From Bacillota bacterium (GTDB lineage Bacteria; Bacillota; Dethiobacteria; DTU022), in assembly GCA_040751775.1 (NCBI GenBank), contig JBFMGD010000002.1, forward strand, positions 22,731 to 86,730: a DNA stretch of 64,000 bases. Reading direction: 5' to 3'. The first letter of the stretch is position 1, and the number at the start of each line of letters is the position of its first letter. This document shows, piece after piece, positions 1-64,000 of the stretch. Under the pieces are notes generated by a model that worked only from the letters and a program-made list of their open reading frames with translations, had not been told where the DNA came from and ran no database searches. The translations under genes and the position numbers were made by a program.

Positions 1-731
1 CCGGGTGGAAGATGGGCGTCGCGGACCCGCTGGAAATGGAAAAACGGCTTATTTCATTGCATGAGCAATCGATTCACCCTCTCGTTGTCCACAGTGCTTA
101 CCTGATTAATCTTGCTGCCACGTCGGATGATTTTTACGAAAAATCAAGGCAGCTTCTTAAAGCAACTATGGAACGCGCGGCTTTATACCGCTCGCCTTAT
201 GTAGTACTGCATACCGGCAATCACGGTGGTTTGGGCGTGGGGCAAGGTCTGGCACGGATTATTGAAACTATCTCCAGCGAGCGATCCGGCTGGCCTGTAT
301 CTGTAAAGTTGTTGCTGGAAAATACGGCCGGCAGCGGTACCGCTCTCGGTTCCCGGTTGGAGGAACTGGCTGAAATAATGCATGCTTTCCCCCGGGGCGC
401 CCTCGGGGTCTGCTTCGATACCGCTCACGCCTGGGGTGCGGGTTACGATCTGGGCAGTGCGTCTGCAACTGAGCTGCTCCTCGAGCAGTTTGAAAAACTG
501 ATCGGTCTTGATCATCTCTGCGTGCTGCATTTAAACGATTCAAAAGCCGCTTGCGGCTCCCGGGTTGATCGTCATGATCATATCGGACTCGGGGCGATCG
601 GTCCGGAGTGCTTCAGAACGCTGCTCAGACAACCGTGGCCGGCAGATTTACCGGCCATATTGGAAACCCCCGAGATCGGCAGCGAATGGGACCGTAAAAA
701 CATGGAAACCCTGCACTCGTTACTGGAGTAA
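1..731 (+). CDS. nfo: Endonuclease IV (AP endonuclease, xylose-isomerase-like TIM barrel), 5' end cut by the window edge
   Basis: ORF 12..731 carries endonuclease IV family motifs (HSAYLINLA, VVLHTGN, LLENTAG, CFDTAHAWGAGYD, HLNDSK). The protein is about 40 aa shorter than typical Nfo, so the 5' end is probably outside the window. Confidence 0.7.
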   Translation, partial: GWKMGVADPLEMEKRLISLHEQSIHPLVVHSAYLINLAATSDDFYEKSRQLLKATMERAALYRSPYVVLHTGNHGGLGVGQGLARIIETISSERSGWPVSVKLLLENTAGSGTALGSRLEELAEIMHAFPRGALGVCFDTAHAWGAGYDLGSASATELLLEQFEKLIGLDHLCVLHLNDSKAACGSRVDRHDHIGLGAIGPECFRTLLRQPWPADLPAILETPEIGSEWDRKNMETLHSLLE

Positions 732-788
732 TGTAAATAATGTGACGAACGAACCCGCCAGTTAGTGGATAAGGTAAGGAGGCGAAAC

Positions 789-2150
789 GTGATAGGCACG
801 AGGAAACCGGTTTTCCGCTGCAGTGAGTGCGGCTACGAAGCGCATAAGTGGCTGGGGCGCTGTTCCGCCTGTGACAGTTGGAATACGATGCAGGAAACAG
901 CGGCCCGGCCAAACCGCGCCCCAATAGTGCCTGCCGCTGTTCAGGCCTCTTCTCTTAAAGAGATCCCCGCGGCAGCGGAAGATCGGATTGTTTCCGGCAT
1001 CGGAGAATTTGATCGCGTCTTGGGCGGTGGAGCCGTGACCGGATCGGTGGTGCTGCTGGGCGGTGACCCGGGAATCGGTAAGTCAACGCTGCTGCTGCAG
1101 GCGGCCTCGAGGTTGTCTCAATCAACAAAAGTGCTCTATGCCAGCGGTGAAGAATCGCTGCGGCAGATCAAGATGCGGGCACAGCGTTTGCAGGTTGAAG
1201 GGGAGTTTCCCGTTCTGGCCTCTACCGAGTTTGAACAGCTGCTAGCGGTATTGGAAGAACTGAGCCCGCAAGTAATGGTACTTGACTCGGTTCAGTCTTT
1301 TTATAAAAGGGATCTGGAAGGAGTGCCGGGCAGTATTAATCAGGTCCGGGAAGTAACCGCCGACCTGGTGCGTGAAGCAAAGGGAAAAGGGATGGTTGTA
1401 TTTCTGGTCGGACATGTGACCAAGGAAGGGATTATGGCCGGGCCCCGTTTGCTTGAACACATGGTGGACTGTGTCCTCTACCTTGAAGGTGACCGCTATC
1501 ACAGCTTCCGCATCTTAAGGAGTGTCAAAAACCGGTTTGGCTCAACCAATGAAATCGGTGTTTTCATGATGGAGGAAAAAGGCCTGGAAGAGATTTCTAA
1601 TCCATCGCATCTATTCATCACTCAACGAGTGTCGGAATCGGGCGGTGCCGTGGTAACGGCCAGTGTTGAGGGAACCAGGCCTCTATTGGTCGAAATCCAG
1701 TCTCTGGTTACCGCGTCAAATTACCCTTCGCCGCGGCGGACCTCTGCCGGGATCGACCTGAACCGGGTTGCCTTGATTATGGCTGTTTTGGAGAAGCACG
1801 CCGGCATTTCATTTCTTGGTCTGGATACGTTTGTGAATGTAGTCGGGGGGGTCAGGCTGGTGGAAACCGCGGTTGACCTGGCCCTGGCTTTAAGTCTTGT
1901 CACCAGCTTAAAAGGAAAGGGCTTGTCCGGAGACACTTTTGTTCTCGGTGAAGTCGGTTTGACCGGTGAAATTAGGCCCGTTAACCGGATTAATCAGAGA
2001 ATCAACGAAGGAATCAAACTCGGTTTTAAGCGGATCATTTTGCCTCGCCTGAACCTGCAGGATCTTAGTGGCGGTAAAGAGAGAGCAAAGGAGCTGCAGT
2101 TGGTTGGTGTTGATAATATCAAGGAAGCGGTGGGGATCGCGCTGCTATGA
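789..2150 (+). CDS. radA: DNA repair protein RadA/Sms
   Basis: N-terminal C4 zinc finger (CSECGY...CSACDSW), Walker A GDPGIGKST, KNRFG motif and a C-terminal Lon-like domain. The probable start is GTG 789, preceded by AAGGAGG at 776-782; the ORF track begins earlier at 765. Confidence 0.9.
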   Translation: MIGTRKPVFRCSECGYEAHKWLGRCSACDSWNTMQETAARPNRAPIVPAAVQASSLKEIPAAAEDRIVSGIGEFDRVLGGGAVTGSVVLLGGDPGIGKSTLLLQAASRLSQSTKVLYASGEESLRQIKMRAQRLQVEGEFPVLASTEFEQLLAVLEELSPQVMVLDSVQSFYKRDLEGVPGSINQVREVTADLVREAKGKGMVVFLVGHVTKEGIMAGPRLLEHMVDCVLYLEGDRYHSFRILRSVKNRFGSTNEIGVFMMEEKGLEEISNPSHLFITQRVSESGGAVVTASVEGTRPLLVEIQSLVTASNYPSPRRTSAGIDLNRVALIMAVLEKHAGISFLGLDTFVNVVGGVRLVETAVDLALALSLVTSLKGKGLSGDTFVLGEVGLTGEIRPVNRINQRINEGIKLGFKRIILPRLNLQDLSGGKERAKELQLVGVDNIKEAVGIALL

Positions 2151-2543
2151 AAGCATAAAGTGTCCCAGGGTTGTAATTCGGTCATATTCACGATTAATCA
2201 GATCTTCCAGGTTATAATCCAATAGATTGCATAACGCGGTCAGGTAGAACAAGTGATTGCCTATTTCTTCGGAGATTATTTCCCGACACTGTTCACAGAG
2301 GTTGCCTTTGATGTGTGAATCGACGTGCTTGCTGCATTCCTTCAACGAACTGTCTTCCGGGAAGCGTTGCTTAGCGGCATTGATCGAAATGCACCCGCAA
2401 TCCGTCGCTGTTTTAACAATGCTTCGATTTACCTTTGCTGTTGATTCCTGGTATTTGGTCAGGCAATCGAGAATACTGCGATGCCGGATTAAAACCTCTG
2501 AAACCATTTCCTGAAATTCACTGACTACTTCCCCGCTCTTCAT
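2145..2543 (-). CDS. Hypothetical Cys/His-rich small protein (possible metal-binding; H-x3-C-x2-C and H-x3-H motifs)
   Basis: 132-aa ORF on the opposite strand to its neighbours, with 7 Cys including DCGC and HIKGNLCEQC (H-x3-C-x2-C). It overlaps the radA stop by 6 nt in convergent orientation. It is separated from carD by an AT-rich divergent intergenic region. No recognisable family could be assigned from sequence alone. Confidence 0.4.
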   Translation of the reverse strand: MKSGEVVSEFQEMVSEVLIRHRSILDCLTKYQESTAKVNRSIVKTATDCGCISINAAKQRFPEDSSLKECSKHVDSHIKGNLCEQCREIISEEIGNHLFYLTALCNLLDYNLEDLINREYDRITTLGHFMLS

Positions 2544-2683
2544 GCACGGTCACCTCTTAGCCTTTTTATTGAACGTAGACTGTAAAACAATTATACTTTT
2601 TAGATTCCGCCCATGTCAACTAAATTGCAGTTCGAAAAAAGTTATTGTCAAAATAAAATATATATGTTAAAATTACCGTTTAA

Positions 2684-2716
2684 TTGACACAGCCCGGGGG
2701 GCTGTGTTACTATATT
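2684..2716 (+). promoter_or_regulatory. Putative sigma-A promoter of carD with a 19-nt palindrome in the spacer
   Basis: TTGACA at 2684-2689; a weak -10 (TACTAT/TATATT) lies about 18 nt downstream. The palindrome CACAGCCC-GGG-GGGCTGTG (2688-2706) overlaps the spacer. Confidence 0.3.
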
Positions 2717-2745
2717 TTTCAGGGGGAAGTAAAGGAGGGGATCAA

Positions 2746-3234
2746 ATGTTTAACATTGGCGATAAAGTAGTTTACCCCATGCACGGCGCCGGCGTGATTG
2801 AATCAATTGAGGAAAAAGAGATTTTGGGCGATCGTAAAAAATACTATGTCATGAAGCTGCCGATCGGAGAAATGAAAGTGATGATCCCCATGGATAGCAT
2901 TCTGCGGGTCGGTTTAAGAGAAGTGATCGATAAAGAGATGATCGATCAGGTGCTCACTGTTTTGCAGGATCACAGTGAAGAGATGTCGGCCAACTGGAAT
3001 CGCCGTTACCGGGATCACCTCGACAAAATCAAGAGCGGTAATATTTTGGATGTTGCCGGTGTTGTGCGTAACTTGACGATTAGGGACCGGGGCAAGGGTT
3101 TGTCCACCGGAGAGCGGAAGATGCTGGACAGCGCGAAACAGATTTTGATCAGTGAGTTGATCTTAGTGCAGGGAGTAGAACAGTCCGAAATTTTAGATAC
3201 CCTGGAGAATATTTTTAACGATTACCCGGAATAA
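2746..3234 (+). CDS. carD: CarD/CdnL family RNA polymerase-binding transcription factor
   Basis: N-terminus MFNIGDKVVYPMHGAGVIESIEEKEILG is typical of the CarD_CdnL_TRCF domain. RBS AAAGGAGGGG lies 6 nt upstream of ATG 2746; the ORF track's N-terminal extension from 2704 is rejected. Confidence 0.8.
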   Translation: MFNIGDKVVYPMHGAGVIESIEEKEILGDRKKYYVMKLPIGEMKVMIPMDSILRVGLREVIDKEMIDQVLTVLQDHSEEMSANWNRRYRDHLDKIKSGNILDVAGVVRNLTIRDRGKGLSTGERKMLDSAKQILISELILVQGVEQSEILDTLENIFNDYPE

Positions 3235-3391
3235 ATTTCTAGACCTGCATATATTTCCTGAATTAATGTATATTCTAACTTGATCCTAGTTAAAACTATA
3301 AGTTATAATGTAATCAGGCATATAAATTTCCAGATTCGGATTGAGATCAGCGTCATGGGAATTATCATTTTTTTTTAAGGAGGTGATTTAA

Positions 3392-4510
3392 GTGGTGCGC
3401 AAAGTGCTCAGAATTGTGGGGACGCTTCTGGGAGCAGGTCTTGGCGTATATTTATTTTTATATATCGGCCTTGTTTCAATATTTATTACCGCCATCGGTA
3501 GTCCCGTTGCCGTTCCCCCTCCCATCGGTTATTCTACCGCCGGTGGGGCCGTCGGTGGTGTGCTTTTTGGGATGATCTTTTATCTGGTTACACCTGTCCT
3601 GATTAACTTTTTTGAACGGGTTGTAGCCTGGTGCGATGGGAAACTTAAAGCTGTGCCGACCCAGGATATCGTGCTAGTTGTTTTCGGATTGATCCTGACC
3701 CTGTTAATGGGTCTGCTGCTCAGCGTTTTTATCAACCGGATCCCCGTATTCGGCATCTATATCTCTCTCGTTCTTACCTTAATCATTGTCTTTGTCGGTG
3801 TGCGATTTGTACTCAACCGTAAGGATGAATTTTCTTTTCTCACCTCTTTTTTCAGCCGTGGTGGTCGCAGCGCCGTAGCGGCGGATAACGAGGTCTTTAA
3901 AATATTGGACACCAGTGCGATTATCGACGGCCGGATTGTTGATATCTGCAAAACCGGCTTTTTGGAAGGGGTTATCGTGGTAGCCGGCTTCGTGTTGGAG
4001 GAGCTGCGCCATATCGCCGACTCTCCTGATCTGTTGAAGCGCAACCGAGGTCGGCGCGGCCTGGATATTTTGAACAAGATCCAGAAAGAGATGGATATTC
4101 CGGTTCAAATTTATGAAGGAGATTTTGAAGAGCTGGCTGAAGTGGACAGCAAACTGGTTCGCCTGGCCAAGGTAATCAACGGCAAGATTGTCACCAATGA
4201 CTTCAATTTGAACAAGGTTTGTGAACTCCAGGGAATATCTGTCTTAAACATAAATGAACTGGCAAATGCCGTTAAACCGGTAGTTTTGCCCGGGGAGGAA
4301 ATGACGGCGCAGATCATAAAGGATGGTAAAGAAGCCGGCCAGGGAGTGGCTTATCTGGATGACGGGACGATGGTGGTTGTAGAAGGCGGTAGAAGGCATA
4401 TCGGAGAAACGATCGAGGTTCTGGTAACCAGTGTATTGCAGACAGCAGCCGGGCGGATGATCTTTGCCAAGCCGAAAACTGCCGCTGAAAGATTTTCCGG
4501 AGTTAAATAA
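3392..4510 (+). CDS. yacL: PIN/TRAM domain membrane protein (YacL-like)
   Basis: Four N-terminal TM helices, a PIN domain (ILDTSAIIDGRI...) and a C-terminal TRAM-like domain (GETIEVLVTS). GTG start follows RBS AAGGAGGTG. The position between carD and ispD is conserved. Confidence 0.75.
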   Translation: MVRKVLRIVGTLLGAGLGVYLFLYIGLVSIFITAIGSPVAVPPPIGYSTAGGAVGGVLFGMIFYLVTPVLINFFERVVAWCDGKLKAVPTQDIVLVVFGLILTLLMGLLLSVFINRIPVFGIYISLVLTLIIVFVGVRFVLNRKDEFSFLTSFFSRGGRSAVAADNEVFKILDTSAIIDGRIVDICKTGFLEGVIVVAGFVLEELRHIADSPDLLKRNRGRRGLDILNKIQKEMDIPVQIYEGDFEELAEVDSKLVRLAKVINGKIVTNDFNLNKVCELQGISVLNINELANAVKPVVLPGEEMTAQIIKDGKEAGQGVAYLDDGTMVVVEGGRRHIGETIEVLVTSVLQTAAGRMIFAKPKTAAERFSGVK

Positions 4511-5196
4511 TGCATGCAGCAGCGATTATTGCCGCTTCGGGTCAGGGCCGGCGCATGGGGAGCCCGGTCAGAAAGCAATATCTGATGTTGGATGGCCTAC
4601 CGGTCCTGGCCCGCACCGTGAATGCATTTCTTGAACATGGCGGCATTTCCCAGGTTGTTTTAGTAGTTCCTCAAGGTGAAACCGGTCAAGTGCGAAAGAT
4701 CCTGAAGCCCTTTTTGTCTCTGGATAGTTTGACTTTGGTCGAGGGAGGGAGGCGCCGTCAGGATTCTGTTTTTAACGGCCTCCAGGCGGTTGACCGGGTA
4801 GCGGAGTTAATCTGTATCCACGACGGAGCCCGTCCTTTGATCACGGTAAAACTGATCGCAGCGGTTTTGGAAGCCGCTGTTCAATGGGGTGCCGCGGTGC
4901 CTGTTGTGCCGGTGACCGATACTCTTAAAGAAATTACCGTGGACGGGCTGATTAAGCGGACCATTTCCCGTGACTGCCTGCACCGCGCTCAAACCCCCCA
5001 GGTTTTTCGCCAGGAATTAATCCGGGAAGCATATCGAAAGGCGGCTTTACTCGGTATTGAAGCCACAGATGACGCCTATTTGCTGGAGCTGTTGGGGCAG
5101 ACAGTGTTTACTGTTGCCGGCGACTATGCCAATATTAAAATAACCTGCCCGGAAGACTTGACAGTGGCGGCTGCTTTGCTTAAGGAGGGGCGATAA
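4510..5196 (+). CDS. ispD: 2-C-methyl-D-erythritol 4-phosphate cytidylyltransferase
   Basis: N-terminal AAIIAASGQGRRMG motif of the IspD family. The start overlaps the yacL stop (TAATG), and it is followed by ispF. Confidence 0.85.
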   Translation: MHAAAIIAASGQGRRMGSPVRKQYLMLDGLPVLARTVNAFLEHGGISQVVLVVPQGETGQVRKILKPFLSLDSLTLVEGGRRRQDSVFNGLQAVDRVAELICIHDGARPLITVKLIAAVLEAAVQWGAAVPVVPVTDTLKEITVDGLIKRTISRDCLHRAQTPQVFRQELIREAYRKAALLGIEATDDAYLLELLGQTVFTVAGDYANIKITCPEDLTVAAALLKEGR

Positions 5197-5675
5197 TGCT
5201 GCGTGTCGGTATCGGATACGATCTGCACCGGTTGGTGGAAAATCGTGACCTTATCCTGGGCGGTGTAAAAATACCTTTTCCGTTGGGATTGGACGGGCAT
5301 TCGGACGCCGATGTGCTGGTGCACGCGTTGATAGATGCTTTACTGGGCGCGATTGGCCTTGGCGATATCGGCCGTCATTTCCCGCCCGGCGAGGGCCGTT
5401 ACAGAGCTATTTCGAGCCTGATTTTATTAAACGAAGTGAAGAAACTGCTGGACCGCGATCAGTGGCTGCTCGGAAATGCCGATCTGATCATTATCGCTGA
5501 AGCGCCCCGGATGGTTCCGTATACCGCGGCCATGGTCAAAAACATAGCCTCAACTTTGGGTGTTTCGGAAAACCGTGTTTCAGTTAAGGCTACCACAACC
5601 GAAGGGGTGGGCGCCTGCGGCCGCGGTGAAGCTGTCGCCGCCCAGGCGGTGGTGCTCCTGGAGCGGTCCGCTTAA
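5196..5675 (+). CDS. ispF: 2-C-methyl-D-erythritol 2,4-cyclodiphosphate synthase
   Basis: MLRVGIGYDLHRL...GHSDADVLVHALIDALLGA is canonical for IspF, at 159 aa. It is start-stop coupled to ispD (ATAATG). Confidence 0.9.
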   Translation: MLRVGIGYDLHRLVENRDLILGGVKIPFPLGLDGHSDADVLVHALIDALLGAIGLGDIGRHFPPGEGRYRAISSLILLNEVKKLLDRDQWLLGNADLIIIAEAPRMVPYTAAMVKNIASTLGVSENRVSVKATTTEGVGACGRGEAVAAQAVVLLERSA

Positions 5676-5732
5676 ATCGCCGGGATCTGTAAAGAATTCA
5701 CCCGCTTGGTCGCACCAGGCCGCCGGATTTTG

Positions 5733-5762
5733 TTGACAAAAGAAATTAGTCCTGTATATAAT
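5733..5762 (+). promoter_or_regulatory. Sigma-A promoter for the cysE-cysS operon (TTGACA-18-TATAAT)
   Basis: Near-consensus -35 and -10 hexamers lie in the AT-rich stretch 5733-5762 upstream of the T-box leader. Confidence 0.55.
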
Positions 5763-5764
5763 AA

Positions 5765-6040
5765 ATCTAATTTAATAGCCAAAAAGCGATGAACAGGAAA
5801 GTAAGTTTACGGCCGCTCCCAGAGAGGGGTTCTTCATTAAGCTGCAAGGAACTCCGAGACCGGCGTTAACTGAAGTGCACCTGGGAGCAGATGTCGTGAG
5901 CGGTTAGTGTGAGCGGCTTACGGGTTTTCCCGTTATAGAACTGATCGAGCGGGGTGAAACAATTTGCCCAAACAGAGTGGAACCGCGGTTAGCGCCGTCT
6001 CTGTGTCTTCAAACACAGGAGACGGTTTTATTATTTCTAT
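5765..6040 (+). promoter_or_regulatory. T-box riboswitch leader (likely tRNA-Cys responsive) with intrinsic terminator
   Basis: AGUA and AGAGA stem-I elements are present. The T-box consensus AACAGAGTGGAACCGCGG lies at 5971-5988. A terminator hairpin CCGTCTCTGTG...CACAGGAGACGG plus U-tract (5995-6035) follows immediately. A candidate UGC specifier occurs in GAAGUGCACC. The leader sits directly before cysE-cysS, which are classically T-box regulated. Confidence 0.65.
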
Positions 6041-6066
6041 TAAGAGATAGGGGAATCAAGATCAAA

Positions 6067-6735
6067 ATGTTCAAAAGGATTGGGCAGGATATCAAGGCGG
6101 TCCTGGATCGTGACCCAGCCGCGAAAAGCACCCTGGAAGTGTTGTTATGCTACCCGGGAATCCATGCCATGCTCTATCACCGGGCGGCTCATTTTTTATA
6201 CCGCCGCGGTTTTGTGCTGTTGTCAAGACTGATCTCCCAGCTATCCCGCTTTATTACCGGGATCGAGATCCATCCCGGGGCGGAAATCGGCAGCGCCCTT
6301 TTCATCGATCACGGCATGGGGGTGGTGATTGGTGAAACCACTGAAGTGGGCGAAAACGTTACCATCTACCAGGGAGTAACCCTGGGCGGCACCGGTAAAG
6401 AGAAAGGCAAGCGACACCCGACTGTGGGTGATCATGTGGTCATCGGCGCCGGCGCCAAGGTACTTGGGCCGATTGAAATCGGCGCCGGCGCCCGGATCGG
6501 CGCCGGTTCGGTTGTCCTGCAGTCAGTGCCGCCCGGTTCAACGGTAGTCGGTATTCCCGGCCGGGTGGTATTTTACAAAGGTGAAAAAGTGGCTTCAGTA
6601 AACCTCAATCACACCGACCTTCCCGACCCGGTTGCCGAGGTGCTTAACCGGTTGCAGGATCAAATTGAACAGCTTCGCTTACAGCTGGAAGAACTGGAGA
6701 ATGGAGTGTGCAGCAGTGGCCATAAAGTTTTATAA
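6067..6735 (+). CDS. cysE: Serine O-acetyltransferase
   Basis: N-terminus [19 protein letters not shown] and left-handed beta-helix hexapeptide repeats ([21 protein letters not shown]...). The start lies after the T-box terminator; the track's extension from 5977 overlaps the leader and is rejected. The 3' end overlaps the cysS start. Confidence 0.8.
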
Positions 6736-8122
6736 TACTCTTACCCGCCGCAAAGAAAATTTTGAACCGGTTGAGCCTTTATCGGTTCGCTTTTATGTCT
6801 GTGGACCGACGGTTTACGATTTTATCCATATTGGTAATGCCCGGGTGTTTATCATATTCGATTGCATCAGGCGTTACCTGCAGCACCGCGGTTTTAATGT
6901 AACCCTTGTGCAGAACTATACGGATATAGACGATAAGATGATCCAGCGTGCCCAAGAACAAGGCTCAACCGTTGGCGCACTGGCGGAAGAGTATATCACG
7001 GCTTACCGGGCCGATGCGGCCTTATTGCGAATCAGACCGGCCGATATCCAACCTCGCGCTACTGAGCATATATCCCAGATTATTGCGTTAATCGAAAGCC
7101 TGGTAGAAAAAGGAATGGCCTATTCCAGTCAGGGTGATGTCTATTTTAACACCGCAGCGCAGGACAATTACGGCTTGCTATCTCAACAGAAGCAAGAAGA
7201 ATTGTTGGCCGGAGCCCGGGTTGATCCCGGAGAAAAAAAGAACAATCCACTCGATTTTACCCTCTGGAAACAAAAAAAAACGGGCGAGCCAGCCTGGGAC
7301 AGCCCCTGGGGTGAAGGCCGTCCGGGATGGCATATCGAATGCTCCGCCATGGCCATGCACTACCTCGGTGAAACGATTGACATTCATGCCGGAGGGGCGG
7401 ACCTGGTTTTCCCGCATCATGAAAACGAGATTGCGCAGAGCAGCGGCGCCACCGGGAAACCTTTTGCCCGCTACTGGCTGCATGCCGGTTTCCTGAACAT
7501 TGAAGACCGGAAAATGTCCAAATCGCTGGGCAATGTCCTGACCGTTAATCACCTTTTGCAAGAACACCGCCCGCTGGATTTGCGTTTTTTTATTCTCTCC
7601 GCACACTACCGCAGCCCGTTAAACTACAGTCAGAAGCTGCTGCATCAGGCCCGCGCCGGACGCGAGCGGCTGCAGGAGACGGTGGACAACCTGAACAGCG
7701 TTCTGGCCGTCGCGGGAACCGCAGCCGGTAGACATGTAAACCGGTTGCAGGAAGCGTTGGAGACCGCCGCTTCCCGGTTTACCAAGGCGCTCGATGATGA
7801 TTTCAATACCGCTGACGGGATCAGCGTTTTATTTGATTTGGCGCGTCAATGCAATATCTATCTTAAGGAAGGATATCCATACGATCTGACCCTTTTGGAA
7901 CGAGTCCTTGAGTTTTACCGCGGCGCCAACGAAGTTTTGGAAATATTGGATCTAAATCAACCCGGTGCGCTGGCGTGTAACATCGAGGAGGCTATCGAGC
8001 GGCGCAAGCAAGCCCGGCAGCAAAAAGATTGGTCCACGGCCGACCGGATTCGGGATGAACTTCTGGCTAAAGGAATCGTTCTGGAGGACACCCCGCACGG
8101 CACCCGCTGGAAGAGAAAATAA
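6701..8122 (+). CDS. cysS: Cysteine--tRNA ligase
   Basis: Class I aaRS HIGH motif (FIHIGNAR) and KMSKS (RKMSKSLGN). The N-terminus matches CysS ([11 protein letters not shown]...VCGPTVYD). Start is ATG 6701 or GTG 6716. Confidence 0.9.
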
Positions 8123-8189
8123 ATATGTTCGACGGGAGTGGTTTTGCTTGTCCTTCATCCAGGAAAGAACAATTGAACAAGCATGGCGC

Positions 8190-8807
8190 ATGACCCTGTG
8201 GTCTTGCGCCCGTTACGGTTACAGCTATAAAGTGGAAAAAGGCAGCTACGAGGGGCAACTCAGAAAACAGCTCAATCATTTGACAGTGATGATTGAAGAG
8301 CCTTATACACGTCCCTTGGCGGTCTCGCTGCCTGAGAATTCGGGTATCCCGGCGCCAACTTCGGAGGAGAAGATTCAATCATATTTTTTTGAGTATCTCG
8401 TTACCGACACCAGGGAAGACAAAGAGGACTATACTTACGGACAGTATATGGCGCCGCAGCTGCCCTTTGTAATCGATTTGTTGAATCAATCCAGGGGAGC
8501 AACCAATCAGGCTTGTCTGAGCATCGGCGACCCGGAGAGCATTAAGCTGGTTGATCCGCCCTGCTTAAGAGTCGTGGATTTTAAGATTGTAGAGGGAAAA
8601 CTAACAATGTCAGCATTCTTCAGATCATGGGACATATTTGTTGCTTTTCCGGAGAATTTAGGAGGACTGCAGCTTTTGAAAGAATATATTTTAATGCACC
8701 TCCGGTTTCCGGTGCAAGACGGTCCGATCATAGCCTATTCTTCAGGGGCTCATATATACGAACAATATTTTCCGATTGTAAATTTGTTGAATGCCCATAA
8801 ATGTTAA
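8190..8807 (+). CDS. Divergent thymidylate synthase (ThyA)-fold protein, compact (~206 aa)
   Basis: C-terminal half aligns with the ThyA core: DPPC-L (catalytic Cys present, adjacent His replaced by Leu), GKLT..FFRSWDIFVAFPEN (RS-D...P-N motif) and SGAHIY (H/Y). YGQY and IDLLNQ elements resemble the ThyA dUMP-binding region. Start is uncertain (ATG 8190 or TTG 8148). It lies where mrnC (Mini-III) normally sits between cysS and rlmB. Confidence 0.5.
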   Translation: MTLWSCARYGYSYKVEKGSYEGQLRKQLNHLTVMIEEPYTRPLAVSLPENSGIPAPTSEEKIQSYFFEYLVTDTREDKEDYTYGQYMAPQLPFVIDLLNQSRGATNQACLSIGDPESIKLVDPPCLRVVDFKIVEGKLTMSAFFRSWDIFVAFPENLGGLQLLKEYILMHLRFPVQDGPIIAYSSGAHIYEQYFPIVNLLNAHKC

Positions 8808-8866
8808 GTTTTAGATGAAAGGAGTATGCCCGGTAAGTGAAATAGCTGCGGGCGGCTGGTCATATC

Positions 8867-9649
8867 GTGAACAAGCGGCGCGGCAGTAAGCCAATGGAAC
8901 AAAACGAAAATGATTTAATCGTCGGCCGTCAGGCGGTTAAGGAAGCGTTAGAGTACGGGTTGGTCAAAAAAGTGTTTCTGATCCGGGACCAAAAAGGAGC
9001 GATTATTGCCGATATTTCCGACGCTGCGCAGCAAAAGGGGATTCCCTTGGTCGCGCTTTCCCGCGACGCATTCGAGCGGCTGGTGGGGGATGGAACCGCG
9101 CATCAGGGAGCGGCCGCCCAGGCTCCGCCTTACCGCTACTTTAACCTGGAAGAGTTGCTGCGTGCTGCAAAAAAAGACCGCTCTCCTTTTTTAATTTTGC
9201 TGGACCATATCCACGACCCTCAGAATCTGGGTTCTATTCTGCGTTCCGCCGGGGCCGCCGGGGTGCACGGCCTTGTTATCCCCGGAGCGCGCGCCGCAAA
9301 AATTACACCGGCCGTGCGTAAGGTAGCCGCCGGCGCTGCTGAACGGGTTCCGGTCGCCCTGGTCGGCAATTTGCACCAGGCCATTACCGTGTTAAAGAAA
9401 GAAAGGTTTTGGGTATACGGGGCGGAAGCCGATGGCCGTGTGCCGTATTACTCGCTAGATTACCGCCCGCCTCTTGCCCTGGTAATCGGTTCGGAAGCGG
9501 CGGGGTTGTCCCGCCTGGTGCGGGACAGCTGTGATGAAACGCTCTCCATTCCGATGCCGGGAACGGGAAGTTCACTGAACGCCGCAGTAGCCGCCGCGAT
9601 CATTATGTTTACCGCGGTCGCGCAACGGGAAGGATGGTTGTGTCGCTAA
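8867..9649 (+). CDS. rlmB: 23S rRNA (guanosine-2'-O)-methyltransferase RlmB (SpoU/TrmH family)
   Basis: N-terminal L30e-like substrate-binding domain plus SPOUT methylase motifs (LVLDHIHDPQNLGSILRSA, IGSEAAGLS, LNAAVAAAI). Position after cysS is conserved. The start could be the internal ATG 8894. Confidence 0.8.
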   Translation: MNKRRGSKPMEQNENDLIVGRQAVKEALEYGLVKKVFLIRDQKGAIIADISDAAQQKGIPLVALSRDAFERLVGDGTAHQGAAAQAPPYRYFNLEELLRAAKKDRSPFLILLDHIHDPQNLGSILRSAGAAGVHGLVIPGARAAKITPAVRKVAAGAAERVPVALVGNLHQAITVLKKERFWVYGAEADGRVPYYSLDYRPPLALVIGSEAAGLSRLVRDSCDETLSIPMPGTGSSLNAAVAAAIIMFTAVAQREGWLCR

Positions 9650-9702
9650 AGAAGCTTCTAATTGCCGAATGCCTAAATCAACGAAGCCTGGAGCCGCCGG
9701 AA

Positions 9703-9765
9703 ACCGGGCGGTAAAAAACCCGGGCGGTAAAAAAGCTTGACCCTCTTATGGCTTTACGTTATAAT
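9703..9765 (+). promoter_or_regulatory. sigH promoter (TTGACC-17-TATAAT) preceded by a tandem 16-bp direct repeat
   Basis: -35 at 9737-9742, -10 at 9760-9765 with a 17-nt spacer. Immediately upstream, ACCGGGCGGTAAAAAA (9703-9718) and CCCGGGCGGTAAAAAA (9719-9734) are tandem copies with A-tracts, giving UP-element or operator-like architecture. Confidence 0.5.
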
Positions 9766-9817
9766 TACCCCGTAAGTGACTTGCCTACTCCCCCACTCAA
9801 AAATCCCGACGGAGGCG

Positions 9818-10486
9818 ATGTGTGTGAGCTTTTTAGCTCAAGAAATTAAAGGAAACAGCGGCAGCGTTTACCTTGAGCTGGAGATTAAAAGCGACGAAGA
9901 TATCGTATGCGAAGCCAAAGACGGTAACACCATCGCCCTGGAATTTTTAATTAATAAATATAAAAATTTTGTGAAAGCAAAGGCACGTTCCTATTTTCTG
10001 ATTGGCGCTGACCGTGAGGATATCATCCAGGAGGGGATGATCGGCCTTTACAAGGCGATTCGTGACTTTAAGGGAGACAAGTTGTCGTCTTTTCGCGCTT
10101 TTGCGGAGTTGTGTATCACCCGGCAGATTATAACCGCTATTAAAACAGCTACTCGGCAGAAGCATATCCCGTTAAATTCTTACGTTTCGCTGAATAAACC
10201 GATTTATGACGAAGATTCGGATCGGACCCTGCTCGATATACTATCCGGAACCAAGATTACCGATCCGGAAGAGTTGATGATCAATCGTGAAGAATATAAT
10301 GATATTGAATTCAAGATGGGTGAAATTTTAAGCGATCTAGAATGGAAAGTGCTTACCCTTTACCTTGAAGGAAAGTCCTACCAGGAAATAGCTGTTGATT
10401 TACGACGTCATGTCAAGTCGATCGATAACGCTTTGCAGCGTGTCAAGAGAAAACTTGAACGTTACCTGGAGGTTCGAAAAAGCTGA
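9818..10486 (+). CDS. sigH: RNA polymerase sporulation sigma factor SigH
   Basis: Very strong similarity to Bacillus SigH throughout (FLINKYKNFVKAKARSYFLIGADREDIIQEGMIGLYKAIRDF..., ELCITRQIITAIKTATRQKHIPLNSY). Start is probably ATG 9818 or GTG 9824, after a GGAGG at 9809-9813. The ORF track's longer N-terminus has no RBS. Confidence 0.85.
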   Translation: MCVSFLAQEIKGNSGSVYLELEIKSDEDIVCEAKDGNTIALEFLINKYKNFVKAKARSYFLIGADREDIIQEGMIGLYKAIRDFKGDKLSSFRAFAELCITRQIITAIKTATRQKHIPLNSYVSLNKPIYDEDSDRTLLDILSGTKITDPEELMINREEYNDIEFKMGEILSDLEWKVLTLYLEGKSYQEIAVDLRRHVKSIDNALQRVKRKLERYLEVRKS

Positions 10487-10520
10487 TCCTTAACGGCCTG
10501 CCGGAACCGAATGTAGCGTG

Positions 10521-10549
10521 TTGACTTTTATAACATCAGCGTGTATAAT
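10521..10549 (+). promoter_or_regulatory. Sigma-A promoter for the tRNA cluster (TTGACT-17-TATAAT)
   Basis: Consensus-like hexamers with a 17-nt spacer lie about 16 nt upstream of the first tRNA. Confidence 0.55.
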
Positions 10550-10565
10550 CATTAAGTGCCCAAGA

Positions 10566-10639
10566 GCGGGTGTAGCTCAATGGCAGAGCCCTAGCTTCCC
10601 AAGCTAGTCGCGTGGGTTCGATTCCCATCACCCGCTCCA
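10566..10639 (+). tRNA. tRNA-Gly (anticodon CCC)
   Basis: Manual cloverleaf: acceptor GCGGGTG/CACCCGC, D-arm TAGCTCAATGGCAGAGC, anticodon stem CTAGC/GCTAG with loop TTCCCAA, T-arm GGTTCGATTCC, encoded CCA. Confidence 0.7.
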
Positions 10640-10646
10640 CTGACAG

Positions 10647-10723
<77 letters not shown>

Positions 10724-10776
10724 CTTTAAGGAAATCGCTGATTGCGGTTTCCTTATCTAAATTAGCATACTTTTAG

Positions 10777-10853
10777 GCTCACGTAGCTCAGGCGGCAGAG
10801 CGTATCCTTGGTAAGGATAAGGTCACCGGTTCGAATCCGGTCGTGAGCTCCAC
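10777..10853 (+). tRNA. tRNA-Thr (anticodon GGT)
   Basis: Acceptor GCTCACG/CGTGAGC, anticodon stem with loop TTGGTAA, T-arm GGTTCGAATCC, CCA end. Confidence 0.7.
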
Positions 10854-10855
10854 AC

Positions 10856-10932
10856 GGCGGCGTAGCTCAGTTGGCTAGAGCATGCGGTTCATACCCGCAG
10901 TGTCCGGGGTTCGAATCCCTGCGCCGCCACCA
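10856..10932 (+). tRNA. tRNA with CAT anticodon (elongator Met or Ile2/lysidine)
   Basis: Acceptor GGCGGCG/CGCCGCC, anticodon loop TTCATAC, T-arm GGTTCGAATCC, CCA end. Lacks initiator features. Confidence 0.65.
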
Positions 10933-11028
10933 TCTTTTGATTAAATTTTTGTGATTGTAACATAATACAGGGAAGTACTATTGGCGTAAAGTGGTAATCT
11001 ATGTTTACTTATGGAGGTGTTATGCGAA

Positions 11029-12231
11029 GTGGCGAAGAAGAAATTTGAGCGGACGAAGCCTCACGTTAACGTGGGGACCATTGGTCATGTGGACCACGGC
11101 AAGACGACGCTGACGGCGGCGATCACGTATTGTTTATCGAGTGCGGGTTTTGCTCAGAAGACATCATTTGACGAGATTGACAAAGCGCCGGAAGAGCGGG
11201 AGCGCGGGATCACCATTGCGACGGCGCACGTGGAGTATGAGACGGAGAACCGGCACTACGCGCATGTAGACTGCCCGGGTCATGCCGACTACGTCAAGAA
11301 CATGATTACCGGCGCGGCTCAGATGGACGGGGCGGTGTTGGTGGTATCGGCGGCTGACGGGCCGATGCCGCAGACGCGGGAGCATATTGTGCTGGCTCGC
11401 CAGGTAGGTGTGCCCTACATTGTAGTATTCTTAAACAAAGCGGATATGGTTGACGATGAAGAGCTATTGGAACTGGTTGAAATGGAAGTGCGCGATCTCT
11501 TATCGGAATATGAATTCCCCGGGGATGACACCCCGGTTGTGACCGGTTCGGCCTTGAAAGCGCTTGAATGCGGTTGCGGCTCCCGGGAATGCGCAGCCTG
11601 CAGCAAGATCTGGGAGTTAATGGACGCGATTGACAGCTACATTCCGCTGCCGGAGCGTGAGAAAGACAAACCGTTCTTGATGCCGATTGAAGACGTATTC
11701 TCAATTACCGGCCGGGGCACCGTTGTAACGGGCCGTGTTGAGCGGGGCACGATCAAGGTTAGCGATGAAGTTGAGATTGTTGGTTTCCAGGAGCGGTCGC
11801 GTAAAGTGGTGGCCACGGGAGTGGAAATGTTCCGGAAACTCTTGGACCAGGCGGAAGCCGGGGATAACATTGGGGTATTGCTGCGTGGTGTGGATCGGGA
11901 TTCGGTTGAGCGGGGCCAGGTGCTGGCGAAGCCGGGTTCGATCAACCCGCATACGCGGTTTACAGCCAAAGTGTATGTTTTAAAGAAAGAAGAAGGCGGG
12001 CGGCACACGCCGTTTTTCCAGGGCTACCGGCCGCAGTTCTACTTCCGCACTACTGACGTAACCGGCAGGATGGAGCTGCCCGAGGGTGTGGAGATGGTGA
12101 TGCCGGGTGATAATATCAATATGGAAATTGAGTTGATTACACCGATCGCCACTGAAGAGGGCTTGCGCTTCGCGATCCGTGAAGGCGGCCGCACCGTCGG
12201 CGCCGGCGTCGTCACCGGGGTGGTCAAGTAA
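11029..12231 (+). CDS. tuf: Elongation factor Tu (copy 1)
   Basis: [26 protein letters not shown] and the full EF-Tu G-domain and beta-barrels. GTG start follows GGAGGTG. The track's extension from 11011 is rejected. Nucleotide-identical to copy 2. Confidence 0.95.
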
Positions 12232-12245
12232 CAACCGTGTCATTT

Positions 12246-12290
12246 AGGGGCGGGAGTGAAAAACCCCGCCCCTTCGTCATGTTTATTGAC
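12246..12290 (+). terminator. Intrinsic terminator after tuf copy 1
   Basis: GGGGCGGG-agtgaaaaa-CCCCGCCCC hairpin followed by a T-rich tract (TTCGTCATGTTTATT). Confidence 0.5.
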
Positions 12291-12357
12291 ATAATGGGTA
12301 GTTCTATGGTAAATTTTTTAAGCCTGAATTTTTTAACCGGATAGGTGGGACATGATC

Positions 12358-12507
12358 ATGCGCGTAACAATACACCTGGCCTGTACAAAATGCCAGGAAA
12401 GGAATTATTCCAGCCGCAAAAATAAAAAGAATAACCCTGATCGTTTGGAAACAAAAAAATATTGCTCCAGGTGTAATGAGCATACCGTGCACAAGGAAAC
12501 GAAGTAA
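12358..12507 (+). CDS. rpmG: 50S ribosomal protein L33 (zinc-ribbon C+ form)
   Basis: 49-aa [52 protein letters not shown] with CxxC...CxxC, below the 60-aa cutoff of the ORF track. Positioned before secE as in Bacillus. Confidence 0.85.
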
Positions 12508-12563
12508 CCTAATATATTATTGGCATAATCATTTCGGTTATTTTGGAGAGAGGTAGAACGCTG

Positions 12564-12755
12564 GTGAAATTTTTGAAACGATTTGGGAAATACCTGCATG
12601 ATATTAGAGTTGAGCTTAAGAAAGTGCACTGGCCTACGCGGCGTGAATTTGTTGTTTTTACCGGTATTGTTCTGGTGACGGTCCTGGTAATCGGTATTTT
12701 CTTTTGGGGGCTGGACAGCGTTTTCCTGGCTGTTTTGCAGCTGATTATTCGTTAA
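12564..12755 (+). CDS. secE: Preprotein translocase subunit SecE
   Basis: Single C-terminal TM helix (VVFTGIVLVTVLVIGIFFWGLD) and conserved ELKKVHWPTRRE. GTG 12564 follows GGAGAGAGG; the track's TTG 12543 is an alternative start. Confidence 0.8.
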   Translation: MKFLKRFGKYLHDIRVELKKVHWPTRREFVVFTGIVLVTVLVIGIFFWGLDSVFLAVLQLIIR

Positions 12756-12768
12756 AGGGAAAGGTTTT

Positions 12769-13362
12769 TTGAAGAAGGAGTGTGACCAGGGAGATTCTAT
12801 TTCCCGTGTTATGAGCACAGAGACTGAAGTAACTGAAATTAAAAGTTGGTATGTCATTCACACCTATGCCGGCTATGAGAAACGGGTTAAGACAAACCTC
12901 GAGCGTCGGGTAGAATCCATGGATATGAAGGACAAAATATTTCGGATTCTGGTTCCGACCGAAAAAGAGATTACCGGCAAGGGCGGCCAGCGGAAAACTA
13001 TCGAAAAAAAAGTTTTTCCGGGCTATGTTCTGGTTGAGATGATCATGGAAGACGATTCATGGTACGTAGTCCGTAACACACCGGGTGTGACCGGTTTTGT
13101 TGGCCCCGGCTCTAAACCGATTCCCTTAAGTGATAAAGAGATTAATCTGATTATGCGGCAGATGGGACTGGGCACTGAAGGGAAACCGCGTATTGATTTT
13201 GACCTTAAACAGGTAATTCGTGTTATAAACGGACCATTTAAAAATTTTGAGGGTACTGTTGAAGAAATTAACCGGGAAAAGGGAACTTTAAAGGTACACG
13301 TTTCCATGTTCGGCCGGGAAACGCCTGTAGAGCTGGAATTTCATCAGGTAGAAAAGTATTAA
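12769..13362 (+). CDS. nusG: Transcription termination/antitermination factor NusG
   Basis: NGN domain (WYVIHTYAGYEKRVK) and a C-terminal KOW domain (VINGPFKNFEGTVEEI). Start is TTG 12769 or ATG 12811. Confidence 0.85.
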   Translation: MKKECDQGDSISRVMSTETEVTEIKSWYVIHTYAGYEKRVKTNLERRVESMDMKDKIFRILVPTEKEITGKGGQRKTIEKKVFPGYVLVEMIMEDDSWYVVRNTPGVTGFVGPGSKPIPLSDKEINLIMRQMGLGTEGKPRIDFDLKQVIRVINGPFKNFEGTVEEINREKGTLKVHVSMFGRETPVELEFHQVEKY

Positions 13363-13516
13363 ATAGGTAACTGCTTAGGAGTCAGAAGTGAGAGCAAGAA
13401 CCGGCAGCAGCGAATAAGGCGAAAAGCTTCCGTAAGCGTAGCAAAGCGTATACAAGCTGTTTGAGTAGTAACTAAAATAATTAGCTCTGCTGTTAACTGG
13501 CAAGGAGGTTGGATTA

Positions 13517-13948
13517 ATGGCCAAGAAAAAGAAAGTGATCGGCAATGCAAAACTGCAAATTCCTGCTGCGAAAGCGACACCGGCTCCACCGGTCGGACCG
13601 GCTTTGGGTCAGCACGGAGTCAATATCATGGCGTTTTGTAAAGAATTCAATGAACGGACTGCTGCGGATGCGGGCCTGATTATTCCGGTGGAGATTACCA
13701 TTTATGAAGACCGATCGTTCTCCTTTATTACCAAGACTCCCCCGGCGGCGGTTCTTTTAAAAAAAGAGTTGGGTCTGGATAAGGGATCCGGAGAACCGAG
13801 CAAGGTGAAGATAGCCACTATCTCCCGAAACAAGGTCAGGGAAATAGCCAAGCAAAAAATGGAAGATTTAAACGCCAATGATCTGGAAGCGGCTTCGCGG
13901 ATTATTGAAGGTACGGCACGTAGCATGGGCATAGTAGTCGAAGGATAA
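13517..13948 (+). CDS. rplK: 50S ribosomal protein L11
   Basis: [45 protein letters not shown] is canonical L11. Confidence 0.95.
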
Positions 13949-14037
13949 TTAAAGCTCAGAATCCAGAATCGGGAAGAAGTTTTTCAAATCAGTGGGAGAG
14001 CGATAAACGCTCGCCAAAACCACAGGAGGTAGAAAAG

Positions 14038-14742
14038 ATGGCGGATCGAGGCAAAAAGTACCAGGACGCCCGCAAGGAAATTGACCGGAACACGCAGTAC
14101 GAACCCGAGGAAGCGCTTGAACTGGTTAAGAAGTTGAGTAAAGCCACTTTTGACGAGACCGTTGAGTTGGCGGTCCGGTTGGGTGTAAACCCGAAACATG
14201 CCGATCAGCAGGTTCGCGGAGGTGTAGTTTTACCCCACGGTACCGGTAAGGCAGTGCGGGTCTTAGTTTTCGCCAAGGGTGAAAAAATAAGGGAAGCTGA
14301 AAACGCGGGGGCCGATGTGGTTGGCGGAGACGAGCTTGCCGCCAAAATCCAGGAGGGTTGGCTTGATTTTGATATCGCGGTCGCGACCCCTGACATGATG
14401 GGCGCGGTAGGGAAATTGGGTAAGATACTGGGACCGCGGGGCATGATGCCCAACCCCAAAAGCGGTACGGTGACATTTGATTTGCAAAGGGCGATTGGCG
14501 AAATCAAAGCCGGTAAGGTTGAATTTCGAACCGATAAAGCCGGAAACATCCATGTTCCCCTCGGTAAGGTATCTTTTACACTGGAGAAGCTGCAGGAAAA
14601 CCTGTATGCTGTAATTGAGGCGCTGATTAAGGCTAAACCGCCGGCGGCCAAGGGCCAGTATGTTAAGTCTGTAACCGTGAGTTCAACGATGGGCCCGGGA
14701 GTTAAAATTAGCCCCCAAAAGGCAACTGCTCTGGGGAAATAA
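14038..14742 (+). CDS. rplA: 50S ribosomal protein L1
   Basis: Canonical L1 sequence, 234 aa. Confidence 0.95.
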
Positions 14743-14749
14743 GCAGATA

Positions 14750-14921
14750 TAATAAAATGATTGAATAGTATTCCGTAGACAGCAGGTACCCCGGTTTAAT
14801 GGCCGTCCGGCCGCCTGCCCAGGAAAGCGCTAATCCATTTTTCTTTAACTGGGGGAAAGGGGCTTTCCATTGCGGAAAGCCCTTTAGATTTATATTTTAC
14901 CCAAACAAGGAGGTGAATCGT
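14750..14921 (+). promoter_or_regulatory. Ribosomal protein L10 leader (rplJL autoregulatory attenuator)
   Basis: Structured 170-nt leader between rplA and rplJ ends in the hairpin GGGCTTTCC-attgc-GGAAAGCCC (14860-14882) followed by a T-rich tract. This matches the Firmicutes L10-leader attenuation mechanism. Confidence 0.55.
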
Positions 14922-15446
14922 TTGATTACCAGAAAGGAAAAAGAGAAGCTGGTTGAGCAGATCGCCCACGAGCTGGATCAGGCCGAGTTGATCATTGCCA
15001 CTGATTACCGGGGGCTTACTGTAGCCGGCATCAGCAACCTGCGGCGCCGTTTGAGGGCGGAACAGTGCCATTACAAGGTTACAAAAAACACGCTGACCCG
15101 GCTGGCTTGCCGAAAAATCGGTTTGGAAGTACTGGACCCGCTTTTGGAAGGCCCTACCGCGCTTGCTTTTACCAGCGGCGATCCTGTGGCCGCCGCGCAG
15201 GTATTTTTAAAATTCGCCAAGGAATATGAAGCTCTTTCCGTAAAAGGTGGACTCCTCGCCGGACAGCTGCTCCAGCCGGAGCAGGTGAAAGCGCTGGGAG
15301 AAATTCCACCGCGCGAAGTGCTTCTGGCCCAGGTTTGCAGCGGTTTCCAGGCACCGATTTATGGATTGGCCAGCGTGCTTCACGCAAACCTGAGGCAGTT
15401 GGTTTACGCGTTTGAGGCTGTCCGTAAATTAAAAGAGTCCGCCTAA
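14922..15446 (+). CDS. rplJ: 50S ribosomal protein L10
   Basis: TTG start 5 nt after AAGGAGGTG. ITRKEKEKLVEQIAHELDQAELIIATDYRGLTVAGI is typical L10. The track's extension from 14799 overlaps the leader and is rejected. Confidence 0.9.
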   Translation: MITRKEKEKLVEQIAHELDQAELIIATDYRGLTVAGISNLRRRLRAEQCHYKVTKNTLTRLACRKIGLEVLDPLLEGPTALAFTSGDPVAAAQVFLKFAKEYEALSVKGGLLAGQLLQPEQVKALGEIPPREVLLAQVCSGFQAPIYGLASVLHANLRQLVYAFEAVRKLKESA

Positions 15447-15477
15447 AAATATTAAACTATGAAAAGGAGCTGTCAGC

Positions 15478-15849
15478 ATGTCAAAAGTGAATGAAATTTT
15501 GGAAATCGTAAAAGGGATGACCGTCTTGGAGCTATCGGAACTGGTCAAAGCCCTTGAAGAAGAGTTCGGGGTTTCAGCGGCTCCAATAGCAGTTGCCGGT
15601 CCTGCTGCTGTTGTTGAAGCAGCCCCTGAAGAAGAAAAGGATGAGTTTGATGTGATCCTTACCGGTTCCGGTGAAAAGAAAATCCAGGTGATCAAGGTAG
15701 TGCGTGAACTAACAGGTCTCGGTCTTAAAGAAGCAAAGGATCTCGTCGACGGCGCTCCGAACCCGGTTAAAGAAAAGATCGGCAAAGAAGAGGCCGAAGC
15801 GATCAAAGCGAAAATCGAAGAAGCCGGTGGTTCAGTGGAGCTGAAGTAA
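15478..15849 (+). CDS. rplL: 50S ribosomal protein L7/L12
   Basis: [32 protein letters not shown]...[15 protein letters not shown] is canonical. Confidence 0.95.
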
Positions 15850-16155
15850 AGCCGGTAACAGAGGTACAAGTGATTTATTTGCAGGGGCACGGCTATGACC
15901 GTGCCCCTGCGCATTGTCTAAACCAGGCCGACTTTCGGCGGCAAGCTTTTCTGAGGATTCTATTTTTTTGTTATTGACACTCACTTATACTTATGGTATT
16001 ATTCTTAGATGTCTAGTGTTGCCACCAATGATGCTGCGCTCGACGCAGTCTTCCGAATAATTGTATATCCAAGAGGAAACAATATTAGAATGGCTCTCTA
16101 TTATTTCAATAAGCCTTACCAATCATAACCAGAGTTAGGGGAGTGATTTTTTTTC

Positions 16156-19100
16156 ATGTCTACAAGTGTAGCGGCAGGCAGAAGGGAAAGGCGTACTTAT
16201 GCCCGGATTAACGAGGTTTTGGAACTTCCCGACTTAATTGAAGTCCAACGCAGTTCATACGAATGGTTTATGAACCACGGCCTCAGGGAAACTTTTCGGG
16301 ATATCTCCCCCATTCAGGATTTTACCGGTAACCTTGTCTTGGAATTTTTTGATTATAGCCTGGGAGAGCCTAAATACTCTGTTGATGACTGCAAGGAGCG
16401 CGATGCCACCTATGCTGTGCCGCTTAAGGTCAAAGTTCGCCTGATCCACCAGGAAACGGGTGAGGTGAAAGAACAAGAAGTATTTATGGGTGATTTCCCC
16501 AAGATGACCGAAAACGGCACCTTTATTATTAACGGCGCGGAGCGGGTTATCGTGAGCCAGCTGGTGCGTTCTCCCGGTGTCTATTTCGATAAACAGCCGG
16601 ATCCGACCGGAGCTACCGGAAAAGAGTTAATTAGTGCGACGATTATTCCGAACCGCGGTACCTGGCTGGAATTTGAAAGCGATATCAACGACGGCATCTA
16701 TGTTCGGGTTGACCGGACCCGCAAAATTCCGGTGACAGTACTGTTAAGAGCGATCGGGCATGGCGGCAACCAGGATATCTTGAACCTCTTCGATCATGAT
16801 CCTCGTATCTTAGGCTTACTGGAGAAAGATCATACCGATTCTGTTCATGCCGCTTTGCTTGAAATCTACAAACGGCTGCGGCCCGGTGAACCGCTCAACG
16901 TGGACAACGCCCGCAACCTCTTTGATTCACTCTTTTTTGACAGCAAGCGTTACGACTTTGCCAATGTGGGCCGGTATAAAGTAAACAAGAAGCTCTCTTT
17001 ATTGAACCGGCTGAACAATAAACAGTTGGCCGAAGATATAACTGACCCTGCCTCTGGCGAAGTCCTCTTTACCAAGGGGACAGTTGTTGATGAAGGTGCG
17101 ATCCGCAGGATGCAGGAATATAACGTAAAAAACGCGCGTATCGCCAACCAGGACGGTGTCTGCCTGGTCATCAGCAACGGTATCGTCAGCCTGGATGAAA
17201 AACATCTCGTGGCTCAAGATATCATCGCTACTGTTAGTTATATGCTCAATTTACTGGACGGTATCGGCCAGATCGATGATATCGACCATCTCGGCAACCG
17301 GCGATTGCGCAGTGTTGGAGAGCTGTTGCAAAACCAGTTCCGGATCGGGTTGTCCCGCATGGAGCGTGTCGTGCGCGAACGCATGACTATACAGGATGTG
17401 GAGGCGATTACGCCTCAGGCACTGATTAATATTCGTCCAGTGATCGCCGCGATAAAAGAGTTTTTCGGCAGCAGCCAACTGTCGCAGTTTATGGACCAGA
17501 CCAACCCTTTGGCCGAGCTGACTCATAAGCGCCGGCTCAGCGCTTTAGGTCCGGGGGGGTTAAGCCGGGAACGGGCCGGCTTCGAGGTGCGGGATGTGCA
17601 TCACTCCCACTATGGACGGGTCTGCCCGATTGAAACACCGGAAGGCCCGAATATCGGGTTGATCGGATCCTTGAGCACGTATGCCCGTATCAACGAGTAC
17701 GGTTTTATTGAAACACCGTACCGTAAAGTAAATAAAAGTGAAGGCCGGGTTACCTCGGAAATTGTATACCTGACCGCTGACGATGAAGACAAATATGTAA
17801 TTGCCCAGGCCAACGCCGAGTTGGATGATGAAGGCTTTTTTATCAGCAACCGGGTTGTCTGCCGTTACCAGTATGATACCGTGCTGCGGCACCCGCGTGA
17901 AGTTGAATTCATGGACGTTTCACCGAAACAGTTGGTTAGTGTGGCGACGGCTTTAATTCCATTTTTAGAAAACGATGACGCCAACCGCGCCCTCATGGGG
18001 TCGAACATGCAGCGCCAGGCGGTGCCGCTGCTACAGACTGAAGCGCCCCTGGTCGGCACCGGCCTGGAGTATAAAGCGGCCAAAGATTCCGGTGCTGTAG
18101 TCGTCTGTCTGCAAGATGGTTTGGTGGCCCGGGTAACCAGTGACGAAATAGTGATTAAACGCGACAAAGACACCGCCGGGCCCAACCGGCGCATTAACGG
18201 ACGGACCGGTGAAAGGATTGAAATCGGCAGGCATGCGGGCCTGGCGGTCGGGGCGGACATATATGTCCTGCAAAAGTTTAAACGATCCAACCAGGGGACC
18301 TGCGTCAACCAGCACCCGATCGTGCACCATGGCCAGGCGGTTAAAGCGGGCGAAATTATTGCCGATGGTTCTTGCACGAACCAGGGGGAAATGGCCCTGG
18401 GCCGCAATGTCCTTGCGGCCTTTATTCCCTGGGAGGGTTACAATTATGAGGATGCTATTCTCTTAAGCGAGAAACTGGTGAAAGAAGATGTCTTTACTTC
18501 CATTCACATCGAGGAATATGAATCAGAAGCCCGCGATACCAAGTTGGGTCCCGAAGAGATCACCCGTGACATTCCCAATGTCGGTGAAGAGGCCCTCCGG
18601 GATCTGGACGGCCGGGGGATCATTCGTATCGGCGCCGAAGTCAGGGCCGGTGACATTCTGGTCGGCAAGGTCACACCCAAGGGTGAAACAGAATTAACGG
18701 CTGAAGAGCGCTTGCTGCGGGCTATTTTTGGCGAAAAAGCGCGTGAGGTCAGGGATACATCGCTGCGGGTGCCGCACGGTGAATCCGGCATAGTGGTGGA
18801 TGTTAAAGTATTCAGCCGGGAGGATGGAGACGAACTGTCCCCCGGGGTCAACCAACTGGTCCGGGTATACGTGGCCCAGAAACGTAAAATTTCCGAGGGT
18901 GACAAAATGGCGGGCCGCCATGGTAACAAGGGCGTCATCGCCCGGATCCTGCCGGAAGAAGATATGCCCTTTATGCCGGACGGCACGCCGGTGGAAATCG
19001 TGCTTAACCCCCTGGGAGTGCCTTCCCGGATGAACATCGGACAGGTTTTGGAAACCCATCTGGGCTGGGCGGCGAAGAGCTTGGGGCTTTATATCGCCTC

Positions 19101-20016
19101 CCCTGTTTTTGATGGAGCAACGGAGGACGATGTTTTCGCCGCGTTTAAGGAGGCGGCACTGCCGGAAACCGGTAAAACCGCTCTTTACGACGGCAGGACC
19201 GGCGAACCCTTTGACAATGAGATTACGGTCGGCTATGTTTATATGCTCAAATTGGCGCACCTGGTGGATGACAAAATTCATGCCCGTTCCACCGGACCGT
19301 ATTCCCTGGTTACCCAGCAGCCGCTGGGCGGGAAAGCCCAGTTTGGGGGGCAGCGTTTCGGGGAGATGGAGGTATGGGCTCTCGAAGCATATGGCGCGGC
19401 TTATACGCTTCAGGAAATATTGACGGTCAAATCTGATGATGTTGTCGGGCGCGTGAAGACTTATGAGGCTATTGTCAAGGGAGAAAATATCCCTGAACCC
19501 GGGGTGCCTGAATCATTTAAAGTTCTGGTCAAAGAGCTGCAAAGCCTGTGCCTTGACGTGCGTGTCATAAGTGAAGAATCCGGTGAAGTCGAGATTCGCG
19601 AAGGTGAAGATGATGGGGATTACCGGAGCCTTGACGTTAATATGGAAGGATTCGAAAAAGGCGATGACGAGCCGGAGAAACAGATTTATCGAAAAGATTT
19701 CGCAAAGGATGTTGACGACACGTTGGATGATGAAGAGTTGGATGTGGAAACCGATGACGAAGACTCGACTGAAGAAGGCGATGAAGATAGCTTTGAGTTA
19801 GACGGGGGCGGTGGCGAAGATGCCGATTCCGAAGAATTTGACGAGGTAGAAGAGCCCGTATCCATCGGTTTGGAAAACGGCAGCTTGCAGACCGTGGAGA
19901 TCGGCCAACTGGATGAAGTATCCCTGGATCAACTGGAAGAGATGGAGGAAGCCGAAGCTGATGAAGACAGCGAGGGCGATCTCCCCAAGCGGTCCCGGAA
20001 GAAAATTACGAAGTAG
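16156..20016 (+). CDS. rpoB: DNA-directed RNA polymerase subunit beta, with an unusually long acidic C-terminal extension
   Basis: Conserved RpoB throughout (N-terminus [27 protein letters not shown], rifampicin cluster region, [13 protein letters not shown]). About 130 C-terminal residues beyond the usual end are D/E-rich low complexity (19571-20016). Confidence 0.95.
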
Positions 20017-20061
20017 GACTATAGGTTCAGCGCTGATAATCCGGCGAAAGGAGCGATTTCT

Positions 20062-23000
20062 TTGTTGGATGTAAATAATTTTGATGCTCTAAAAATTGGC
20101 CTCGCTTCATCGGAGCAGATTCGGGCCTGGTCACGGGGAGAAGTGAAAAAGCCGGAAACAATAAACTACCGCACGCTTAAACCGGAGCGGGAGGGTCTTT
20201 TTTGCGAAAAAATATTTGGGCCGCAAAAAGACTGGGAGTGCCATTGCGGTAAATACAAACGGGTCCGTTATCGGGGCATTGTTTGCGACCGCTGCGGTGT
20301 GGAAGTGACCCGGGCTAAAGTGCGCCGTGAACGAATGGGACACATCGAGCTGGCCGCGCCTGTTTCGCACATCTGGTATTTTAAGGGTATACCGAGCCGT
20401 ATGGGCTTGCTTCTGGATATGTCTCCGCGCGCTCTCGAAAAGGTGCTCTATTTCGCCGCATACGTGGTTATCGATGCCGGAGAAACCTATTTAAGCAAAA
20501 AACAGCTGCTTACTGAACCGGAATACAGGGAATACCGTGAAAAATACGACGCTCTGTTTAAAGCGGGCAAAGGATTTAAGGCGGAAATGGGCGCTGAAGC
20601 GGTGAAAAAACTGCTGCAGGAAATTGAGCTTGAAGAGCTGGCTGTCGAACTCAGGGCGGAGTTGAAAAGTTCCAGCGGCCAGAAAAGGATTCGCGCGATC
20701 CGGCGCCTCGAAGTGGTGGAAGCTTTTCGCCAGTCGGGTAATGATCCGTCCTGGATGGTGCTGGATGTAATTCCGGTGATTCCGCCGGACCTGCGCCCCA
20801 TGGTTCAACTGGACGGAGGGCGCTTTGCTACTTCGGACTTAAATGATCTGTACCGCCGGGTGATCAACCGGAACAACCGCCTCAAAAGGCTGTTGGACTT
20901 GGGCGCGCCCGATATCATCGTCCGTAATGAGAAACGGATGCTGCAAGAGGCTGTCGACGCATTGATCGACAACGGCCGGCGCGGCCGTCCCGTAACCGGA
21001 CCGGGCAATCGCCCGTTAAAATCGTTGAGCGATATGCTTAAGGGTAAACAGGGGCGCTTCCGGCAGAACTTGCTCGGCAAACGGGTCGATTATTCAGGGC
21101 GCTCCGTGATCGTGGTTGGCCCTGAGTTAAAGCTGTATCAATGCGGTCTGCCAAAAGAGATGGCGCTGGAGCTGTTTAAGCCGTTTGTGATGAAGCGTCT
21201 GGTCAACGACGGCTTGGCGCACAATATTAAAAGTGCCAAGCGGATGGTAGAGAAAGTTCGCCCGGAGGTTTGGGACGTGTTGGAAGAGGTGATCAAAGAT
21301 CATCCGGTTCTTCTCAACCGAGCCCCTACGCTCCACCGGCTTGGCATTCAGGCTTTTGAGCCGGTCCTGGTGGAAGGCCGGGCTATTCAGATTCACCCGC
21401 TTGTTTGCTCCGCCTATAATGCCGATTTTGACGGTGACCAGATGGCGGTGCATGTTCCTCTCTCCGCCGAGGCGCAGGCTGAATCTCGCTTGCTGATGCT
21501 TTCAGCCCAGAACATTTTGAACCCGAAAGACGGCCGGCCGGTGGCTACGCCGAGCCAGGACATGGTTTTAGGGTGTTATTATCTGACCCTGGAAAAAGAG
21601 GGCGCCAAGGGAGAAGGGCGTGTTTTTGTAGATCCCGAGGAAGCGGTTACCGCATATCACATGGGTTACCTCGATATTCACGCCCGTATTCTGATCAAAG
21701 CCTCCGGATTTAAGGGGCGTGATTTCGCGCGGCGTAAGAAATACCTGCTCACCACAGCGGGAAAGGTAATCTTTAACGAGGTCTTTCCAAACGATTTCCC
21801 CTATACTAATAATGCTGATTTTGAAGAGCAGCTGGCGGAAAGCAACTTTATTCCGCTAAAGGGACTTGACCCGAAAAAAGTACTGCAGGAGGTGCCGCGC
21901 AACCGTCCGACCAAAAAAGATTTCCTCGCTGAATTGATCGCTCGCTGTTACCGCCGCTACGGCAGTACCCGTACCGCTGAAATTCTCGATCAGATCAAAA
22001 AGCTGGGCTTTCATTACGCCACCAAGGCCGGCGTTACCGTGGGAGTCATCGACATCGTGGTTCCGCCCGAAAAGAAGGAGATCTTAAAAAAGGCGGAAGA
22101 GAAGGTTGAAGCAATTGAAACGCAGTTCAGGCGCGGCCTGATTACGGAGAAAGAGCGTTACGACCGGGTGATTGAACTCTGGAGTAACGCCAAGGATGAA
22201 GTAACCAAGGCGCTGATGGGCGGCTTGGATGAACTGAACCCGATTTTCATGATGGCTCACTCGGGCGCCCGTGGTAACGAGTCCCAAATTACCCAGCTTG
22301 CCGGGATGCGCGGTCTGATGGCCGACCCGACAGGGCGAATTATCGACTTGCCGATTAAAGCGAACTTCCGGGAAGGGTTGACCGTGCTCGAATACTTCAT
22401 CTCCACGCACGGCGCGCGTAAAGGATTGGCGGATACCGCTTTGAAAACTGCCGACTCGGGTTATCTCACTCGCCGCTTGGTCGATGTGGTGCAAGATGTG
22501 ATTGTCCGGGAGGAAGACTGCGGTACCGGTCAGAGTATCGGGTTAAGTGAACACCTCGAAAACGACAACAGCCTGGAGGAAGCGGCTGACCGGATCATCG
22601 GTCGCTTCGCCCTGGATCCGGTTTACCATCCGGAAACGGGTGAAATCCTGGTCGACGCTGACCAGATTATCGACGAAGACACCGCCGCACGGATCGTCAA
22701 GCTGGGCATTACGGAAGTGCGCTTCCGTTCGGTATTTACCTGTAAAACCAGGCATGGTGTTTGCGTTAAATGCTATGGCCGGAACCTGGCTACAGGCAAG
22801 ATCGTCGACGTCGGCGAATCGGTCGGTATTATCGCCGCTCAATCGATCGGTGAACCGGGGACCCAGTTAACCATGCGTACCTTTCATACCGGAGGTGTGG
22901 CCGGTGACGATATCACCCAGGGATTACCGAGGGTGGAAGAACTTTTTGAAGCCCGCAAACCCAAGGGCCAGTCCTTGATTACAGAAATCTCCGGTGTGAT

Positions 23001-23739
23001 TGAGATCATGGAGACCCGCTACAAGCGTGAAATAAAAGTTGAATCTGAACACGGCGAAGTACGGGTTTATCCAATCCCTTATGGAGCGCGGATCAAAGTG
23101 AATGACGGCCAGTCGATCAGTGCCGGGGATGAGCTGACTGAAGGCTCGATTAACCCGCATGAACTGTTGAAAGTAAAAGGCGTGCGCGGTGTGCAGCTCT
23201 ATCTGCTCCAGGAAGTGCAGTGGGTTTACCGGATGCAAGGCGTCGATATCAACGATAAGCATATCGAAATCATTATCCGCCAGATGTTGAAAAAAGTGAA
23301 AGTTGAAGAGCCGGGGGATACAGACCTGCTTCCGGGCGGCGTGATCGACAATCACCTTTTTGAAGAGCTTAACGCACAGGTGACCGCCGAAGGAGGCCGG
23401 CCGGCCTTGGCCCGCCCCTTGTTGTTGGGTATTACCAAGGCTTCTCTGGCCACGGATTCTTTCCTTTCCGCTGCTTCATTCCAGGAAACCACGCGCGTTT
23501 TAACTGAAGCGTCGATCAAAGGCAAGCAAGATATGCTGTTGGGGTTAAAAGAAAATGTGATCATCGGCAAGCTGATACCGGCCGGTACCGGGATGACCCG
23601 TTACCGCAACATCAAGGTTTTCACCAAGAGTGAAGAACTCCCTGATCTGCCGGAGACGGCCGTGTTAGCTGAATCGGCCGAGTCAGACCCGGATATGGTT
23701 ACAGTGGATGAAGGAATGAAGACGATTGTGGAAAGCTAA
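20062..23739 (+). CDS. rpoC: DNA-directed RNA polymerase subunit beta'
   Basis: [38 protein letters not shown], zinc-binding CHCGKYK...[21 protein letters not shown] catalytic motif. TTG start follows AAAGGAG. Confidence 0.95.
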
Positions 23740-23856
23740 TCAAAACTGCACTGAAGATAGATAGATTAAAATTAAATTGACAATCAGAAAAGCCGGTGGT
23801 AAAATCATGTAGTGCGCCTGGAAGGCCTGGAGATAGTGGTCGGACGGGCAGGAAAG

Positions 23857-24117
23857 GTGACCGGTTCTGTGTTGGAACAGCTAAAGGACGCCCGCCAAAA
23901 GGTGGTCGGGACGAAACAAACTTTGAAGGCCCTGGAAAAGGGCGAAGCCTTGGCCGTGTTTATAGCCGGTGATGCAGATCCAAAAGTGAGCGGCCCGGTG
24001 ATTGCTCTCTGTGAAACCAGGGGAGTTGCTCTGCACTATGTTGACAGTATGTTGGAATTGGGTAAATTATGTGGGATTAAGGTAAAGGCAGCGACCGCTG
24101 CCATCCTGGAACTATAA
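23857..24117 (+). CDS. ybxF: Ribosome-associated L7Ae-family protein (YbxF/RplGB-like)
   Basis: L7Ae/L30e fold motifs ([29 protein letters not shown]...[16 protein letters not shown]). Its position between rpoC and rpsL is conserved in Firmicutes. Start is uncertain (GTG 23857 or 23869). Confidence 0.75.
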
Positions 24118-24130
24118 AGGAGGTGGGCTG

Positions 24131-24508
24131 GTGCCGACATTGAACCAGCTGGTCCGCAAAGGCCGTGAAAAGCAGTCCAAAAAGTCTACCGCTCCCGCAT
24201 TGCAGAGCTCGCCACAAAAAAGAGGCGTTTGTACCCGGGTTTCAACGACGACGCCAAAGAAGCCGAACTCGGCTTTGCGTAAAATTGCCAGAGTTCGCCT
24301 GACCAACGGTATTGAGGTTACGGCATACATCCCCGGCATTGGACATAACCTGCAGGAGCACTCCGTGGTCCTGGTCAGGGGAGGTCGTGTCAAGGATTTA
24401 CCGGGTGTGCGCTATCACTTGGTGCGGGGTACGCTGGATGCCGCGGGAGTGGATAAACGGGCTCAGGGCCGTTCCAAGTATGGAACAAAGAAACCAAAAA
24501 AAAGCTAG
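24131..24508 (+). CDS. rpsL: 30S ribosomal protein S12
   Basis: [13 protein letters not shown]...[10 protein letters not shown] canonical. GTG start after AAGGAGGTG. Confidence 0.95.
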
Positions 24509-24529
24509 TTAAAGGGATTTAAGGAGTGA

Positions 24530-25009
<480 letters not shown>

Positions 25010-25114
25010 GCAAGAGGCAGGAAGCTGCAAGATAGAAGTAAGAAAAACAAAATAGGTTTTTATGTTTCTCTTGCCTCCAGTATCTTGTATCTTGTAACGA
25101 AAGGAGGGAAAAAG

Positions 25115-27211
25115 ATGAGTCAGCAGGAAAATATGAGCCAGCATTTACCGCTAGATAAGGTTCGGAATATCGGCATAGCCGCTCATATCGATGCCGGGAA
25201 AACCACCACCACGGAGCGAATTCTTTTCTATACTGGAAAACTGCACAAACTGGGTGAGGTTCATGAAGGTACCGCCGTGATGGATTGGATGGCCCAGGAG
25301 CAGGAGCGCGGTATTACCATTACCTCGGCGGCTACCACCTGCTTATGGCATGACTGCCGGATTAACATTATCGACACGCCAGGGCACGTGGACTTTACCG
25401 TTGAAGTAGAAAGGTCGATGCGTGTGCTGGATGGTGTGATCGCTATTTTTTGCGCCAAAGGCGGGGTGGAGCCTCAATCCGAAACCGTTTGGCGCCAGGC
25501 CGACCGTTACCACGTGCCCCGCATCGCTTACGTGAACAAGATGGATATTGTCGGGGCCGACTTCTTCAGTGTGATTCGCCAACTACAGGATAAACTGCAT
25601 GCCCGGGCGCTGCCGCTGCAGATCCCAATCGGCACGGAGAGTAATTTTACCGGTGTGGTCGACCTGATCGAGGGTAAAGCCTATATTTACCAGAGTGGAT
25701 TGGGAACCAGCAGTATCGAAACCGAAATCCCCGAAGCCTTGCGTGAGAAGGCCGCCGATTATCGTGAACGGATTTTGGAAACCGCGGCCGAGCATGACGA
25801 CGCACTTATGGAAAAATATTTTAACGGCCAGGAAATTAGTCCCGATGAATGCCGGCGGGCCTTGCGTATAGCTACCATTCACCATGGACTGGTGCCGGTG
25901 TTATGCGGTTCTTCATATAAGAATAAGGGCGTGCAACCGCTGCTGGATGCTGTTGTTCATTATCTTCCCTCCCCCACCGATGTCGGTGCGGTTAAGGGAT
26001 ACAGCTTGCATACGGGTAAGGAAGATTTTCGACTTCCCTCCGACGATGCTCCGTTCGCCGCCCTGGTTTTTAAAATCATGGTGGATCCTTTTGTGGGCAA
26101 GCTTGCATTTGCCCGGGTTTATTCGGGACAACTGAAAAGCGGTTCGGTGGTCATGAATGCGGCTCGCCAGAAGAAACAGCGGATCGGCCGTTTCCTGAGG
26201 ATGCATGCCAATTTCCGCGAAGATGTTAAGGAAGCATCCACCGGCGATATCCTGGCGCTGGTCGGCCCCAAAGAGATCAGCACCGGTGACACTCTCTGCG
26301 AACTGAGCAACCCGATTATCCTTGAATCGATCCAGTTCCCCGAACCGGTTATATCTGTAGCAATCGAACCGAAAACGAAGGCAGACCAGGATAAGATGGG
26401 CGTTTCTCTACAGCATCTGTCGGAAGAAGATCCTACTTTTCATACCTACACCGATCAGGAGACCGGGCAGACCATTATCTCCGGTATGGGTGAACTGCAC
26501 CTGGAGATTATCGTCGATCGCTTGTTACGCGAGTTTAAGGTTCAGGCCAACGTTGGGAAACCGCAGGTTGCTTATAAAGAAACGATTCAATCTGAAGTAC
26601 GGGTGGAAGGTAAATTTATTCGTCAATCCGGTGGGCGTGGTCAATACGGCCATGTCTGGCTTGAGATTTCGCCGACGGAACCGGGCCAGGGGTTTGTTTT
26701 TAACAATGCGATCGTCGGCGGCGCTGTCCCCAAGGAATATATCCCGGCTGTGGAAAGCGGCGTCAAAGAGGCCATGTTTAACGGCGTTCTGGCCGGTTAC
26801 CCGGTGGTGGACGTTCAGGTAAAATTGGTGGACGGCACTTATCATGAAGTCGATTCCTCAGAACTGGCTTTTCGTATTGCCGCCTCCCAGGCTCTTAAAA
26901 ATGGCCTGTCCAAGGCTAAACCGCTTCTCCTGGAACCGGTGATGAAGGTAGAGATTACCGTCCCTGAAGAGTACCTGGGTGATGTGATCGGCGATTTTAC
27001 CGGCCGGCGGGGCCGTATTCTGGGCACCGAAATTAAATCAGGGGTCCAGGTTATCCGCGGTTCCGCCCCTCTGTCCGACATGTTCGGTTATGCTACGGAG
27101 CTGCGCTCCCGTACCCAGGGTCGAGGGGTTTATAATATGGAGTTTTACCGTTATGAAGAAGTACCCCAGGGCATTGCCCAAAAAATAATCACTCAGAGTG
27201 TGGCGTATTAA
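25115..27211 (+). CDS. fusA: Elongation factor G
   Basis: [22 protein letters not shown]-domain and all EF-G domains. ATG 25115 lies 6 nt after AAGGAGGG; the track's extension from 25085 is rejected. Confidence 0.95.
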
Positions 27212-27231
27212 ATCAGGAGGTGTTATGCGAA

Positions 27232-28434
27232 GTGGCGAAGAAGAAATTTGAGCGGACGAAGCCTCACGTTAACGTGGGGACCATTGGTCATGTGGACCAC
27301 GGCAAGACGACGCTGACGGCGGCGATCACGTATTGTTTATCGAGTGCGGGTTTTGCTCAGAAGACATCATTTGACGAGATTGACAAAGCGCCGGAAGAGC
27401 GGGAGCGCGGGATCACCATTGCGACGGCGCACGTGGAGTATGAGACGGAGAACCGGCACTACGCGCATGTAGACTGCCCGGGTCATGCCGACTACGTCAA
27501 GAACATGATTACCGGCGCGGCTCAGATGGACGGGGCGGTGTTGGTGGTATCGGCGGCTGACGGGCCGATGCCGCAGACGCGGGAGCATATTGTGCTGGCT
27601 CGCCAGGTAGGTGTGCCCTACATTGTAGTATTCTTAAACAAAGCGGATATGGTTGACGATGAAGAGCTATTGGAACTGGTTGAAATGGAAGTGCGCGATC
27701 TCTTATCGGAATATGAATTCCCCGGGGATGACACCCCGGTTGTGACCGGTTCGGCCTTGAAAGCGCTTGAATGCGGTTGCGGCTCCCGGGAATGCGCAGC
27801 CTGCAGCAAGATCTGGGAGTTAATGGACGCGATTGACAGCTACATTCCGCTGCCGGAGCGTGAGAAAGACAAACCGTTCTTGATGCCGATTGAAGACGTA
27901 TTCTCAATTACCGGCCGGGGCACCGTTGTAACGGGCCGTGTTGAGCGGGGCACGATCAAGGTTAGCGATGAAGTTGAGATTGTTGGTTTCCAGGAGCGGT
28001 CGCGTAAAGTGGTGGCCACGGGAGTGGAAATGTTCCGGAAACTCTTGGACCAGGCGGAAGCCGGGGATAACATTGGGGTATTGCTGCGTGGTGTGGATCG
28101 GGATTCGGTTGAGCGGGGCCAGGTGCTGGCGAAGCCGGGTTCGATCAACCCGCATACGCGGTTTACAGCCAAAGTGTATGTTTTAAAGAAAGAAGAAGGC
28201 GGGCGGCACACGCCGTTTTTCCAGGGCTACCGGCCGCAGTTCTACTTCCGCACTACTGACGTAACCGGCAGGATGGAGCTGCCCGAGGGTGTGGAGATGG
28301 TGATGCCGGGTGATAATATCAATATGGAAATTGAGTTGATTACACCGATCGCCACTGAAGAGGGCTTGCGCTTCGCGATCCGTGAAGGCGGCCGCACCGT
28401 CGGCGCCGGCGTCGTCACCGGGGTGGTCAAGTAA
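27232..28434 (+). CDS. tuf: Elongation factor Tu (copy 2, at the canonical str-operon position)
   Basis: Identical in protein and nucleotide sequence to copy 1, including the antisense ORFs in the track. GTG start after AGGAGGTG. Confidence 0.95.
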
Positions 28435-28486
28435 CAATTTATGTTGACCCAAGACATTGAAAACGTTTGTGCGATGAAGTAAAAGG

Positions 28487-28515
28487 TTGCCGGGCCGGCC
28501 CGGGTAATTTTTACG
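28487..28515 (+). terminator. Terminator-like GC palindrome after tuf copy 2 / within the S10 leader
   Basis: CCGGGCCGGCCCGG palindrome followed by GTAATTTTTA. Confidence 0.4.
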
Positions 28516-28558
28516 GAGCATGTCTGTTTCAATCAGGCGAAAAGGAGGCACTTAACCC

Positions 28559-28867
28559 ATGGCCAACCAAAAAATCCGTATCAGGCTGAGAGCTTTTGAT
28601 CACCAGTTACTCGACCAATCCGCCGGGAAAATCGTGGAGACGGCGCGCCGAACAGGTGCCGAGGTTTCCGGACCCGTTCCGCTGCCCACGGAGAGAAATC
28701 TGTATACGGTGATTCGAGCTCCTCACAAGTACAAAGACTCGCGGGAACAGTTCGAAATTCGCACTCATAAGCGTTTGATCGATATCTTGGAACCTACACC
28801 GAAAACCATCGACGCTCTGATGCGGTTGGATCTCCCCGCCGGGGTCGATATTGAAATTAAGCTGTAG
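28559..28867 (+). CDS. rpsJ: 30S ribosomal protein S10
   Basis: Canonical S10, 102 aa. Confidence 0.95.
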
Positions 28868-28895
28868 GCTCTCGGAGCAGGAGGTGTAAAAGCGA

Positions 28896-29522
28896 ATGAC
28901 AAAGGCACTGTTGGCCCGAAAAGTAGGAATGACCCAGGTTTATGACGAACAGGGGCGGGCGATTCCGGTCACTGTTTTACAAGCCGGCCCGTGTTATGTA
29001 GCCCAGGTTAAGAACAGCGCTAAAGACGGCTATACCAGTATTCAGATTGGCTACGGTGAAACGAAAGAACACCGGGTTAACCGGCCTCTTAAAGGTCATT
29101 ACCACAAGCTGAAAGTACAGTTATGCCGCTATTTGCGCGAGTTTAAGGTAGCTGACCCGTCCGCTTTTAAGACAGGTCAGGAGCTGCGGGCGGATCTGTT
29201 TGCCCCGGGTGACAGCGTGGATGTCAGCGCTGTTTCAAGGGGTAAAGGATTTGCCGGTTCCATCAAGCGGCTCGGTTTTAGCCGGGGGCCTGAAACCCAC
29301 GGTTCACACTACCACCGCGGGCCCGGTTCGCTCGGTTCCATCACAGCCAACCGGGTATTTAAAGGCCGTCCTCTACCGGGCCGGATGGGCGGGCAAAGGC
29401 GCACTGTGCAAAACTTAAGTGTAGTAAAAGCGGATGGCGAAAAAAATATTCTGCTGGTACGCGGTTCGATCCCCGGGCCCCAGGGCGGCCTGGTGGAGAT
29501 TAAAGAGAGTGTCAAACGTTAG
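28896..29522 (+). CDS. rplC: 50S ribosomal protein L3
   Basis: Canonical L3. Confidence 0.95.
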
Positions 29523-29557
29523 CTTAGATGGCGCTTTAGAAAGGAGATGCCCTGATC

Positions 29558-30184
29558 ATGCCAAGTTTAGTTTTATATAATCGAAACGGGGAACAGGTGG
29601 GCGAGATGGAGGTCCAGGATAAATTGTTCGCCGCGCCAATGAAAAAGGGAGCCCTCTACCATACAGCTGTATCTCAGGCGGCCCGGCAGCGTCAAGGCAA
29701 CGCCGCCAGCAGGGACCGCGGCGAGGTTAGAGGGGGAGGAGCCAAACCGTGGGCCCAGAAAGGCACCGGACGGGCTCGCCACGGCAGCAGCCGCTCTCCA
29801 ATCTGGGTGGGAGGCGGTACCGTCTTCGGGCCGCACCCGCGCGATTATGGGTACACTGTACCCAGAAAAATGCGCCGGGCGGCGCTATGCTCTATTCTTA
29901 GCGCCAAGGTGCAAGAAGGCAAATTGCTGGTCATTGACGACTTTGCCATCAGCGAGCCGAAAACCAAGGCACTGGTCCAGGTCTTAAGCAACCTGAATGC
30001 TCTGGAGAGCACCCTGATCGTCACCGCAGCGCCGGATCACGACGTGATTAAGTCAGCCCGGAACCTGCCGCGGGTTAAAACGACCGCAGCCCGGCAGATC
30101 AATGTGCTGGACCTCTTGAGCTATGACCATCTGGTTATGACCAGGGACGCTCTGGAAGCCGTGCAGGAGGTGTTCGGAGAATGA
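29558..30184 (+). CDS. rplD: 50S ribosomal protein L4
   Basis: Canonical L4. Confidence 0.95.
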
Positions 30185-30474
30185 GAGATGCCCGGGATAT
30201 TATTATTCGCCCGTTGGTTAGTGAGAAGACAACGGATATGATGGAACAAAACAAGTATACTTTCGTGGTAGCCCGCGACGCCAACAAGATTGAAATCAAG
30301 GATGCGTTGGAAGAGATATTTGACGTGAAAATTAAAGCGGTTAACACGGCCAATTTTATGGGAAAGAAAAAACGCCTGGGCAAATACCCGGCAGGATTTC
30401 AACCCCGCTGGAAGAAAGCCGTTGTCACTTTAACCGAAGACAGTAAGACGATCGAACTTTTTGAAGGTCGTTAG
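30181..30474 (+). CDS. rplW: 50S ribosomal protein L23
   Basis: Canonical L23; start overlaps the rplD stop. Confidence 0.95.
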   Translation: MRDARDIIIRPLVSEKTTDMMEQNKYTFVVARDANKIEIKDALEEIFDVKIKAVNTANFMGKKKRLGKYPAGFQPRWKKAVVTLTEDSKTIELFEGR

Positions 30475-30496
30475 CGAGGGAGGAACAAAAGAGTAA

Positions 30497-31327
30497 ATGG
30501 CTGTTAAAAGATACAAACCGACATCGCCGGCGCGGCGTTTCCTAACCGTATTGACCTTTGATGAGATTACCAAGACGGAACCGGAAAAATCACTGCTGGC
30601 GCCGTTAAAAAGCAAATCCGGACGCAATGCGTACGGCCGGGTTACTGTCCGACACCGGGGCGGCGGTCACAAGCGTCAATACAGGCTGATTGATTTTAAA
30701 CGCGACAAGGACCAGATTCCGGCCAGGGTGGCCGGCATTGAATACGATCCGAACCGTTCGGCCAATATTGCTTTACTGCACTATGCCGACGGGGAAAAAC
30801 GGTATATTCTCTCTCCCCTCGGGTTGCAGGTGGGACAAACGATTATGTCCGGACCGAAGGCTGAAATTAGGCCCGGCAATGCCATGCTGTTGAAGTCTAT
30901 CCCCGTGGGAACTTTTGTGCATAATGTTGAATTAAAAGAAGGCCATGGTGGCCAGTTGGCCCGTTCCGCCGGTTCGGCCGCCCAGCTGGTGGCCAAGGAA
31001 GGCCGCTTCGGACATTTGCGTCTGCCCTCCGGTGAAGTGCGGCTGGTGTTGTTGGACTGCCGTGCGACAATCGGCCAAATCGGTAACCTTGAGCATGAAA
31101 ATATTACCATCGGCAAAGCCGGCCGTAAACGCTGGATGGGACGCCGGCCGACTGTACGCGGTTCCGTGATGAACCCTGTAGATCACCCGCACGGCGGGGG
31201 CGAAGGGAAAGCGCCGATCGGCTTGAAAGGACCGGTAACCCCCTGGGGTAAGCCGACCCTCGGTTATAAGACCCGCAAGAAGAAAAAAGCGTCGGATCAG
31301 CTCATTGTGCGCCGGCGCGGCAAGTAG
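30497..31327 (+). CDS. rplB: 50S ribosomal protein L2
   Basis: Canonical L2, 276 aa. Confidence 0.95.
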
Positions 31328-31389
31328 CTTGCAAGTGACAGATAAGAGGGTAGAAACAAGAAAGAAGAGGAATCAAGGGAGGTTCTTGG

Positions 31390-31674
31390 ATGTCCCGATC
31401 ATTAAAAAAAGGGCCGTATGTTGAAGACAGTCTCATGGTAAAGATTCAACGGATGAATGAAAAAGGTGAAAAGAAGGTCATCAAGACCTGGTCCCGGCGT
31501 TCCACCATTTTCCCGGAGATGGTAGGTCACACGATCGCAGTACACGACGGACGCAAGCATATCCCCGTCTATATCAGTGAAGATATGGTGGGGCACAAAC
31601 TGGGCGAATTTGCCCCGACCCGTACTTTCCGGGGACACGGGCATCATACCGAGCGCTCTACCTCTTTGAAGTAG
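31390..31674 (+). CDS. rpsS: 30S ribosomal protein S19
   Basis: [19 protein letters not shown] canonical. Confidence 0.95.
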
Positions 31675-31695
31675 GGCAGAGGAGGCATCTAACAG

Positions 31696-32037
31696 ATGGA
31701 AGCAAAGGCACATGCCCGCTTTGTGCGGATACCGCCACGTAAGGCCAGGGCGGTGGTTGACCTGATTCGTAGAAAAAACGTGGACGAAGCGCTGAGCATT
31801 TTGCGTTATACTCCCAACCGCGCGGCCGAGATAGTGGCCAAGGTTGTTCAATCAGCCGCGGCCAATGCCGAGAACAACCTCGAGATGAACAGGGTTGGGT
31901 TATATGTAGATCAGATATTTGTTGACGAGGGGCCCACCTATAAACGGGTTCAACCCCGGGCCAGAGGGCGGCGCTTCTTGATTCGCAAACGATCCAGTCA
32001 TATTACCGTTGTCGTCAAGGAGAGAAAGGGGGTTTAG
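31696..32037 (+). CDS. rplV: 50S ribosomal protein L22
   Basis: Canonical L22. Confidence 0.95.
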
Positions 32038-32039
32038 TT

Positions 32040-32720
32040 ATGGGACAAAAAGTAAGCCCGATCGGGTTTCGCATCGGTGTAATCCGGGATTGGGACGCGC
32101 GTTGGTATGCTGACAAAAACTACACGGAACTGCTGCACGAAGATCTGCAGATTCGTGGTTATCTAGAAAAAACTTTATCCACCGCCGGTTTGTCCCGGGT
32201 TGAGATCGAACGGGCGGCCAACAATCTAAGAATCAACATCCATACCGCCAAGCCCGGCATGGTTATAGGCCGCGGCGGCACCGGAGTGGAAAACCTGCGC
32301 AAGCAGTTGGAAAAACAAACCGGCAAAAAGGTCCACCTGAATATTATTGAAATCAAGGTGCCTGAATTGGATGCTTTCCTTGTCGCCGAGAGTGTCGCCT
32401 CGCAGCTGATCCGGCGGATCGCCTTTCGCCGGGCGATGAAGCAGGCAGTATTTCGCACCATGCGGGCCGGCGCCAAAGGAGTTCGCATTTCCTGCAAGGG
32501 CCGCCTGGGCGGCACGGAGATGGCGCGCAGTGAAAGCTACCTCGAAGGGACGGTGCCGCTGCAAACTTTGCGGGCCGACATTGATTTCGGCAAGACCGAG
32601 GCCCATACCACCTACGGGCGTATCGGGATCAAGGTATGGATTTATAAAGGCGAGGTACTGCCTTCCAGGCCGGCCGGACGCGGGCGTAAGGAGGAGGTAA
32701 ACCAGGATGTTAATGCCTAA
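32040..32720 (+). CDS. rpsC: 30S ribosomal protein S3
   Basis: [28 protein letters not shown] canonical, with KH domain. Confidence 0.95.
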
Positions 32721-33135
32721 AAGGGTTAAATACCGCCGGCAGCATCGCGGTCATATGCGCGGGCAAGCCAAAGGCGGTACGGATATTCAGTTTGGTGATT
32801 TCGGTATGCAAGCCCTGGAACCGGCTTGGATAACCAGCCAGCAGATTGAAGCCGCCCGGATTGCCATGACCCGGTATATCAAGCGGGGCGGTAAGGTCTG
32901 GATTAGAATCTTTCCCGATAAACCGGTGACGGAAAAACCGGCTGAAACAAGGATGGGTAAGGGGAAAGGCTCACCGGAATACTGGGTAGCCGTGGTGAAG
33001 CCGGGTCGGGTGATGTTTGAACTGGCCGGTGTGAATGAAGACACGGCTAAGGAGGCCATTCGACTGGCGGCAAATAAGCTGCCAATCCGCATTAAGTTTA
33101 TTAAAAGAGCTGAAGCAGGTGGTGTTGCTGAATGA
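32707..33135 (+). CDS. rplP: 50S ribosomal protein L16
   Basis: [19 protein letters not shown] canonical. Confidence 0.95.
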
Positions 33136-33323
33136 AGGTGAAAGAAATCCGTGAGTTAAGCAATGATGAACTGAAAGACAGGATGAAAGAGCTCAAAGAA
33201 GAGCTTTTCAACCTTCGCTTCCAGTTGGCCACCGGGCAGTTGGAAAACGCGATGCGTATTAAAGAGGTCCGCCACGGTATCGCCCGGGTTAAAACCGTGC
33301 TCAGGGAACGGGCCCTTAGCTAA
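33132..33323 (+). CDS. rpmC: 50S ribosomal protein L29
   Basis: [31 protein letters not shown] canonical. Confidence 0.95.
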
Positions 33324-33351
33324 ATGTAACTGAAGGGAGGCCCACAGTTTT

Positions 33352-33609
33352 TTGGAAACAGGAAAACGCAAGGTCCGCACTGGCCGGGTGGTCAGTGACA
33401 AGATGGATAAAACCAGGGTTATCGCCGTGGAAAGAATGACCCGTCATCCGCTTTACGGGAAAACCATTCGCCGCACTAAAAAATATAAGTTTCATGATGA
33501 AGCGAACGAATCCCGGGTGGGTGATCTGGTTAAAATTATGGAAACCAGGCCGTTGAGCAAGGATAAACATTGGCGTTTGGTGGAAATTATGGAACGGTCG
33601 CAGCTGTAG
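33352..33609 (+). CDS. rpsQ: 30S ribosomal protein S17
   Basis: [23 protein letters not shown] canonical. Confidence 0.93.
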
Positions 33610-33666
33610 ATTCTCTCCCGCGTGGTGCATTTTCACGCATCAGGAGGGGAAAGGAGAGAGACACGG

Positions 33667-34035
33667 ATGATTCAAAATGAAACCATCTTAAATGTAGCCG
33701 ATAATTCCGGTGCGAAAAAGGTTTTATGCATCAGGATTTTAGGAGGCTCCAGGCGTAGAGCCGGTCATGTCGGTGACATTATTATCGCCTCGGTTAAAGA
33801 GGCGACACCCGGCGGGGTAGTAAAAAAAGGTGAAGTGGTCCGGGCGGTGATCGTTCGCACACGGAGCCGCATGAACCGCAGGGACGGTTCGCACATCCAT
33901 TTTGACGATAATGCAGCCGTGATCATCAACGAACAGAATAATCCCAGGGGTACCCGGATTTTCGGGCCCGTGGCACGGGAGTTGCGGGAGAAAGAGTTTA
34001 TGAAGATAGTATCCCTTGCTCCCGAAGTGATCTAA
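33667..34035 (+). CDS. rplN: 50S ribosomal protein L14
   Basis: [18 protein letters not shown] canonical. ATG 33667 follows GGAGAGAG; the track's N-terminal extension is rejected. Confidence 0.95.
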
Positions 34036-34060
34036 CAGGCTGAAGGAGGTAGCAAGCTCG

Positions 34061-34390
34061 ATGGCCTTAAAAAAAATGACAGTCCGCCGGGGGGATAAAG
34101 TGCTCGTCCTCGCGGGTAAGGATAAAGGGAAAAAGGGAAAGATCATCTCCGCCATGCCGGCTGAAGGCCGGGTCAAGGTGGAAGGGGTCAACATGATTAA
34201 AAAGCATGCCAAGCCGACGCCGAAGATCCCGCAAGGCGGTATTCGGGAGATGGAGGGGGCTTTGGCAGCGTCCAAGGTGATGGTAATCTGCCCGGCCTGC
34301 AGCAAACCCACCCGGGTGGCGAAAAAAGTCCTCGGAGACGGCAGGCGGGTCCGTTCGTGCAAAAAATGCGGGGAATCGTTGGATAAGTAA
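34061..34390 (+). CDS. rplX: 50S ribosomal protein L24 with a C-terminal 4-Cys (CxxC-x19-CxxC) zinc-ribbon-like tail
   Basis: KOW core [18 protein letters not shown]. The C-terminus [34 protein letters not shown] carries two CxxC pairs, which Bacillus L24 lacks. Confidence 0.9.
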
Positions 34391-34407
34391 GGAGGGTTGA
34401 GCAGCAG

Positions 34408-34950
34408 ATGTCACGTCTAAAACAAAAATATCTGGAAGAAATTAGGCCTGCCCTCGTGGAGCGCTTTAACTATAAGAATGTAAACCAGGCTCCCCGGATT
34501 GAAAAAATAGTGGTCAACATGGGTATAGGCGAAGGTAAGGACAACCCGAAAATACTGGATGCAGCCGTAAAGGATCTGACCCAGATTACAGGGCAGAGGC
34601 CGGTGATCACCAAGGCGCGCAAGTCCGTGGCTAGTTTCAAACTTCGGGAAGGGATGTCGATCGGTTGCAAGGTAACTTTGCGGGGTGTACGCATGTACGA
34701 TTTTATGGATCGGTTGTTTAACATCGCCTTGCCGCGAGTGAGGGACTTTCGAGGCATATCGCCGCGTTCCTTCGACGGGCGGGGGAATTTTACGGTAGGA
34801 ATCAAGGAACAGTTGATTTTTCCGGAAATCGACTACAGCAAGGTGGAAAAGATTTTGGGTATGGATATCATAATCGTGACCACTGCCAAAACCGATGAAG
34901 AAGCCAGGGAGCTGTTGACTCTGATGGGGATGCCTTTCCGGGCAGCGTAG
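34408..34950 (+). CDS. rplE: 50S ribosomal protein L5
   Basis: Canonical L5. Confidence 0.95.
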
Positions 34951-35033
34951 GGGCACCGCAAGGGTGCCTATTAGATCACGATCACAGCAGTTCCAACAGC
35001 AGTTCCAGTTGAAAGTATTAAAGGAGGAAAAGG

Positions 35034-35219
35034 ATGGCCAAGAAATCTTTAATCGCCAAGGCGAAACGTCAATCGAAGTTTCAAGTACGCCATTATAACC
35101 GGTGCCGGCTATGCGGTCGTCCCAGGGCGTTTCTGCGCCGGTTTGGCATGTGCCGCCTTTGCTTTCGCCAACTAGCCAACGAAGGTAAAATACCCGGCGT
35201 TAAAAAGGCCAGCTGGTAG
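35034..35219 (+). CDS. rpsN: 30S ribosomal protein S14 type Z (zinc-binding short form)
   Basis: 61 aa with [22 protein letters not shown] (CxxC...CxxC). Confidence 0.95.
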
Positions 35220-35251
35220 ATGGTGAAAGGAAGAAAGGAGGGGTTCCTAAG

Positions 35252-35647
35252 ATGATGACAGATCCGATTGCTGATATGCTTACCCGGATCCGGAATGCGA
35301 ACATGGTCCGTCACAGCACGGTTGAGATTCCTGCTTCCAACCTGAAACGCTCGATTGCCGAGATTATGAAGCAGGAGGGTTTTATCAAGGACTATGACTA
35401 TATCCAGGATCAAAAACAGGGTATTATCCGCATTCAGTTGAAGTACGGTAAAGATTCGCAGCGTATTATTAGCGGGTTGAAACGAATCAGCAAACCCGGT
35501 TTAAGGGTCTATGCGAATAAAGACGAACTGCCGAAAGTACTGGGCGGTTTGGGAATTGCCGTTATCTCCACCTCTCAAGGTGTGATGAGTGACCGGGAGG
35601 CCCGTAAAACAGGTTGCGGTGGAGAAGTTGTTTGCTATATCTGGTAG
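35252..35647 (+). CDS. rpsH: 30S ribosomal protein S8
   Basis: [19 protein letters not shown] canonical. Confidence 0.95.
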
Positions 35648-35669
35648 TGTTAGCTAAGGAGGTTCACTG

Positions 35670-36206
35670 ATGTCACGAACCGGTAGAAAGCCGATCCCTG
35701 TACCGCCGGGGGTCCGGGTACAGTTAGACGGCAACCAAATTACGGTAAATGGCCCCAAAGGGCAACTTTCGCGGGAACTGCCGCGGGACATGATCATCGA
35801 TCAGGAGGAAGGCTGGCTTTTTGTAAAGCGGCCGACCGACAGCCCGCAGCACCGGGCTTTACACGGTTTAACCCGCAGTCTGATCGACAATATGATTGTT
35901 GGTGTGACGGATGGTTTTTCCCGCACCCTGGAACTGGTCGGTGTTGGTTACCGGGCCAGTTTACAGGGCACCAGCCTGGTGTTGAGTATCGGATTTTCTC
36001 ACCCGGTGGTTTTTGAACCGGAAAACAATATGGAGATTGAAGTACCCAGCAATACCAAGGTGATTGTTAAAGGAATTGATAAACAGCAGGTTGGCAATTT
36101 CGCCGCCGGGATCAGGAAGGTCTATCCGCCGGAGCCCTATAAGGGTAAGGGGATCCGTTATGAGAACGAAAAAGTCCGTCGCAAGGTAGGCAAAGCGGGC
36201 AAGTAG
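35670..36206 (+). CDS. rplF: 50S ribosomal protein L6
   Basis: [17 protein letters not shown] canonical. Confidence 0.95.
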
Positions 36207-36226
36207 CGCTTCGGAGGTGTAAGGTA

Positions 36227-36595
36227 ATGACTAGAATTAAATCACGCAATGAGAACCGGGTACGGCGTCACCGGCGGGTGCGCAGCAAAATCAGCGGCAC
36301 CCCGGAGAGACCCCGTCTAAATGTTTTCCGGAGCAGCAAGCATATCTATGCCCAGGTGATCGACGATCAGGCCGGGCACACTTTGGCCGCCGCGTCCAGC
36401 CTGGATCCGCAACTGCGGTCTGATCTGCCCACGGGCGGTAATCTTGAAGCAGCCAAAAAGGTAGGCGAACTGCTGGCTCAGCGGGCTCTCGATCAGGGCA
36501 TTAAAGAAGTAGTTTTTGACCGGGGCGGTTACCTCTATCACGGCCGGATTAAAGCGCTGGCCGATGCCGCCCGGGATAAAGGATTAATCTTTTAG
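36227..36595 (+). CDS. rplR: 50S ribosomal protein L18
   Basis: Canonical L18. Confidence 0.95.
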
Positions 36596-36613
36596 AAAGG
36601 GGGGATGTAAAGG

Positions 36614-37111
36614 GTGTCGAAAATCGAACCATCCCAGGAACTTGTTGAAAAAGTAGTAAAAGTTAACCGGGTTGCCAAGGTCGTGAAGGGGGGGCGCCGG
36701 TTCAGCTTTAGCGCCCTGGTCGTAATCGGCGATCAAAATGGCGTTGTCGGAGCGGGTTTGGGTAAAGCGGGAGAGGTTCCGGAGGCGATCCGCAAAGGGA
36801 TCGAAGACGCCAAAAAGAATCTGATTAAGGTGCCGCTGGTAGGCACATCGATTCCTCATCCTATAATCGGCCGTTTCGGAGCGGGCAAGGTTTTGATGAA
36901 GCCGGCCTCCGAAGGAACCGGTGTGATCGCCGGCGGTCCGGTCCGTGCCGTGCTCGAGTTGGCCGGGATCAGGGATATTCTGACCAAGTCGCTCGGTTCT
37001 TCCAACGCGTTAAACATGATCAATGCGACGATGACAGGTCTAAAATCACTAAAAATGGCTGAAGAGGTAAGCGCCTTGCGGGGTGTGGATATTGATAAGT
37101 TGTTGGGGTAA
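36614..37111 (+). CDS. rpsE: 30S ribosomal protein S5
   Basis: [28 protein letters not shown] canonical. Confidence 0.95.
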
Positions 37112-37123
37112 GGGGTGTAACAG

Positions 37124-37309
37124 ATGGCAACTAAACTGCAAATTACGTTGGTCCGCAGCCCGGTATCGTGCCGGCCGAAACAGCGCCAAACGCTGAAGGC
37201 GCTGGGTTTGCAAAAAATCGGCCAGCGGGTCGAGCATAGTGATGTGCCTGAGATCCGGGGTATGATCCGGGTGGTCGATTTCCTGGTCAACGTTGAAGAA
37301 AGCAAGTAA
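37124..37309 (+). CDS. rpmD: 50S ribosomal protein L30
   Basis: MATKLQITLVRSPVS canonical. Confidence 0.93.
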   Translation: MATKLQITLVRSPVSCRPKQRQTLKALGLQKIGQRVEHSDVPEIRGMIRVVDFLVNVEESK

Positions 37310-37337
37310 TACTTGATCTTACAAGGAGGTACGGCTG

Positions 37338-37778
37338 GTGCGCCTGCATGAAATAAGTCCTCCAGAGGGGGCAAGGCAAGCTGCCAAACGCAAAGGAAGA
37401 GGTATAGCCTCGGGGTTGGGTAAGACATCCGGCAGAGGACAAAAAGGTCAAAAATCCCGTTCCGGTGCAAAGACCCGCCGCGGGTTTGAAGGCGGCCAGA
37501 TGCCGCTTTTCCGGAGCTTGCCGAAACGCGGCTTTACGAATATACACAAGAAAAAGTGGGCCGTGATCAATATGGAAGTTTTGAACCGGTTTGCTGATGA
37601 TACGGCGGTGACACCGGAACTGCTCAAAGAAGAAGGCGTAATCAGATCACTGAAAGATCCTTTGAAAGTGCTGGGCGATGGTGAGCTCCAGCGCCGGCTG
37701 GTGATCCAGGCGCATGGTTTCAGCAGGCAGGCCCGGGAAAAAATTGAAGCCGCCGGTGGCAAAGCTGAGGTGATTTAA
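37338..37778 (+). CDS. rplO: 50S ribosomal protein L15
   Basis: [43 protein letters not shown] canonical. Confidence 0.95.
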
Positions 37779-39035
37779 TTGCTGGAGACAATACGGACAG
37801 CATGGCGGATCAAGGAGCTCAGGCAGAGGATCCTGTTCACCTTGGCTATGTTTGTTGTTTTTCGAGCCGGCTCCGCTATTCCCGTGCCGGGTGTTGATCC
37901 GTCGCAGTTAGCCAAGTTTTTTGAGGGCGATACGATTTTTGGGTTTTTCAATATGCTCGGCGGCGATGCCTTGAGCAACTTTACTATATTTGCTTTGGGG
38001 ATAATGCCGTATATCAACGCTTCCATTATCATGAATCTATTGACAATTGTCATCCCGAAGTTTAAGGAATGGAGCCAGGAGGGACCTGAAGGTCGGAAAA
38101 AACTGTCCCAGCTAACCCGCTACGGGACCATTGTCATCGCTTTAATCCAGGGCCTGGCGCTTTCGTTCTTTATCGCGGATCGGGCCATCTTGAATAAAAC
38201 ACCTCTTTCCTATGTGATTATTGTGATCTCGCTTACCGCGGGGACCGCCTTCCTGATGTGGGTCGGAGAGCTGATTACGGAAAAAGGAATCGGCAACGGG
38301 ATATCGCTGCTCATCTTTGCCGGTATTGTGGCCGGTTTCCCGGTTGGAGTCGCCCAGATAGCGGAGCAGGTGCGCCACGGGCAGGTCAACTCTTATTTTG
38401 TGATCGTGGTGATCTTGCTGTTGATCGGCCTGATTGTCGGCATTATCGGTTTAGACCAGGGGCAGCGCCGTGTTAACGTGCAGTACAGCAAGCGGATCAT
38501 AGGCCGGAAGATGTACGGGGGCCAGGCGACTCATATACCGATGAAGGTAAACCAGGCCGGTGTAATCCCGGTCATCTTTGCCTCGGTAATCCTGACTTTT
38601 CCGCAGACCATGGTCGGTTTTATCAACCATCCGATCGCCGAGCGCATCGCCAACAGCCTGAAATGGGGATCGCCTTTAAATACCGTGATCTACGTGATGT
38701 TAATCATCATGTTTGCCTACTTCTATACGGCTGTGCAGTTCGATCCGTTTCAGGTTGCCGGCAATATTAAAAAATATGGCGGCTTCATACCCGGATTGCG
38801 TCCCGGAAAACCGACCGCAGAATACCTGGGTAAAGTGACTGCGCGGCTGACTACCGTGGGCGCTTTTTCCCTGGCATTCATCGCCGTCTTTCCCACCATA
38901 TTGCAAGGGGCGACCGGCATACAGGTCATCTTCAGCGGCACAGGCTTAATTATCGTCGTCGGCGTCGTTTTGGAAACGGTAAAGCAGATTGAAAGCCATA
39001 TGTTGATGCGCAGCTATAAAGGGTTTATGAAGTAA
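37779..39035 (+). CDS. secY: Preprotein translocase subunit SecY
   Basis: 10-TM SecY with conserved N-terminus (LRQRILFTLAMFVVFRAGSAIPVPGVD), 418 aa. Confidence 0.95.
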   Translation: MLETIRTAWRIKELRQRILFTLAMFVVFRAGSAIPVPGVDPSQLAKFFEGDTIFGFFNMLGGDALSNFTIFALGIMPYINASIIMNLLTIVIPKFKEWSQEGPEGRKKLSQLTRYGTIVIALIQGLALSFFIADRAILNKTPLSYVIIVISLTAGTAFLMWVGELITEKGIGNGISLLIFAGIVAGFPVGVAQIAEQVRHGQVNSYFVIVVILLLIGLIVGIIGLDQGQRRVNVQYSKRIIGRKMYGGQATHIPMKVNQAGVIPVIFASVILTFPQTMVGFINHPIAERIANSLKWGSPLNTVIYVMLIIMFAYFYTAVQFDPFQVAGNIKKYGGFIPGLRPGKPTAEYLGKVTARLTTVGAFSLAFIAVFPTILQGATGIQVIFSGTGLIIVVGVVLETVKQIESHMLMRSYKGFMK

Positions 39036-39038
39036 GCC

Positions 39039-39791
39039 ATGATCAATTTAAAATCGTCCTTTGAAATCAAGAATATGCGCCGGGCCGGCCGAATCGTGGC
39101 CGAGGTTTTGCAGGAAATGGAGCGGGTTGTGGCGGCGGGTGTAACCACCGCTGCGTTGGATAAACTGGCTGAGAAGCTGATTCGCCGCGCCGGCGCCGAA
39201 CCTGCTTTCCTCGGTTACCACGGTTTTCCGGCTTCAATTTGCACCTCGATTAACGAAGAGGTTGTACACGGTATCCCGGGGTTGCGCAAGCTCCAAGAGG
39301 GCGATATAATCAGCATTGATGTGGGTGTGCGCCTGGATGGTTATTACGGCGATGCCGCCGCCACCTATGCGGTTGGGGAGATTAGCCCCCTGGCGAAGCG
39401 ATTAATTGATGTGACCAGGCAATCCTTGGAAGAAGCGATCAAAGCGATGCGCGTTGGGGGTCATCTTTCAGATCTTTCCCACGCGGTACAGTTTTACGCG
39501 GAGATCAACCGGTTTTCTGTTGTGCGTAGTTACTGCGGCCACGGTATCGGCACCGAAATGCATGAAGAACCCCAGGTGCCCAATTTTGGGAAACCGGGAC
39601 GCGGGCCTACCCTGCAACCCGGCCTGGTGCTGGCAGTAGAGCCGATGGTGAATGCCGGCGGATGGGAAGTGGCGGTCCTACCCGATCAGTGGACTGTGGT
39701 GACCAAAGACCGGAATCTATCCGCTCATTTTGAACACACCATCGCCCTAGGGGAGCACGGCCCCGAAATACTCACTGTCCTCCGGGATTGA
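39039..39791 (+). CDS. map: Type I methionine aminopeptidase
   Basis: MetAP metal-binding residues (D...D, H, E, E in GHGIGTEMHEEP) and conserved position after secY. The adk gene found here in Bacillus is absent. Confidence 0.9.
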   Translation: MINLKSSFEIKNMRRAGRIVAEVLQEMERVVAAGVTTAALDKLAEKLIRRAGAEPAFLGYHGFPASICTSINEEVVHGIPGLRKLQEGDIISIDVGVRLDGYYGDAAATYAVGEISPLAKRLIDVTRQSLEEAIKAMRVGGHLSDLSHAVQFYAEINRFSVVRSYCGHGIGTEMHEEPQVPNFGKPGRGPTLQPGLVLAVEPMVNAGGWEVAVLPDQWTVVTKDRNLSAHFEHTIALGEHGPEILTVLRD

Positions 39792-39805
39792 CCAAAGGGG
39801 GCGTT

Positions 39806-40084
39806 ATGATGGATCAGTTGAAACCCGGGCAATTGGTTCGTTCGCTGGCCGGCAGGGATAAAGGAGAGCATTATCTGGTCATTGCAGTGGCGGATCCCGG
39901 CCGGGTACTGGTTGTCGATGGACGCAGGCGGACGATGGCCCGTCCAAAAAAGAAAAACACCGCTCATCTGCAGCGTTATGAACGACGGGTAGAGATCGAA
40001 GAGTTGATTCATGCGCGAAAGCTCACCGACAGCCAGGTGATCAGGTATATTAAAGAGCTGGCGCCGCAGGAAGACGTTTTTTGA
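39806..40084 (+). CDS. KOW-domain RNA-binding protein (YbzG-like)
   Basis: Small conserved protein between map and infA ([21 protein letters not shown]). RBS AAAGGGGG precedes ATG 39806. Confidence 0.7.
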
Positions 40085-40100
40085 CAGGAGGCAGAAACCG

Positions 40101-40322
40101 ATGAGTAAGAAAAAGGATGTCGTGGAGGTGGAAGGAACAGTTGTTGAACCCCTTCCCAACGCCATGTTCCGGGTTGAGTTAAAAAACGGCCTTAAGGTGC
40201 TGGCACATGTGTCAGGGAAAATTCGCATGAATTTCATTCGTATTCTCCCCGGAGACCGGGTTTTGGTCGAGCTTTCGCCGTATGATCTCACCCGGGGCAG
40301 GATTACGTATCGCTATAAGTAA
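40101..40322 (+). CDS. infA: Translation initiation factor IF-1
   Basis: [30 protein letters not shown] canonical. Confidence 0.95.
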
Positions 40323-40336
40323 GGAGGCGGGTGGAG

Positions 40337-40450
40337 ATGAAAGTACGGCCGTCGGTAAAACCGATGTGTGAGAAATGTAAGATTATCCGGCGAAAGGGTA
40401 AGGTAGTGATTATCTGCCAAAATCTCAAGCATAAACAGAGGCAAGGTTAA
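40337..40450 (+). CDS. rpmJ: 50S ribosomal protein L36 (zinc C+ form)
   Basis: 37-aa [40 protein letters not shown], below the track cutoff. RBS AAGGAGG upstream. Confidence 0.9.
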
Positions 40451-40593
40451 AGAATAGCTTTTCGGACCATAGGGAATTATAGCTTTGTTTAACTATTTTT
40501 GCCTGCCAGTTGATAAAGGTAGGAAGAAGCGTCATCTGGCGAGATGAAGGTTTTGAACAGTATCAATAGCAGATTTAAGGAGGTGTGTCTAGT

Positions 40594-40965
40594 TTGGCGA
40601 GGATAGCAGGAGTAGACCTGCCGCGGGAAAAACGAGTGGAGATAGCACTGAGCTATATTTATGGGGTTGGCCGTAGCCGAGCCGCGGCGGTATTGACTCA
40701 TACCGGGGTCAACCCCAATACCAGGGTGCGCGATCTGACTGAAGATGAATTAAGCCGTCTGCGGGAATTTATCGATAAGAATTATAAGGTCGAGGGTGAT
40801 CTCAGGCGTGAGGTAGCCATGAACATCAAGCGCCTGGTGGAGATCGGATGCTACCGGGGTATCCGGCACCGGCGCGGTTTACCCGTTCGCGGACAGGGAA
40901 CCAAGAATAATGCCCGGACCCGCAAGGGACCGCGGAAAACCGTCGGCGTGCGCCGTAAGAAATAG
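40594..40965 (+). CDS. rpsM: 30S ribosomal protein S13
   Basis: TTG start giving (M)[37 protein letters not shown]. Confidence 0.93.
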
Positions 40966-40995
40966 CAGCCTGATTGAAGGGAGGAGGAAACTGAC

Positions 40996-41388
40996 TTGGT
41001 TAAGAAAAAAGGGACGCGTCCAAAGCGCCGCGAACGGAAAAATATCGAGCGTGGGGTCGCCCATATCCGATCGACCTTTAACAATACCATTATTAGTATT
41101 ACCGATGCTAATGGAAATAATATCTCCTGGTCCAGCGCCGGAAACGTTGGCTTTAAAGGTTCTCGTAAGTCGACGCCTTTTGCCGCGCAGCTGGCCGCTG
41201 AATCCGCGGCCCGGACTGCCATGGAACATGGGATGCGTCAGGTAGAAGTATTTGTGAAAGGTCCCGGCGCCGGAAGGGAAGCGGCCATTCGCTCTTTGCA
41301 GGCGGCCGGTTTGGAGGTAAATATGATTAAAGATGTAACCCCCATTCCTCACAACGGTTGCCGTCCGCCCAAACGGCGGCGAGTCTAG
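40996..41388 (+). CDS. rpsK: 30S ribosomal protein S11
   Basis: TTG start; [25 protein letters not shown] canonical. Confidence 0.93.
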
Positions 41389-41420
41389 TGGAGGATAATA
41401 TCACTATAGCGGGAGGTGTA

Positions 41421-42059
41421 ATGTCAGTAATTATGGGACGCCATACAGAAGCAGTCTGTCGTTTATGCCGTAGAGAAAAAGTGAAGCTTTATTTAAAAGG
41501 CGATCGCTGTTATTCAGATAAATGCAGTGTCTCACGCCACACCTATCCACCGGGTGAGCACGGCCAGGGACGCCAGAAATTTTCCGAATACGGGCAACAG
41601 CTGCGGGAAAAGCAGAAAGCACGCCGTATTTACGGTGTGATGGAGCGGCAATTCCGTCGTTATTTTAAAGAGGCTGATCGCCGTAAGGGTGTTACCGGTG
41701 AAATCCTGTTGCAACTGTTGGAAAGCCGTCTGGACAACGTTGTTTACCGCCTCGGTCTCGGGCGTTCACGGCCGGAAGCGCGGCAGCTGGTCAATCACGG
41801 TCATTTTGCGGTAAACGGACGTAAGGTAGATATCCCTTCCTACCTGACTCGCACCGGCGATGTGATCACCGTGCGCGAGAAAAGCAGAAAACTGCCTGTG
41901 TTTAAGCAAATTGCCGAGGCCAGGGACCAGCAGGGGACTGTTGACTGGCTGCAGGTTGATTTTGAAAAGCTGGAGGGCCGGGTTATCCGGGTTCCCCGGC
42001 GGGATGAAATTGAGGTTCCCCTTTCCGAGCATCTCATCGTCGAACTATATTCCCGGTAA
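41421..42059 (+). CDS. rpsD: 30S ribosomal protein S4 (N-terminal zinc-ribbon form)
   Basis: [31 protein letters not shown] resembles the Thermus-type Zn-binding S4 N-terminus. Start is ATG 41421 or 41433; the track's longer N-terminus is rejected. Confidence 0.9.
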
Positions 42060-42110
42060 GGGAACACCATACCCTCAATACCCATACCGAGGAGGGTTAA
42101 TCGTATCGTT

Positions 42111-43058
42111 ATGATCGAGATTGAAAAGCCGAAAATTGAATGCGTGGAGAAAGACGAACAACACGGTTATGGAAAGTTTGTCGTAGAGCCCCTGGAAAGG
42201 GGTTACGGGATCACGCTGGGCAATGCCTTACGCCGGATCCTGCTCTCATCACTGCCCGGTGCCGCGGTAACCAATGTTAAATTTGACGGGGCCTTGCACG
42301 AGTTTTCCACTTTACCCGGCGTTCTGGAGGATACCATTGAAATAATCCTCAACTTGAAGTCTCTTTCCATGAAAATTTACAGCGACGAGGCCCAGACTCT
42401 GATCATAGAAACCGATCAGCCGGGGGTGGTCAGGGCCAAGGATATCAAGGCGCCCGCGGATGTGGAGATCTTAAATCCGCAGCTGCTGATCTGTACCCTG
42501 GAAGAAAACGCCCGCTTGTATATGGAGATGACGGCTTCAAACGGCAGGGGTTATGTGCCGGCGGACCGCAATAAGCTGCCTCACCAACCGATCGGGGTAA
42601 TCCCGATTGACTCTATTTTTTCACCGATCAGAAAAGTAAACTACCAGGTGGAGAATACCCGGGTAGGTCAAGTTACCGACTACGATAAGTTGACTCTGGA
42701 GGTTTGGACGGATGGCAGTTCCAGACCCGATGAGGCGGTAACGCTGGCGGCCAAAATATTGAGCAAGCATATAGCCTTGTTTGTCAACCTCACCGAACAG
42801 GTGGACGACGTCGAGATTACCTCAGACAGGCAGGAAGACGACCGGGAACGGGTGCTGGACATGACGATTGAAGAGTTGGATCTGTCCGTGCGTTCCTATA
42901 ACTGTTTGAAGAGGGCCGGCATTAACAGTGTCGGTGAACTAGTGCGCAAAACAGAAGAAGAGATGATGAAAGTACGCAATTTGGGCAAGAAGTCGCTGGA
43001 AGAAGTAGATCAAAAGTTAAATGAGCTTGGTTTCAGCTTGAATAAAAGCGGGGAGTAA
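42111..43058 (+). CDS. rpoA: DNA-directed RNA polymerase subunit alpha
   Basis: [53 protein letters not shown] canonical; C-terminal alpha-CTD ([17 protein letters not shown]). Confidence 0.95.
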
Positions 43059-43082
43059 GCGGTTTTAAGGAGGAACTTTTTA

Positions 43083-43424
43083 ATGGCATACCAGAAGCTG
43101 GGTCGAAAAAGCGGTCCGCGGCGGGCCTTGTTACGTAACCTGGTCACCTCATTTTTACAGGCCGGTCGCATCGAAACTACCAGCACGAAAGCAAAAACGA
43201 TACGCCCTCTGGCCGAGCAGATGATTACCCTGGGTAAGCGGGGCGATTTGCACGCCCGCCGGCAGGCCCTGGCTTTTATCATGGATGAGGATGTTGTCAC
43301 GAAACTGTTTGAGGTAATCGGTCCGAAAATGGAAGGCCGGGACGGCGGCTACACCCGCATTATCCCAAAGGGGCTGCGCCGGGGAGACAGCGCTCCCATG
43401 GTTATTCTCGAACTGGTGGAATAA
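43083..43424 (+). CDS. rplQ: 50S ribosomal protein L17
   Basis: [24 protein letters not shown] canonical. Confidence 0.95.
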
Positions 43425-43506
43425 GCGCCGTCTCTGCTGGGCAGGGCACAGCATGCCGTGCCTCTTGCATCGCCTGCAAGGTTTAGAAGTGAAGAGAATC
43501 CTGCTT

Positions 43507-43545
43507 CTCCCCCCTGGCAAATGAACGTGCAGGGGGGATTTTGTA
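43507..43545 (+). terminator. Intrinsic terminator after the alpha operon
   Basis: CCCCCCTG-gcaaatgaacgtg-CAGGGGGG hairpin followed by ATTTTGT. Confidence 0.65.
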
Positions 43546-43597
43546 CTACACTTAGAGCACTAGACAACATCCTGTTTAGTAAACTCTAACTTCCAAT

Positions 43598-44479
43598 ATG
43601 GAAGTAGAGCAGGGTGAGGGGGGAACCGTTATAACCCAACCGATCATTAAAACGGAAGGGATCAAGTATGTCTACCCGGGTGAAGCAGGGGAGGCCCTCG
43701 CCCTGGCGGGGGTAGACCTTACTGTCGATCAGGGGGAATACCTGGCGGTGATCGGGCCCAATGGCTCGGGCAAGACGACGTTGCTGAAACACCTCAATGC
43801 TTTACTGATCCCGGCAGCCGGACGGGTTCTGGTAAACGGCCTGGATACAGCTATTGAAGACAACCTTCCTGTAATCCGCGCCCAGTGCGGCATGATCTTT
43901 CAAAATCCGGACAATCAGCTGGTCGCGACAACGGTGGAAGAAGACGTTGCTTTTGGTTTGGAAAATATGGCCGAGTCGCCGGTGCAAATCAGAGCGCGCG
44001 TCGCCGAGGCGCTGAAAACAGTGGGCCTGGAGAAACTGGCCCAGCATCCGCCTCACCTGCTTTCCGGGGGAGAAAAACAAAGAGTGGCTGTGGCCGGCAT
44101 TCTGGCAATGCGTCCGCGCTGCTTGCTCATGGACGAGCCGACGGCCATGCTGGATCCGGAGTCGCGTGCGGGTGTTTTGGATACCGTCCGGTCCTTGAAC
44201 CGTTCACAGGGCATTACGGTGATCCATGTGACCCATTTCCCTGAAGAAGCGGCGCTGGCTGACCGGGTGTTGGTTTTAGACCGCGGAAAAATGATCAAAG
44301 ACGGCTCGTCCCGGGAAATACTGACTGACCTCTCTTTGCTGCACTCACTCGGATTACAGGGCACGGTCGCTGCGGAGTTGGCTGCCGGCCTGGCGAAGGA
44401 TGGCTTTACCCCGCCCCCTGGTTTACTACACGGCCGGGAGTTGGTTGAGTATCTATGTTCATCCGCACTGAAGAGTTAA
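43598..44479 (+). CDS. ecfA1: Energy-coupling factor transporter ATPase EcfA1
   Basis: ABC ATPase motifs: Walker A GPNGSGKTT, signature LSGGEKQRVAVAG, Walker B LLMDEPTAMLD. Conserved position after rplQ. Confidence 0.9.
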   Translation: MEVEQGEGGTVITQPIIKTEGIKYVYPGEAGEALALAGVDLTVDQGEYLAVIGPNGSGKTTLLKHLNALLIPAAGRVLVNGLDTAIEDNLPVIRAQCGMIFQNPDNQLVATTVEEDVAFGLENMAESPVQIRARVAEALKTVGLEKLAQHPPHLLSGGEKQRVAVAGILAMRPRCLLMDEPTAMLDPESRAGVLDTVRSLNRSQGITVIHVTHFPEEAALADRVLVLDRGKMIKDGSSREILTDLSLLHSLGLQGTVAAELAAGLAKDGFTPPPGLLHGRELVEYLCSSALKS

Positions 44480-45318
44480 CGCATGTCTATATGCCGGGCA
44501 CTCCTTTTGCCGCGACTGCGCTGCGCGGGGTAACCCTCGCTATCGAGCGCGGTTCTTGCAGCGCGCTGATCGGTCCCTCCGGTTCCGGCAAATCTACCCT
44601 GATCCAGCATCTGAACGGCTTGCTCAAGGCTACCGCCGGCCGGGTTGTTGTCGATGGACGGGCAGTCGGCGAAGATCGCCAGGAAATGCTTAAGCTGCGC
44701 CGCCGTGTCGGATTGGTTTTTCAGATGCCGGAACAGCAGTTTTTTGCGGAAACCGTCTATGATGAAATCGCGTTTGCGCCGCGCAACATGGGCTGTAATC
44801 CCGGGGCGGTGGAAGCACGGGTGAAGCAGGCGTTGAACCAGGTCGGGCTTGATTACGGCAAACTCAAAGACCGCTCGCCTTTTCATCTCAGCGCCGGGCA
44901 GAAACGACTGACAGCGGTGGCGGCGATCCTGGCGCTCAGGCCGGAGGTGCTGATCATGGATGAGCCCACAGCCGGGTTGGATCCGGCCAACCGGCAAAGA
45001 TTGCACGATTTGTTAAAAACATTAAACCGGGAAGCCGGATTAACCATTCTAATTGTCACGCATGATCTTGACCAGGCCGCCGCCCTGGCGGACCGGATCC
45101 TGGTTTTGAACGACGGCCGCCTGGTGATGTCCGGTCCGCCCGCGGAAATACTTACCCGGGGGGCCGAGCTGCGGCGCCTGGGTCTGGCGCTGCCCCTGCT
45201 CAGTGAAATCATGCATGGGCTGAGCGAACGGGGGCTGCCCGTAAACACAGCCGTTTTTTCACTGGATCAGGCACGCCGGGAAATCAACCGGGTGCGAAAG
45301 CAGGGTGCAACTTTATGA
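44455..45318 (+). CDS. ecfA2: Energy-coupling factor transporter ATPase EcfA2
   Basis: Second ABC ATPase (GPSGSGKST, LSAGQKRLTAVAA, LIMDEPTAGLD); overlaps the ecfA1 3' end. Confidence 0.9.
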   Translation: MFIRTEELTHVYMPGTPFAATALRGVTLAIERGSCSALIGPSGSGKSTLIQHLNGLLKATAGRVVVDGRAVGEDRQEMLKLRRRVGLVFQMPEQQFFAETVYDEIAFAPRNMGCNPGAVEARVKQALNQVGLDYGKLKDRSPFHLSAGQKRLTAVAAILALRPEVLIMDEPTAGLDPANRQRLHDLLKTLNREAGLTILIVTHDLDQAAALADRILVLNDGRLVMSGPPAEILTRGAELRRLGLALPLLSEIMHGLSERGLPVNTAVFSLDQARREINRVRKQGATL

Positions 45319-46112
45319 GCCGCAATATAACCCTGGGCCAGTACCTGCCCGGCGATACTTTCATGCACCGGCTCAATCCCCGGTTTAAATTGTTGTCCCT
45401 GCTGTTCGTCCTGACAGCGCTGTTTTGGTTGAAAACTTTTACCGGTATGGGTATCCTGCTGCTCCTGTTGATCTTGCTAACCGCCGCTGCCCGGGTGCCG
45501 TACCGCTACCTGCTGCGCGGGCTGCGCCCGATTCTTTACATTATCCTCTTTACCCTGGTGATCTACCTTTTTTTCACCAAGGGGGGGGTAGTGCTGCTGC
45601 GGGTCGGTTCGGTTACCATCGAGCAGGCCGGTTTGTTTGAAGGGGTATTTATTATTGCCCGGCTGATCGCCCTGGTTACCGCTTCGATCCTGGTTACGCT
45701 GACCACAACTCCCTTAGCCTTAACCCACGGCCTGGAATTTTTCCTGGCCCCTTTTAAGTTGATTCGTCTGCCGGTCGACGAGATCGCCATGATTATGATG
45801 ATCGCCTTGCGTTTTATCCCCACATTGATGGAAGAAAGCCAGCGCCTGATGCGCGCCCAGATGGCCCGCGGGGCTGACTTTGAAACCGGCAACATTTTTC
45901 GTAAGGCGCGCAACCTGACGCCGCTGATCGTGCCTCTCTTTGTCAGCGCCTTCCGCCGGGCCGATGAACTGGCCCTGGCCATGGAAGCGCGCGGCTACCG
46001 CATCGGCGCCCGGCGCACCCGCATGCGTGAAGAGACCGTCACCTGGCGCGACTGGATCGCGGTGACTGCCCCGGCCGCCCTCCTGGCCGCGGTAATTATC
46101 TATGCTCTCTAA
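45315..46112 (+). CDS. ecfT: Energy-coupling factor transporter transmembrane protein EcfT
   Basis: Multi-TM CbiQ/EcfT family protein of 265 aa, start-stop coupled to ecfA2. Confidence 0.88.
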   Translation: MSRNITLGQYLPGDTFMHRLNPRFKLLSLLFVLTALFWLKTFTGMGILLLLLILLTAAARVPYRYLLRGLRPILYIILFTLVIYLFFTKGGVVLLRVGSVTIEQAGLFEGVFIIARLIALVTASILVTLTTTPLALTHGLEFFLAPFKLIRLPVDEIAMIMMIALRFIPTLMEESQRLMRAQMARGADFETGNIFRKARNLTPLIVPLFVSAFRRADELALAMEARGYRIGARRTRMREETVTWRDWIAVTAPAALLAAVIIYAL

Positions 46113-46148
46113 GGAATACCTTTAAGCTGCGCCAGAATTCTTTTTCCA

Positions 46149-46242
46149 GAAGCATGGGGACGGTTCTTTTGCTTCCTTAACCTATTGCCATGAAAGATTG
46201 CCCTGAGATAAAAAGGAAGCAAAAGAACCGTCCCCATGCTTC
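46149..46242. repeat. Perfect 30-bp inverted repeat (arms 46149-46178 and 46213-46242) with a 34-nt loop
   Basis: GAAGCATGGGGACGGTTCTTTTGCTTCCTT and its exact reverse complement AAGGAAGCAAAAGAACCGTCCCCATGCTTC, read directly from the sequence. No U-tract follows. Confidence 0.85.
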
Positions 46243-46286
46243 CCATACATTATAAACAGCTAAGTTCTAAAGATAGGGCAGAAATA

Positions 46287-46469
46287 ATGGTCACAACGGC
46301 CCATTGGATGGTCGCCGTGGATTGTCGATCTAATAAGCATTTAGTCCTGGTATATGGCTTTAAGGATTTTGACATCGATGAAGATACAACCTTAAAGCAT
46401 GGAGATACCTTAAGTTCCTATTTTTTTGTGGGTTTAGAGATCGCGGTAGACGAGATATTTGGGATTTAA
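46287..46469 (+). CDS. Orphan small ORF in an AT-rich island (hypothetical, ~60-77 aa)
   Basis: ORF 46236..46469 (internal ATG 46287 is more plausible). GC content is visibly lower than the flanks. No strong RBS and no recognisable family. It begins inside the right arm of the 30-bp inverted repeat. Confidence 0.3.
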   Translation: MVTTAHWMVAVDCRSNKHLVLVYGFKDFDIDEDTTLKHGDTLSSYFFVGLEIAVDEIFGI

Positions 46470-46511
46470 GCGGCCATATTATACCGGTAGGCCAAGAACA
46501 GGGAGCATATC

Positions 46512-47252
46512 ATGCAGAACATTCGCCTAGAAATAACCTATGACGGTACAGCTTACAGCGGTTTTCAGATCCAGGAGAACGCGCCCACGATCCAGGGGGA
46601 GTTGGAGCGTGCCCTGGTTACTATCTATAAACAGAAGGTGCGTCTGATCGGGGCCGGCCGCACCGATGCCGGTGTGCATGCCCGGGGACAGGCGGCTCAT
46701 TTCATCGCTCCTTTTACTGTGCCGCTTGAGCGGCTGCCCGCTGCGCTTAATTCACTGCTCGGTTCAGATATCGTGGTTACAGATGCGGCAGCTGTTTCAC
46801 CGGACTTCCATGCCCGCCACGATGCCAAGCGAAAACTCTACAGTTATACTTTAGACCGGGCGCTTTACCCCCGGGTGATGCTGCGTCGTTTCAGTTTGCA
46901 CTATCCCGAACCGTTGGATCTTGAACGTATAGTGGAAGCAGCCTCTCTTCTGGAAGGGAAGCACGATTTCCGTGCTTTCCAGGCCGCGGGTAGCGCGGTC
47001 CGGGATACGGTGCGCACGCTGCACCGGGTGGAGTTGCGAAATCTGCAGGACGAACAGCTGTTGAAACTTTTTTTTGAGGGAGACGGCTTTCTCTACCGGA
47101 TGGTGCGCTTGCTTACAGGGAGCCTGCTCAGGGTGGGCGCGGGGAAACTGGACCGGGCCGATCTGGCTGCGGCGTTGAGAGGTCAAAACCGCGCCGCGGC
47201 CGGCCCGACCGCCCCGCCGCACGGGCTATGCCTGGAACGGGTTGTCTATTGA
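46512..47252 (+). CDS. truA: tRNA pseudouridine(38-40) synthase
   Basis: MQNIRLEITYDGTAYSGFQIQ...IGAGRTDAGVHARGQ, with the catalytic Asp in GRTDAGVHA. Conserved position after ecfT. Confidence 0.9.
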   Translation: MQNIRLEITYDGTAYSGFQIQENAPTIQGELERALVTIYKQKVRLIGAGRTDAGVHARGQAAHFIAPFTVPLERLPAALNSLLGSDIVVTDAAAVSPDFHARHDAKRKLYSYTLDRALYPRVMLRRFSLHYPEPLDLERIVEAASLLEGKHDFRAFQAAGSAVRDTVRTLHRVELRNLQDEQLLKLFFEGDGFLYRMVRLLTGSLLRVGAGKLDRADLAAALRGQNRAAAGPTAPPHGLCLERVVY

Positions 47253-47267
47253 TTTTAAACGTTTTTT

Positions 47268-47300
47268 GCTTGACAAGCGCTTCATTTGTATATAAAATGA
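47268..47300 (+). promoter_or_regulatory. Sigma-A promoter for rplM-rpsI (TTGACA-17-TAAAAT)
   Basis: TTGACAAGCGCTTCATTTGTATATAAAAT lies upstream of rplM. Confidence 0.5.
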
Positions 47301-47340
47301 TATTTGTGACTGATTGAGGAAGGATAAGGGGAGGGAAGAA

Positions 47341-47808
47341 ATGCGCACCACATACATGGCTAAACCCCAAGAGATCAAACGTCACTGGTATATTATCGAT
47401 GCAGCGGGACGTCCACTTGGGCGGGTGGCAACGGAAGCGGCCAGACTGCTCAGGGGTAAACACAAAGCCATCTTTACCCCCCATATCGATACAGGCGACC
47501 ATGTGATTGTGTTGAACGCTTCCCGGGTTATTTTAACCGGAAACAAATCACAGCAGAAGTTTTATTACCGCCATTCCGGGTATCCCGGCGGATTGAAAAA
47601 AGTTGACTACGCCACCTTGCTGGCGGAGAACCCCGAGAAAGCGGTCTACTTGGCCGTCCGGGGCATGCTGCCCCATAATCGGTTGGGACGGGCTATCCTC
47701 AAAAAGTTGAGGGTCTACCGCGACTTGCAGCATCCCCATGAGGCCCAGGGACCCCTGACCTGGGGCGAAGAGCCGGCAGAAGCAAAGAAAGGAGGCCGTA
47801 GCTCTTGA
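47341..47808 (+). CDS. rplM: 50S ribosomal protein L13
   Basis: [42 protein letters not shown] canonical. ATG 47341 follows GGGGAGGGAAG; the track's extension is rejected. Confidence 0.95.
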
Positions 47809-48197
47809 GTGAAGTTCAGTACATGGGTACAGGACGCCGTAAAGAATCGGTAGCCCGGGTGCGTCTCGTGCCGGGCAGCGGCCGGATTATGATCAACGGC
47901 AAGCATATGGACCAGTACTTCGGGTTGGAAACGCTAAAACTGATCGTTCGCCAACCGATGGCGGCCACGGAAACCCTGGAACGCTTTGACGTAATCGCCA
48001 AGGTAAAGGGAGGCGGTTTCTCCGGTCAGGCCGGAGCCATTCGCCACGGTATTGCCCGGGCGCTGTTACAGGCTGACGGCGAGTACCGCCCGGTGTTGAA
48101 AAAGAGCGGTTACCTGACACGCGATCCGCGAATGAAAGAGCGTAAGAAATACGGCTTGAAAAAAGCCCGCCGCGCTCCGCAATTCTCCAAGCGATAA
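47805..48197 (+). CDS. rpsI: 30S ribosomal protein S9
   Basis: Canonical S9 ending ...[12 protein letters not shown]; TTG start overlaps the rplM stop. Confidence 0.95.
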
Positions 48198-48221
48198 TTT
48201 TCTATACCGAACCGGTAAAAC

Positions 48222-48253
48222 GGGGCAGCCCAAGCGGCTGCCTTTTGTATTTA
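48222..48253 (+). terminator. Intrinsic terminator after rpsI
   Basis: GGCAGCC-caagc-GGCTGCC hairpin plus TTTTGTATTT. Confidence 0.7.
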
Positions 48254-48321
48254 TCGAGGGTGCCTCTCTCTCACACCCTGCTCCACTACCCGCCTTACCT
48301 GTAAGGGGAGCGGTTATAAGT

Positions 48322-51300
48322 TTGGCCTTGATTGACCGGGCAGGGAATTTTCACCGGACAATCGAATATCTTACTATGTCCAAAATATACCTCGGATCGT
48401 CTAATTTACTGGAAAAACAGCTTTCCAGCGATATCGCTGCTTTAAAGAAGGGCAATCCTTTTCACCCTGTGGTGGTGCTGGTGGAGAGCAACCTGGCCGG
48501 TGTGCAGCTGCGCCGTTCGCTGGCCGGGCATATGGGCAGTCACTGCCGGGTTCGCTTCCTCACTTTTCCCGATCTGATAGACTTCCTCTGCCGTTTGCAT
48601 GACAGCACTTCAGGAGAACCGCTGCCTCTGTTCGCCGAGGATTGGCTGGTTGCTTTAACCGCCCGGCAGGCGGAGCAGGGCTATTTTGCCCCGGTGGCCG
48701 GGCGCCCTGGTTTTAGCCGGGCGCTGCTGGAGACATTTCGCAGTCTTGAGGAAGCGGGTCTGGATCAAATTATTTCCGGCGGCGCTGACTTTACTGAAAA
48801 ACAGGCCGAGTTGGCGCGGTTATTTGACTTCTACCGCGTCAGCTGCCGGGGTTTCCTGAATAAAACCGCTGCTGTTGAATTGGCCCGGCGGACTCTATCC
48901 GGCGCGTCCCCCTTTGCGCTTTACTGCTACGGCTATTATCGCTTTTCACCGCTTGAACTGACCCTGCTTGCAGAACTGATTGAGCGCCTGCCTGTGACTG
49001 TATACTGGCAGGAGACGGCGCGGCGCTTCCCGGTGAGCGAGCGCAGCATGGATTGGTACAGCAAGCGCGGCTTTCAGCCGGTTGAACTGGCCGTACCGGA
49101 CAACCAGGCTTGTTCCAATCTTAAATTACTGCAGCGCTCTCTCTTTGCCCCTGCTGCCGGCAGCCGGCCTTCCCGTACGGCGGATAGCTCGCTGCAGTTT
49201 ATTTGTGCTCCGGATGAAGTGAGGGAAGTAGAGGAAATTACCCGGGAAATAGCGGCTCTCGCCGGAAGAGGCACTCCTTTTAGAGAGATAGCGGTGGCTG
49301 TAAAAGACCCTTCCTATGCCGACCTGGTTGAGAACATGCTGGCCGGGGCCGGCATACCGGTATATCTGGCCGGCGGGATACCCCTGGCGCGTTCCCGGGA
49401 GGGAAAAGCGCTGCTTCTTTTTATCGAACTGATCAGCAGCGAGTATGCTCGGGCCCAGGTGATGGAGTTGGCCGCTTATGTTCCCTGTAATTTTCAGGCG
49501 CTGCTCAAAACCGCGGATCCGGTCAGCCCGGCCTATTGGGATATGCTTACCGTGGAGGCGGGCCTAATCGGGGGGCGTGAGAACTGGCTTCCCGTGCTGC
49601 AAAATTTTTATAATAAATTGCTTAATAGATTAAAGGAGGCGGATCCGTCTGATCCCGGCCGCGCGCCGGACGATACCCGCGATCGCCTGAAGGCGTTAAA
49701 GCAGCTGCAGTTATTCCTGGAGATTCTTTTTACCGCGGCGCGTGCTGTCCCTCTTAAAGGTTCTTGGCTCGAAATCTGCAGTGCCCTGAAGGAATTTGTC
49801 CGGCAATTTTTAATGCGCTCTCCGGAACAGCAGGTTTTGCTCAGACTGCTCGGGCATCTCGGCGCTCTTGATCGCTTCCCGGGAAAAGTTACGTTGCAAG
49901 CGGCCCGGGACTTGATGGGGCGCGCTCTGCAGTCGACTACCCTGCCCCGGGGCAGATTTCAGCGAGACGGGGTCAATATCCTGCCAATTACCGCACTATC
50001 CGGCATCCGTTTCCAGGTTGTATTTCTGCCCGGACTGATCGAGAGTAACTACCCCGCGCCACTTCGCCTTGATCCGCTGTTATCCGAGGCGGAACGTGAC
50101 GCCATTACCGGTCTGCCGTCGAACCGTACGGAACAGCTTTCGCAGGATGCCTTCAGCTTCACCCTCGCTTTGTGTGCCGCGTCGGAGCGAGCAATTCTAT
50201 CCTGGCCCCGGGTCAGCGCCGCCGGAAACCGGGAGCTGCTGCCTTCTTTTTATCTCTCCCGTGCCGGTGAACTGCTTCTGGGCTATCGACCCGCTTTGGG
50301 GCAACTCGATCGGTTGCCCGGTTACCGGCGTCTGCCCGGCGGTGATCACTATCTGGAGAGGCTGCGGGCCGTTCTCGATTCCGATTTTGATCAAGCTGCC
50401 TGCCGGCAGCTGCTCCCGCCGCAGCGGCCCGAGCACTACCTGGCCCGTTTGTCACCTCTTCTCGCGCGGCTGCTTGAGTTTGATCTTTCCCGGCGTTTAT
50501 CCGATTTGACGCCTTATCAAGGCATCATTAAACCAGCCGGCAGCAGCCGTGTCGTCTCCGGTGTTGGCCGCGCGGTTACTACCTTGGAGGAGTATGCCCG
50601 GTGTCCCTATGCCTATTTTTTGACGCATCAGTTGAATCTTAACGCTTTCGAGGATCCGGCAGAAGCCTTGGGATTAAACCCGGGCCGGCGTGGCCTTCTA
50701 CTGCATCGGATCCTGGAACAGTTTTATCGCCAAAGCCGGCTGCAGGGGCTGCTGCCTGTGCATCGTTTTCCCGCGGAAAACCGGGCTCTCCTGGCTTCGG
50801 TCTGCGGCCGCCAGTTTACCGAATATGCGGCGCGTTACCCGCTGCCGGTTGAGATGCTCTGGGAGCTGCAGCAGCGGGAGCTTTTGGAAGTAGCGCAGGC
50901 GTTGCTGTCATGGGAAATAGATAATGGGGAAGCCTGTCTACCCGAGTATCTTGAACACCCCTTCGGCATGGAAGACGGTTCGGAAAGCCGGACCAGCTTT
51001 TACCTTCTGGACGGGGAAAGACTGGTTCTGCGGGGACGGATCGATCGGATCGACCGCTGCGGCGAGAAAGTGCGCGTGATCGACTATAAATCGGGCCGCA
51101 AAAAAGGCCGGGATGACAGCCTGGAGGGGGGTACGGCGCTGCAGCTGCCGCTATACCTGTTGGCGGCTGCGGACGCGCTGGGTTTAGCCGATCTCGCACG
51201 GGCGGAAGCGTGTGCTTATTACCTGGCCGGTGACGGCGTCAAACCGGTGCGCTTCTCCGGTCATAACTGGCCGGAAAAAGAAGAAACTTTACATAAAACG

Positions 51301-51489
51301 CTAAGCGTAATCCTCAGCGGCATCCTGGGCGGGCTCTATTTCCCATATCCGGGAGAGAGTGGCGAAAACTGCCGTTATTGCCCCTATAAAACCGTCTGCG
51401 GGCCGGAGATTACCGGCCTGTTTCACGGCAAATCCCGGGATCCCCGGCTGGCGGATTTTTTAAGCCTGAAAGAAATCGGGGGACAGTAA
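48322..51489 (+). CDS. addB: ATP-dependent helicase/deoxyribonuclease subunit B (AddB/RexB-like) lacking a Walker A motif
   Basis: 1055 aa. The C-terminal PD-(D/E)XK nuclease domain has RecB-like motifs (GRIDRIDRCGEKVRVIDYKSG) and Cys residues for an Fe-S cluster (ARCPYAYF ... CRYCPYKTVC). The N-terminal helicase-like domain has no GxxGxGKT/S. Start may be the internal M at 48376. Stop overlaps the addA start (TAATG). Confidence 0.75.
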   Translation: MALIDRAGNFHRTIEYLTMSKIYLGSSNLLEKQLSSDIAALKKGNPFHPVVVLVESNLAGVQLRRSLAGHMGSHCRVRFLTFPDLIDFLCRLHDSTSGEPLPLFAEDWLVALTARQAEQGYFAPVAGRPGFSRALLETFRSLEEAGLDQIISGGADFTEKQAELARLFDFYRVSCRGFLNKTAAVELARRTLSGASPFALYCYGYYRFSPLELTLLAELIERLPVTVYWQETARRFPVSERSMDWYSKRGFQPVELAVPDNQACSNLKLLQRSLFAPAAGSRPSRTADSSLQFICAPDEVREVEEITREIAALAGRGTPFREIAVAVKDPSYADLVENMLAGAGIPVYLAGGIPLARSREGKALLLFIELISSEYARAQVMELAAYVPCNFQALLKTADPVSPAYWDMLTVEAGLIGGRENWLPVLQNFYNKLLNRLKEADPSDPGRAPDDTRDRLKALKQLQLFLEILFTAARAVPLKGSWLEICSALKEFVRQFLMRSPEQQVLLRLLGHLGALDRFPGKVTLQAARDLMGRALQSTTLPRGRFQRDGVNILPITALSGIRFQVVFLPGLIESNYPAPLRLDPLLSEAERDAITGLPSNRTEQLSQDAFSFTLALCAASERAILSWPRVSAAGNRELLPSFYLSRAGELLLGYRPALGQLDRLPGYRRLPGGDHYLERLRAVLDSDFDQAACRQLLPPQRPEHYLARLSPLLARLLEFDLSRRLSDLTPYQGIIKPAGSSRVVSGVGRAVTTLEEYARCPYAYFLTHQLNLNAFEDPAEALGLNPGRRGLLLHRILEQFYRQSRLQGLLPVHRFPAENRALLASVCGRQFTEYAARYPLPVEMLWELQQRELLEVAQALLSWEIDNGEACLPEYLEHPFGMEDGSESRTSFYLLDGERLVLRGRIDRIDRCGEKVRVIDYKSGRKKGRDDSLEGGTALQLPLYLLAAADALGLADLARAEACAYYLAGDGVKPVRFSGHNWPEKEETLHKTLSVILSGILGGLYFPYPGESGENCRYCPYKTVCGPEITGLFHGKSRDPRLADFLSLKEIGGQ

Positions 51490-54400
51490 TGCGAAGGGAG
51501 ACCGCGTTCTTGACAGGGGAACATAAACTGCCCAAAAGACTGGTGGACGAAAGAGAACGCCGCCTGGCGGCCGAAGACCTGACCAAAAATTACTGGGTAG
51601 AAGCGGGAGCGGGGACCGGAAAAACAACGCTGTTGATCAGCCGGCTACTCAATATTGTGCTCAACGACCATGCCGGCCTGGATCAAGTTGCCGCGATCAC
51701 TTTTACGGAGAAAGCGGCAGGTGAACTGAAGGTTCGCCTGCGCGAGGCGCTCGAACAGCGTCTCGACACCGGCGGCGACCGGCAAAAAGCGCTGATCACC
51801 AGGGCGTTGGAGGAGTTGGAAACAGCCTCGATTACCACGATTCACTCCTTCGCTGCCGGCCTGCTGCGCGAGCGGCCTGTCGAAGCCGCCGTTGATCCCC
51901 GGTTTGATATCATCAGCGGCGGTGACCTGCAGGATCTGCTGGATAAAACCTGGGACCGCTGGCTGGCCGCCCAACTGGGCCAAAAAGCTCAGCCTTTAGA
52001 GCGAGCTCTTTTGCTAGGTTGCAGCCCGGATCAATTGAAGCAGCTTGGCCTAACCTTATACCAGCAGCGAGATCTGGTGCTGGCCGGTTCCTGCCCGGAA
52101 CCACCGGATTTGCTGCCGGCTTTCCAGGCCGGGCTGGCCGATTTTTTGCGCCGCCTGGAAGAACTGATCCCCGATTGCCTCGACCATGCCGATCAGGGCT
52201 ATAAGCTGCTCACCGCTGTTATGGCCCAAGGCCGCGCCTTTACAGCAGTACAGGCGCGACTGCTTCAAGAGCGGTTTATCCTGAACGCTTTTCCCAAGAT
52301 CGCCGCCAAGGGGAATAAAACCAGGTGGAGCCCTCCTGAAAGCTGCACCCGGCAAAAGGAGCTCTGCTGCGACCTGGCCGATTCTTTGCTGAAAGTGCAG
52401 CAATCGATCGCCGGCCGCTTGGTCGCGGATTTGGTGCAGTGGCTGCACGGCTTTCTCGAAGTGATGGAAACGGCTAAAAATGGCGCTCTCGACTTTCAGG
52501 ATCTGCTGCTTAAAGCACGCGACCTGCTGCGCGACGTCCTGCCCGCGCGGCAATACTTCCAGCAGCGCTACCGCTTTCTCCTGGTCGATGAATTTCAGGA
52601 TACGGACCCCTTGCAGGTTGACCTGGTCTACCTTCTCGCCGAGCAGGTTCCCCTGGCCGATGCCTGGCAAAATGTCGTGCCGGTCCCGGGGAAGCTGTTC
52701 CTGGTGGGCGACCCCAAGCAGTCAATTTATCGTTTCCGGCGCGCCGATATCGAAATTTACCAGGCCGCCGGTAATCTTTTGAAAAGCCATGGTGAAAAAC
52801 TTGCGATCACGCAGAATTTCCGGACCCTGCCGGCCCTGATCGACTGGGTGAATCGCTGCTTCTCTGAATTAATCCAACCCTTGGGGCAATATCAGCCCGC
52901 CTATATTCCTTTGCAACCCTATCGCGACGATACGGGCGAACCGGCGCTGGTGCTTCTTGAGCCCTCAGAAGACCTGGCCCATGCTTCCGCCGCCGCGGTG
53001 CGTGCCGCCGAGGCGGACGCGGTGGCCGGCTGGATCGAATCGGCCGTGGGCTGCTGGCCCGTCAGCAACAGTGAAGGCTCTGAGCGCCGCCTGGCCTACG
53101 GCGATCTGGCCCTGCTGTTCCCCACCTTTACCGGGCTCCATATCTATGAAGAAGCGTTAAACCGCCGCGGCATACCCTATCGCCTCGAGGGGGGAAAGCG
53201 TTTCTTTTTACGGGAAGAGATCAACGCGCTGAAGAATCTGCTTACAGTGATCGATAACCCCTATAATCAAATTGCCCTGGTAGCGGCGCTGCGTTACTGG
53301 TCCGGCATTTCGGATGCCGAGCTCTACCGTTACCGGAGCGTCGGGGGCGAACTAAGCTACTTGGCAGCTGTCCCCGCCGGTTTTCCCCTGATCGGGGAGG
53401 CCTTTAGCCTGTTTCAAGAGGCGCACCACGAACGGCATCTCCACCCGGTTTCCGCCCTGGTGGAAACGATGTTGCGGCGCACCTGGTACTGGCAGCGCTG
53501 TATGGCCTTGCCCCACGGACTGCAAAGCAGCGCCAATTTGCACAAGATCCTGGAAATAATTCGCGCCCGGGAACGGGAACAGCCTCTCACACTGCAAGGT
53601 TTCGCCCGCTGGTTGACCCGGGTGGAAGAAGAGGCGAGGGAAGAATCGGAATCGCTGATCCACGATCCGGGCGGCGACGTCGTTCAACTGTTGACAATCC
53701 ATAAGGCCAAGGGGTTGGAGTATCCCGCTGTTTGCCTGGTCAATCTCTCCGGGGGCCGGGGAGGCCGCGAAAACTTCCTGGCTGATCGCCTGAAGCAGCG
53801 CTTTTATGTACGCGTCAATCAACAGTTGACCGGGGCGGGATTTACCGAGGCGCTGGAACAAGAGAAACACCGTCAGAAAGCCGAAGAAATGCGGCTGCTC
53901 TACGTGGCCGCGACCCGGGCCAGGGACTACTTGATTTTGCCCCGTTTCCAAAACAGGCGCGGCGGCGGTTTCTGGGATGACCTGGCCGGGCTGGAGCAGT
54001 GTATCCCTGAATTGTGGGCAGGCGCCCGGATCATCAGCGGCGCGGCGCCGGATATTCGCTCCGGCCCATCCGTCAACACCCCGCCGGCTGAGACAACTGC
54101 CGCAGATCAGGTGGAGGTAATGCTGGCGGAACGCCGGCGTTGGAAGGAGACGCTGCGCCGGGTTGTTAAACAGGGCGCCGCGCCCGGTCCGTACCACAGT
54201 GCGGGCAGCCTGGCCGGCAAGACGGAGAGCGAACAGGCGGCAGAGCTATGGGCTGATTTGGCGCCGCCCGGTGAAGAGACGCACGGGCCGGGATACCCGG
54301 CCGGCGGTGGTGATACGCTCGGCTCGGCTTTTCACCAGATCATGGAACAGGTGGTCCATCAAGCTCCGGAACAGCGCACCATTGAGCGGTTGGCTGCCAA

Positions 54401-54827
54401 AACAGCGGCATACTGGGGATTAAGCGATCACGGTGAACTGGCCCGGCTGGTGCGCAACGCTCTCGCTCATCCCTTGCTGACGAGGGTCCGCTGTTCCGAT
54501 CTGATACTGCGGGAACTGCCCTTCATGCTCAACCTTGACGGAGAATTGATCGAAGGGATTATCGACCTGCTTTTCCGGGAAGAACGCGGCCTGGTCGTCG
54601 TTGACTACAAAACGGATGCCGACACCGGGGAAGCGCATGCGCAACGTTGGGAACGTTACCGCCGCCAGGGACAGGTCTATGCCCTCGCTGTATCCGAAAT
54701 TACCGGCGAGCCGGTTAGTGAAGTCTCTTTCCTGTTTGTGCGCCGCGGCGAAGTAAAGCAGATCGAGATGCCGGATCCGGCCTTGCTCAAGGCGTCGCTG
54801 CGGAAGATCCTAAAACAGGGAGGGTAA
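51489..54827 (+). CDS. addA: ATP-dependent helicase/nuclease subunit A (AddA; UvrD-like SF1 helicase plus C-terminal PD-(D/E)XK nuclease)
   Basis: Walker A AGAGTGKTT, helicase motifs DEFQDTDPLQ, GDPKQSIYRFRRAD, IHKAKGLEYP, VAATRARDYL. C-terminal nuclease motif IDLLFREERGLVVVDYKTD. 1112 aa. Confidence 0.8.
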   Translation: MRRETAFLTGEHKLPKRLVDERERRLAAEDLTKNYWVEAGAGTGKTTLLISRLLNIVLNDHAGLDQVAAITFTEKAAGELKVRLREALEQRLDTGGDRQKALITRALEELETASITTIHSFAAGLLRERPVEAAVDPRFDIISGGDLQDLLDKTWDRWLAAQLGQKAQPLERALLLGCSPDQLKQLGLTLYQQRDLVLAGSCPEPPDLLPAFQAGLADFLRRLEELIPDCLDHADQGYKLLTAVMAQGRAFTAVQARLLQERFILNAFPKIAAKGNKTRWSPPESCTRQKELCCDLADSLLKVQQSIAGRLVADLVQWLHGFLEVMETAKNGALDFQDLLLKARDLLRDVLPARQYFQQRYRFLLVDEFQDTDPLQVDLVYLLAEQVPLADAWQNVVPVPGKLFLVGDPKQSIYRFRRADIEIYQAAGNLLKSHGEKLAITQNFRTLPALIDWVNRCFSELIQPLGQYQPAYIPLQPYRDDTGEPALVLLEPSEDLAHASAAAVRAAEADAVAGWIESAVGCWPVSNSEGSERRLAYGDLALLFPTFTGLHIYEEALNRRGIPYRLEGGKRFFLREEINALKNLLTVIDNPYNQIALVAALRYWSGISDAELYRYRSVGGELSYLAAVPAGFPLIGEAFSLFQEAHHERHLHPVSALVETMLRRTWYWQRCMALPHGLQSSANLHKILEIIRAREREQPLTLQGFARWLTRVEEEAREESESLIHDPGGDVVQLLTIHKAKGLEYPAVCLVNLSGGRGGRENFLADRLKQRFYVRVNQQLTGAGFTEALEQEKHRQKAEEMRLLYVAATRARDYLILPRFQNRRGGGFWDDLAGLEQCIPELWAGARIISGAAPDIRSGPSVNTPPAETTAADQVEVMLAERRRWKETLRRVVKQGAAPGPYHSAGSLAGKTESEQAAELWADLAPPGEETHGPGYPAGGGDTLGSAFHQIMEQVVHQAPEQRTIERLAAKTAAYWGLSDHGELARLVRNALAHPLLTRVRCSDLILRELPFMLNLDGELIEGIIDLLFREERGLVVVDYKTDADTGEAHAQRWERYRRQGQVYALAVSEITGEPVSEVSFLFVRRGEVKQIEMPDPALLKASLRKILKQGG

Positions 54828-54835
54828 GAATATAT

Positions 54836-55711
54836 ATGGAAGAAATCAAGCCGGGGGTTTGGTTTGTGGCTGCCGGGAACGGGGGCCGCTACCCCTTCGC
54901 CCATTCCCTCTACCTGGCGGGGCGAAACAGAACTTTAATTGATACCGGGGCCGGTCCCGTATTGGAACAACTGGTCGGCCGGGTGGACCAGGTATTGTTA
55001 AGCCACTATCACCGGGACCATCTAACCGGTAACGTGTTGTTCAGAGAAGCGCCTTTCCTGATTCACCCGCTTGATGCCCCTGCCGTTCAGACCGAGCAAG
55101 GTTTTTTTCAGCTGAGCGGCGTGGACCGGATCGCAGGCGGGGCATTCTGGGAGATAGTCAGGCAGAGCGGCTTCAAGGCCACGGCAATTGCCGGGTTGTT
55201 CAAAGACGGGGATTGCCTGGAGTCGGGTTCACTGACTGTCCGGGTCCTGCACGCTCCGGGGCATACTCCCGGGCACTGTGCTTTCTTGATCGAAGAATAT
55301 GAGCTGATTTTTGCGGCGGATATCGATCTCACTCCTTTCGGACCGTGGTACGGCAATGTTTCCTCGGATCTGGAACAGTTTAAGCGCTCGATCCGGCGGA
55401 TTCGCGATCTGAAACCGCGCCTCCTGCTGAGCGCGCACTGCATGCCGGTTACATCCGGCATTACTGCCCGCCTGGACCGGTTTGCCGCCGTGATCGAGCA
55501 GCGTGACGAAGCGCTTTTTGAACAGCTGCGCCGGAAGCCACAGACCCTTACACAGCTGGTCGACCAAAAAATGATCTACGGCCGCCACCCTCAACCGGCT
55601 TCACTCTACCGCTTTTTTGAGGAAACCATGCTCCGGAAACACCTGGATGGTTTGATTGAAAAGGGCCTAGTAAACAAGCTGAATGAGCAAGGCTGTTACG
55701 AGGTACTGTAA
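54836..55711 (+). CDS. MBL-fold metallo-hydrolase
   Basis: HYHRDH (HxHxDH) motif at residues ~57-62 and downstream His/Asp ligands (HAPGHTPGH, AADID), 291 aa. Substrate unknown. Confidence 0.65.
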   Translation: MEEIKPGVWFVAAGNGGRYPFAHSLYLAGRNRTLIDTGAGPVLEQLVGRVDQVLLSHYHRDHLTGNVLFREAPFLIHPLDAPAVQTEQGFFQLSGVDRIAGGAFWEIVRQSGFKATAIAGLFKDGDCLESGSLTVRVLHAPGHTPGHCAFLIEEYELIFAADIDLTPFGPWYGNVSSDLEQFKRSIRRIRDLKPRLLLSAHCMPVTSGITARLDRFAAVIEQRDEALFEQLRRKPQTLTQLVDQKMIYGRHPQPASLYRFFEETMLRKHLDGLIEKGLVNKLNEQGCYEVL

Positions 55712-55767
55712 ACCGGTTTTGCCGCCCGTCATGGCAGTTATCGCTCCTTAACGGTAAATCTTAGCTG

Positions 55768-55797
55768 TTGTCAAAAGGGGAGGGGTCCATTATAATT
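55768..55797 (+). promoter_or_regulatory. Sigma-A promoter (TTGTCA-17-TATAAT) upstream of the pcrB-like gene
   Basis: TTGTCAAAAGGGGAGGGGTCCATTATAAT. Confidence 0.5.
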
Positions 55798-55838
55798 ATA
55801 ACAAAGATACACTATACAAATAAGAAGGTTTTGAATAG

Positions 55839-56573
55839 ATGAAAGTACAAGAATATTTAAAAAATAAACTTAAACAGGGAGCTGTTCATATCACCCTGAT
55901 CGATCCCTCGCGCCAGGTGCCGGAAGCAGCCGGCCGTTTGGCCGAGACGGCTCAGGAAGTAGGCAGTGACCTGATTTTTATCGGTGGCTCCACCACCGTG
56001 ACCCAGCGCACCCTGGTGGAGACTGTCGACGCGGTCAAACAACGCTCGACGATCCCTTTGCTTTTCTTCCCGGCGGGTACGGAGTCCTTGAGTTTAAACC
56101 TGGATGCTTTTCTCTTTTTAAGCCTGTTAAATTCACGCAACGCGCATTTCATCAGCGGCACTCATTCCCGGGTCGCCCTGGTGCTCAAGCGCCTTGACGT
56201 GGAGACGATCCCGGTCGGCTATATCCTGATCGAACCGGGTATGAAGATGGGTGAAATAGGTGAAGCGGACCTGGTTTCCCGTGATAACTTCTGGCGGGCA
56301 ATCGGTTATGCCCTGACCGCCGAGTTTATGGGTATGAAGTATGTCTTCCTCGAAGCCGGCAACGGTGCCGCCCAGCCTGTTCCCGCCGGCATGATCCGGG
56401 CGGTCAAGCGCGAAATTTCGGTCCCCCTGATTGTCGGCGGCGGGATTCGAACCGCGATCGATGCCCGCCGTGTGCGCCAGGCCGGGGCTGACATCGTGGT
56501 TACCGGGACGATTATTGAAAACGCCGGTTACCGTGAACGGCTGCGCTCCATCCTGAGCGCTCTTAAGGAATAG
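55839..56573 (+). CDS. pcrB: Heptaprenylglyceryl / geranylgeranylglyceryl phosphate synthase family protein (PcrB-like TIM barrel)
   Basis: PcrB/GGGPS family signature (AVHITLIDPS, DLIFIGGSTTVTQ, FLEAGNGAAQPV, PLIVGGGIRT), 244 aa. Confidence 0.7.
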   Translation: MKVQEYLKNKLKQGAVHITLIDPSRQVPEAAGRLAETAQEVGSDLIFIGGSTTVTQRTLVETVDAVKQRSTIPLLFFPAGTESLSLNLDAFLFLSLLNSRNAHFISGTHSRVALVLKRLDVETIPVGYILIEPGMKMGEIGEADLVSRDNFWRAIGYALTAEFMGMKYVFLEAGNGAAQPVPAGMIRAVKREISVPLIVGGGIRTAIDARRVRQAGADIVVTGTIIENAGYRERLRSILSALKE

Positions 56574-56604
56574 CGGCGCTCACAGGCGTCAACAAAAAAT
56601 AAAC

Positions 56605-56640
56605 GAAAAAACCTCTGATGGCAGAGGTTTAATTTTTTTA
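56605..56640. terminator. Bidirectional intrinsic terminator between convergent pcrB and the Moco operon
   Basis: AAAAAACCTCTG-atgg-CAGAGGTTT hairpin flanked by A-tract and T-tract on either side. Confidence 0.75.
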
Positions 56641-57555
56641 GCTACTGCCGCATTCCCCGCTCCGGCCGGTCAGTATTTCCAGGGCGTGATCCAGCACCGG
56701 GGTAAATACAGCCAGGCACTCCCGGACCGCCTTCGGGCTGCCGGGCAGGTTAATAATTAGTGTCTGCCCGCTGATCCCCGCCACGGCCCGGGAGAGCATC
56801 GCTTTCGGTGTTACCGCGGCGCTTATCCGGCGCATCGCCTCGGCGATACCCGGTGCCGGCCGGTCGATCACTTCCAAAGTCGCTTCGGGAGTGATGTCCC
56901 GCGGCGCAAAACCGGTCCCCCCTGTTGTAAACACGGTATCAACTCCATCCCGGACCGCGCTTCGCATCGCGGAAACAAGGGCGGGCCGGTCGTCGGGAAC
57001 GATGACGTAATTGGTCACATCGCCCCAGGGCAGAAGCGCCGCCTGGATGGCAGGCCCGCTTTCGTCTTCCCGCTCTCCAAGGGAGCCTTTGTCGCTTGCG
57101 GTGATCACCGCGAAGCGGTAAGACGGCCTGGGCAGCAGCGTGTCGCCAACCTTGATTTCCCCGCCGGCCAGCACTTCCGTAAAAATACCTTCGCGGGGCA
57201 TGACGCAGTCCCCGGCCTGGTAATAGATGGCACAGCGGCTGTGACATTCTTTGCCGATCTGGGTAACCCTTAAGATCGCCTCGCGCCCGGCCTCGAGCCG
57301 GGTCCCCACAGGCAGTTCGACTAGGTTGATGCCGGTTGTGGTCAGGTTTTCGGCAAAGTCACCGGGACCGACATCCAGGCCCGCCGCGATCATTTTGGCG
57401 ATGCTCTCCATCGCCAGCAGGCTGACCTGCCTGTGGGCGAAGCCGGCATGGGCATCTCCTTCCAGGCCCTGGCCTTCGATCAGGAGCCCCTGTCCAACAT
57501 TTTTCTTTCGCTCACCCTTACGGGCGCTGCTGCAAACCGCAATTACCTCACCCAT
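56638..57555 (-). CDS. Fusion protein: N-terminal MOSC domain + C-terminal MogA/MoaB molybdopterin adenylyltransferase domain
   Basis: N-terminal MGEVIAVCSSARKGERKKNVGQGLLIEGQGLEGDAHAG (MOSC-like beta-barrel). C-terminal FAVITASDKGS...VFTTGGTGFAPRDITPEA...INLPGSP (MogA/MoaB signature GGTG). Start taken at the internal Met, just downstream of the mobB-moaC gene. Confidence 0.7.
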   Translation of the reverse strand: MGEVIAVCSSARKGERKKNVGQGLLIEGQGLEGDAHAGFAHRQVSLLAMESIAKMIAAGLDVGPGDFAENLTTTGINLVELPVGTRLEAGREAILRVTQIGKECHSRCAIYYQAGDCVMPREGIFTEVLAGGEIKVGDTLLPRPSYRFAVITASDKGSLGEREDESGPAIQAALLPWGDVTNYVIVPDDRPALVSAMRSAVRDGVDTVFTTGGTGFAPRDITPEATLEVIDRPAPGIAEAMRRISAAVTPKAMLSRAVAGISGQTLIINLPGSPKAVRECLAVFTPVLDHALEILTGRSGECGSS

Positions 57556-57560
57556 TATCA

Positions 57561-58544
57561 CTACTCCTCGCGCCGGTAGAGGCCGGAACGGCCGCCTTTT
57601 TTCTCCACCAGCCTGATATTCTGAATAACCATATTTTTGTCTACAGCCTTGCACATATCGTAGATCGTCAGCGCGGCTACGCTAACCCCGGTCAGCGCTT
57701 CCATCTCCACCCCGGTCTGGCCGGTCAGCTTTACCCGCACGCCGATTTCAATTTTGGCGGCCGCGTCAACCGGGTTGAAGTCGACCTCCACCCCCGAGAT
57801 GCCCAGGGGATGAGCCATGGGGATCAGGCGCCCGGTTTCTTTTACGGCCATCACGGCGGCAACCTGCGCTACGCTCAATACATCGCCTTTTACCATGCGG
57901 CCTTCTCTAATCCGGGCCAGGGTTTCCGGAGACATAACGATCTCTCCCCGGGCATAGGCTTCGCGCAGAGTGTGCTTTTTGGCCGAGACATCAACCATGC
58001 GCGGCCGGCCGGCCGTGTCGAAATGGGTCAACTCGCCTTCCCGGCCGCCGCCGCTGCCAAAAAAGCGCTCATAGATGAAGCGGGCCAGGCCCGCGCTGTC
58101 TTCAAGGCTAAAAACCGGCACCGGCGCTGGTAAATCGGCTAAATCGGTGACCACGGCGATGACCTGCTCCGGCAAAAGGGGCTGCCGGTTAACCGCCTCC
58201 CTGACTACCTCGATTTTCGGGTTGGCGCTCTTTTTATGACCCTCCACCAGGATCAAATCCAGGTGCTGCAGCATCTGCAGCGCAGCGGCCATACCGCCGC
58301 GCTCCGGATCGCTCCCGAACAGAAAGAACTTATCCGGCGTAGTCATCCCCGCGGCCGCCGCCCCTGCCTGCTGAAAACGCCAGGTGTCCTTGCCGGGGAT
58401 ATCCAGATTATAATGATGAATTTGCCCTTTCAAAGCAGCCGTGCACAGGCCTAGGCGTGACAGCTCCGGAAGCAGCTTCTCCACGATGGTTGTTTTTCCC
58501 GTGCCCGACTGGGCTGAAACAATATTGATTGTTACCGGCGGCAA
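57561..58544 (-). CDS. Fusion protein: MobB (GTP-binding Mo-MGD biosynthesis) + MoaC (cyclic pyranopterin monophosphate synthase)
   Basis: N-terminal Walker A SAQSGTGKTT with MobB fold (LILVEGHKKS). C-terminal MoaC (RMVDVSAKKHTLREA...GVEMEALTGVSVAALTIYDMCKA). Confidence 0.8.
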   Translation of the reverse strand: MPPVTINIVSAQSGTGKTTIVEKLLPELSRLGLCTAALKGQIHHYNLDIPGKDTWRFQQAGAAAAGMTTPDKFFLFGSDPERGGMAAALQMLQHLDLILVEGHKKSANPKIEVVREAVNRQPLLPEQVIAVVTDLADLPAPVPVFSLEDSAGLARFIYERFFGSGGGREGELTHFDTAGRPRMVDVSAKKHTLREAYARGEIVMSPETLARIREGRMVKGDVLSVAQVAAVMAVKETGRLIPMAHPLGISGVEVDFNPVDAAAKIEIGVRVKLTGQTGVEMEALTGVSVAALTIYDMCKAVDKNMVIQNIRLVEKKGGRSGLYRREE

Positions 58545-58567
58545 CCAGATCCCTCCATTTCGTTTTC

Positions 58568-59602
58568 CTAGCCCCCCGTTTTGGACATGCCGCGCATCGC
58601 GCCAGGGTTTATGGGCCCTGCTTTCCTGACCGGGCTCATCAGGTGCTCTTTCGGTTTGGCGTGCAGCACCTCCCGCAGCAGCGCCTGCAGCGCCGCCGGG
58701 TCACTCAGCGCCGGCCGCACCCGGTACTCGTCCTGCCAGTAGAGGCAGGCTTTCAGGCTTCCCTCAGCCGTCAGGCGCAGCCGGTTGCAGGAAGCGCAAA
58801 AGTGGTCGCTGATCGCGTGAATCAGCCCGATACTGCCCTTTGCGCCGGACAGGGTAAACGTCTCCGCCGGGCCCGCCCCGGTCAATGGAGCAGCTGCTGT
58901 CAGCGGCAGCCCCATTTTTTGGGCGGTTTCGCTGATATAGGTTAGGGGCAGGAAACGCTTCCGGTAGCTGTGGTCGTGATCCCCGATCGGCATATATTCG
59001 ATAAATCGGACGTGGACCGGTTTGTCCAGGGTCAGCTTTAAAAAAGCGGGTACCTCGGTATGGTTCAGCCCCTTCATCAATACCGTGTTTACCTTGACCG
59101 GCTCCAGGCCTTCGCGCAGGGCTGCCTCGATTCCGTCCAGGACAGACTGTAGGCTGCCGCCCCGGGTGATATCCCGGAATAGGGCCGGATCCAGGGAGTC
59201 GAGGCTGATATTGACCCGCTTTAAACCAGCCTCTTTCAACGCGGCCGCGTAACGGGAGAGCAGGATGCCGTTCGTGGTCATGGAGAGGTCCGTGATGCCC
59301 GCCAAGCAGCTGATCCCCTCGACCAGGTTGATCAAATCTTTGCGGACCAGCGGTTCCCCGCCGGTCAGGCGGACTTTGCGGATCCCCAGTTCAACACCGG
59401 CTTTTACCACTTGCAAAATCTCTTCATAGGTCAGGATATCCCGGTGCGGGATTTGCTGAACCCCGTCCGCTCCCATGCAGTAGATGCAGCGCAGGTTGCA
59501 GCGGTCGGTTACCGAGATGCGCAGGTAATTATGTTCGCGTCCGAAAGTGTCTACAAGCGGCATTTTTCTATCCTCTCCCGATCTATAACAGTCGTTTCTC
59601 AC
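58568..59602 (-). CDS. moaA: GTP 3',8-cyclase MoaA (radical SAM)
   Basis: CNLRCIYCM radical-SAM motif with a C-terminal CxxC...C for the second cluster (CASCNRLRLTAEG), 344 aa. Confidence 0.9.
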   Translation of the reverse strand: MRNDCYRSGEDRKMPLVDTFGREHNYLRISVTDRCNLRCIYCMGADGVQQIPHRDILTYEEILQVVKAGVELGIRKVRLTGGEPLVRKDLINLVEGISCLAGITDLSMTTNGILLSRYAAALKEAGLKRVNISLDSLDPALFRDITRGGSLQSVLDGIEAALREGLEPVKVNTVLMKGLNHTEVPAFLKLTLDKPVHVRFIEYMPIGDHDHSYRKRFLPLTYISETAQKMGLPLTAAAPLTGAGPAETFTLSGAKGSIGLIHAISDHFCASCNRLRLTAEGSLKACLYWQDEYRVRPALSDPAALQALLREVLHAKPKEHLMSPVRKAGPINPGAMRGMSKTGG

Positions 59603-59605
59603 TTC

Positions 59606-61510
59606 TCATCTCTCACTTCTCAATTGGCCCGCTTCGCGCATACAGTAGCCGCCCATCGCTTCCACCTGCCTGCGGAACAGCGGGTCAGCAATCACTGCTA
59701 ACAGGGCTTCGCCGGCCCCGGAGCGGTAAAACGAAGCTTCCATCAACAGGTCGTAGCGCTCCTCGGTGACCGGAATAAAATCCAGCCCGAAGGCGCGGGC
59801 GGCCGGCAGGATCCCCAGCCCGGCCCGGCCCGTTCCCGCCGCTACCGCGGCCGCCACGTTCAAATGGGTATGTTCCTCCCTTTGATAGCCGTAAACAGCG
59901 GCGGGGCTGAGGTGCGCCTCTTTCAAAAGGTGGTCGAAAAGGAGGCGCGTGCCGGCCCCTTTTTGGCGGTTGATATAACTCAGTTTCTTGCTGCAAATAT
60001 CCCTGATATCTTTCACCCGGTCCGGATTTCCCTTGGGGACAATCCAGCCTTGCATCCGGTAGGCCAGGGTGACCAGGTAAAGCTGCCGGTCCGGCAGCAG
60101 ACGCCGGATGAAGGGCAGGTTGTAATCGCCGCTCTCCGGGTCGAACAGGTGCACGCCGGCCAGATGGGCCTGCCTTTTTCCGATCGCCGTAATACCGCCC
60201 ATACTGCCCAGGTGGGCCGATGAGAGGGAAAGGCGGTGGTCCTTTTCTTTCAAGGCCGTGGCCAGGAGGTCGATAATCAAGTCGTGGCTGCCGGCCGCCA
60301 GCAGGTTGTGGCGCAACTCGGCGGCGGGCCGGTAGAGCTCCAGCTCCACCGGTTCATCCTGTTCGAAGCCGAGCGAGTTCTCCGGTACGATCAGCAGGCC
60401 GTCCGCCCGCACCAGCGACATGGTCACACCGGCGCCTCGCGTCAGCGGGTTGGCGATAAAGCGGCCGCCCACGTTGCCTACCGTCATGCGCACATGTTCC
60501 TCCACACCCATTTCCGAGACCACGCGCCTGCCCAGGGACGCCGTGAGGCGTTCCCGCTCCGGTTCGGGCCGGCCCTGGTAGCGGTAGAGGAGCGGCCGGA
60601 CAAACCATTCCAGGCTAAAATAGGCGGAAACGGGATAGCCCGGCAGGCCCACGACCGGTTTCCCGGCCACGCGGCCCAGGATGGTAGGCTTGCCCGGGCG
60701 GGTCGCAACCCCGTGCAGGAGTACTTCGCCCAGCTCTCCCATGATCCGGGCGGTATAATCATCCCGGCCGGCCGAAGAGCCGGCGTTAATGATCACCAGG
60801 TCTGTCTCCGCGGCGGCCCGGGCCAGTGCTTCCCTCAAGCGGTCGGGCTCGTCGGGCACGATCGGATAAGTTACCGGCTCGGCGCCCCATTCCCGCAGGT
60901 AGGCGGCGATTACGGTACTGTTAAAATCGGGGATGCTGCCGTTTTCGCGCGCCGCGCCCGCCGGGACGACTTCCGAGCCGGTCGGGATGACCGCCGCCCG
61001 GGGCCGGCCCAGCACCTCGATCGAGGAGATCCCCCCTGCCAGCAGCGCGCCCAGGTCGGCGGGGCGCAGCCGGTGATAAGCGGGTACGATCAACTCTCCC
61101 GCCACCACGTCTTCGCCCACAGGACGGACATGCTGCCAGGGCACGGCCGGGGCCAGGATCTCCACGGTGCCGCCGTCCAGCGGCTGGATATCCTCAATCT
61201 TGATCACCGCGTCGCAGCCGGCCGGCAGCGGGTCGCCGGTGTCGATATGGGCATACCCTTTCTCAGGCAGGAGCCGCAGCGGGTTTTGATCCGAAGCGCC
61301 GAAAGTGCTCTCGGCGCGCACCGCGATACCGTCCATGGCGGCGGCATGGTAGCCGGGCATGGAGAGCGCGGCAAAAACCGGGTTCCCGGTAACCCGACCC
61401 AGCGCCGTCCCGGTCGGCAGCGTCTCCAGGCGGCGCGGAATATCCACTTTATTTAAGAAAATCTCCAGCGCCTCGCGCCGGGGCGTATTGCTCAGGTAAA
61501 CTTTTTGCAT
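59606..61510 (-). CDS. moeA: Molybdopterin molybdotransferase MoeA fused to a C-terminal periplasmic-binding-protein-like (PBP) domain
   Basis: MoeA core over about 400 aa (GGVATRPGKPTILG, GLPGYPVSAYF). An additional ~230-aa C-terminal domain resembles molybdate/tungstate-type PBP-like domains. Start ATG 61510 follows GGGAGGT. Confidence 0.75.
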   Translation of the reverse strand: MQKVYLSNTPRREALEIFLNKVDIPRRLETLPTGTALGRVTGNPVFAALSMPGYHAAAMDGIAVRAESTFGASDQNPLRLLPEKGYAHIDTGDPLPAGCDAVIKIEDIQPLDGGTVEILAPAVPWQHVRPVGEDVVAGELIVPAYHRLRPADLGALLAGGISSIEVLGRPRAAVIPTGSEVVPAGAARENGSIPDFNSTVIAAYLREWGAEPVTYPIVPDEPDRLREALARAAAETDLVIINAGSSAGRDDYTARIMGELGEVLLHGVATRPGKPTILGRVAGKPVVGLPGYPVSAYFSLEWFVRPLLYRYQGRPEPERERLTASLGRRVVSEMGVEEHVRMTVGNVGGRFIANPLTRGAGVTMSLVRADGLLIVPENSLGFEQDEPVELELYRPAAELRHNLLAAGSHDLIIDLLATALKEKDHRLSLSSAHLGSMGGITAIGKRQAHLAGVHLFDPESGDYNLPFIRRLLPDRQLYLVTLAYRMQGWIVPKGNPDRVKDIRDICSKKLSYINRQKGAGTRLLFDHLLKEAHLSPAAVYGYQREEHTHLNVAAAVAAGTGRAGLGILPAARAFGLDFIPVTEERYDLLMEASFYRSGAGEALLAVIADPLFRRQVEAMGGYCMREAGQLRSER

Positions 61511-61526
61511 GGCCGACCTCCCGTTC

Positions 61527-62750
61527 TTATTCCCACAGGTAAACTTCAACCGTATCCCCGGCCAAGAGCCCTTCCGCGCCCGCCGGGACGATGATCCACC
61601 CGTCGGCTTCGGCCAGGGTGCGCAGCATCCCCGAACGCCCGAAAACGGGCACCGCTCTCAGGGCGCCGCCCTCTTCCAGCTTCACCCGCACGTAGTCGGT
61701 CCGGCCGGTGCGGGAGGGAACATTACGCGTCAGGACGGCTCGCAGGGAAGGAAAACGGCGTTGCGGCGCCCGGCCCGACAGCCGGTGCAGGATGGCCGTG
61801 CCGAACAGGGAGAAGATCACCAGCGCCGAGACGGGGTGCCCGGGCAGGCCGAGGACCGGCTTGCCGCCGCAGTTGGCCAGCAGAGTCGGTTTTCCCGGCT
61901 GAATGGAGATCCCCTCCACCAGCAGCCCCGGCTCGCCCAACTCTTGCATCGTGCGGGCTGTAAAATCACGGGTGCCGACTGAGCTGCCGCCGGAGAATAC
62001 CAGGCAATCTACCTGTGCCAGCAGGGCGTGGCTTTTTTCCAAAAATACAGGAAATGAATCCGTCAGTATGCCGCCGCTGACGATCGCAGCACCCGCCTGG
62101 CGGCCCCGGTATGCCAGCGCCGGGTTATTGCTGTCCCGCACCTTGCCGGGCGGCAGCAGCCCGGTTTCATACGGCACCAGTTCGTCACCCGTGGAAAGAA
62201 GCCCCATCACCGGGGCGCGGTGCACGCTAACCCGGCCGACGCCGAGGGAGGCCAGCAGCCCCAGTTCGGGGGCGCGCAGCAAAGTCCCCCGGGGCAGGGC
62301 AACGGCGCCGCGGCGCAGGTCTTCTCCCCGGTGGATCACATTTTCGCCGGGCGCCGCCTGGCGAAAAACCTGCACCATCGTTCCCGTAACCTCGGTATCC
62401 TCGAGCATCACCACCGCGTCGGCGCCCTCGGGCAGCATCCCCCCGGTATGGACCAGGAGGCACTGTCCGGGGTTGATCGCCGGGGCGGCCCGCCCCATCA
62501 ACACTTCGCCGCTGCATTCCAAAATCGCCGGCAACCCTTCCTGGGCGCCGAATGTATCGCTCGCGGCCGCGGCATAGCCGTCTACGGTGGAGCGGTTGAA
62601 ACCCGGCACATCCTCGCCGGCACTGACCGGCTCGGCAAGACACCTTCCCCCGGCTCGCGTCAGATCCAGCGTCTCCGTAGTGAGCGGTTGGAAATGTGTT
62701 TCAATCAGCTCCAGGACGACCGCGGGGTTGGTCACTTTCATTAACTTCAT
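61527..62750 (-). CDS. moeA: Molybdopterin molybdotransferase MoeA (second paralog)
   Basis: MoeA motifs (GGSSVGTRDF, QPGKPTLLAN, GLPGHPVSALV). Start ATG 62750 (MKLMKV...) follows GAGGTG. The track's extension to 62915 overlaps the leader and is rejected. Confidence 0.85.
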   Translation of the reverse strand: MKLMKVTNPAVVLELIETHFQPLTTETLDLTRAGGRCLAEPVSAGEDVPGFNRSTVDGYAAAASDTFGAQEGLPAILECSGEVLMGRAAPAINPGQCLLVHTGGMLPEGADAVVMLEDTEVTGTMVQVFRQAAPGENVIHRGEDLRRGAVALPRGTLLRAPELGLLASLGVGRVSVHRAPVMGLLSTGDELVPYETGLLPPGKVRDSNNPALAYRGRQAGAAIVSGGILTDSFPVFLEKSHALLAQVDCLVFSGGSSVGTRDFTARTMQELGEPGLLVEGISIQPGKPTLLANCGGKPVLGLPGHPVSALVIFSLFGTAILHRLSGRAPQRRFPSLRAVLTRNVPSRTGRTDYVRVKLEEGGALRAVPVFGRSGMLRTLAEADGWIIVPAGAEGLLAGDTVEVYLWE

Positions 62751-62763
62751 GATGGTATCACCT

Positions 62764-62920
62764 CGCAAAAAAGCCGCACCTCCATAAATGGAAGACGCGG
62801 CCGCACAGCCTACAAGATCTCCTTTCCAATTACGGGAGGTAGGGGGATTTCTCCCCCAACCCAGACCTTCCGCCGTAGCCTGTCCGGCTGTAGGCAATGA
62901 AGGTTCGGAGTTCATTATTC
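62764..62920 (-). promoter_or_regulatory. Candidate Moco (molybdenum cofactor) riboswitch with a terminator expression platform
   Basis: Minus-strand RNA contains ...CUCCGAACC...CCUACAGCC...GGCGGAAGG...CCUCCCGUAAUUGGAAAGGAG..., resembling conserved Moco-motif elements. It is followed by the hairpin GUGCGGCCGCGUCUUCCAUUUAUGGAGGUGCGGC plus UUUUUU (forward 62767-62806). Located immediately 5' of the moeA-moeA-moaA-mobB/moaC-MOSC/mogA operon. Confidence 0.5.
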
Positions 62921-63144
62921 ATTTTTACTTGCCGATACCATTATACCATTTCGCCCCATAGATACAACATTCCTGCTTAATGGAACAAGGGACTATTTTC
63001 TTCTCCCACCTCTTGGCCCCCTAATAACAGGAATTGATAAGGCGGAGCTGACCATAGCGGTATCGCAAAGGTTTCCCTTGTCAAAGCAACCTTTTTAGTG
63101 TAAAATAATGTAAGTATAATCCTTCTCGAAAGAAGGCCCAATAT

Positions 63145-63447
63145 ATGGAAAATGCCGGCAGAATACAAGACTGGCTGCAGGTTTATTTCTAGGATGTCTC
63201 CTGGGACGAACTCGATACAAAGCAGCACCGGGATTTCATAATTGAGCGGCTGCTGAACGACGGTGATCATCGCTCTCTGGCCTGGTTGTTTAAAACATAC
63301 TCAAAAGATATGATTAAAAATACGGTCAAAATAAGCCGCGGCTTGTCCGTAAAAACAGCACGGTGTTGGCAGAACTATTTAGGGCTCAAGGAGGAAGAGT
63401 TGTGCTGCACCGGGATACGCTTGGCGCAAAAAGAAAGGCTTTTCTAA
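63145..63447 (+). pseudogene. Small ORF interrupted by an in-frame TAG (possible antitoxin-like partner of the downstream AbiEii-family gene)
   Basis: MENAGRIQDWLQVYF-TAG-DVSWDELDTKQHRDFIIERLLNDGDHRSLAWLFKTYSKDMIKNTVKISRGLSVKTARCWQNYLGL... is read in one frame with a single TAG at 63190-63192. There is no alternative start codon after the TAG until an internal Met. Confidence 0.35.
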
Positions 63448-63824
63448 GCCTTTTGGTTGATAAACTGCCGGTTGAGAAAAGTTATCTCGCGGGCGGAACA
63501 GCTCTTGCTCTCATGCTAGGTCATCGAGAGTCCATTGATTTTGATTGGTTTTCGCCGGTAGATTTTGACCCGGAAGCTCTGGCCAGCAACCTCTCCCGTT
63601 TGGGGCGCCTTGAAATCACTGAAACTACAAAAGGTACGCTGCACAGCATTCTGGACGGGATACGCGTTACCTGGCTTCATTATCCCAACCCTCTCATGGC
63701 CGACTTGGTCCAACCGCCCGATATGCAAGGGCTGGCGCTGGCTTCACTGCTTGACATCGGCTTAATGAAATGGGCCACTGGCGGAGAATATCGGCTCGGC
63801 GGCCCTGGCAGCTTGCAGGTGTAA
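63363..63824 (+). CDS. Nucleotidyltransferase AbiEii/AbiGii toxin-family protein, apparently C-terminally truncated
   Basis: YLAGGTALALMLGHRESIDFDWF matches the GGTAL...HR-S-D-D nucleotidyltransferase signature of AbiEii-type toxins. At 153 aa it is about half the usual length. Confidence 0.5.
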   Translation: MLAELFRAQGGRVVLHRDTLGAKRKAFLSLLVDKLPVEKSYLAGGTALALMLGHRESIDFDWFSPVDFDPEALASNLSRLGRLEITETTKGTLHSILDGIRVTWLHYPNPLMADLVQPPDMQGLALASLLDIGLMKWATGGEYRLGGPGSLQV

Positions 63825-64000
63825 CGGGGACACCATACTTATCCCCATAAAATGGAATTATATATACGGGTAACTCTCTTCTGGGTAGTGCTACTTCTTC
63901 TCTCTCCCATTGGGCTTTCAGCGTGCTCACAAATCAAGTCAAGTGAACTGAGGATTTATATCTCCTGGTCCATGCCGTAATTCTCTAGCAATGCTTCGAC

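Follow-up and report, generated by a model that had tools for sequence, protein, structure and literature searches.

A short-form ThyA-superfamily protein encoded between cysS and rlmB is probably the housekeeping thymidylate synthase of a Bacillota lineage

Thymidylate synthase is an essential enzyme, a classic drug target and among the best-studied enzymes; to our knowledge, detailed dissection has so far been confined to two types, canonical ThyA and ThyX. In E. coli ThyA, H207 and Y209 contact the 3'-OH of the deoxyribose. A further, methanogen-type thymidylate synthase is represented by the model TIGR03283 and is itself without enzymatic characterization (PMC9931769; PMC9012536). Three positions (E. 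coli numbering) have been linked to the chemistry of ThyA-like enzymes: Asn at N177 specifies dUMP and not dCMP, Asp at D169 separates folate-type enzymes from flavin-dependent 5-hydroxy-dCMP synthases, and an acidic residue at L143, which is thought to admit water, has been correlated with products that carry a hydroxymethyl in place of a methyl group (PMC13326640). The hydroxymethylases MilA (CMP) and T4 gp42 (dCMP), in which a cytosine-specifying Asp occupies the N177 position (PMC13326640), are found in antibiotic or phage-hypermodification clusters, while the 5-hydroxy-dCMP synthase of T-even-like phages (PDB 9iqc; RB69 gp48, DLP3 gp80) is characterized by the diagnostic pair N177D and D169N (PMC13326640) and needs O2 for its reaction. 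[quoted passage not shown]

We analyzed a 64-kb stretch of DNA from a Bacillota bacterium (the window), in which this gap is occupied by a ThyA-family coding sequence, here called gene X. Our results suggest that gene X, which belongs to the ThyA superfamily as a short-form protein, is probably the housekeeping thymidylate synthase of its lineage and is predicted to make dTMP. The following features surround it.

5733..5762, forward strand: sigma-70-type consensus promoter TTGACA-18-TATAAT (12/12 consensus; pattern match only), likely for cysE-cysS-X-rlmB
5780..6005, forward strand: T-box leader 5' of cysE (Rfam RF00230, 93.5 bits, GA 93, E 3.6e-19)
6067..6735, forward strand: cysE-like serine acetyltransferase (hexapeptide-repeat match; the ORF opens at 5977, start uncertain)
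6701..8122, forward strand: cysS, cysteinyl-tRNA synthetase (PF01406, E 2e-129; DALR_2; CysS_C), ending 25 nt 5' of the gene X start
8134..8138, forward strand: Shine-Dalgarno-like GGGAG, read from the sequence, 9 nt 5' of the gene X TTG
8148..8807, forward strand: gene X, short-form ThyA-family coding sequence (219 aa, TTG start, TAA stop)
8894..9649, forward strand: rlmB-type SpoU RNA 2'-O-methyltransferase (PF00588, PF08032), 86 nt 3' of gene X
9737..9765, forward strand: separate promoter-like site preceding the sigH-like gene (11/12 consensus match), marking where the operon probably ends
9776-10486: sigH-like gene with Sigma70_r2/r4 domains

These domain matches identify the flanking genes as cysE and cysS on one side and, on the other, genes for a SpoU/RlmB-type methyltransferase and a sigma factor. 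They agree with the initial annotation, which had placed gene X between cysS and rlmB, in the slot that mini-RNase III fills in the order reported for Bacilli (PMC8046335). The yacP gene that the initial annotation gave in parentheses for this neighborhood is missing here: no yacP-like gene lies in the 127-bp gap between rlmB and sigH. Gene X and Mini-RNase III have only their genomic position in common (PMC8046335) and are unrelated in sequence and fold. PF00303 is the sole Pfam match of gene X, which contains neither E.LGD nor AY.GDA, and a motif scan of the 64-kb window revealed no RNase III or Mini-III signature; the earlier statement that the protein is not RNase III-like holds. No terminator-like site was detected between gene X and rlmB, and cysE, cysS, gene X and rlmB appear to share one transcript behind the T-box.

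The reading frame of gene X is open over 7965-8807, and its upstream portion overlaps the end of cysS (stop codon at 8120-8122). The start proposed initially, at 8124, is not a start codon. The GGGAG at 8134-8138 and the homologs, in which the conserved N-terminus (W13 etc.) begins right after the position corresponding to 8148, agree with the TTG at 8148. A longer upstream start that would yield a full-length canonical ThyA was rejected because the in-frame stretch overlaps cysS and the homologs begin at the same point. The resulting 219 residues fit the compact protein of about 206-220 residues described earlier. The product is 100% identical to the NCBI record MEW5783683.1, "MAG: thymidylate synthase [Bacillota bacterium]".

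The placement of gene X, initially regarded as unusual, is indeed in the cysS-rlmB gap but is no one-off: the order cysE-cysS-X-rlmB-sigH is retained in ~40 GTDB species, and cysE is syntenic with gene X at ~35 loci. Across the syntenic species, gene X shows 74-86% identity, whereas cysS reaches about 65-70% and rlmB about 54%. Against its orthologs, pN is 0.09-0.14 and pS 0.69-0.98 (saturated), and gene X is under strong purifying selection. With 3259 homologs at E<=1e-3 and pN far below pS, its conservation is far above chance. In a neighbor-joining tree, the cysS-linked X genes form a single clade. Outside this clade, X is never found beside cysS or rlmB and is accompanied by deoxynucleotide-metabolism genes instead.

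The ThyA fold suggested by the initial annotation was borne out by profile searches. The Pfam model PF00303 matches gene X above its gathering cut-off (26.5 bits vs GA 24.3; E 4e-6), a pass that is marginal because the match is confined to residues 120-212. Among curated models, the methanogen-type TIGR03283 matches best (E 1e-26); it aligns over the full length (gene X residues 3-208 to model positions 2-198 of 201) and favors the "minimal archaeal-like ThyA" that had been offered as one option. Two scores count against its reading as a thymidylate synthase: gene X stays below the trusted cut-off of TIGR03283 (93.8 vs 174.55 bits) and below that of the canonical ThyA equivalog TIGR03284 (EC 2.1.1.45; 26.7 vs 108.35 bits). 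The positive control, ORF59 of Methanobacterium virus PhiF1, scored above the TIGR03283 cut-off with 187.1 bits, and ten further representatives of the gene X subfamily fell below it likewise. The subfamily is covered by no curated equivalog model, and the label "thymidylate synthase" that gene X already bears in public databases rests on the marginal Pfam match, which has consequences for annotation. Profile-profile comparison of the subfamily with canonical ThyA using hhalign aligned only residues 99-209, the C-terminal half.

A PHROGs search with gene X gave weak matches to canonical thymidylate synthase families only and no dedicated family; the best tblastn match among 50,697 cultured-phage records had 33% identity across half of the length, and a BFVD structure search returned only generic ThyA-family matches with identities of at most 20%. 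No publication on this subfamily was found in a literature search.

To compare the active sites, residue equivalences were taken from alignments made by HMM and hhalign against canonical ThyA and PDB sequences (with MAFFT for T-N-Q), and conservation was counted over 90 subfamily representatives. The relevant codons are as follows.

8502..8510, forward strand: T119-N120-Q121 (E. coli S125-R126-R127; hhalign and MAFFT), where both partner-subunit phosphate-binding arginines are replaced
8562..8564, forward strand: Cys139 of the D136-P-P-C-L-R141 motif, equivalent to E. coli C146 and predicted to be the catalytic nucleophile (HMM/hhalign alignments)
8622..8657, forward strand: R159-S160-W161-D162 ... 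P168-E-N170 (E. coli R166, S167, D169, N177; alignments), predicted phosphate, pterin and uracil-recognition residues, with roles assigned after PMC13326640
8751..8759, forward strand: H202-I-Y204 (E. coli H207/Y209; alignments), kept in 88/90 and 86/90 representatives

All motifs pointed out in the initial annotation are present (DPPC139L, GKL, R159-S-W-D162, P168-E-N170 and G200-A-H202-I-Y204). Gene X shares with the canonical ThyA of E. coli, L. casei and human, whose substrate and product it presumably shares as well, equivalents of the catalytic Cys146, R166, S167, D169, N177, H207 and Y209 (C139, R159, S160, D162, N170, H202 and Y204) and of Y94 (Y97). Cys139 is kept in 88 of the 90 representatives, and the segment with R159, S160, D162 and N170 in 85-89. 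The Leu that follows the nucleophile (PPCL), earlier singled out as a deviation, does occupy this position but is no peculiarity of gene X: it is invariant across the subfamily and also found in PhiF1 ORF59.

In contrast, gene X is ~45-100 residues shorter than canonical ThyA and differs from it by the substitutions R126/R127 to N/Q, H147 to L, Q165 to F, C168 to W and L143 to D. The replacement of the partner-donated R126'/R127' by Asn-Gln (N120 is kept in 88/90 representatives, Q121 in 76/90) is a more notable change than the Leu after the nucleophile. The initial annotation had overlooked this replacement, which counts against the preferred function. Judged from the alignments, two of the four classical phosphate-binding arginines are replaced and the third (R21) is unrecognizable. 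Equivalents of the R21 loop, E58 and W80 were not located in the N-terminal half of gene X, for which hhalign gave no profile-profile alignment; this agrees with the earlier remark on the unrecognizable N-terminal Arg loop and likewise speaks against a thymidylate synthase. On the basis of their conservation, K/R31, R39, E77, Y79 and E93 are candidate substitutes. A W80/W83 region is not recognizable either. The canonical C-terminal segment that closes over the folate is absent, as only 15 residues follow Y204, compared with 55 after E. coli Y209, another point against this reading.

Several features of gene X recur in the methanogen-type enzyme (TIGR03283; PhiF1 ORF59). Like gene X, it comprises ~200-220 residues aligning over the full profile, has P-C-L and, three residues ahead of the Cys (the L143 position), an acidic residue, carries the aromatic-R-S-x-D, P-N and H-x-Y motifs and has no canonical C-terminal extension. 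The methanogen-type enzyme has kept T-R-R (R126/R127) where the subfamily has T-N-Q, and it lacks the motifs G-S-[YF]-x-G-x-x-R, E-x-Y-T-Y-G, PPCLR and FRSWD, which are confined to the subfamily. The hosts differ as well, being methanogens in the one case and bacteria, CPR, DPANN and phages in the other. Nitrospirota are among the carriers of the subfamily (L071, L072), and no cultured organism or cultured phage is represented among the 73 genome loci or the named matches.

The genes next to distant members of the subfamily were confirmed by Pfam. A dCMP deaminase gene adjoins X in five genomes; thymidylate kinase is adjacent to or overlaps X in three and lies ~1 kb away in a fourth; and at one locus the gene order is X - dCMP deaminase - kinase - dUTPase. 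The anaerobic ribonucleotide reductase gene nrdD is located directly 3' of X in seven genomes, and one phage contig has the order class II RNR - X - dUTPase. One subfamily representative is fused to a thymidine kinase. Several members contain inteins, which are typical of essential replication and nucleotide-metabolism genes. No credible ThyX motif, DHFR or second ThyA was found by motif scan in the 64-kb window, and when this window and 1.9 Mb of related flanks from 158 loci were searched with E. coli ThyA (tblastn) and scanned for the ThyX motif, neither a canonical ThyA nor a ThyX motif was detected, a weak negative.

The dCMP deaminase, dUTPase, Tmk and RNR genes beside distant members and the thymidine kinase fusion are the context that supports the predicted reaction, in which gene X would convert dUMP and CH2-H4folate to dTMP and H2folate. 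By homology with ThyA, Cys139 would add to C6 of dUMP, Asn170 would read the uracil, Arg159 and Ser160 would hold the phosphate, and His202 and Tyr204 the 3'-OH. The subfamily-specific basic residues Arg39, Arg141 and Lys/Arg146 may stand in for the lost R21, R126' and R127'. Asp162 would bind the pterin C1 carrier, in a bacterium presumably 5,10-methylene-tetrahydrofolate, whose methylene would be transferred and then reduced to give dTMP.

An alternative that we regard as unlikely is a thymidylate synthase with a non-canonical cofactor, either using a folate methylene with a reductant from elsewhere (e.g., flavin) or another C1 carrier, so that no dihydrofolate would be formed and no DHFR needed. 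It is consistent with the missing C-terminal folate clamp, the unrecognizable W80 region and the variability (E/T/A/V) of the position of F176, which contacts PABA. A FolA-like DHFR was not found in the window or near the 158 loci in 1.9 Mb of flanks, which also counts against the main reading, while the canonical thyA of Bacillus phage Edson adjoins dfrA; the FolA search used a single E. coli FolA tblastn query, which would miss divergent or non-homologous DHFRs, and a missing nearby folA says little about the whole genome. Among 81 Thermodesulfovibrionales genomes with "thyA", only 4.9% have folA (PMC11974145), and Nitrospirota carry the subfamily, although those "thyA" genes may or may not belong to it. 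The short 5-hydroxy-dCMP synthase 9iqc (234 residues) resembles gene X in architecture and in the acidic residue at the L143 position. However, this structural closeness may reflect the common short architecture alone. The two proteins share only 19% identity, and the relationship is undetected by sequence search. Moreover, gene X has Asp162, where the flavin-dependent 5-hydroxy-dCMP synthases have Asn, and Asn170, so that both diagnostic replacements are absent, and X-bearing lineages encode the anaerobic NrdD beside X. A bolder version, which we likewise hold to be improbable, is that the DPPCL / TNQ / FRSWD subfamily represents a mechanistically distinct third route to dTMP on the ThyA scaffold, a minimal enzyme with a phosphate site rebuilt in cis (Arg39, Arg141 and Lys/Arg146 for R21, R126' and R127') and no folate clamp, uncoupled from DHFR by another reductant or C1 carrier. 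Many uncultured anaerobes, CPR/DPANN organisms and their phages would then have no other thymidylate synthase.

It is quite improbable that gene X is a pyrimidine C5-modifying paralog, such as a dUMP hydroxymethylase making 5-hydroxymethyl-dUMP, the altered chemistry considered in the initial annotation. Asp136 aligns with E. coli L143, where 83/90 representatives have a polar residue (D/H/N/S) and the dCMP/CMP hydroxymethylases Asp or Glu (PMC13326640). This acidic residue counts against a methylating enzyme, but its weight is reduced by a bona fide methanogen-type thymidylate synthase, which also carries Glu/Asp there; for this reason the L143 rule does not transfer to short-form enzymes, and we rejected it as non-discriminating. 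The subfamily is abundant in uncultured phages, and some members adjoin 7-deazaguanine genes. Gene X, in contrast, is chromosomal, in a housekeeping operon shared by ~40 species; its surroundings in the window contain neither a glycosyltransferase gene nor other genes for hypermodification, and we know of no bacterial chromosome with 5-hydroxymethyluracil as a bulk base. Altered chemistry is not favored because Asn170, at the position of the hydroxymethylases' Asp, specifies uracil, Asp162 is kept, and distant cellular members lie beside genes of the dTMP pathway (dCMP deaminase, thymidylate kinase, dUTPase) or RNRs, with one thymidine kinase fusion.

An RNA-acting, non-catalytic or regulatory role tied to the neighbors, e.g., replacing Mini-III beside the rRNA methyltransferase, is suggested by the position of gene X between cysS and an rlmB-type gene, probably in one transcript behind a T-box, and is highly improbable given the lack of an RNase III signature, the conserved full set of mononucleotide-binding catalytic residues and the linkage to deoxynucleotide metabolism, never to cysS/rlmB, beyond this clade.

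Gene X belongs to a very large short-form subfamily with a remodeled phosphate site and without the folate clamp. If these enzymes are the sole source of dTMP in their lineages, they show how far the ThyA active site can shrink. Assuming that the "thyA" of genomes with thyA and without folA belongs to it, the subfamily may also bear on those genomes and, hence, on folate auxotrophies and cross-feeding deduced from them.

As the lineage's housekeeping thymidylate synthase, gene X would be expressed with cysE-cysS and rlmB from the promoter and T-box 5' of cysE. A single entry into the cysS-rlmB slot seems likely, in the ancestor of a Dethiobacteria-related clade and with a phage as a possible source; the gene would have been retained since under the selection described above. 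In some Clostridia thyX lies between cysS and rlmB, a point we did not use as evidence; gene X would then be an in-situ non-orthologous replacement.

The open reading frame between cysS and rlmB (here termed X) extends from 7965 to 8807, its first 50-odd codons overlapping the 3' end of cysS, the stop codon of which lies at 8120-8122. X homologs share the start point and conserved first residues, with W13 invariant, and judged from the sequence the TTG at 8148 is the biologically sensible start. The initial annotation, which had begun the gene at 8124, was therefore confirmed in its locus but not in its start. A full-length ThyA reached through a shifted start was rejected, as the upstream frame lies in cysS and the homologs start at the same point. 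The following features are relevant.

Features of the X locus in the window
5733-5762, sigma-70-type promoter with perfect consensus (TTGACA-18-TATAAT), upstream of cysE
5780-6005, T-box leader (RF00230, Rfam 93.5 bits), upstream of cysE
8134-8138, GGGAG upstream of the X start
8148-8807, + strand, X, TTG start, product of 219 aa
Gene order by Pfam: ispD, ispF, cysE (hexapeptide transferase), cysS, X, SpoU/RlmB-type methyltransferase, sigH-like sigma factor; then four tRNAs and tuf

The product, which ends 15 residues past the H-x-Y motif, is identical to NCBI MEW5783683.1, "MAG: thymidylate synthase [Bacillota bacterium]". Public databases thus already carry this label, and X is not new as a gene call; what is new is the active-site make-up of the subfamily of short-form relatives, which is covered by neither a curated model nor a biochemical study. 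No experimental work on the subfamily was found in the literature, and archaeal ThyA enzymes have been described as uncharacterised (PMC9931769; PMC9012536).

X matches Pfam PF00303 marginally, over residues 120-212 only, yet above the gathering threshold (26.5 versus 24.3 bits). Its best curated match is the methanogen-type thymidylate synthase model NCBIfam TIGR03283 (E 1e-26), aligned end to end (X 3-208, model 2-198 of 201) but at 93.8 bits, far under the 174.55 cut-off; canonical ThyA equivalogs give about 27 bits. Given these matches and a confident AlphaFold2 model built from 21 family sequences (pLDDT 88.6, pTM 0.87), the predicted thymidylate-synthase fold is solid. A word-index search returned 3259 relatives; when representatives clustered at 50% identity were searched exhaustively, 939 clusters came up at E<=1e-3 and 91 at the stricter E<=1e-30. 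For 10 of 10 divergent representatives TIGR03283 was the best match, and all failed its cut-off (56-96 bits). One cluster representative, P0156 (422 aa), is fused to a thymidine kinase (PF00265), and four others (P0136, P0155, P0181, P0255) carry intein splicing domains and LAGLIDADG homing endonucleases within the ThyA-like domain.

Conservation was counted over 90 full-length representatives. The N-terminal half retains W13, G32-S33-[YF], R39 (88/90), Y79, E93, Y95 and Y97, followed by T119-N120-Q121 (N in 88/90), [D/H/N]136-P-P-C139-L140-R141, [FW]158-R159-S160-W161-D162, P168-x-N170 and H202-x-Y204. Profile-profile alignment to canonical ThyA spans X residues 99-209 only (97% probability), and the N-terminal Arg loop, reported earlier as unrecognisable, indeed has no equivalent locatable by sequence, nor have E58 and W80.

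Residues of X and their E. coli ThyA equivalents (profile-profile alignment)
T119/N120/Q121: S125/R126/R127
D136: L143; C139: C146; L140: H147
F158: Q165; R159/S160/W161/D162: R166/S167/C168/D169
N170: N177; H202/Y204: H207/Y209

In contrast to canonical ThyA, the subfamily has lost both partner-subunit arginines, a real departure. The subfamily-specific conserved basic residues R39, R141 and K/R146, and K/R31 in about half of the representatives, may contribute to a rebuilt phosphate site. In a joint alignment, Methanobacterium virus PhiF1 ORF59, a methanogen-type comparator that passes TIGR03283 at 187.1 bits, has the P-C-L of the subfamily and likewise an acidic residue at position -3 from the Cys, but keeps T-R-R where the subfamily has T-N-Q. 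The PPCL singled out initially is present, but by this comparison it is a trait of short-form enzymes rather than an oddity of X.

A study of phage ThyA homologs from 2026 (PMC13326640) assigns Asn at the N177 position to dUMP and Asp to dCMP, takes Asn at the D169 position as the mark of flavin-dependent 5-hydroxy-dCMP synthases, and associates hydrophobic residues at the L143 position with methyl products and Asp/Glu with hydroxymethyl products. The presence of Asn170 and Asp162 indicates a uracil nucleotide as the probable substrate and a pterin-type cofactor rather than flavin. Asp136 alone would hint at hydroxymethylation; however, the methanogen-type enzyme also has Glu/Asp there, and we consider the position non-discriminating for short-form enzymes.

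The genomic context was surveyed in loci from 73 GTDB species genomes. Among these, distant members (36-64% identity) never lie near cysS; their neighbours are Pfam-confirmed deoxynucleotide-metabolism genes. NrdD is encoded directly downstream in 7 genomes, dCMP deaminase adjoins in 5, and thymidylate kinase adjoins or overlaps in one Patescibacteria, one Pacearchaeota and one Nitrospirota genome, with a distance of about 1 kb in one from Saccharibacteria. A single locus has the order X - dCMP deaminase - P-loop kinase - dUTPase, and on a phage contig of 119 kb the order is DnaE - class II RNR - X - dUTPase; at least 123 viral loci in IMG/VR carry the gene within replication modules. Together with the thymidine kinase fusion, these associations flank the conversion of dUMP to dTMP from either side, which is the strongest argument for dTMP production by the subfamily.

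In two Patescibacteria/Saccharibacteria MAGs (L059 9318-10708, L058 9435-10714) the ThyA-like gene overlaps tmk or the dCMP deaminase gene by a few bases and directly follows nusG-rplK, again a ribosomal/translation cluster but at another junction than in the window. QueD and QueE belong to the 7-deazaguanine pathway; QueD-like and QueE-like ORFs, recognised by sequence motif only, lie near the gene in two IMG/VR loci (L110 5595-5981, L111 7326-7985), which hints that such phages may modify bases as well as provide dTMP for themselves.

Taken together, a short-form thymidylate synthase is the best explanation of X. Of the two options offered initially, the minimal archaeal-like ThyA agrees with the best match to TIGR03283, while the altered-chemistry paralog was not upheld. 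Non-canonical cofactor or reductant chemistry is improbable, although the folate clamp is missing, the top structural match is a flavin-binding short ThyA homolog, and most 'thyA'-bearing Thermodesulfovibrionales are reported without folA (PMC11974145). Room for it is also left by the absence of a DHFR nearby, as no DHFR-like gene was found around the 158 short-form loci examined. The window, searched along with 1.9 Mb of related flanks, gave no ThyX motif, canonical ThyA or FolA-like gene. In the comparator Bacillus phage Edson (L161 212-1684), canonical thyA is directly followed by dfrA (DHFR).

The position of X between cysS and rlmB is a stable lineage trait. The order ispD-ispF-cysE-cysS-X-rlmB-sigH(-tuf) is kept in about 40 loci, at 74-86% identity to X, and all of these belong to MAGs that bear the label Bacillota, Dethiobacteria or "Syntrophomonadaceae"; the placement considered unusual is thus no one-off, but it is indeed the mini-RNase III slot of Bacilli, whose ancestral cysS operon reads cysS-rnc-rlmB-orf1-sigH (PMC8046335). 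Unlike that operon, the locus lacks both a mini-RNase III gene, which is absent from the entire window, and a yacP-like orf1, no yacP/NYN-type gene lying in the 127-bp gap between rlmB and sigH (9649-9776). Genes for tRNA Gly-CCC, Met-CAT, Thr-GGT and Met-CAT lie at 10566-10932 between sigH and tuf, preceded by a promoter-like site (10521-10549).

Since a promoter match and a T-box precede cysE, a terminator scan found no terminator-like site separating cysS, X and rlmB, and the next strong promoter match (9737-9765) lies ahead of sigH, cysE-cysS-X-rlmB are likely co-transcribed. With promoter and T-box upstream of cysE-cysS, X and rlmB may fall under tRNA-charging control. In two related MAGs (L013 3396-6000 and L025) a two-gene insertion (582 + 304 aa; 2-oxoacid:ferredoxin oxidoreductase-like, by eye from ORF translations) separates X from rlmB, and the junction is therefore not inviolable.

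Against 12 orthologs, X shows pN of 0.09-0.14 and saturated pS of 0.69-0.98, with a single computable dN/dS of 0.055, and it is more conserved than cysS or rlmB within the same loci. A neighbour-joining tree, computed without bootstrap and with the methanogen type as root, groups the cysS-linked genes in a single clade, whose nearest outgroup is a phage gene; nrdD-linked Dethiobacter genes and CPR genes fall in other clades. This topology fits a one-time insertion, possibly of phage origin, into the cysS operon, followed by vertical inheritance.

Elsewhere in the window, an L10 leader (14755-14897) and an S10-Clostridia ribosomal-protein leader (28466-28543), both above the Rfam gathering score, fit a ribosomal gene cluster of Clostridia-like type, and a molybdenum/tungsten cofactor riboswitch (RF01055, 68.7 bits) is located at 62803-62922 on the minus strand.

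Follow-up and report, generated by a model that had tools for sequence, protein, structure and literature searches.

The window, as we call the whole stretch of 64,000 nucleotides that was analysed, contains a 399-nt spacer between ecfT and truA, and within it a 30/30 inverted repeat with a 34-nt loop (table 1). The left arm reads GAAGCATGGGGACGGTTCTTTTGCTTCCTT, and the right arm is its exact reverse complement. Both neighbouring genes were identified by their Pfam domains, and the window EcfT is 100% identical to NCBI MEW5783734.1, labelled 'MAG: Bacillota bacterium'. In relatives with an EcfT identity of 74–78%, the corresponding spacer measures 44, 62, 93 or 223 nt, and comparison of the junction revealed that the hairpin is not present there in any of the five relatives examined. 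These results confirm the preliminary description, which had reported an insert carrying a flawless inverted repeat at this position and had suggested comparing relatives. The insert has a GC content of ~42%, against ~55–60% in its flanks.

Table 1. Features of the ecfT–truA junction (positions of the window).
Feature	Position	Strand	Evidence or remark
ecfT, energy-coupling factor transporter T component	45315..46112	+	Pfam CbiQ, E = 1.2e-45; left insert boundary
36-nt spacer, ecfT stop codon to hairpin	46113..46148	.	sequence
left repeat unit (arm 1), GAAGCA-T-GGGGACGGTTCT-TT-TGCTTCC	46149..46178	+	family consensus, stem covariation
34-nt spacer (loop) between the two units	46179..46212	.	not conserved in the repeat family
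right repeat unit (arm 2)	46213..46242	-	exact reverse complement of arm 1; pair forms a '-> <-' doublet
3' remnant of a putative Uma2-family (PF05685/DUF820) endonuclease gene, pseudogene	46260..46469	+	HMMER, BLASTP, subfamily HMM; spans the greater part of the 77-aa ORF
native truA leader	46470..46511	+	conserved with relative L118; CCATATTATACC at 46474-46485
truA, tRNA pseudouridine synthase A	46512..47252	+	Pfam PseudoU_synth_1, E = 9.6e-40; right insert boundary

The hairpin is predicted to fold at -67 kcal/mol as RNA of the plus strand and at -77.5 kcal/mol as RNA of the minus strand (z ~ -7), and at -35 kcal/mol as single-stranded DNA (z -12.5). A search of the 64-kb window for further copies of the arm with up to 3 mismatches returned none, and 100 shuffles gave 0 matches. 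The six-frame translation of the window contains no Y1 homologue. No plasmid sequence matched the insert by BLAST, and its non-hairpin part produced only chance matches to all fetched loci (BLAST and tblastn). A promoter and terminator scan of 45900–46700 called neither a terminator-like site nor a promoter. The truA leader of L118 carries a -10-like TATTAT with TTGACA 17 nt before it; in the window leader no -35 element survives. The heptamer TTTAAGC at 46122–46128 recurs at 46464–46470 and may represent a direct repeat around the whole insert, at an estimated p of ~0.06 that is not statistically secure. We further noticed that the surroundings of truA are an insertion hot spot in relatives: L121 has an RHH-PIN pair there, and L119 has a transposase of the IS4 type.

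The insert also carries an open reading frame (46236–46469, 77 aa) that starts inside the right arm, as noted before for a lower-GC frame described as having no recognisable family. Profile searches did reveal a family. In an exhaustive HMMER search the ORF matched the protein P0121 with 64% identity (E = 4.3e-8; 29/42 identities by BLASTP), which itself matches Pfam Uma2 at 1.2e-11 and bears the NCBI name 'Uma2 family endonuclease, partial'. An HMM of the Uma2 subfamily detected the ORF with E = 1.8e-11 over 46311–46460, corresponding to profile positions 77–124 of 124, and the last ~50 residues align at 58–69% identity with the C-termini of a Syntrophomonas-type subfamily. Weaker homology begins at ~46260, with an internal deletion of ~8 residues and no N-terminal half. 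The deletion falls where the family has its conserved K..Y..GV.E.W motif, and the upstream part of the nuclease core is missing; a full Uma2 domain covers ~170 profile positions. What is left in the window is thus only the C-terminal ~40% of a Uma2 protein, not a member of the family in working order. Pfam and PHROGs searches with the 77-aa ORF and a 45-aa ORF gave nothing significant, the Pfam Uma2 model missing the fragment; the link to Uma2 came to light only through the exhaustive HMMER search.

The frame has no Shine-Dalgarno sequence and its first ATG lies inside the hairpin stem. A word-indexed search of a 5.8-billion-protein collection did not find the 77-aa ORF but did find EcfT from the same contig, which indicates that no annotator called the ORF. 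Frames as long as this one are not unusual in 400 nt of DNA with 41% GC (estimated p ~0.3). The possibility that a Y1 transposase had decayed into the AT-rich tail was considered and rejected, as all scores were below 0 bits. A systematic linkage of Uma2 genes to the repeat unit was likewise rejected: the proposed search for the ORF next to similar hairpins found a Uma2-like gene near a unit in only one other case in 1.1 Mb.

Judged by its sequence, arm 1 is a REP/TIR-like unit of a Y1-transposase family. The family unit is ~29 nt long, (G)GAAGCA-N-GGGGACGGTTCT-NN-TGCTTCC, and forms a small hairpin with an invariant loop on a co-varying stem of 7–9 bp. Its 20-mer core gave more than 117 matches among those listed, in Clostridia (Pelotomaculum, Syntrophomonas, Desulfosporosinus, Oscillospiraceae, Acetivibrio) and in Bacilli (Neobacillus, Mesobacillus, Niallia, Oceanobacillus, Virgibacillus, Alteribacter and others). 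The 10-mer loop core occurred 291 times in the 862 kb of loci fetched, with 1.6 occurrences expected, and 147 of these 291 had not been selected by the search seed. Units are intergenic in 88% of cases, though 79% of the DNA lies in ORFs of 110 aa or more. They are arranged as singlets, tandems and inverted doublets, and inverted pairs almost always take the '-> <-' ('+-') orientation, with 65 such pairs versus 1 of the opposite kind ('-+'). The median spacer of a doublet is 6 nt, with 21% of spacers reaching 30 nt or more. The 34-nt loop of the window doublet does not resemble what lies sub-terminally in full-length transposase elements.

Covariation of the stem was computed on 129 unseeded units. 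Paired cells made up 73.9%, compared with 64.8% in shuffles (0/500 reaching this value) and 39–53% in slid controls, and double-change cells numbered 153 versus 76. As single-stranded DNA, a lone unit folds weakly (-3.6 to -5.5 kcal/mol). Positions 5' of the stem hold almost no information (at most 0.2 bit), and the conserved block is the loop GGGGACGGTTCT. Direct repeats flanking 120 elements and doublets had a mean length of 2.61 nt, versus 2.68 nt in a shuffled-partner control, so that there are no target-site duplications; the CCA trinucleotide found on both sides of the window doublet is, at 3 nt, within chance. Rfam at gathering thresholds found nothing in seven Pelotomaculum loci, and a literature search with the core sequence in either orientation returned unrelated papers only. 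This Bacillota-wide repeat family appears to be undescribed in the surveys and papers searched.

The unit also forms both terminal inverted repeats of ~1-kb elements that encode a RAYT-like Y1/HUH transposase. Three ORFs adjoining units, each bracketed by inverted units, matched Pfam Y1_Tnp (E ~1e-14) and scored 83.4, 80.2 and 78.3 bits against NCBIfam NF047646, 'REP-associated tyrosine transposase' (cutoff 80), while the IS200 equivalog of NCBIfam gave 16.7 bits against a cutoff of 55. An E. coli RAYT query served only as a lead to candidate ORFs, and the claims made here rest on Pfam and NCBIfam. The flanked transposases carry the HUH and catalytic-Tyr motifs and would, on the REP/REPIN-RAYT model, cleave and rejoin the unit as single-stranded DNA. 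Their closest solved structure is E. coli TnpA-REP (4ER8). They are ~255–265 aa long with a conserved C-terminal tail, GISQRQAARILGVSPNLIFKA. HTH_23 matched 5/5 of these tails and HTH_28 one, all under the Pfam gathering scores.

As an independent test, we examined 80 metagenome loci picked solely by transposase homology. In these, a unit lay within 400 nt of the gene for 50 of 55 transposase homologues with at least 53% identity, and units stood on both sides of the gene in 29/45. Usually, a '+' unit is found 56–110 nt upstream of the transposase gene and a '-' unit 21–50 nt downstream. Both ends of one element carry the same stem variant, and homologues at 40–45% identity have the same loop with different stems.

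This arrangement resembles the REP/REPIN-RAYT systems of E. coli and Pseudomonas (PDB 4ER8). In both cases the repeats are short, overwhelmingly extragenic palindromes that occur as singlets, as clusters and as inverted doublets forming long hairpins (REPINs/BIMEs). In both, a cognate Y1/HUH gene is bracketed by units (REPtron) and there are no target duplications. The Bacillota transposases score at or near the NCBIfam cutoff for REP-associated enzymes. The Bacillota unit differs, however, in lacking the GTAG / GT[AG]G guide tetranucleotide 5' of the hairpin foot and in combining an invariant 12-nt loop with a variable stem. Its transposase is ~100 aa longer, with an HTH-like C-terminal tail. 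A REP family is as a rule restricted to one genus or species, but this loop is common to two classes of Bacillota, and the hosts are Gram-positive. Because what stays invariant is the loop rather than the stem foot, a direct transfer of the REP mechanism to this unit may not be justified.

Terminal inverted repeats in place of canonical REPs flank the RAYT-like genes described as TIRYT/TIRtron (Di Nocera et al. 2013, PMC3733652). Their TIRs share a GGGGWSAS motif, and some genomes hold moderately abundant single, dimeric or grouped repeats (PMC3733652). The proteins named TIRYT, subclass 2.1 or Group 1 are long and have a C-terminal HTH (Bac_DnaA_C / HTH_23 / HTH_28; PMC3733652, PMC6006769, PMC5581495), and Group 1 RAYTs have been reported in Clostridia (Bertels et al. 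2017, PMC5581495). The Bacillota genes share the bracketing by terminal inverted repeats. Their proteins are long, with tails that may be HTH-like, and the start of the unit, GGGGACGG, agrees with GGGGWSAS at 7/8 positions, position 7 being an invariant G and not A. No REP-like secondary structures were found adjoining subclass 2.1 TnpA-Y1 genes (Quentin et al. 2018, PMC6006769), and for Group 1 RAYTs just low-abundance flanking 16-mers were reported (Bertels et al. 2017, PMC5581495). Compared with these published descriptions, the Bacillota TIR is distinguished by being a hairpin with stem covariation and by its high amplification. The Bacillota taxon names we queried did not occur in the supplementary text of Quentin 2018 that was examined, and a literature search on RAYT in Firmicutes retrieved nothing relevant. 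With IS200/IS605 (TnpA Y1; IS608, ISDra2 and their PATE/MITE derivatives), the elements share an HUH Y1 transposase (Pfam Y1_Tnp), hairpin-forming ends and the absence of target duplication. The ends of IS200/IS605 are, however, sub-terminal, non-identical hairpins rather than inverted copies of one unit, and the Bacillota elements lack a tnpB gene.

With arms that correspond to the terminal repeat of a mobile family, the window hairpin is best described as a REPIN/MITE-like, transposase-less doublet. It has the end geometry of a full element but just 34 nt between the ends, which makes it a REPIN/MITE-like 'empty' element. We consider it highly probable that the hairpin is a doublet of this kind, non-autonomous and built from a short mobile repeat, that the adjoining ORF is the end of a decayed Uma2 gene, and that together they form an insertion scar rather than a new gene or regulator. 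In many Bacillota the unit provides the two terminal inverted repeats of a ~1-kb element around a RAYT-like Y1 (HUH) transposase with a helix-turn-helix-like C-terminal tail, the same unit also being dispersed in intergenic DNA as singlets, tandems and '-> <-' doublets. From this association we infer that such a transposase may have placed the window doublet in trans, acting on single-stranded hairpin DNA. The model follows, by analogy, REP/REPIN-RAYT and IS200/IS605 elements, both of which insert without target duplication. The adjoining decayed 3' end of a Uma2-family nuclease gene was probably acquired horizontally. Doublet and remnant together would be a lineage-specific scar by which the spacer grew from ~50–60 nt to 399 nt.

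We weighed this scar against a hairpin that works primarily as RNA in the ecfA1A2T-truA transcript, as a terminator, an attenuator, a 3'-end stabiliser or an RNase III site uncoupling ecf and truA expression. The very stable RNA fold on both strands and the position of the hairpin between co-directional genes agree with such a role, and E. coli REPs are known as mRNA stabilisers (PMC3733652, PMC6006769). Across the family, 55 singlets point in the same direction as the gene before them, versus 20 that do not, doublets are scarce in divergent promoter regions (4/89), and at least 5 T in the 9 nt after the unit are found for 28% of singlets, compared with 18% in a mirrored control. The co-orientation hints at some RNA-level selection or tolerance. 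For the window hairpin itself, however, a functional RNA is unlikely. No U-tract or T-run follows the stem on either strand, which together with the 34-nt loop speaks against a terminator, and no Rfam family was matched (Rfam 15 with permissive E-values; best mir-373, at 22.3 bits versus a gathering score of 69). The hairpin is missing from the junction in all five relatives, and it is a mobile repeat with a conserved loop, not a conserved context, that accounts for the sequence. The structured sRNA, long terminator or protein-binding palindrome raised in the preliminary description therefore found no specific support, and the scan calls of the junction agree. If the hairpin does act at the RNA level, this would have come about as a side effect or through later co-option.

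A classical MITE, meaning a DDE-type insertion sequence with an internal deletion that moves by cut-and-paste with target-site duplications, could be suggested by the perfect 30-bp terminal inverted repeats around a short interior, the CCA on both sides and the multi-copy family. We regard this as very improbable. The genes bracketed by the unit are Y1/HUH transposases, not DDE enzymes; singlets and tandems are common, and cut-and-paste of paired TIRs does not yield them; flanking direct repeats stay at the control level, leaving CCA to chance. The earlier idea of a miniature inverted-repeat element or transposon-end remnant thus holds insofar as each arm corresponds to the terminal repeat of a multi-copy transposase element, but not as a DDE-type MITE. 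Just as improbable is an intact, horizontally acquired small gene of 60–77 aa, such as a toxin, with the hairpin as its regulatory or mobility signal. A 77-codon open frame in a low-GC segment and the hot spot around truA in L121 and L119 would fit it, but the homology of the frame is confined to the last ~40% of Uma2 proteins, the frame bears the internal deletion, and the missing ribosome-binding site, the ATG in the stem and the absence from the protein collection count against it. Of the suggested foreign cargo, then, the foreign origin of the DNA probably stands, while the small gene is replaced by a truncated Uma2 3' end.

The scar explains the odd junction: a conserved housekeeping operon contains a doublet of the mobile repeat and the remnant of a dead nuclease gene, so that there is no gene, sRNA or regulator to annotate. 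Its likely consequence would be incidental, namely a 30-bp perfect stem in the ecf-truA read-through transcript that could stop 3' exonucleases or be a substrate of RNase III. Upstream of truA, the stem may act as a barrier to read-through or as a site for RNase III, with no indication of a selected function for the hairpin.

More tentatively, the units may constitute an undescribed REPIN-like population in Bacilli and Clostridia, in which the loop GGGGACGGTTCT on a co-varying stem could be the recognition element of an HTH-bearing RAYT-like clade; we rate this as only slightly less likely than not. If true, hairpin repeats would after all be amplified by the class 'Group 1 / subclass 2.1 / TIRYT', which is reported to have neither REP-like hairpins nor REPIN populations. 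Recognition would then be set by the loop and not by a foot or guide tetranucleotide, and the REPIN-RAYT paradigm would reach Gram-positive bacteria. If loop-specific recognition holds, cultivable Mesobacillus and Neobacillus would offer a compact pair of single-stranded DNA hairpin and HUH enzyme for mechanistic study. For annotation, GGAAGCA-N-GGGGACGGTTCT-NN-TGCTTCC provides a practical key to the family, and the unit marks a RAYT-like transposase system in Bacillota that is absent from the surveys consulted. We also observed that the unit breaks assemblies, with many copies at contig ends, and that it yields spurious ORFs with peptides of the MGTVLLLP / KQKNRPH type.

The 399-nt spacer between ecfT and truA carries an exact 30/30 inverted repeat, GAAGCATGGGGACGGTTCTTTTGCTTCCTT and its reverse complement, separated by 34 nt (see table). 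This agrees with the preliminary description, which was also accurate on the open reading frame (ORF) that starts inside the right arm without a ribosome-binding site. The GC content of the spacer is approx. 42%, against approx. 55–60% in the surrounding region. With up to three mismatches allowed, the arm had no further match within the 64-kb window, nor any in 100 dinucleotide-preserving shuffles. The predicted folds reach -67 and -77.5 kcal/mol for RNA of the two strands (z approx. -7) and -35 kcal/mol for single-stranded DNA (z -12.5).

Features of the ecfT–truA interval (window positions)
Feature	Position	Remark
ecfT	45315-46112	Pfam CbiQ
Left hairpin arm (unit 1)	46149-46178	
Right hairpin arm (unit 2)	46213-46242	
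ORF, 77 aa	46236-46469	start inside right arm
truA	46512-47252	Pfam PseudoU_synth_1

Each arm is itself a small palindrome, (G)GAAGCA-N-GGGGACGGTTCT-NN-TGCTTCC, and forms one copy of a repeat unit of about 29–30 nt. Scanning the 20-mer GGGGACGGTTCTTTTGCTTC against one genome per prokaryotic species returned at least 117 matching stretches. Hosts among the matches listed were Clostridia (Pelotomaculum, Syntrophomonas/Syntrophomonadaceae, Desulfosporosinus, Desulfotomaculaceae, Oscillospiraceae and Acetivibrio) and Bacilli (Neobacillus, Mesobacillus, Niallia, Metabacillus, Cytobacillus, Oceanobacillus, Virgibacillus, Aquibacillus and Alteribacter). The 10-mer loop core GGGACGGTTC occurred 291 times in 862 kb of fetched loci, against 1.6 expected, and 147 of these copies had not been selected by the seed. 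Unit stems vary yet stay complementary (GATGCA/TGCATC, GAATCA/TGATTC, GTGTCA/TGACAC, GTGAACA/TGTTCAC, TGGGACA/CGTCCCA). Among 129 distinct units, none chosen by stem sequence, 73.9% of stem cells were paired, compared with 64.8% in shuffles (0/500) and 39–53% with a slid partner; double-change cells numbered 153, against 76 in shuffles. A single unit is predicted to be only marginally stable as single-stranded DNA (-3.6 to -5.5 kcal/mol). An isolated exact loop core at window 33881-33890, within long ORFs and without a flanking unit stem, is most likely a chance match (0.12 expected per window).

Units occur as singlets, tandem arrays and inverted pairs. The pairs point towards each other ('-> <-') in 65 cases and otherwise in 1; their spacers have a median of 6 nt, reaching at least 30 nt in 21%, and 9% have perfect 30/30 arms. 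By this geometry, the window copy fits the usual doublet pattern; its spacer is on the long side and its arms are unusually fresh. With ORFs of 110 aa or longer standing in for genes (79% of the DNA), 88% of units were intergenic. Divergent regions were poor in doublets (4/89), and singlets shared the orientation of the preceding gene in 55 cases versus 20 opposite.

Published RAYT-like 'TIRYT' genes have flanking inverted repeats that share the motif GGGGWSAS (Di Nocera et al. PMC3733652; Quentin et al. PMC6006769), which prompted us to screen the ORFs of the loci with a RAYT sequence. This query served as a lead only; three matches were verified separately. All three match Pfam Y1_Tnp (E approx. 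1e-14 each), score 83.4, 80.2 and 78.3 bits against NCBIfam NF047646 'REP-associated tyrosine transposase' (cutoff 80) and are bracketed by inverted units (3/3). They are mutually 55–59% identical and share the motifs NHVHLL (HUH) and RYIHQNPVKAG (catalytic Tyr region); their C-terminal tail, GISQRQAARILGVSPNLIFKA, is likewise conserved, and its HTH_23/HTH_28 matches are consistent but sub-threshold. Among solved structures, E. coli TnpA-REP (4ER8) is the nearest. Since these loci had been selected for unit content, we ran the reverse test on 80 metagenome loci picked by transposase homology alone. The loop core (at most two mismatches to GGGGACGGTTCT) lay within 400 nt in 50 of the 55 loci at least 53% identical, and the transposase-selected loci held 166 core matches in 206 kb, with approximately 15 expected. 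The layout was stereotyped, with a '+' unit 56–110 nt upstream and a '-' unit 21–50 nt downstream of the transposase; of the 45 loci for which both flanks were available, 29 had units in each flank. Homologues 40–45% identical had the same loop with wholly different stems (TCGACACA/TGTGTTGA, TGGGACA/CGTCCCA), the variant being common to both ends of one element. Around 120 elements and doublets, flanking direct repeats averaged 2.61 nt and did not exceed those of a control with mismatched flanks (2.68 nt); there are thus no target-site duplications.

The unit is thus the terminal repeat of an approximately 1-kb Y1/HUH transposase element. The window hairpin, which has both element ends in native orientation with no gene between them, is therefore a REPIN/MITE-like non-autonomous doublet. 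The earlier suggestion of a MITE or transposon-end remnant was right in substance, while a structured sRNA or a protein-binding palindrome found no support. No transposase homologue was detected in the 64-kb window, and the AT-rich tail of the insert, considered as a decayed transposase, was rejected for lack of transposase homology. By analogy with REP/RAYT and IS200/IS605 systems, the doublet would be mobilized in trans as single-stranded hairpin DNA, which would be consistent with the lack of target-site duplications and the existence of singlets. Unlike canonical REPs, the unit has no GTAG-type guide and is conserved in the loop rather than in the hairpin foot. The long RAYT class has been reported without REP-like hairpins (Quentin 2018, PMC6006769), and abundant repeats for RAYT groups 2 and 3 only, Group 1 occurring in Clostridia (Bertels 2017, PMC5581495). 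A literature search with the core sequence on either strand found it in no relevant paper. Within the papers searched, the repeat family appears to be undescribed. At family level, the result worth follow-up is a hairpin repeat that is Bacillota-wide, associated with RAYT and specified by its loop.

The ORF had been described as belonging to no recognizable family and as possible small toxin cargo. Pfam, PHROGs and a word-indexed protein search indeed found nothing, but HMMER, run exhaustively over 1.84 billion representatives, returned three short proteins 58–64% identical over ORF residues ~27–76; a fourth match, a 2744-aa RTX repeat protein, was set aside as probably compositional. One protein, P0121 ('Uma2 family endonuclease, partial [Syntrophomonas sp.]' at NCBI), matches Pfam Uma2 (PF05685) at E = 1.2e-11 over profile positions 91–171 of 172, and a BLASTP match of the ORF had 29/42 identities. 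A subfamily profile built on twelve members matched the window frame at 46311-46460 (E = 1.8e-11, positions 77–124 of 124), with weaker homology upstream to approximately 46260, beside the right arm. The ORF has no counterpart of the Uma2 N-terminal half, has lost about eight residues where the K..Y..GV.E.W motif is otherwise conserved, and has its first ATG within the hairpin stem. No annotator called it; EcfT of the same contig is present in the protein collection. Judged by its sequence, the ORF is a pseudogene, the remaining 3' end of a Uma2-family gene that was probably acquired horizontally; the toxin proposal is unsupported. No systematic link of the subfamily with units was found, with one other case in 1.1 Mb. 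Homologues of the remnant lie in variable accessory gene contexts. In two loci (L205:2450-2910, L206:1950-2400), a homologous 119-aa Uma2-like gene lies between the arms of a perfect 18-bp inverted repeat, GTCAAGGGGACGTTTTGT / ACAAAACGTCCCCTTGAC, apparently a related unit of the GGGGACG type whose loop tail differs. P0127, a predicted 149-aa protein, joins a Ribosomal_L5 domain to a Uma2-like C-terminus, probably a fragment inserted into a ribosomal-protein operon of another genome, paralleling the window.

Window EcfT is 100% identical to MEW5783734.1, the next relatives reaching only 74–78%. Their ecfT–truA spacers measure 44, 62, 93 and 223 nt. The last ~45 nt upstream of truA (CCATATTATACC...) are common to the window and two relatives (L118, L119), which places the extra DNA between the ecfT stop codon and approximately 46474. 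In both relatives this leader follows a consensus TTGACA-17-TATTAT promoter (L118:3799-3860), whereas window 46470-46511 keeps only the -10-like TATTAT (46477-46482), without a -35 element; the insertion may therefore have removed truA's own promoter, leaving truA reliant on read-through. A 7-nt direct repeat, TTTAAGC (46122-46128 and 46464-46470), extending imperfectly to TTTAAGCTGCGCCA / TTTAAGCGGCCA, brackets the doublet and the Uma2 remnant. Deleting one copy with the intervening DNA leaves a spacer of ~57 nt, similar to those of relatives, and the pair may mark the microhomology junction of a single block insertion (chance probability ~0.06). Around truA, relatives have an insertion hot spot: one carries an RHH-PIN toxin–antitoxin pair between truA and rplM (L121:3599-4233), another an IS4-type DDE transposase directly after truA (L119:4743-6452). 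The 223-nt spacer (L123:3799-4021) contains degenerate unit-like motifs (GGGACGGTCC.., GGGGGCGGTTCT), and between rplQ and ecfA (L123:1144) lies an intact unit whose stem differs (GAGTCAAA/TTTGACTC); the repeat family has thus struck the same operon independently.

Hairpin and remnant are best read as an insertion scar without a selected function. Promoter and terminator calling in the window spacer returned none; with ecf and truA co-directional and no terminator or full promoter between them, the 30-bp perfect stem is probably transcribed. From what is generally known of REP elements, such a stem could shield upstream mRNA against 3' exonucleases or undergo RNase III cleavage. The mild orientation bias of singlets leaves room for RNA-level effects within the family; locally, the hairpin is an ordinary feature. 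It also gives a spurious 45-aa ORF on the minus strand (46109-46246, MGSMGTVLLLP...KQKNRPH...), and annotation can be expected to yield such artefactual peptides, of the MGTVLL or QKNRP type, at any site with the unit.

Other arrangements were seen elsewhere. In Neobacillus cucumis (L027:4420-4550), at least four head-to-tail units, GGAATCAC-GGGGACGGTTCTTTTGCTTC-TTTTTTGGA, repeat with an exact 37-nt period and terminate in an inverted partial copy, a mode of tandem amplification distinct from doublets. In seven loci of Pelotomaculum sp. UBA10960 and one relative (L026, L033, L037, L064, L074, L080, L090), units are repeatedly followed by the same ~100–200-nt sequence (CTTGAAAATAACTGTACAGC..GTTCAGC.CACAGAGCGAATCC..AAAATGCAGGTGCGAATTCATTCGCAC; 74–88% identity between copies). 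The genes beside this sequence are unrelated, and it matches nothing in Rfam; either it is a larger composite repeat with the unit as its base, or it is a second element that inserts at the unit as its target. The stem half-site (GAAGCA[N]GGAAGCA.. or CTTCTCTGCTTCTCTGCTTC) often forms short tandem runs before or after a unit (L037, L044, L068, L012, L098 and others), pointing to slippage or to partial insertions repeated at the borders of units.

Follow-up and report, generated by a model that had tools for sequence, protein, structure and literature searches.

The Moco RNA motif (Rfam RF01055, the Molybdenum/Tungsten riboswitch aptamer) occurs with and without a P3 hairpin. Regulski et al. 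(2008, PMC2408646) found P3 to be missing from 58 of 176 Moco RNAs; its absence tracked Tuco metabolism in 17 of 19 organisms, and the P3-less type was proposed to sense the tungsten cofactor (Tuco), a link that is correlative. P3-less RNAs lie almost exclusively before molybdopterin-synthesis or Tuco-related genes, terminator platforms occur among them, and Syntrophomonas wolfei carries at least 15 Moco RNA copies, among them three P3-less units in tandem (PMC2408646). Exceptions were also recorded: in S. wolfei, P3-less RNAs precede putative Moco enzymes, and in two organisms that carry P3-less RNAs no Tuco genes were detected (PMC2408646). The E. coli Moco RNA was shown genetically to be an OFF switch, and deletion of its P3 abolished regulation and did not switch specificity (PMC2408646). 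Direct ligand binding has been shown for no member of the RF01055 family, the ligand being unstable (PMC2408646; PMC10265488), and the literature searched yielded no structure solved for a Moco or Tuco riboswitch with its ligand bound. In 2024, five P3-less RF01055 copies of Eubacterium limosum, which precede WOR1, tupABC, two Fe ABC transporters and focA, were treated as Tuco riboswitches, and for the two copies with terminator platforms up-regulation on tungsten limitation was reported (PMC11725836).

Here we describe a leader on the minus strand of a 64-kb stretch of DNA (the window) from a Bacillota bacterium. We read it as a cis-acting, P3-less RF01055 riboswitch that works as an intrinsic-terminator OFF switch for a five-gene cofactor operon and whose likeliest ligand is Tuco, a reading to which we assign a probability of roughly 0.88.

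The aptamer and its conservation in relatives

Rfam 15, run over the whole window, returned a single RF01055 match, at 62922..62803 on the minus strand, with a score of 68.7 bits (gathering score 36 bits; E = 1.8e-14) and with model positions 1-135 covered without truncation. The initial annotation had proposed a Moco-type riboswitch upstream of the moeA operon and had named this covariance-model search as the check on it; the outcome was strongly positive. The sequence elements that it had listed (CUCCGA, GGCGGAAGG, CCCGUAAUUGGAAAGGAG, a GC-rich hairpin followed by U6, and GAGGUG) are likewise all present on the minus strand, with CUCCGA at 62910..62905 and CCCGUAAUUGGAAAGGAG at 62836..62819. 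Together, the Rfam match, the centroid fold and covariation define the aptamer as 62803..62922 on the minus strand, in which the aptamer proper ends near 62817 and the match extends further, to 62803.

Four helices make up this fold. The Rfam match and the centroid fold agree on the closing stem P1, formed by CUCC (62910..62907) and GGAG (62822..62819). P2 (62904..62865) contains a receptor-like internal loop in which the receptor positions of the Rfam consensus are occupied by CCUA (62893..62890) and UACGG (62877..62873), P4 (62862..62837) is capped by a GAAA tetraloop (62851..62848), and P5 pairs CC (62836..62835) with GG (62827..62826). The P3 hairpin is absent: 15 positions of the RF01055 model are deleted, only a C and a U (62864..62863) lie between P2 and P4, and the GGG that opens P4 follows them directly. 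Folding the region and looking for P3, a second check called for at the outset, hence placed the RNA in the P3-less class. The minimum-energy fold of 62930..62740 had a z-score of −2.83, with one of 200 shuffled sequences folding as well, and its centroid recovered P1, P2, P4 and P5 together with a downstream terminator hairpin. A degenerate 49-nt pattern for the P3-less core had one exact match in the window; 100 shuffles gave none.

The RNA therefore scores above the gathering threshold over the entire model, carries P1, P2, P4 and P5 around a multistem junction with covariation, has a GNRA tetraloop (GAAA) on P4 and a receptor-like bulge in P2, the contact between which is itself predicted, and forms the leader of cofactor-biosynthesis genes with an expression platform. 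Judged by these defining features, all of which can be read from the sequence and all of which are present, with ligand binding as a prediction, the leader is a clear and ordinary member of the Moco/Tuco riboswitch family in its P3-less form.

Related loci were collected by a protein search with MoeA-PBP, the product of the second operon gene, keeping one genome per species. The search gave 24 loci, 23 of them from close relatives at 66-76% identity. With few exceptions these are MAGs of uncultured Syntrophomonadaceae or unclassified Bacillota; the window proteins are at most 76% (MoeA-PBP) and 74% (MoeA) identical to those of the nearest MAGs. RF01055 matches of 56-77 bits and of P3-less length (119-123 nt) were found at 21 of the 22 relative loci with upstream DNA, and all 21 occupy the equivalent position before the first moeA. 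When 22 leaders were aligned, the aptamer and terminator structure was paired in 92.5% of cells, with 14 pairs changed on both sides, and none of 500 shuffles matched it on any of five measures; when the 3' partner was slid by 1-3 columns, pairing fell to 39-60%. P2 and P4 covary, and in the terminator helix (helix 7) 97% of cells are paired and four pairs show changes on both sides, whereas the P1 core CUCC/GGAG and P5 are invariant in the 22 leaders and so uninformative on covariation. The GAAA tetraloop is invariant in 48 leaders. Overall, the junction nucleotides do not vary and P2, P4 and the terminator are compensated across 22-48 leaders whose adjacent proteins are 62-76% identical. A different closing stem, ACAGCC paired with GGCUGU, had been suggested for the window leader; these segments were paired in only 40.6% of cells in the relatives, the level of shuffles and slid controls, and this stem is ruled out. 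P1 is CUCC/GGAG, and GGCUGU falls in the apical part of the predicted antiterminator hairpin described below.

A split pair of ChrA-family (Chromate_transp) genes, which have a conserved C-terminus (...LFPY*) and could encode an oxyanion transporter linked to the cofactor locus, ends just upstream of the riboswitch promoter in many relatives (for example L010, 1313-2456). No trace of a ChrA-family remnant was found in window positions 62923-64000, where the minus strand has no clear gene and the opposite strand carries a weak AbiEii-like ORF (63363-63824), indicating that upstream synteny is broken in the window. One related MAG contig (L011, 1-96, minus strand) carries a group II intron D1-D4 fragment (RF01999, 72 bits) about 1 kb upstream of its riboswitch.

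Operon, expression platform and predicted switch

The unit under control consists of five tightly packed minus-strand genes, moeA, moeA-PBP, moaA, mobB-moaC and MOSC-moaB, and this order is repeated in both relatives that were annotated (2/2). The first gene, moeA (61527..62750), encodes a molybdopterin metal-insertion enzyme of 407 aa with MoeA_N, MoCF_biosynth and MoeA_C domains. The second (59606..61549) encodes a 647-aa protein in which MoeA domains are followed by a C-terminal PBP_like domain of the oxyanion-binding type (PF12727, 225.9 bits), as the initial annotation had recognized; this protein also matches NF011068 (PRK14498) with 725 bits against a cut-off of 534. They are followed by moaA (58568..59602), encoding the radical SAM enzyme GTP 3',8-cyclase (TIGR02666, 381 bits, cut-off 284), by a mobB-moaC fusion (57561..58544; MobB and MoaC domains) and by the last operon gene, a fusion of MOSC with a moaB/mog-like MoCF_biosynth domain (56638..57654). 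The true start of the last gene probably lies near 57560, as in relatives, where its orthologues have 304-305 aa and begin at the stop codon of the preceding gene. A plus-strand gene of the PcrB/(hepta)prenylglyceryl-phosphate synthase family (55839-56573) converges on the end of the operon, and a gene matching it in length and orientation follows the cofactor operon of one relative (L017, 8843-9577, minus strand).

Between aptamer and moeA lies an intrinsic terminator (62767..62802, minus strand), identified by a consensus scan, the fold and the conserved helix. It comprises a 12-bp stem with seven G-C pairs and a 7-nt loop (62802..62772) followed by U6 (62772..62767), with a hairpin energy of −19.2 kcal/mol. 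Its conservation and covariation in the relatives uphold the earlier proposal of an intrinsic-terminator platform. The ribosome binding site (GAGGUG, 62764..62759) and the moeA start codon (ATG, 62750..62748), which together span 62748..62764 on the minus strand, fall outside the terminator. A separate GAGGUG had been noted before, with a distance of 7 nt to the ATG; the site is there, but the spacer is 8 nt. Purine-rich sites occur in all 21 relatives, as GAGGUG in 18 and GGGGUG in three, and all 21 proteins start with MKLM.

Upstream of the aptamer, a promoter is predicted at 62940..62967 (minus strand) from the sequence and a conserved extended −10 element. It would consist of a −35 hexamer TTGTAT (62967..62962), a 16-nt spacer and the extended −10 TGGTATAAT (62948..62940). 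The −35 hexamer is weak, agreeing with the consensus at three of six positions, and the promoter was hence missed by the consensus scan. An extended −10 of the form TGnTATAAT is nevertheless present 15-25 nt upstream of the aptamer in 21 of 21 orthologous leaders, as TGnTATACT in L016 and L021. Transcription would thus start near 62933, about 10 nt upstream of P1.

How the aptamer could communicate with the terminator is suggested by a second, mutually exclusive pairing. The predicted antiterminator (62791..62822, minus strand) pairs GGAGAU (62822..62817) with GUCUUC (62796..62791), enclosing GU/GC and a small hairpin, GGCU-GUGC-GGCC (62810..62799). GGAGAU is the 3' strand of P1 and GUCUUC belongs to the 5' arm of the terminator, so that the antiterminator excludes both P1 and the terminator. 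When the window transcript was cut before the 3' arm of the terminator, its energy was −48.9 kcal/mol with P1 and −48.3 kcal/mol with the antiterminator forced, a gap of 0.6.

Two pairings were scored in the 22 leaders. Pairing A (AAGGAGAC with GUUUUCUU, the P1 3' strand and the terminator 5' arm) was paired in 87.7% of cells without any double change; no covariation can be expected here because the aptamer side is invariant. Pairing B, between the P4 3' strand CGCCUCC and the terminator 3' arm GGAGGCG, was paired in 91.6% of cells with one double change, and in several relatives it nests around pairing A to give one long ligand-free hairpin, a 'double lock'.

Since covariation of the antiterminator was unobtainable, we turned to nascent folds, which need no alignment, with shuffles as the control: transcripts extending up to the terminator loop were folded for 47 orthologous leaders, including that of the window and 26 further non-redundant leaders added from metagenomes. 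In the best fold, GGAG was paired downstream, as in the antiterminator, in 41 of the 47 leaders, and P1 was kept in four, among them the window. With the linker and 5' arm shuffled, the antiterminator appeared in 29% on average; the leaders are related, so that this comparison yields no clean probability. The enrichment supports a selected alternative fold, as would be expected of a classical OFF switch in this folding model. For the window itself, the best nascent fold marginally favours P1 over the antiterminator, and its default state is not clear-cut. Its antiterminator has 6 bp, two of them G-U pairs, and is weaker than most in the relatives (alignment A2), a weakness that is within the error of the energy model and could also mean a more OFF-leaning switch.

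The antiterminator, the ligand and the direction in which it regulates are inferred from these features and combine into the following scheme. Transcription would begin at the extended −10 promoter, about 10 nt ahead of P1. Abundant metal-loaded pyranopterin cofactor would bind the four-helix aptamer and lock P1 (CUCC/GGAG); the hairpin 62802..62772 with its U6 would then form, and RNA polymerase would stop at about 62767, before the ribosome binding site. When the cofactor is scarce, GGAGAU would instead pair with GUCUUC of the terminator 5' arm as the antiterminator, allowing polymerase to read through and the five cofactor-biosynthesis genes to be expressed. With P3 missing, the tungsten form (Tuco) would be the most likely ligand, as proposed for the P3-less subclass. 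That the leader is a riboswitch acting by termination is very probable. The OFF direction agrees with what was demonstrated genetically in E. coli (PMC2408646).

Alternative readings of the leader and the choice of ligand

An uninterrupted minus-strand ORF of 462 aa (61527..62915) runs from an ATG at 62915 through riboswitch and terminator into moeA, and could be taken to mean that the leader encodes an N-terminal extension of MoeA. We regard this as having next to no chance of being correct. The in-frame stretch that is open for 56 codons in the window is open for at most 12 codons in 19 of the 21 relatives, marking the 462-aa ORF as an artefact; the purine-rich ribosome binding site and the MKLM start at the equivalent of 62750 are common to all relatives; Pfam MoeA_N begins at residue 13 of the 407-aa protein; and the substitutions in the leader are compensatory at the RNA level. 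On this comparative evidence the open frame is accidental and the leader a non-coding RNA; the moeA start is 62750, and gene callers are at risk of annotating a spurious N-terminal extension of 55 residues. As an RNA, the leader might still be a structured element that does not respond to a ligand, namely a constitutive attenuator, an RNA-stability element or a protein-controlled leader whose Moco-like fold is a relic. The family's lack of binding data and the slight preference of the window RNA for the aptamer fold even without ligand would fit such an element, which we nevertheless consider improbable, given that junctions stay invariant while P2, P4 and the terminator are compensated across 22-48 diverged leaders, that the two alternative folds are exclusive and nearly isoenergetic with the antiterminator enriched over shuffles, and that switching has been proven genetically for the E. 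coli member (PMC2408646).

A more serious alternative accepts the riboswitch and its mechanism as proposed and differs in the ligand, which would be Moco, or a pyranopterin loaded with Mo or W without discrimination, the loss of P3 being a trait of the lineage. The genes moaA, moaC, moaB, moeA and mobB serve steps that the Mo and W cofactors share, and gene context does not tell the two apart; the exceptions noted in 2008, and the failure of P3 deletion alone to switch specificity (PMC2408646), point the same way. All 21 relatives are P3-less, as would fit inheritance within the lineage, and no W marker gene is found among the annotated window ORFs. Weighing against it are the correlation of P3 absence with Tuco metabolism in 17 of 19 organisms and the many P3-less copies in Syntrophomonadaceae (PMC2408646), the P3-less copies of E. 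limosum at WOR1 and tupABC, of which the terminator type is derepressed under W limitation (PMC11725836), and a P3-less aptamer with a core of the window type before a TupA-like transporter gene in one metagenome contig (L045). We therefore hold this alternative to be a real possibility, though the less favoured one, and lean modestly towards a ligand that is specifically the W form rather than the Mo form or both. By structure the window RNA belongs to the P3-less class, the proposed Tuco sensor.

The window offers little further context on this point. Among the annotated ORFs (about 56.6-64 kb, 43.6-54.8 kb and parts of 0-4.5 kb) there was no Mo/W transporter or enzyme, and neither the RF01055 scan nor the P3-less pattern detected a second copy of the Moco motif in the window. 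The other annotated ORFs are housekeeping genes, including an AddAB-type helicase-nuclease, an ECF transporter, truA and ribosomal protein L13. Other RNA features of the window, all on the plus strand, comprise a T-box leader (RF00230, 5780-6005) upstream of ORFs 5977-8122, which at 93.5 bits scores barely above its gathering score of 93, as well as a four-tRNA cluster (10566-10929), an L10 leader (14755-14897, 51.7 bits) and an S10-Clostridia leader (28466-28543, 45.2 bits). The tRNA cluster and the L10 and S10 leaders show that the window comes from a Clostridia-like Bacillota genome and lies in its ribosomal-protein/rpoBC neighbourhood.

A scan of metagenomes with the P3-less pattern gave 49 loci, 42 of which had a downstream ORF. 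The pattern is too specific to the clade of the window for these loci to yield more than anecdotal information on the regulon. In 34 of the 42 the downstream ORF was an orthologue of the window MoeA (62-74% identity), in four a distant moeA whose ribosome binding site adjoins P1, and in two moaA. The remaining two loci had transport genes downstream. One (L045) encodes a TupA-like tungstate ABC transporter (NF041772, 248 bits, below the 400-bit cut-off) and has a terminator of its own. In the other (L031, 3777-4938, on a high-GC contig), an aptamer of the same P3-less core immediately precedes an iron-type binding protein gene (Peripla_BP_2; iron/siderophore/haem-type), a parallel to E. limosum, for which Tuco control of Fe ABC transporters has been reported (PMC11725836). 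The four loci with distant moeA genes (L036, L050, L060 and L067; 35-38% identity) come from a high-GC lineage and lack a U-run; from the end of the motif, the ORF starts 6-7 nt after P1 (GGAGAUAUCAUG), and their platform is translational, on the shared aptamer core.

A further idea, which we put forward tentatively and hold to be somewhat more doubtful than not, is that the P3-less aptamer is truly selective for the W cofactor and that the two moeA paralogues of the operon, one of them with PBP_like, couple discrimination between W and Mo at the RNA and enzyme levels. If this holds, W/Mo discrimination by the family could conveniently be tested at this compact locus, a natural system that is preserved in at least 21 related genomes.

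Comparison with known riboswitches

In an uncultured Syntrophomonadaceae-like organism, the locus indicates feedback control of cofactor biosynthesis at the level of transcription elongation, and its P3-less riboswitch hints at tungsten use by the source organism.

The closest described systems are the P3-lacking Tuco riboswitches of S. wolfei, Moorella thermoacetica and Desulfitobacterium (PMC2408646) and of E. limosum (PMC11725836). The window RNA shares with them the P1, P2, P4 and P5 architecture, the GAAA tetraloop on P4, the receptor-like bulge in P2 and the invariant junctions CUCCGA, CCUCCC and GGAAAGGAG, as well as the position upstream of molybdopterin-biosynthesis genes, the intrinsic-terminator platform and the Syntrophomonadaceae-like Bacillota lineage. 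There is no structural difference from these RNAs. The window copy is single rather than tandem or triple, its operon is headed by two moeA paralogues, one fused to PBP_like, and the 3' side of its receptor reads UACGG where UAUGG is the commoner form.

With the E. coli moaA Moco riboswitch, the window RNA has in common the Rfam family, the conserved core and OFF feedback on cofactor biosynthesis (PMC2408646). In E. coli, P3 is present and required, the ribosome binding site is sequestered within P1, making control translational, and tungstate is ignored (PMC2408646), whereas the window RNA lacks P3 and its ribosome binding site lies outside the aptamer, downstream of the terminator. The competition for the P1 3' strand, between the P1 5' strand and the terminator 5' arm, is shared with the TPP, FMN and cobalamin riboswitches of Bacillota, from which the window RNA differs in aptamer fold and ligand class.

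The 2008 paper already described the RF01055 family, its P3-less form, the terminator platform, the association with cofactor operons and the abundance in this lineage. Against this background the locus is a routine instance in an unsampled species and introduces no new principle; its peculiarities are mild, consisting of the moeA pair with its PBP_like fusion, the UACGG receptor strand and a slightly weaker antiterminator.
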